A DNA stretch of 32,000 nucleotides from Thermodesulfobacteriota bacterium (lineage in GTDB: Bacteria; Desulfobacterota; WTBG01; JAGOGO01), in assembly GCA_026625185.1 (NCBI GenBank), contig CP113000.1:2862651-2894650 (forward strand). The letters run 5' to 3'. Of this stretch, positions 1-32,000 are shown one piece after another. A program made the translations under genes and the position numbers. The notes beneath the pieces are model-generated. The model was not told where the DNA came from. It made no database searches and saw only the letters and a program-made list of their open reading frames with translations. The stretch's first letter is position 1. Every line of letters starts with the position of its first letter.

Positions 1-2
1 CT

Positions 3-245
3 CTTTCGCCTGATGAAATAGAGGTTGCTTTTAAAGATGACCTCCTGGTGATTACAGGGGAAAAGAAAAAAACAAATAACTTTCATTACCCTCAAAATGG
101 AAAAATCTCCTTCAAGCGCATTATCCACCTCCCCAAAAAAATTCACGCTGATAAAATAGAAGCAACTTGCAAAGGGGGCGAACTGATTGTAATCCTCCCG
201 AAAATGAAAAATAAAACTCTTTCAATGAAGATTAAGATTGAATAG
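3..245 (+). CDS. Hsp20/alpha-crystallin small heat-shock protein, C-terminal part (5' end outside window)
   Basis: Frame 3 is open from the window edge: LSPDEIEVAFKDDLLVITGEKKK...FKRIIHLPKKIHADKIEATCKGGELIVILPKM. This fits the alpha-crystallin domain pattern (L.I.GE...F.R...LP..v....I.A...nG.L.I.lPK). Stop TAG at 243-245. Confidence 0.6.
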   Translation, partial: LSPDEIEVAFKDDLLVITGEKKKTNNFHYPQNGKISFKRIIHLPKKIHADKIEATCKGGELIVILPKMKNKTLSMKIKIE

Positions 246-281
246 ACTTTAGATAGAAACAATAAAAGGGTGAGATGATAA

Positions 282-2762
282 ATGATTAAAAAAATTTTTT
301 TTGAAGAAGTTCCTATCGAGAAACTCAGGTGGGAATGTCCTTTAGAGTATATCCCTTTTGAAAACTCAAACGAAATTGCACCGCTCACAGAAATCATCGG
401 GCAAGATCGGGCGGTTGAAGCGATTAAGGTGGGATTATCCATAGATAGTGAAGGTTATAATATTTTTGTGACTGGCCTTTCCGGGGCCGACCGCATTCCC
501 ACTATCCAGCAGTTGTTGGAGCAGACCAAAAAATCTGATGATGCGCCCCCTTCTGATATTTGCTGCGTGCACAATTTTAAGGACCCGGACTCCCCCCGGA
601 TAATTTATCTACCCGCCGGAAAAGGCAATGATCTTAAAAAAGACGTGCGTGAATTCATAGAGTCTTTAAAAAAAGATATCCCCCAAATTTTTGAGAGTGA
701 AGAATATAAAAACCGTAAAAAAGCCATCACCGAAAATTTTCGAGAAAAGCAAAAAGCAATAATCAAAGAGTTTGAAAAAAAAATAACGAGTGAAAATTTC
801 TCTATTGTTCAGGTTCAAATGGGACCGTTCACCCGTCCGGTTATTTTTCCGATTGTTATGGGAAATCCGATGCCGCTGGAACAGGTTGAAGCACTGGTTG
901 AAAAAGGCGAGTACCCGCGTGAGACGTATGAAAGAATGGCCCAAAAACTCTCTGATTTCACTTCAGAAATGGAAACCATATTTACTGAGCTGCAAAAAAG
1001 GGAAAAAGATTTTGAAGAAAAAATGAAGGCGCTCGATAAAGAGTTAGTATCACCCCTTCTCAATGAAGCGGAAGAGCTTATTAAGAAAAAATATCAGAAT
1101 GAAAAATTAAATCTCTACTTGTCCGAGATGATCGATGATATTTTAAACAATTTCACTTTTTTTATCCCCCGGCGGGAAAAAGAATCTCAGTTTCCCGCTC
1201 CCCCTACCCCTGACCTTTTTACTGAGTATCAAATCAACGTGCTGGTTGATAATTCTGAGACCAAAGGTACACCTATTATCATTGAAAGAAACCCTAATTA
1301 TCGAAACCTGTTTGGAGGAATCGAAAAAATCTTGGATCCACGGTACGGAGTATGGAGGACAGACTTTAGCCGGATTAAAGCCGGTTCGCTGCTTAAAGCT
1401 AATGGCGGTTATCTGGTTATGAATCTTCTCGATGCTGCAATAGAGCCGGGCGTTTGGCTTACTCTGAAAAGAGTTTTAAAGAACCGGAATGTGGAGGTTC
1501 AAAGTTTTGATCCTCTTTATCTTTTTAGCATGTCAACGTTAAAGCCGGAACCTATTGAAGTGAATATAAAGGTAGTGATGCTCGGTGACAACTATCTTTA
1601 TTACCTCCTCAATAACTATGATGATGATTTCAAGGATATTTTTAAAATTAAAGCGGACTTTGATACGGTGCTGAACAATGAAGAAAAAACCGTTAAACAA
1701 TATGCCTCATTTGTCAAAAAAATATGTGACGAAAAAAAAATAAGGCCTTTGGATAAAGGCGGAATCGCTGCAATAATTGAACATGGAGTGCGCCTTGCGG
1801 ACCGGCAAAAAAAAATTACCACTAAATTTTATAAATTAAGTGATGTCCTCAGTGAAGCAAACTACTGGGCAGACAATGATGGTTCTCCGATAATACAAAA
1901 CCATCATGTCGAAAAAGCTATTGAGCATCAAGAGTACCGGGTTAATTTGATCGAGAAAAAAATCCAGGAGATGATCGAAGATGGTCTTCTTATGATTGAT
2001 ACTGAGGGACACGTGATTGGCCAGGTCAACGGTCTTTCGGTTTATGATTTTGGAGACTTTTCTTTTGGAAAACCATCACGAATTACCGCTAAAACTTCCA
2101 TGGGGCGCTCCGGGATTATCAACATCGAACGGGAGGCAGATTTAAGCGGAAAAACTCATGACAAAGGGGTTTTAATTTTAGGGGGCTATCTTCGGGGCAA
2201 ATATGCCCAAAACAAACCCTTAAGCATGAGCGCCAGTATTTGCTTTGAGCAGTCTTATGGTGGCATAGACGGTGATAGCGCTTCTTCAACCGAAATTTAC
2301 GCGGTCCTCTCAAGCCTTGCAGACTTACCGCTCCGCCAAGATATCGCGGTTACCGGATCAGTAAACCAAAATGGTGAAATCCAGCCAATCGGAGGTGTTA
2401 ATCAGAAAATCGAAGGGTTTTTTGATGTCTGTCGCGCAAAAGGATTGACAGGAACCCAAGGAGTAATGATTCCCCACCAGAATGTTGTAGATTTATTGCT
2501 TCGCAAAGACGTAATCAAGGCAGTTGAAGAAAAAAAATTCCATGTCTATCCGATTAAAACCGTAGATGAAGGAATTGAACTTTTAACCGGATTACCCGCT
2601 GGAGAAAAACAGGCAGATTGGTCCTATGCCGGAGGAACAGTAAATTATTTAGTGGATAAAAAATTGCAGGCTCTCGCTGTGGGGCTCAAAACATTTTCTT
2701 CTGAAGAAAAAGAGACACCATCCCCAAAAGTGAATAAACGAAAAAAAATTTCCAACAATTAA
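282..2762 (+). CDS. Lon-like serine protease (COG1067/LonB-LonC type) with a non-canonical P-loop
   Basis: 826 aa. The N-terminus IIGQDRAVEAIKVGL..GYNIFVTG is typical of Lon-like AAA modules. The C-terminal S16 domain has the catalytic Ser in DGDSASS (Ser codon 2277-2279) and Lys in GGVNQKIEGFF. The expected Walker A position reads GLSGADRI (474-497), with no Lys. Confidence 0.85.
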   Translation: MIKKIFFEEVPIEKLRWECPLEYIPFENSNEIAPLTEIIGQDRAVEAIKVGLSIDSEGYNIFVTGLSGADRIPTIQQLLEQTKKSDDAPPSDICCVHNFKDPDSPRIIYLPAGKGNDLKKDVREFIESLKKDIPQIFESEEYKNRKKAITENFREKQKAIIKEFEKKITSENFSIVQVQMGPFTRPVIFPIVMGNPMPLEQVEALVEKGEYPRETYERMAQKLSDFTSEMETIFTELQKREKDFEEKMKALDKELVSPLLNEAEELIKKKYQNEKLNLYLSEMIDDILNNFTFFIPRREKESQFPAPPTPDLFTEYQINVLVDNSETKGTPIIIERNPNYRNLFGGIEKILDPRYGVWRTDFSRIKAGSLLKANGGYLVMNLLDAAIEPGVWLTLKRVLKNRNVEVQSFDPLYLFSMSTLKPEPIEVNIKVVMLGDNYLYYLLNNYDDDFKDIFKIKADFDTVLNNEEKTVKQYASFVKKICDEKKIRPLDKGGIAAIIEHGVRLADRQKKITTKFYKLSDVLSEANYWADNDGSPIIQNHHVEKAIEHQEYRVNLIEKKIQEMIEDGLLMIDTEGHVIGQVNGLSVYDFGDFSFGKPSRITAKTSMGRSGIINIEREADLSGKTHDKGVLILGGYLRGKYAQNKPLSMSASICFEQSYGGIDGDSASSTEIYAVLSSLADLPLRQDIAVTGSVNQNGEIQPIGGVNQKIEGFFDVCRAKGLTGTQGVMIPHQNVVDLLLRKDVIKAVEEKKFHVYPIKTVDEGIELLTGLPAGEKQADWSYAGGTVNYLVDKKLQALAVGLKTFSSEEKETPSPKVNKRKKISNN

Positions 2763-2782
2763 CTTCACTATTTCCAAGTGAA

Positions 2783-3504
2783 ATGGTAATGAATAAGAAG
2801 CTGCGGCATCTCATTGTGGCACTTGTGTTGGGGACGGTTTTTTCTTTTTTTATTGTCGGCATGAAAAGTACCAGGTCAGAAGAAACAAAAAAGGAAACCG
2901 CAAAAGAAGTGCCTCTTTTACTTTCGATTGCCGATAAATTTACGAGAGCAAAGCGACCCCCAGTCCAATTTTTTCACGATACACATGCCCATGCGCTCAA
3001 ACAAGAAGGATGCCAAGCATGTCACCCCTCGGATGAAAAAGGGATAACATCCTATTCCTTTCCCAAAAAAAAAATGAAAAAAACAAAAGGTCGCTTACCA
3101 ATTCTTACCACACCACATGTATCGGCTGTCATAAAAAACTTACCAAAGGCCCGGTTACCTGCAAAGCGTGTCATGTGTCAACAAATACAACCGCAAGTCC
3201 GCCCATCCGACCCGAAGGTCCTTTCAATTCCTATCTTCACGACCTCCATTCTGAACCTTCACAGAAAAATTGCGTAGTATGCCATCATACCGGAGATAAT
3301 TCCTCTTGCCGAAAATGTCACGGCTTAAAGGACAATGGTATCCCGTCCTACAAAACCGCCGCCCATTTATCGTGTTTAAATTGTCATTTGGAATCTAAGG
3401 CAGGCCCCACTTCCTGTAAAGGGTGTCACTCGGGAACACATGAATCTTCAGAAAAAATATCCAACCCTCCTGTCTGCAAAAATGATTATAGGTATTTTCC
3501 CTAA
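2783..3504 (+). pseudogene. Multihaem cytochrome c (7 CXXCH), split by a 1-nt frame change in an A10/A7 homopolymer region (true pseudogene, phase variant or assembly error)
   Basis: The frame-2 ORF (2783-3277) has a signal anchor and CQACH. Frame 1 is open from 3037 and reads ..SLTNSYHTTCIGCHKKLTKGPVTCKACH.., continuing into ORF 3175-3504 with CVVCH, CRKCH, CLNCH and CKGCH. After 3090, frame 2 has no haem motifs. A10 is at 3065-3074 and A7 at 3077-3083. Confidence 0.7.
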
Positions 3505-3553
3505 AAACCTAAACGCCGCTAATTTTTGAGCTGATGTCCTTGGTCACGGCTTA

Positions 3554-3606
3554 ACCCCGTTGCTTTTCGTTTTCAATTGGGTAGATCCGCCCCTAATGTT
3601 TTCCCC
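3554..3606. repeat. Repeat B, copy 1 (putative right end of the IS200-like element)
   Basis: ACCCCGTTGCTTTTCGTTTTCAATTGGGTAGATCCGCCCCTAATGTTTTCCCC aligns with 8424-8477 at roughly 75-80% identity by hand alignment, in the same orientation. Confidence 0.55.
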
Positions 3607-3664
3607 ATTTATGCATTTTATTAGTGGTCAATATTTTTAGTGTATTTTTTCATTTACTGGCGAT

Positions 3665-4137
3665 TTATAGACTAACACAGAGCTGAGTTGCCTCTCCGTT
3701 CGAAACCATGCGGTATCGCTATTTAGCTACCGTAGGTGACGCTATTCCACCGTTGGTGCCGCGCTCAATCACAACGATGTTATTATACCCTCTCCCAGTC
3801 TTCTATTTCTCCTTTATATATCCTAACCACCGGACTAGCCTCTGGTTTATTGATATCTTTGGAAACAGCTATCAAATGAATATGATTGGGCATAAGACAA
3901 TAGGCTCATATGGATACTTGTTTTAGGGAAGTGTGGGGGGGTGTGGGGCCAGTGTGGGGGTCGGGCCAAACAAGTAATCGATAATATTTTTAGGCCATAA
4001 CGTTTCTTGGCTTCATAAAGCCACGTTAGTCATCTCCGGCAATCCTTGGAAAATTTGAGCAGAAATTCCCTTTTATGGAAGCCGTGGGTGATATGCCATA
4101 TTTGCCCGGGAACATAATGTCTTTTAGCCCGTGCCAT
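3665..4137 (-). pseudogene. Y1 (IS200/RAYT-type) transposase pseudogene
   Basis: The minus strand from ATG at 4137 reads MARAKRHYVPGQIWHITHGFHKREFLLKFSKDCRR*LTWLYEAKKRYGLKILSIT[insert]TSIHMSLL.. This resembles the N-terminus of IS200-like/REP-associated Y1 transposases as I recall them (..HY.PG..WH.T.R.H.REFLLKF...W...L..AKKRYGL.IL.Y.VTSNHIHLL). Downstream there are in-frame stops and frame changes. Confidence 0.6.
3915..3976. repeat. 9-bp inverted repeat (TACTTGTTT / AAACAAGTA) enclosing a G-tract-rich triple GTGTGGGG repeat
   Basis: IR arms are at 3915-3923 and 3968-3976. Between them are G7 (3935-3941), G4 (3945-3948), G5 (3956-3960) and G3 (3963-3965), separated by 2-7 nt. This fits the G3+N1-7 quadruplex motif and is unique in this AT-rich window. 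Confidence 0.7.
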
Positions 4138-4171
4138 TAATCACCGTATATAACGTTATTTCACCTTAAAA

Positions 4172-4254
4172 AAATCAATATAAACCCAAATCCTCTCGGA
4201 TTTTGGAAATTATCATTTTTAATTTTAATTATTTAACTTGGCCCGATCCCCTAC
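4172..4254. repeat. Repeat A, copy 1 (putative left end/leader of the IS200-like element)
   Basis: 83 bp, 72/83 identical to 4628-4710 in direct orientation. It contains the hairpin CCAAATCC-TCTC-GGATTTTGG (4186-4206). On the minus strand it ends about 34 nt upstream of the transposase ATG. Confidence 0.75.
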
Positions 4255-4279
4255 ATAAATCACCCACCACTTTCTCAGA

Positions 4280-4585
4280 TTATTCTATGATATTTCCATT
4301 ACCAGTCTTCTTATAGTCAAGTTCGACAGAGTTTACAAATGCTATTCTGCCCACAGAATTAGGTAAAAATGAATGGGCTTTGCACCAGTCCTTAAATGTT
4401 TCTGGATCTATGTCAACACGAAGAGCAATGTTGTTAGCTCTTTTAATCTCTTCTAATTCTTTTTTGACAACAGCCTGCCAATCTTTATAGGTCGCAGGCA
4501 TATCTTTAGTATCTGTAAAGATGGTAAGTGCCTTATTATAAGTAAGATCATCCTTGTACCATCCAATTCCTATAATATCGTTCAT
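4280..4585 (-). CDS. Hypothetical protein (about 101 aa), no recognisable family
   Basis: ORF 4280-4603. GGAGG at 4597-4593 lies 7 nt before the ATG at 4585 (MNDIIGIGWYKDD...), so 4585 is the preferred start. It is preceded by repeat A2. Confidence 0.55.
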   Translation of the reverse strand: MNDIIGIGWYKDDLTYNKALTIFTDTKDMPATYKDWQAVVKKELEEIKRANNIALRVDIDPETFKDWCKAHSFLPNSVGRIAFVNSVELDYKKTGNGNIIE

Positions 4586-4627
4586 TCTCATACCTCCATT
4601 CATTTATGAGGTTCGTATGGGGAACCC

Positions 4628-4710
4628 AAATCAATATAAACCCAAATTCTCTCGAATTTTGGAAATTATCATTCGTAATTTTAATGAATTACCTTAGAAC
4701 GACCCCCTAC
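4628..4710. repeat. Repeat A, copy 2 (solo copy upstream of the 101-aa ORF)
   Basis: 87% identical to A1. Its hairpin is CCAAATTC-TCTC-GAATTTTGG (4642-4662). Relative to A1 it carries a compensatory C:G to T:A change. Confidence 0.75.
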
Positions 4711-4942
4711 GCTCAAAATCAGCGGCGGCGCGCAGCGCCGTCCGCTGCACCTGCGCGGACGGGTAATACTTGGACATGTTCACCCACGCGTAGGCGCCTT
4801 GCTCGGAGGGAAACTGGATCTTCACCTTGTTCTTGGGATTGCCGAACGTTTCAGCTAAGAGGTGGGCAAAGGAGTGCAGCGGATTTGCCCATCCAACTTC
4901 AGCCGTTTGTTCGGCAATACTATTCAACCAATTGTCAAGCAA
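4694..4942 (-). other. GC-rich ORF fragment (82 codons, TTG start only). Possibly a 5'-truncated foreign gene, with its 3' end overlapping a palindrome.
   Basis: No ATG start and no RBS. It overlaps the GGDEF gene's 3' end by 19 nt. Its GC content is clearly higher than its neighbours. It contains the bulged palindrome at 4720-4747. Confidence 0.25.
4720..4747. other. Bulged GC-rich palindrome (attC-like candidate)
   Basis: CAGCGGCGGCGC-gca-GCGCCGTCCGCTG forms a 12-bp stem with one unpaired base. An overlapping alternative stem is CCGTCCGC/GCGGACGG. Confidence 0.3.
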
Positions 4943-5826
4943 TTTCTCCCCGCAGCTTTGCTTTTGTACAAAAGTTTATCAGCTCTATTTATAAGGCTTT
5001 CCATGGTATCGCTTTCGCTAATGAGCGTAGCACCAACAGAAATTGTGACCCGCAACATTTTGTCATTATTATTTATGTATGAACTGGCTACGAGAGTCCG
5101 TACTCTGTTTCCAAGATTTTTAAGATCGTGGTCGTTTGTGTTACGTATAATACCAATAAACTCTTCTCCTCCCCAGCGGCCATAAAGATCAAAAGGTCTG
5201 GAGTTAGCAACAAAAGTATTTGCAACAAATTTAAGAACATCATCACCTACATCATGGCCATAGGTGTCATTGAACTGTTTAAAATGATCAATATCCATGA
5301 ACAGGACACCAAAGGGTACGTTAAAGCGTTTTTTTTCTTCAAACCTGATTTGTATTTCTCTTTCGATATAATATCTGTTTGCTAACTGAGTAAGATTGTC
5401 AAGAAGAGCTAGTTTTTCCAACTCTTTCACTCTCAGTTCGTTGGCTGACTGATTGCCAATATCGGTAAATAATTCTATCCCACCGATTATACTTCCTTTT
5501 CTGTCGATTAATGTACTGACTCGAACAGAAACTGGAATTCTGTGACCGTCCTTATGGTGCATGTATATTTCAGCTTCGCGAGGTTTTCCATCAGCAATGG
5601 CTGCTGCAAGAGGACACATTCCTTTGCAAAGATTATTACCATCACTATCGACGTGAGTGAGTATCTCATTGGCGCAAGATTTACCAACAACCTCACTAGC
5701 AGTGAATCCAGAGATCCTTTCAGCAGCTTTATTCCAGTATGAAATAATTCTGTCTTGATCTACAAAATATAAACCATCATGGAGGTTTTCAATAATCCTT
5801 TCATAAAAATCTTTTTCTAAATTCAT
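4924..5826 (-). CDS. PAS-domain diguanylate cyclase (GGDEF, active site GGEEF, I-site RxxD present)
   Basis: 300 aa. The N-terminal PAS region reads IIENLHDGLYFVDQDRIISYWNKAAERISGF. The C-terminal GGDEF domain reads FMDIDHFKQFNDTYGHDVGDDVL...RPFDLYGRWGGEEF. Confidence 0.9.
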   Translation of the reverse strand: MNLEKDFYERIIENLHDGLYFVDQDRIISYWNKAAERISGFTASEVVGKSCANEILTHVDSDGNNLCKGMCPLAAAIADGKPREAEIYMHHKDGHRIPVSVRVSTLIDRKGSIIGGIELFTDIGNQSANELRVKELEKLALLDNLTQLANRYYIEREIQIRFEEKKRFNVPFGVLFMDIDHFKQFNDTYGHDVGDDVLKFVANTFVANSRPFDLYGRWGGEEFIGIIRNTNDHDLKNLGNRVRTLVASSYINNNDKMLRVTISVGATLISESDTMESLINRADKLLYKSKAAGRNCLTIG

Positions 5827-5866
5827 AGAGTCTTTCTCACGCTCTTTTTGGTTTGTTGTTTATACA

Positions 5867-5929
5867 GCCGAACGCCGGGCATCAGCGGGAGGCCCAGTTT
5901 ATGGCCGATCCGCTGCATGCCTTTGATAG
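5867..5929. other. Bulged palindrome (attC-like candidate) that serves as the IS110 insertion target. Its right part continues at 7571-7579.
   Basis: GGCATCAGCGG (5878-5888) pairs with CCGCTGCATGCC (5910-5921) over 11 bp with one unpaired base. There is an inner GGCC/GGCC pair, with GCCGAAC (5867-5873) and GTTATGT (7573-7579) as outer AAC...GTT boxes. Confidence 0.35.
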
Positions 5930-6004
5930 TCATTAAGGCCTCCTCCTAAGGCATGATAAAATGTCTTTTGGATAAAAACAATTCTAACCAAAGGAGGAAA
6001 CCTT

Positions 6005-7051
6005 ATGAGATTCTACACCAATCAACACAAATTCTATTGTGGTATCGATTTGCACGCCCGATCCATGTACATCTGCATTCTGGATCAGGAGGGCAATACC
6101 GTGCTTCACAAAAACTTCAAAACCACCCCGGAATCCTTTCTTCGGGCCATCCAACCTTACCGGGAGGATATTGTCGTCGCCGTCGAATGCCTTTTTGTCT
6201 GGTTCTGGCTTGCCGATCTTTGCAACCGGGAAGCGATCCCTTTTGTTCTTGGACATGCACTCTACATGAAAGCGATCCATGGTGGCAAAAGCAAAAATGA
6301 CAAAATTGATTCCCGGAAAATCGCTGTTCTTCTCCGGGGAGGAACGCTGCCGACAGCCTATGTCTATCCGGAGGCCATGCGCTCAACCCGGGATCTCCTC
6401 AGGCGGCGAAACCATTTAATGCGAAAACGCTCCGAACTGCTGCCCCATATCCACAACACTAACAGCCAATATAACCTTCCCGAGTTTGAAAAGAAAATCT
6501 CATACAAGGCAAATCGTGACGGCGTCTCCGATCACTTTCCTGACCCGTCCGTTCAGAAAAGTATCGAAGTGAATCTTCAACTCCTCGATCTCTATGACCG
6601 GCTCCTTACCGAACTGGAACTTTTCATCGTCAAGCAAGCCAAAGGGAACGACATCCGAAGCTTTTATCTGCTTCGAAGCATCCCCGGAATGGAAAAAATC
6701 CTCAGCCTCATTGTACTGTATGAAGTTCATGATATCACCCGCTTTGCCCGTGTCCAGGACTTCGTTTCCTATTGTCGTCTGGTCAAATGCCCCAGAGGGT
6801 CAGGAGGAAAAAAGTCCGGCGCCAAAAACAGCAAAATCGGCAACGCCCATCTCAAGTGGGTCTTCTCCGAAGCAGCCTGTCTTTTCCTCCGAGGCAACGA
6901 ACCGGCTCAAAACTATCACGACCGCCTCGTTAGCAAGCTCGGCAAGGGAAAGGCTCTTTCAATCATTGCCCATAAAATCGGCCGGGCCGTCTACTTCATG
7001 CTCAAAAGAAAGGAACCGTTCAATGTAAACACTTTTTTTGCCCATATATGA
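6005..7051 (+). CDS. IS110-family transposase/recombinase (DEDD N-terminal domain + Transposase_20-type C-terminal domain)
   Basis: 348 aa. Motifs: YCGIDLHARS, VAVECLF, KNDKIDSRKIA, and C-terminal SIPGMEKILSLIVLYEVHDITRF...GSGGKKSGAKNSKIGNAHLKW. RBS AAGGAGG at 5991-5997. Confidence 0.9.
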   Translation: MRFYTNQHKFYCGIDLHARSMYICILDQEGNTVLHKNFKTTPESFLRAIQPYREDIVVAVECLFVWFWLADLCNREAIPFVLGHALYMKAIHGGKSKNDKIDSRKIAVLLRGGTLPTAYVYPEAMRSTRDLLRRRNHLMRKRSELLPHIHNTNSQYNLPEFEKKISYKANRDGVSDHFPDPSVQKSIEVNLQLLDLYDRLLTELELFIVKQAKGNDIRSFYLLRSIPGMEKILSLIVLYEVHDITRFARVQDFVSYCRLVKCPRGSGGKKSGAKNSKIGNAHLKWVFSEAACLFLRGNEPAQNYHDRLVSKLGKGKALSIIAHKIGRAVYFMLKRKEPFNVNTFFAHI

Positions 7052-7548
7052 CGGGACGAGGTAGGCGATCCCAACGCCTAACTGGAACGCCTTTTTCGGG
7101 ATATCATCTTCAGGGTGCTTTACAAAATTAATCCGATTGCATCAACGAATGCGCATAGCGCCATAGGAAAATAACCTGTAAATCCGCTGCCTTGATTGGA
7201 CGCCTACCTAGGTCCCCATTAATTTTATACGGTGGTGCAATGACAACGGTTTTTCGTGTGTTGCCCCACCCCCGAGCCCCCATTGCAACTGGACTCCCAG
7301 AGCATAACCGGGGAGAGCCCGACTTTTGATAGGGCCAGCATGCGGGTACGAATGATCTTCTAGTTGCGGGCAAAAGCCCCAGGCGCAAACAGCGCTTTAT
7401 CCTCAATAGGTGTTTGGTGCAGACACGTTTCTGCAAACCTGTTCCTTGGAAACTAAGCCGGCATCGTTGGCCTTGTTACAGCATCATTGTTACTTGTGGC
7501 GCAGAACATCTTTTATTCTTTTTCTCCGTCAAGGGGGACTTTTTTCTC
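7052..7548 (+). ncRNA. Candidate bridge/seek RNA region in the 3' tail of the IS110-family element
   Basis: About 500 nt with no credible ORF. An interrupted 16-bp long-range helix joins 7053-7070 and 7197-7214, and there are local hairpins (e.g. 7363-7390). Segments 7323-7333 and 7406-7414 copy the left and right flanks of the insertion site. Confidence 0.35.
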
Positions 7549-14337: not shown

Positions 14338-14829
14338 TCATTTTTTTAAGCTCTCAATTTCTTTTTTTGCTTCTGCCAATTCTTCGGTTGTCTTTCGTAA
14401 CCGAACAGCAAGGATTTCCGCAAACATTCGGTATAAAATCGTTAAAATTACTGGTTGCTGTTTTTCAAAATCGGTTTTAAATTTGGCAAAATCAATTGCG
14501 AGACAGGTTGTTTCAGCATCCGCAATAATTGATGCGGAACGAGGAGAATCAACAATAACCCGCATCTCCCCAAAGACTTCCCCTACCCTTCTAAAGATGC
14601 CAAAGGTTTGGTTCCCTTTTAATATTTTAACACTACCTGAAATCAAAATATATATCCAGTTATCAACGCTCCCTTCATTAATGATGATTTCACCATGAGT
14701 AAATTTTTTTAGCGTACATACATTAATAAATTCCTCAAGTTGATCTTCCTCGAACCGATTAAACACATTAAGATTTTTAATTTTATCAATCAGTTCAAAA
14801 TTTTGCTTGTCGGTTATCACCATCCTCAC
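14338..14829 (-). CDS. Cyclic-nucleotide-binding domain protein (no DNA-binding domain)
   Basis: 163 aa. cNMP-binding fold signature: FTHGEIIINEGSVDNWIYILISGSVKI...GEVFGEM...PRSASIIADAETTCLAI. Confidence 0.8.
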   Translation of the reverse strand: MRMVITDKQNFELIDKIKNLNVFNRFEEDQLEEFINVCTLKKFTHGEIIINEGSVDNWIYILISGSVKILKGNQTFGIFRRVGEVFGEMRVIVDSPRSASIIADAETTCLAIDFAKFKTDFEKQQPVILTILYRMFAEILAVRLRKTTEELAEAKKEIESLKK

Positions 14830-14850
14830 CTCCTTCCTGACCTTAAAATT

Positions 14851-15921
14851 TTATAGAGTAATATTTAAATTTTCATTTCTTTTAATCGCCTCAAGAAGCC
14901 CAACTGTACCTGCCATCATCGTATCACCTAAAGGGCCACCTTCACAATATTCAAGGGTCACGCCCTGCATTATTTCCCGACGTCGTGGTCCGGTCACCAC
15001 GATTTTTTCAATTTGATTAAATCCTGGACAAGACCGGATATAGGCTCCATGACCTCCTTCGGAAACCACTTGGTGGTGTTTAAGGGTGCCGTTTCCTAAA
15101 CCAACAAGAAGTTCTTCAATGAGTTGAGATGTTAAATAATTAGTGTGATACTCAAAAAAACCCCCTAATATATTGTTAGTGAGACAGGCGCCAAGGGTGT
15201 GAGAATTGCCGATATCCACAACCAAACAATGAGAACATCCCTGAAGGTTGCGGTCTAAAGAAGCTCCGAGTACTGCCGCCATTCCAGTGTCCATCATAAA
15301 AGCCTTTTGGTGAGGTATTTCAGAAAGAAGCGCTCCGGTTGCTTTCATTCGGGTGAAGTAAGGAGGAATTTTTTCAACCAAAAAAAGAAACGCTTCCGGA
15401 AAAGGTTTTTTTTCAATGATCGCTTTCATTATTTGATGCCGGAAGTCAATACTGCTAACTCCACCGGGTGCAACGCCATGGTCCTGCACCGCAGCCGCTA
15501 TATAGCTAAACTCCCACGCTGCTCCAAGCTCGTTTAAAAGAACACGAATACCCGAGGTGGATATATCTCTAAGGATTAGGTGGGTAATATTATCTCCCGG
15601 TAATTTTTCTTTTTCCAAGTCTGAAATTAGGGTGATTCCTTTATCCCGAACTTTTTCCAGGTTATCATTAATTGTTTTTGCCGCTGTTGGGGTCATAAAA
15701 ACATTATGTGTCTTGGCATGCTGAATAACCGCATTGGAGACCGCGCCACCCCCCATAATCGTCCCTGAAAGAAGCAGGTCTCCTCGCGTACCAAGGATAG
15801 TCTCCGCGATTTTTTTAATCGGCGAAACAGAAACTGCTTTGTAATGTTCTTGAGTATCCGGGTAAAAAACGAGAATGTCCGTAGTCCCGGCGCCGATATC
15901 AATGGAAAGAATAGGATGCAT
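14851..15921 (-). CDS. ASKHA (actin-like ATPase) fold protein, DUF1786-like
   Basis: 356 aa with two phosphate-binding-type motifs, SIDIGAGTTDIL near the N-terminus and VVDIGNSHTLGA mid-protein. The family assignment is from memory, not a search. Confidence 0.55.
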   Translation of the reverse strand: MHPILSIDIGAGTTDILVFYPDTQEHYKAVSVSPIKKIAETILGTRGDLLLSGTIMGGGAVSNAVIQHAKTHNVFMTPTAAKTINDNLEKVRDKGITLISDLEKEKLPGDNITHLILRDISTSGIRVLLNELGAAWEFSYIAAAVQDHGVAPGGVSSIDFRHQIMKAIIEKKPFPEAFLFLVEKIPPYFTRMKATGALLSEIPHQKAFMMDTGMAAVLGASLDRNLQGCSHCLVVDIGNSHTLGACLTNNILGGFFEYHTNYLTSQLIEELLVGLGNGTLKHHQVVSEGGHGAYIRSCPGFNQIEKIVVTGPRRREIMQGVTLEYCEGGPLGDTMMAGTVGLLEAIKRNENLNITL

Positions 15922-16239
15922 GTCTTTTATGTTTGGGAGAAAAGGTTATAGGGGTCTGTCAGATTATTTAAAAGATATTCTCTTACATAGCCTATCCTGA
16001 AAGCGTGGTAAAGGCAAATGTTTTGGTTTGTTTTTCCAAGGTTATCAGACCGCTATTGTTTTGCTTATTCCGTTAGAAAGCCCCACATGCTCTGTTAGTC
16101 CTCAAATATTTAACAGAAAATTTAAAATTTTTACGCTTTTGCACCGAGGATACATGCCCCATTTGAAAGCCTTCTAACGTAGCGTACTTTTTCGCTTTAC
16201 CCGCCACGCGCTTTTCATTTTTTAACTATTTTCTTTTTA

Positions 16240-16268
16240 TTGACATTATTTAAATTATTTCTTAGGAT
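16240..16268 (+). promoter_or_regulatory. Putative sigma70-type promoter for the EF-G-like gene
   Basis: TTGACA (16240-16245), a 17-nt spacer, then TAGGAT (16263-16268). AGGAGG RBS at 16296-16301, before the ATG at 16311. Confidence 0.4.
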
Positions 16269-16310
16269 ATCGTTTTCTTTTTAATTTTTGTCTTCAGGAG
16301 GAAAGGAATA

Positions 16311-18398
16311 ATGAACGCGTATGAAACCAAAGATATTCGGAATATTGCGATTATTGCCCACTCAGGTGCGGGAAAGACATCTATGGGGGAGGCATTCCTT
16401 TTTAACGCTAAGGTAACGGATCGTCTCTGTCGCGTTGATGATGGGAATTCAGTCTTGGATTTTGAACCTGAAGAAATCAAACGAAAAACTACGATAATGT
16501 CTTCATTCCATTATTTAAAATGGAAGAAGAAAATCATCAATATTATTGATACGCCCGGGGATACCAATTTTATTACCGAAACTTTTTCTTCATTGAGTAT
16601 CGCCGATAGTGCGGTGCTTTTGATTGATGCGGTTGCTGGGGTAGAAGTACAAACAGATAGAGTCTGGCAGGTTGCCCAAGAAAACAATATTCCCACGATA
16701 CTCTTTATAAATAAAATGGATCGAGAACGAGCCGATTTTTTCTCAGCTATTAAAAGCATTGAGGATAATTTAAAGGCAAAACTCGTTATCATTCAAATAC
16801 CCATTGGTAAGGAAAATAATTTTAAAGGGGTGGTGGATCTTATAACCCAAAAAGCCCTTTTGTTTTCTAAGGAAGGAAGCGGCGAAATTACCAAAGCAGA
16901 CCTACCCGAAGAATTAAAAGATGAAGCCACTTTCTATCGGGAAAAATTAATTGAAGCGGTGGCCGAATCTAATGATACCCTTTTGGAAAAATACCTTGAT
17001 TCAGGAGAACTTTCTGATGAGGAAGTGAGTAATGGGTTGAGAAATGGAATTCTAAAAAATGCTTTCTCTCCGGTTATGTGCGGAGCGGCGCTGCTCAATA
17101 TGGGGATTCAACCGGTATTAGACTTAATTGCCGAGAATTTTCCTTCCCCCCAAGACCGTCCCCCACGAAAAGCAAAAAATGCAAAAACAGGCGCTGAAGA
17201 AGTTTTACAACTGACCTCGCAGGGGCCTTTTTATGGCTTTGTTTTTAAAACTGTGTCTGACCCTTACACCGGCAAATTAACCGTGTTAAAAGTATCCTCT
17301 GGAGTGTTAAATTCTGACTCAACCATTTTTAATATTAACCGCAACGCCAAAGAAAAGATCGGGCAAGTCTTAAAGCTGGAAGGAAAATCTCAAAAACCGA
17401 TTAATCCCGCAGTGGCCGGTGATATTGTCGCGCTCTCTAAATTAAAGGAGACGACAACCAATGACACGCTGACCGAAGGAAAAAGCGACATCGTTTTTGA
17501 GGCACTAAAATATCCCACCCCTGCAATTTTCTATGCCATTAATCCAAAATCACGCGGTGACGAAGATAAATTAAGCGGAGCACTGGCTCGTCTCCAGGAA
17601 GAGGATCCAACTGTTCAGTTTAGTCGCGATGAACAAACCAAGGAATTTCTCATTTCCGGAATGGGACAAATACATCTGGAAGTTATGGTTGAAAAACTCA
17701 AACGAAAATTTGGCGTAGAAGTAGAGCTTAAGACTCCAAAGGTTCCTTATAAAGAAACCATTAAGGGTAAAGCCCGTGTGCAAGGCAAATACAAACGTCA
17801 ATCCGGCGGCCGGGGCCAGTATGGTGACTGCTGGCTTGAGATTGAACCGCAGCCGCGCGGTAAAGGATTTGAATTTGTAGACAAGATTGTCGGCGGCGCC
17901 ATTCCCAGAAACTATATTCCTTCAATTGAAAAAGGAATCGTAGAGACCATGGCTCAGGGCGTTATTGCCGGTTATCCCTTTGTCGATGTTAAAGTCACCG
18001 TGGTTGACGGTTCCTTTCATGAAGTAGATTCCTCGGATATGGCCTTTAAAATTGCTGCCTCAATGGGTTTTAAAAAAGGTGTGGTTGATTCTAACCCTAT
18101 CCTGCTTGAGCCAATCATGGAAATGGTTATTACTGTCCCGGAGGAATGTCAGGGAGATATTATTGGCGATCTCAACAGCCGTCGGGGACGGGTGTTAGGC
18201 ATGGACCCTAAAAACAAAAATCAAGTTATTCGCGCGCAGGTTCCAATGGCGGAGATACTCGATTATGACCATACCCTCAAATCCATAACCCGCGGACGGG
18301 GATCATTTACCATGATCCTTGACCACTACGAAGAACTCCCTTCATACTTGTCGGATAAAATTATTGCCGCTGCAAAAAAAGAAAAGGAAGAAGACTAA
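16311..18398 (+). CDS. Elongation factor G paralogue (EF-G-like GTPase) with divergent G1/G3 motifs
   Basis: 695 aa with full five-domain EF-G architecture. G1 AHSGAGKTS, G3 DTPGDTNF (Asp where the catalytic His is expected), G4 NKMD; domain IV/V motifs are conserved (GGRGQYG, SFHEVDSS). Confidence 0.85.
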   Translation: MNAYETKDIRNIAIIAHSGAGKTSMGEAFLFNAKVTDRLCRVDDGNSVLDFEPEEIKRKTTIMSSFHYLKWKKKIINIIDTPGDTNFITETFSSLSIADSAVLLIDAVAGVEVQTDRVWQVAQENNIPTILFINKMDRERADFFSAIKSIEDNLKAKLVIIQIPIGKENNFKGVVDLITQKALLFSKEGSGEITKADLPEELKDEATFYREKLIEAVAESNDTLLEKYLDSGELSDEEVSNGLRNGILKNAFSPVMCGAALLNMGIQPVLDLIAENFPSPQDRPPRKAKNAKTGAEEVLQLTSQGPFYGFVFKTVSDPYTGKLTVLKVSSGVLNSDSTIFNINRNAKEKIGQVLKLEGKSQKPINPAVAGDIVALSKLKETTTNDTLTEGKSDIVFEALKYPTPAIFYAINPKSRGDEDKLSGALARLQEEDPTVQFSRDEQTKEFLISGMGQIHLEVMVEKLKRKFGVEVELKTPKVPYKETIKGKARVQGKYKRQSGGRGQYGDCWLEIEPQPRGKGFEFVDKIVGGAIPRNYIPSIEKGIVETMAQGVIAGYPFVDVKVTVVDGSFHEVDSSDMAFKIAASMGFKKGVVDSNPILLEPIMEMVITVPEECQGDIIGDLNSRRGRVLGMDPKNKNQVIRAQVPMAEILDYDHTLKSITRGRGSFTMILDHYEELPSYLSDKIIAAAKKEKEED

Positions 18399-18478
18399 CT
18401 TCGGATTCAAGATAATCACGGTGAGTTTTACGGTCCGTATCTTCGACCGCATATCTATTCGTGTTATCTAACGTAATT

Positions 18479-18973
18479 ATGATTAAAGTCGGAATTATTA
18501 CCATCAGTGACAAAGGGAGCAGAGGAGAACGGGAAGACCTAAGTGTTGAGGAAATAAAAAAAGTAATAAACCATCTCCCTGACGCAGCCATAACCGCGTA
18601 TACAATCATCCCTGATGAGGAAAAAATTATTATCGAAACTTTAATTGCGTATGCTGACAAAGAAAATTTAGATCTTGTTATCACCTCAGGAGGAACCGGT
18701 TTAAGTCCGCGTGATGTTACTCCAGAAGCAACGAAAAAGGTCATTGATCGGGAAGTGATCGGGATGGCTGAGGCAATGCGATTCGATTCACTCAAAATAA
18801 CTCCTTTTGCCATGCTTTCCCGAAGTATTGTCGGAACCCGAGGTCATTGTCTCATTATTAACCTTCCGGGAAGTCCCAAAGGAGTCCGCGAAAATCTTTC
18901 CACCTTGTTACCCGTAATCCCCCACGCACTCGCCAAGCTCAAAGGCGACCCCAGCGAGTGCGGAAGCTTTTAG
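18479..18973 (+). CDS. mogA: Molybdopterin adenylyltransferase MogA/MoaB family
   Basis: MIKVGIITISDKGSRGERED...TSGGTGLSPRDVTPEAT...MLSRSIVGTRGHCLIINLPGSPKG. ATG at 18479 is preferred over the GTG at 18461. Confidence 0.85.
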   Translation: MIKVGIITISDKGSRGEREDLSVEEIKKVINHLPDAAITAYTIIPDEEKIIIETLIAYADKENLDLVITSGGTGLSPRDVTPEATKKVIDREVIGMAEAMRFDSLKITPFAMLSRSIVGTRGHCLIINLPGSPKGVRENLSTLLPVIPHALAKLKGDPSECGSF

Positions 18974-19449
18974 TCTTTTTTCTTCAACACCTTCCCAATT
19001 ATTTCTTCCATCTTTTCTAAATGGGTGCCCTTCCAATAAACCTTTCTACACTGGGGACACAAAGAAAACTTTTTCTGGATTCCGAGAATATAGGGAGGAA
19101 CTTTTCCTTTTACGTCGTCGTGATTACCGGCGATCAGTTTTTGGTTGCACTTGAGGCAGCGCGTAAAAAGCTGGCCAGGAGTGATTTGAATTTTAAAATA
19201 CTTAAGCACCTCACTAAGCTGTTTATCTGGTTGGTCATCAGATATGAAAAAAAAATTAGGACGATTGTCAAGGTTTTTAAGCTTAGTATTGCGGCTGAGA
19301 ATGATCCTTTTTTCTTGAGATGCCTTTTCAATTAACGTGTATACGTCAGTTTGAGTAAAATAAACGGTATCAATACCCAGCATACGTAAATACTTGGCCA
19401 ATTTTCCGAGCGTGTGATCAACAAAAAACTTTAAAGTATGTTCTTCCAT
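18970..19449 (-). CDS. Mut7-C RNase-domain (DUF82) protein
   Basis: FFVDHTLGKLAKYLRMLGIDTVY at the N-terminus, and a C-terminal zinc ribbon C..CN...C..C.KVYWKGTH. Confidence 0.75.
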   Translation of the reverse strand: MEEHTLKFFVDHTLGKLAKYLRMLGIDTVYFTQTDVYTLIEKASQEKRIILSRNTKLKNLDNRPNFFFISDDQPDKQLSEVLKYFKIQITPGQLFTRCLKCNQKLIAGNHDDVKGKVPPYILGIQKKFSLCPQCRKVYWKGTHLEKMEEIIGKVLKKKD

Positions 19450-19582
19450 TAAAGCGAATGTTTGCTCCGGTTCGGGGAACTGGTTATTATTTAAAAAATT
19501 GAAAAATCTTTGGGCGCAGATAAAATGAGGAAAACCGATTCCATGGACAAGGTTATTCCCCTAATGTTATCGGGTGGACAGG

Positions 19583-20854
19583 TCACACATCTTCCTTATC
19601 ATTTAAATTAAATATTTTTTTTATTTCTTCGATGGGAAACCGGTTTTTTTCACCTTTGGTTTTTAAGAAATTTATCGGATCGTGAAGAACTTTGTTGACA
19701 ATTGCGTGGGTAAGGGCATTAATTTTCTCCTTGTCTTCTTCTCTTAACCCTTCCCAGTGGGAGAAGGTCTTTTCAATTTCTTTAAGGCGGATACTCTCTA
19801 TTTTTTCTTTTAATGTTATTATGGTCGGAGTTACTTCTTGCTGTTGAAGCCAGAAATAAAACCGCAGCTGTTCCTCTTCGACAATCCCTTCCGCTTGTTT
19901 GGCTTCTTTTTCTCTTACCCGGCGGTTTTTTTCAACAATCCCATCAAGGTCATCGATATTATAGAGATAAACATTGGGAAGATCATTGATGCGAGGATCA
20001 ATATTTCGGGGCACCGCAATATCAATCAAAAATATTGGTTTGTTTTTTCTCACTCGAAGCGCTTTTGCTATTTTCTCATACGTAATGATGAGATCGGGTG
20101 CGTCAGTAGAACTGATGATAATATCCATCTGGGCAAGATTATCAAAAAGCTCGTCAAACTTTAAAACTTTTCCACTAAATTCATTGGCCAGCAGTAAAGC
20201 ATGTTCTAAGGTTCGATTTGTGATAAAGAGTTCCTTAACCATACGGGAGACGAGATGTCGGGTAAGTAATTCAGCCATTTCTCCCGCACCGATCAAAAGA
20301 ATCTTTTTGTCATCTAAATTATCAAAAATTTTGCGTGCCAATTCCACTGCCGCAAAACTAATCGATACCGCGCTTGAGGCGATACCCGTTTCAGTGCGCA
20401 CCCGTTTAGCCACCGAAAAAGCTTTATAAAGGAATCGGTTGAGAATTGAACCGGTTGTTTTGTTTTCCACGGCGGAACGATATGCATCTTTTAACTGACC
20501 GAGTATTTGTGGCTCGCCTACGATCATTGAATCCAGGCTTGAGGCTACTCTAAATACATGCCGGATAGCATCTTGGCCGGTATAAAAATAAAGGTGAGGA
20601 GTGATTTCTTCCAACGTTAGTTTATGAAAATCAGCTAAAAATATTTTAATTTCCCGAATAACTTTTTCGCTATCAACGGCAGTACAAATAATTTCCACCC
20701 GATTACACGTAGAAAGGATGATGGCTTCATAGAGGGACGGTAAATTTACTATTTCCTGCAGAGGAGTATTGAGATTATGAGAAAAAAAAGAAAGCTTTTC
20801 TCTTATATCAATCGATGCCGTCTTATGGCTTAACCCACCTACGATAATATTCAT
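19583..20854 (-). CDS. hemA: Glutamyl-tRNA reductase
   Basis: 423 aa. Motifs: GLSHKTASIDIREKLSF, LSTCNRVEI, GEPQILGQLK, and the NADPH-binding GAGEMAEL. Confidence 0.95.
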   Translation of the reverse strand: MNIIVGGLSHKTASIDIREKLSFFSHNLNTPLQEIVNLPSLYEAIILSTCNRVEIICTAVDSEKVIREIKIFLADFHKLTLEEITPHLYFYTGQDAIRHVFRVASSLDSMIVGEPQILGQLKDAYRSAVENKTTGSILNRFLYKAFSVAKRVRTETGIASSAVSISFAAVELARKIFDNLDDKKILLIGAGEMAELLTRHLVSRMVKELFITNRTLEHALLLANEFSGKVLKFDELFDNLAQMDIIISSTDAPDLIITYEKIAKALRVRKNKPIFLIDIAVPRNIDPRINDLPNVYLYNIDDLDGIVEKNRRVREKEAKQAEGIVEEEQLRFYFWLQQQEVTPTIITLKEKIESIRLKEIEKTFSHWEGLREEDKEKINALTHAIVNKVLHDPINFLKTKGEKNRFPIEEIKKIFNLNDKEDV

Positions 20855-20874
20855 TGTAAGAAATTGATGAGATG

Positions 20875-21741
20875 TTAAGGGGAGGTAAAACTGTCGTAGC
20901 TATGAAGCCCTGGCAATAGAAGGTTTACTCCCAAAAAGGTAAATAACACCACCGCAAACCCTATGATTAAAAAGAAAGCTGCCCTCCGGCCTCGCCAACC
21001 AATAGTTAATCGTCCATGAAGCAATGCAGCATAAATCAGCCAGGCTACCAAAGACCAGGTTTCTTTAGGATCCCAACTCCAATAAGATCCCCACGCAAAC
21101 TCTGCCCATATCGAACCGGTAATTATTCCAAGGGTGAGAAAAAGAAATCCAAAGCTAAGACAGAGATAATTAAGATCATCAAGTGTCTGGAGAGAGGGAA
21201 GTCTATGTAAAAACTGGCTCCATTTTTTGTTTTTAATTTGATTTTCCTGGATTAAATACATGATTCCCCCACAAAAGGCGAATCCAAAAAAAGCTTCTCC
21301 CAAAAAGGCCAGCGTCGTGTGAATAGGCAGCCAAATGCTTCGAAGCGGCGGTGGAATCTGGACCGGATTTTGAGTAAAAAGAGTAGCTGAAGAGATAAAA
21401 AAAACTGTGGCCAATGGCGTTACAAATGACCCCAAGACCGGAATTTTATGCTTGATATTAAAAATAATGAAAACTCCTATGATACACCAGGCAAAGAAAA
21501 AAAGGGATTGATGGAGATCAGTCACCGGAAAGCAGGCATTGGTAAAATATCGGAAGAGAAAAATTATACTGTGAAAAACAAATCCAATAACCGTTATATA
21601 AAACGATAGAAAAGAAATTAATGGTCGTGGTTTGATGAGATAAATAAGAAAATTAATGGTACCAATACAATAAATAACAAGGGTAAGATAAAAAATGTAA
21701 AGCTCAATCTGTTTAAAGTATAACGGAACCGTTATTTGCAT
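20875..21741 (-). CDS. ccsA: Cytochrome c assembly protein, CcsA/ResC (system II) family
   Basis: Polytopic membrane protein with the WWD-type motif WGSYWSWDPKETWSLVAWLIYAALLH. It lies immediately upstream of hemA. Confidence 0.75.
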   Translation of the reverse strand: MQITVPLYFKQIELYIFYLTLVIYCIGTINFLIYLIKPRPLISFLSFYITVIGFVFHSIIFLFRYFTNACFPVTDLHQSLFFFAWCIIGVFIIFNIKHKIPVLGSFVTPLATVFFISSATLFTQNPVQIPPPLRSIWLPIHTTLAFLGEAFFGFAFCGGIMYLIQENQIKNKKWSQFLHRLPSLQTLDDLNYLCLSFGFLFLTLGIITGSIWAEFAWGSYWSWDPKETWSLVAWLIYAALLHGRLTIGWRGRRAAFFLIIGFAVVLFTFLGVNLLLPGLHSYDSFTSP

Positions 21742-21953
21742 GTGCTACAACTCTTTCCTGCGCAGCTGGAACAACCGGATGTACCTGATGCGGGAGTAAA
21801 ACCACCACCACTGCTTTTAAAACTAACCGCTGACATCAGCTTTTCAATTTTATTACTTTGACATTTCTTGCACACCACCTCGGGGTCAATTCCAAAAACA
21901 AGTTCTTCAAACTCATTTCCACAATCATTACATCGAAATTCATAAATGGGCAT
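21732..21953 (-). CDS. FmdB-family zinc-ribbon protein
   Basis: MPIYEFRCNDCGNEFEELV...CKKCQS, with a Cys/Ser/Gly-rich tail. Confidence 0.75.
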   Translation of the reverse strand: MPIYEFRCNDCGNEFEELVFGIDPEVVCKKCQSNKIEKLMSAVSFKSSGGGFTPASGTSGCSSCAGKSCSTCK

Positions 21954-22036
21954 CTTCACTACCCTTTCATAATTAAAAATTAATTTTTATTAATTAATAT
22001 AAACTCTTACTAATGCAAATGCAATATAAAATCTTT

Positions 22037-23212
22037 TTAAGGTTTTATTATCTTGCTAATGGTAAGGAGAATTTGTTTTAACGGAATATTTTTTGCTCGT
22101 GCGATTCTTTTACAATCCTCAAATTCGGGAGAGGTTACAATCCTTCCATCAGGTTCCTTAATGATTTTAATCCGAATTTTTCCCCAAGGAGTCTCAACCG
22201 CATTCGTTTTCCGCAATAGAGTATAACGGTCAACAGTATTGACTCGCACCCCTAACGTAGTTGTCTCGTTGAATATAGTTTCTACCAATTCGGTTTTATT
22301 ATTTTCTTTGGCAATAACCTTAAGGAGTATTCCCGGTCTATTTTTCTTCATCTGAACCGAAATCAAAGAAACGTCTAAAGCGCCTTTTTCAAAAAGCACC
22401 TCCATGAGATATTCATAAATCTCGGGGTTCATATTATCAATGTTGGTCTCAATAACAACTACTTGTTCCCAAGAAAATTTTTTTTCTTCTCGTCCTAATA
22501 TTACCCGAAGCAAGTTTGGCACTTCAGTGTCTTTTCGCTTCCCTGCCCCATATCCAACTTTTTCTATGGTAATAGGTGGCAAAGGACCAAAGGATTGGGC
22601 GAGGGTTGCAATTATGGCGGCGCCAGTGGGAGTAACCGTTTCAACCGGTTTGCCGATTCCATATACCGGGATAGTTTTTAATATCTCAAGGGTTGCCGGA
22701 GCTGGTAACGGAAGTGTACCATGTCCACACTGTATAAAACCATTTCCCAAGGGTAAAGGAGAAGATACAATTTCTTTAATGTTGAAGTAGTGAATGCCAA
22801 GAACTGCCCCAACAATATCAATTATCGAATCAACAGCCCCGATTTCATGAAAATGAACTTGGTCGATTCTTTTTCGGTGAATAAAAGCCTCAGCTTTCGC
22901 CAAACATGAAAAAATTTCGATGCTTTTTTGTTTTACGTCTTTGTTTATTTTGCTTCCCTCAATCATTGTGCGGATTTCTTTAAAAGTTTTTTCATCCTTT
23001 CCCGGTTGCTTCACGTTTATTAGCAAACGGATCCCTTTTAAATTCATTCGCTTTTCAGGCTGGGCCCGAAGAGTATGTTTCGGGATTTTAAGGAAGGCTA
23101 AAGACGCGGTGAGCTCTGATAGGGGAAACCCAAGATCAAGGAAAGCTCCTAAAATCATGTCCCCACTTATCCCAGAAAAACAATCAAAATAAGCGATCAT
23201 ACTCTTTATCAA
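22037..23212 (-). CDS. larC: Nickel-insertion protein LarC (DUF111/UPF0272)
   Basis: MIAYFDCFSGISGDMILGAFLDLG, HFHEIGAVDSIIDIVG, TPTGAAI, VGYGAG. The start may be the ATG at 23200. Confidence 0.85.
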   Translation of the reverse strand: MIKSMIAYFDCFSGISGDMILGAFLDLGFPLSELTASLAFLKIPKHTLRAQPEKRMNLKGIRLLINVKQPGKDEKTFKEIRTMIEGSKINKDVKQKSIEIFSCLAKAEAFIHRKRIDQVHFHEIGAVDSIIDIVGAVLGIHYFNIKEIVSSPLPLGNGFIQCGHGTLPLPAPATLEILKTIPVYGIGKPVETVTPTGAAIIATLAQSFGPLPPITIEKVGYGAGKRKDTEVPNLLRVILGREEKKFSWEQVVVIETNIDNMNPEIYEYLMEVLFEKGALDVSLISVQMKKNRPGILLKVIAKENNKTELVETIFNETTTLGVRVNTVDRYTLLRKTNAVETPWGKIRIKIIKEPDGRIVTSPEFEDCKRIARAKNIPLKQILLTISKIIKP

Positions 23213-23504
23213 CCTTACGATAATTTACAGGTTACTGAAAAAATATTTGACAAATTTTTTTGATATAATTATTATTATAAAATAAACTATGTTTGACAAT
23301 CTTTTTCCCTGGTAGAAATGTCCCGCTAGCCAGTTTCAATATCAAATATCGAACCGGGTTAAAAAACATAAGGTAGAGCTAAAAATTCTTAGACTTTTGC
23401 ACGCGGGTAAATCCCATGAGAAAAATTTTTAACGTGTTGAATGCCCTGTGTGAAATCTTTCTAACGAGGTTTACTGAACATAAATATTTTTTAGGGATAT
23501 TGAG

Positions 23505-23972
23505 ATGTTGCTTGAACAATTTTTAAATTTCTTTGATTCTGACCTTTTTATCGAAGATTTTACTTCTCATACAAAAAAAGATATCATTAAGGAAATAGCG
23601 AACCTCTTAGAAACCACAAAAAAAATTTTTAAAGCCGAAATAATCATTGACCTCCTGGAAAAACGGGAGCAATTAGGCACCACCGCTATTGGTAAGGGCA
23701 TCGCAATTCCTCATTGCCGTTCAATGGCTGCTAAAGAGCTTACAGTGATCGTGGGATTAAAACCAGAAGGTGTTGATTTTGATGCTCCTGATCACCATCC
23801 AATAAAAATAGTCTTTGTGATCATTGCCCCCCCTCAAGATGTTAATTACCTCCCTTTTTTAGGAAAACTGGTTGAACTTTTAAGAGATGAAACCACTAGG
23901 AAAAGGCTTCTTCGAGTAAAAAGTTTTAAAGGATTTAAAAAGGTAATCACTGAATTTTTAACTAATGAATGA
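23505..23972 (+). CDS. ptsN: PTS EIIA(Ntr)-type regulatory protein
   Basis: 155 aa; LGTTAIGKGIAIPHCR contains the phosphorylatable His. Confidence 0.8.
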   Translation: MLLEQFLNFFDSDLFIEDFTSHTKKDIIKEIANLLETTKKIFKAEIIIDLLEKREQLGTTAIGKGIAIPHCRSMAAKELTVIVGLKPEGVDFDAPDHHPIKIVFVIIAPPQDVNYLPFLGKLVELLRDETTRKRLLRVKSFKGFKKVITEFLTNE

Positions 23973-24312
23973 TATTTTACAAAATTTAGTTATTTTACAG
24001 GATTTAGATGAAATGATCTCGGAATTAAACAATGACGAGATTATTACCCAACAAGAAGAAATGGGTTTTGAAATCAATGGGTTAGAAAAATTAATCGAAG
24101 CCCGCGAAGAATTAATAAAAAGAATTCCTCTTGAGATTTTTAATCACTATAATCGGGTACGATCACGTTATGGTAGAGCCATTGCTCCGGTAAGGGAGAA
24201 CATTTGTTTAGGCTGTTTTATAAAAATTCCTACCCAGATATCCAGTAGGGAGATGGGCAATCAGGTATTGCGAAATTGCGAAAATTGTGGTCGGTATCTT
24301 TACTGGGTTTGA
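23965..24312 (+). CDS. C4-type zinc-ribbon/coiled-coil protein (COG1579-like, short)
   Basis: C-terminal CLGCFIKIPTQ...CENCGRYLYW. Confidence 0.6.
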   Translation: MNDILQNLVILQDLDEMISELNNDEIITQQEEMGFEINGLEKLIEAREELIKRIPLEIFNHYNRVRSRYGRAIAPVRENICLGCFIKIPTQISSREMGNQVLRNCENCGRYLYWV

Positions 24313-24374
24313 ATGCCATATATCTTTACTTGCCTATCGCATATCTCACCTAGAGCATATTCCTGATTAAAGAA

Positions 24375-24551
24375 TCATTTTTTCTTTTTCCATTTTTCTT
24401 CGCTCAAGTCAGAAAGTTTCCTCCGGATAACTTTACCTTTGTGATGATTGAAATCAGTTAAGATATAGATGGTTTTAGAAAAAATCTTATAAACCACACC
24501 TTCTTTTTCTTTTCCTCCAAAGTAAAATTTTATTTTATCACCGAGTTCCAT
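24375..24551 (-). CDS. Small Lys-rich hypothetical protein (58 aa)
   Basis: AGGAGG lies 7 nt before the ATG at 24551 (MELGDKIKFYFGG...). This start also removes the overlap with the upstream gene. Confidence 0.5.
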   Translation of the reverse strand: MELGDKIKFYFGGKEKEGVVYKIFSKTIYILTDFNHHKGKVIRRKLSDLSEEKWKKKK

Positions 24552-24574
24552 AATGAGACCTCCTTTCTTAGCAC

Positions 24575-32000: not shown

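Follow-up and report, generated by a model that had tools for sequence, protein, structure and literature searches.

The window analysed here, a 32,000-nt stretch of a 3.3-Mb genome assembled as a single contig, carries between positions 4280 and 9124 sizeable open reading frames (ORFs) that all lie on the minus strand and are interrupted, at about 5930–7570, by an element with an IS110-family transposase gene on the plus strand. The features that we annotated around this interruption are as follows.

4713–4751, minus strand: probable attC relic, the L-box core alone, with GTAGGGG as R' and no R''; contains the palindrome at 4720–4747
4841–4915, minus strand: attC_C, a full attC whose R'' box GCCGAAC begins 8 nt past the stop codon of the GGDEF gene; R' is GTTCGGC
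4924–5826, minus strand: cassette 3, PAS-GGDEF diguanylate cyclase, 300 aa (TIGR00254, 156.9 bits; PF00990; PAS domains)
5867–5924, minus strand: main part of attC_B, with R' GTTCGGC (5873–5867), L' arm, loop with an inner GGCC pair, L'' arm with one extrahelical base, and a 5-nt spacer
5925–7572, plus strand: IS1111-type insertion sequence (IS), ISGsu4-like, 1648 bp, single copy in the genome
6005–7051, plus strand: DEDD transposase gene, 348 aa, intact (NF033542, IS110 family RNA-guided transposase, 185.7 bits; PF01548 and PF02371)
7052–7572, plus strand: 3' non-coding region (NCR), presumed seekRNA/bridge-RNA gene
7076–7082, 7325–7333 and 7406–7417: NCR segments GCCTAAC, TTTGATAGG and ATAGGTGTTTGG, respectively
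7573–7579, minus strand: displaced R'' box of attC_B, ACATAAC, 3 nt past the stop codon of the ORF at 7582–7872
7582–8283, minus strand: cassette 2, ORFs of 128 aa (7897–8283) and 96 aa (7582–7872), no Pfam or NCBIfam match
8289–8354, minus strand: attC_A, with R'' TTCTAAC, a stem around the palindrome at 8311–8330, and R' GTTATAT
8501–9124, minus strand: cassette 1, ORF of up to 207 aa, no family match
11772–11984, minus strand: IntI remnant, C-terminal ~68 aa only (TIGR02249, 115.9 bits at profile positions 247–314, versus 73.7 for XerD)

The attC sites were searched for with our own covariance models and not with that of IntegronFinder. Model R1 was built from 11 seed sites and model R2 from 21, and neither contained a sequence from the window. 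Seeds for R1 were taken from cassette arrays elsewhere in the genome and from IntI-adjacent arrays of genomes that host relatives of the IS; each was turned so that the extra bases fell on the L'' arm, and the set was then aligned. This orientation rule returned the known strand in three of three sites of locus L020, where a complete IntI faces five cassette-like ORFs and the junctions are classical attC sites. Arrays beside the four complete IntI genes of the IS-host genomes were mostly ended by contig ends, and L020 was the only useful one. Since RNAalifold returned no structure for the seed alignment, the structure of R1 was written by hand, while for R2 the model was built anew on an R1-guided alignment of 21 unoccupied sites, some of which come from the metagenome IS loci described below. 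R1 found the non-seed sites of L020 on the correct strand, as well as the aadB attC of a clinical class 1 integron (27 bits); in the genome region 524000–533000 it gave no match at E up to 10. When covariation in the model helices was evaluated, none of 500 shuffles reached the observed score and slid controls fell from 83% to 25–40% paired, the alignment for this test being fitted to the model, so that the support it gives is partly independent only. A naive scan for AAC...GTT hairpins with complementary R boxes and a stable fold returned 461 and then 81 genome matches; it was dropped in favour of the covariance models because most of these matches were spurious and real sites with poorly pairing R boxes were missed.

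All attC matches in the window fell on the minus strand, which is that of the cassette ORFs. attC_A scored 33.9 bits with R1 (E = 4e-6) and 31.3 bits with R2 (E = 1.7e-5), and attC_C, whose R boxes pair at 7/7 positions, scored 22.9 bits (E = 0.005) and 24.5 bits (E = 8e-4), respectively. The palindrome beside the IS, attC_B (hit at 5867–5931), reached 19.2 bits with R1 and 29.9 bits with R2 (E = 3.9e-5 over the whole window), the latter a score in which the first 7 bases of the IS stand in for the true R'' box that the IS has cut off; a truncated-hit search of 5700–5928 gave 13.9 bits only. The proposal made in the preliminary description, that the target of the IS is an attC, was thus borne out by the models for both the occupied site and its sister at 8289–8354. 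The stretch at 11646–11700 was not significant with R1 or R2, an Rfam search of 3000–13000 at E up to 1 returned nothing, and the density of the GTTCGGC/GCCGAAC motif along the genome showed no enrichment.

The structure of attC_B agreed with the model in detail. The arms at 5878–5888 and 5910–5921 that had been drawn from the letters, with one unpaired base and an inner GGCC/GGCC pair, are present in the sequence and were recovered on folding, the unpaired base being C5916 of the plus strand, and the rejoined site had a minimum free energy of −15 to −17 kcal/mol (z about −3). Its top strand, AAC followed by AAAGG-CAT-G-CAGCGG-A-TCGG...CCGCTG-ATG-CCCGGC-GTT, corresponds column for column to the model consensus. 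The outer 7-mers described earlier, GCCGAAC (5867–5873) and GTTATGT (7573–7579), do flank the palindrome; as the R boxes GTTCGGC and ACATAAC, each has 6/7 consensus positions with GTT and AAC intact, and they pair weakly with each other (4/7). The textbook extrahelical base of an attC is G; that of attC_B is a C on the bottom strand, and C, T and G were all found among the high-scoring sites. The orientation, which the preliminary description had left undecided, could be assigned to the minus strand from the asymmetry of the arms, with the extra bases on L'', and from the ORFs, which end just before R''. These features indicate that the palindrome at 5867–5929 is a genuine integron attC site on the minus strand.

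Two further palindromes had been described as relatives of this one, and of the three a pair proved to be full attC sites while the third is a relic; the full attC at 4841–4915 had been missed. The 8-bp perfect palindrome at 8311–8330, with its ATAAC and GTTAGAAC flanks, is present and forms the core of attC_A. The bulged 12-bp palindrome at 4720–4747 is present as well, but it does not belong to a full attC: the match around it (4713–4751) covered model positions 13–52 only (R1, 12.7 bits, E = 3.3; R2, 17.3 bits, E = 0.047), GTA replaces GTT in R', and there is no AAC at the place of R''. By our reading of the aligned rows by eye, its core of ~28 nt is identical to that of an IS-occupied attC in the metagenome contig L118. 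It is probably an attC relic.

Evidence for a cassette array also came from the genes. In a 1.8-kb metagenome contig (L036), a homolog of cassette 2 is the first cassette beside a divergent, complete IntI (434.6 bits versus a cut-off of 265), and the DNA homology between the window and this contig (82% identical) starts exactly at GTTATAT, window position 8295, which is the R' box of attC_A. By this comparison the GTT of attC_A is a proven cassette border, as integron cassette exchange predicts. The 128-aa ORF of the same cassette has three relatives among 5.8 billion proteins. At another locus, L037, the homologous cassette retains CATATAAC at the R'' place of attC_B, and no recognisable attC was seen beyond it. 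The L037 homolog, itself cut by a DDE_Tnp_1 (IS4-type) element, aligns across both the 128-aa and the 96-aa ORFs, and the pair in the window may therefore be one split gene.

The IntI remnant is co-oriented with the cassettes, and the integron is not a complete one: an intact intI is absent, and 68 C-terminal residues are left. The integrase gene at 10652–11506 (284 aa) matched TIGR02249 at profile positions 3–181 and 238–314 only, without the IntI-specific segment, and adjoins a broken IS91-family transposase gene (9423–10637); we read the two as one inserted IS91-type element. This element (9423–11506), with its transposase split over three frames and its Xer-like integrase, separates the IntI remnant from the first cassette, and a perfect hairpin, GTATCCGGA...TCCGGATAC, at ~9133–9170 may be its end. 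Along the minus strand the order would then be the IntI remnant, the IS91-type insert with its own Xer-like integrase, three cassettes each ended by an attC, and the attC relic. With sedentary chromosomal integrons and with CALINs, reportedly clusters of attC sites without an integrase, the window shares a series of unrelated small genes that all point the same way and have an attC behind each of them, as well as the lack of a working integrase. Unlike these, the window retains a co-oriented C-terminal remnant of IntI, and its array has been invaded by two different mobile elements.

The element that interrupts the array shows the features of the IS1111 family, namely a DEDD transposase, subterminal inverted repeats (sTIRs; 12 bp, 5934–5945 and 7556–7567) and a long NCR downstream of the transposase gene, with 520 nt at the 3' side versus 80 nt at the 5' end. 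This pattern of sTIRs, a short left end and a long non-coding right end has been described (PMC11187229, PMC11208160). The left end starts GATAGTCAT and the right end finishes ...TTATAGGT, the transposase gene is antisense to the cassettes, and the genome holds one distant relative of the IS, at 67% nucleotide identity, near 1.0475 Mb. Other relatives were found in genomes and, by means of the left-end junction, in metagenomes, where at least 120 exact left-end junctions were obtained.

The boundaries of the IS had been set at 5930–7570, and the comparison of occupied with unoccupied attC sites corrected them to 5925–7572. At the right, the end ...GGCCTTATA-x-G-K was followed directly by GTT in 21/21 complete copies, although the 7-mers that begin with this GTT were of 13 different kinds, mostly GTTAGGC-like and thus the complement of an R'' box; the stop codon of the neighbouring cassette was often 4 nt from the junction, which we read as the TAA of GCCTAAC. 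At the left, the 5-nt spacer of an unoccupied attC runs straight into GTT, as in L114 (...GGTCAACTCCAGCGCCAT, then GTTATGT), whereas occupied members of its repeat family in that array show the full spacer and then GATA and the IS (...GGTCAACTCCAGCGCCTT, then GATA...). In agreement with this, the models put GATAxTC (GATAGTC in the window) at the position of R'', both here and for 16 of the 18 flank matches among the loci listed. These comparisons suggest that GATAx and xGK are termini of the IS and that it occupies 5925–7572, directly beside the AAC of R'', from which we infer the exact crossover. With GATAG assigned to the left terminus of the IS and GT to its right terminus, 7 bases of the 72-nt rejoined site reported earlier would belong to the IS, and therefore the native site would consist of 5867–5924 and 7573–7579 (65 nt). 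On these boundaries an IS-free allele would read ...CATGCCTTT joined directly to GTTATGTGATT..., and the circle junction ...GGCCTTATAGGT joined directly to GATAGTCATTAAGG....

An alternative partition of the same bases appears unlikely. In it, the native target already has TTGATA-x-GK before GTT, the IS extends from 5929/5930 to 7569/7570 with a shared ATA core, and the site belongs to a special attC subclass with a 12-nt R''–L'' spacer. Such a target would account for the ATA that every copy shows at each junction, a pattern that an IS110-type core would produce, and two 9-mers of the NCR together spell TTTGATAGGTGTT; however, the extra 7 nt were present in 0/30 unoccupied attC sites, including sites of the same family in the same array, and the models place GATAxTC exactly where R'' belongs. 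The motif TTGATA.GKGTT was not found beside an attC in the genome itself, in 5 host genomes or in 401 genomes of the phylum, which gave chance matches without attC features only. The alternative does fit the lengths of the terminal extensions better, with 6–7 and 3 nt as compared with the 7 and 3 nt beyond the sTIR given in PMC11187229, while ends at 5925 and 7572 leave 9 and 5 nt beyond the 12-bp sTIR. Weighing these observations, we retain the boundaries 5925 and 7572 and consider it very probable that 4700–12000 is a decayed minus-strand chromosomal integron in which the ISGsu4-like IS sits exactly between R'' (ACATAAC) and the R''–L'' spacer of the middle attC.

An uninterrupted copy of the site, the search for which the preliminary description had proposed, was not found in the metagenome collection (using a pattern with a gap of 0–9 nt), by DNA search in 7 relatives of the family, in the 6 contigs carrying an identical cassette, or via exact-protein look-ups. 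All 6 of these metagenome contigs also carry the IS, and the insertion is therefore fixed in this population.

To evaluate the target of the IS beyond the window, we used the left flanks of its relatives. At least 80 metagenome loci and five earlier loci gave 81 unique left flanks, and 73 unique, independent flanks were used in the geometry and fold tests. With R1 at E up to 1, 46 of the 48 matches in the 80 loci listed were on the strand opposite to the IS, and these comprised 18 matches to the left flank of the IS itself and 28 to neighbouring attC sites. Among the loci listed, the matches to the element's own flank ended at the same base, +3, in 16/18 cases, and the neighbouring attC sites had the same orientation by 28 to 1, the exception being L108. 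With R2, some seeds of which come from these loci, 56/57 matches among the loci listed were on the opposite strand. Strict attC geometry was present in 22/73 unique flanks as compared with 1/1460 random positions in the same loci, and the fold-based test was positive for 21/73 flanks as compared with 3/365 controls (both among the loci listed). The ISGsu4-like group thus appears mostly to insert at the same conserved edge of attC, in the same orientation where this could be scored. About 20 of the 73 left flanks among the loci listed, including those of L052, L071, L074 and L092, had no hairpin or attC features, so that the targeting is strong, not exclusive; the featureless flanks may stem from insertions that missed the usual target or from sub-lineages that seek a different one.

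Single loci departed from the common layout in other ways. L108 is the only locus with attC matches on the same strand as the IS. In L100, strong attC matches at 1094–1150 and 1459–1517 lie where the body of the IS was expected, and hence only a left-end stub of the IS is present there. A relative on a Pseudomonas plasmid (H23, 30% identity) was set aside, as it is not in an integron.

Insertion into attC is known for the IS1111-attC group, which consists of ISPa21, ISKpn4, ISPst6 and ISPa25 (Tetu & Holmes 2008 and Post & Hall 2009, cited in PMC11187229 and PMC3001079). The group is described as monophyletic, and its members insert close to the 5' end of attC in an antisense orientation relative to the cassettes (PMC3001079). 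The preliminary description had pointed to this subgroup, and the attC-targeting habit of an IS1111-like element that it invoked was confirmed, while membership of the published subgroup was not. For comparison, we located ISKpn4 in a plasmid class 1 integron, using 78 residues given in the PMC11187229 supplement. The element interrupts the qacL attC there; it is antisense to the cassettes, and its right end points towards R''. The window IS therefore shares with this group the IS1111-type organization (sTIRs, DEDD transposase, long 3' NCR), insertion at the R''–L'' end of attC, a right end that faces R'' and an antisense transposase gene, as checked on ISKpn4. That the IS is nevertheless an ordinary member of the group, with nothing new about it, is very improbable despite this common behaviour: relative to the uninterrupted qacL attC, ISKpn4 inserted 6 nt from R'', versus 0 nt for the window IS, so that the end of attC is the same and the exact point is not, and BLASTP between the two transposases gave no significant match (E = 0.39). 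The window transposase is instead 64% identical over its first 78 residues, at the N-terminus, to that of ISGsu4 (ISfinder; protein in the supplement of PMC11187229), which in the identity matrix of PMC11187229 is itself at 17% to ISKpn4, ISPst6 and ISPa21. The hosts differ as well, with mobile integrons of Pseudomonas and enterobacteria on one side and environmental anaerobes and metagenomes on the other. These comparisons place the window IS outside the published IS1111-attC clade, in an ISGsu4-like lineage with the same attC habit. The searchable literature mentions no attC targeting outside the IS1111-attC group, and an attC-seeking lineage separate from it would be the main addition of this analysis.

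The remaining explanation, that the palindromes are terminators or a REP-like family with AAC and GTT flanks by chance and that the IS simply prefers hairpins, in the way that ISPa11 prefers REPs, is already contradicted and can be given next to no weight: each of the palindromes is indeed downstream of a gene, the motifs AAC and GTT are short, and the naive hairpin scan had hundreds of matches in the genome, but blastn-short of the three palindromes against the whole 3.3-Mb genome returned the queries themselves only, so that the genome-wide REP family envisaged earlier did not materialize, and the model E values down to 4e-6 with strand agreement, the cassette border common to the complete integron of L036, the nearby IntI remnant and the 28-to-1 orientation of neighbouring attC sites in the flanks of relatives (R1, among the loci listed) all speak for integron sites.

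We then considered how the IS might recognize attC. Like other IS1111/IS110 elements, it is probably guided by an RNA from its 3' NCR. The NCR segments TTTGATAGG (7325) and ATAGGTGTT (7406) are identical to the left and right junctions of the IS with its flanks, respectively. The second is part of ATAxGTGTTTGG, which was kept in 22/22 complete relatives, and in 20 of the 22 its x was the same base as the x at the right end of that element, with all four bases occurring. This covariation suggests pairing between RNA and DNA. GTTTGG, the part of this segment that corresponds to the flank, is one base off GTTAGG, and ATAxGT-GTTTGG would thus join the right end of the element to a near-copy of the complement of R'' (GTTAGG). 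At the start of the NCR, GCCTAAC (7076–7082) equals the consensus of the attC R'' box and was kept as YCTAACTGG in 20/22 copies, and the NCR of ISKpn4 also holds an R''-like TAACAAT. The segment at 7325–7333 did not follow the flanks in the relatives. As proposed here, the element would read the one sequence common to all attC sites, and a guide that reads R'' would explain how it lands in attC sites with completely different hairpins. Elsewhere in the NCR, ATCCGCTGCCTTGATTGG (7182–7200) resembles the L'' arm and spacer of the target with 5 nt missing, and TTGATT[G/A]GGAC was kept in relatives.

With the bridge RNA- or seekRNA-guided elements of the IS110/IS1111 type (IS621, ISEc11; PMC11208160, PMC11187229), the window IS has in common the transposase family, an NCR on the side expected for IS1111, and short segments in this NCR that match the flanks and the ends of the element. 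It differs in that its two junction-like segments share the same polarity and mix bases of flank and element, which could not be matched to the published loop scheme, and in that its guide is a putative one. If the guide is as proposed, it would provide a natural, ready-made case of a seekRNA whose target is degenerate and defined by structure. Sequence is hardly conserved among attC sites, and an element that finds R'' would also show which part of them can be read as duplex DNA.

The insertion would have consequences for the array. R'' has been moved 1.6 kb away, and attC_B can therefore no longer form its R box; with R'' split from the rest of the site, folding and recombination by IntI should stop, and cassettes 2 and 3 would be locked together. 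What had been an unexplained hairpin may accordingly be described as a mapped structure, a decayed integron with three cassettes and one recombination site probably disabled by insertion. On balance we favour, with some reserve, the broader view that a second, phylogenetically separate IS1111-type lineage, ISGsu4-like and RNA-guided, has converged on attC, cuts at R'' with a guide that matches the attC consensus, and is common in environmental metagenomes, as the exact left-end junctions suggest, so that programmable recombinases of at least two independent families would parasitize cassette arrays, with the neighbouring cassettes frozen wherever one inserts. Should the independence of this lineage from the IS1111-attC group hold, RNA-guided transposases would have acquired attC targeting twice, and insertions of this kind may often hold back the shuffling of cassettes in environmental integrons.

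Further traces of integron-like sequence were seen elsewhere in the genome and at the edge of the array. A second IntI remnant, frameshifted, lies ~100 kb away (genome positions 2992757–2993441), and downstream of it, after ~620 nt, the same strand carries an attC match (R1, E = 1.5e-4); its co-oriented layout is the same as that of the window and resembles the 'inverted integrase' type of integron. A direct repeat of ~85 nt in the window (4164–4250 and 4627–4713) brackets an ORF at 4280–4603 (107 aa, no family). Neither R1 nor R2 found an attC in the repeat, and a third copy, at genome positions 2697347–2697422 (L033 4972–5028), lies ~320 nt from an attC. Just past the last cassette-like ORF, at 3925–3965, the window carries a G-rich run with repeated GTGTGGGG units.
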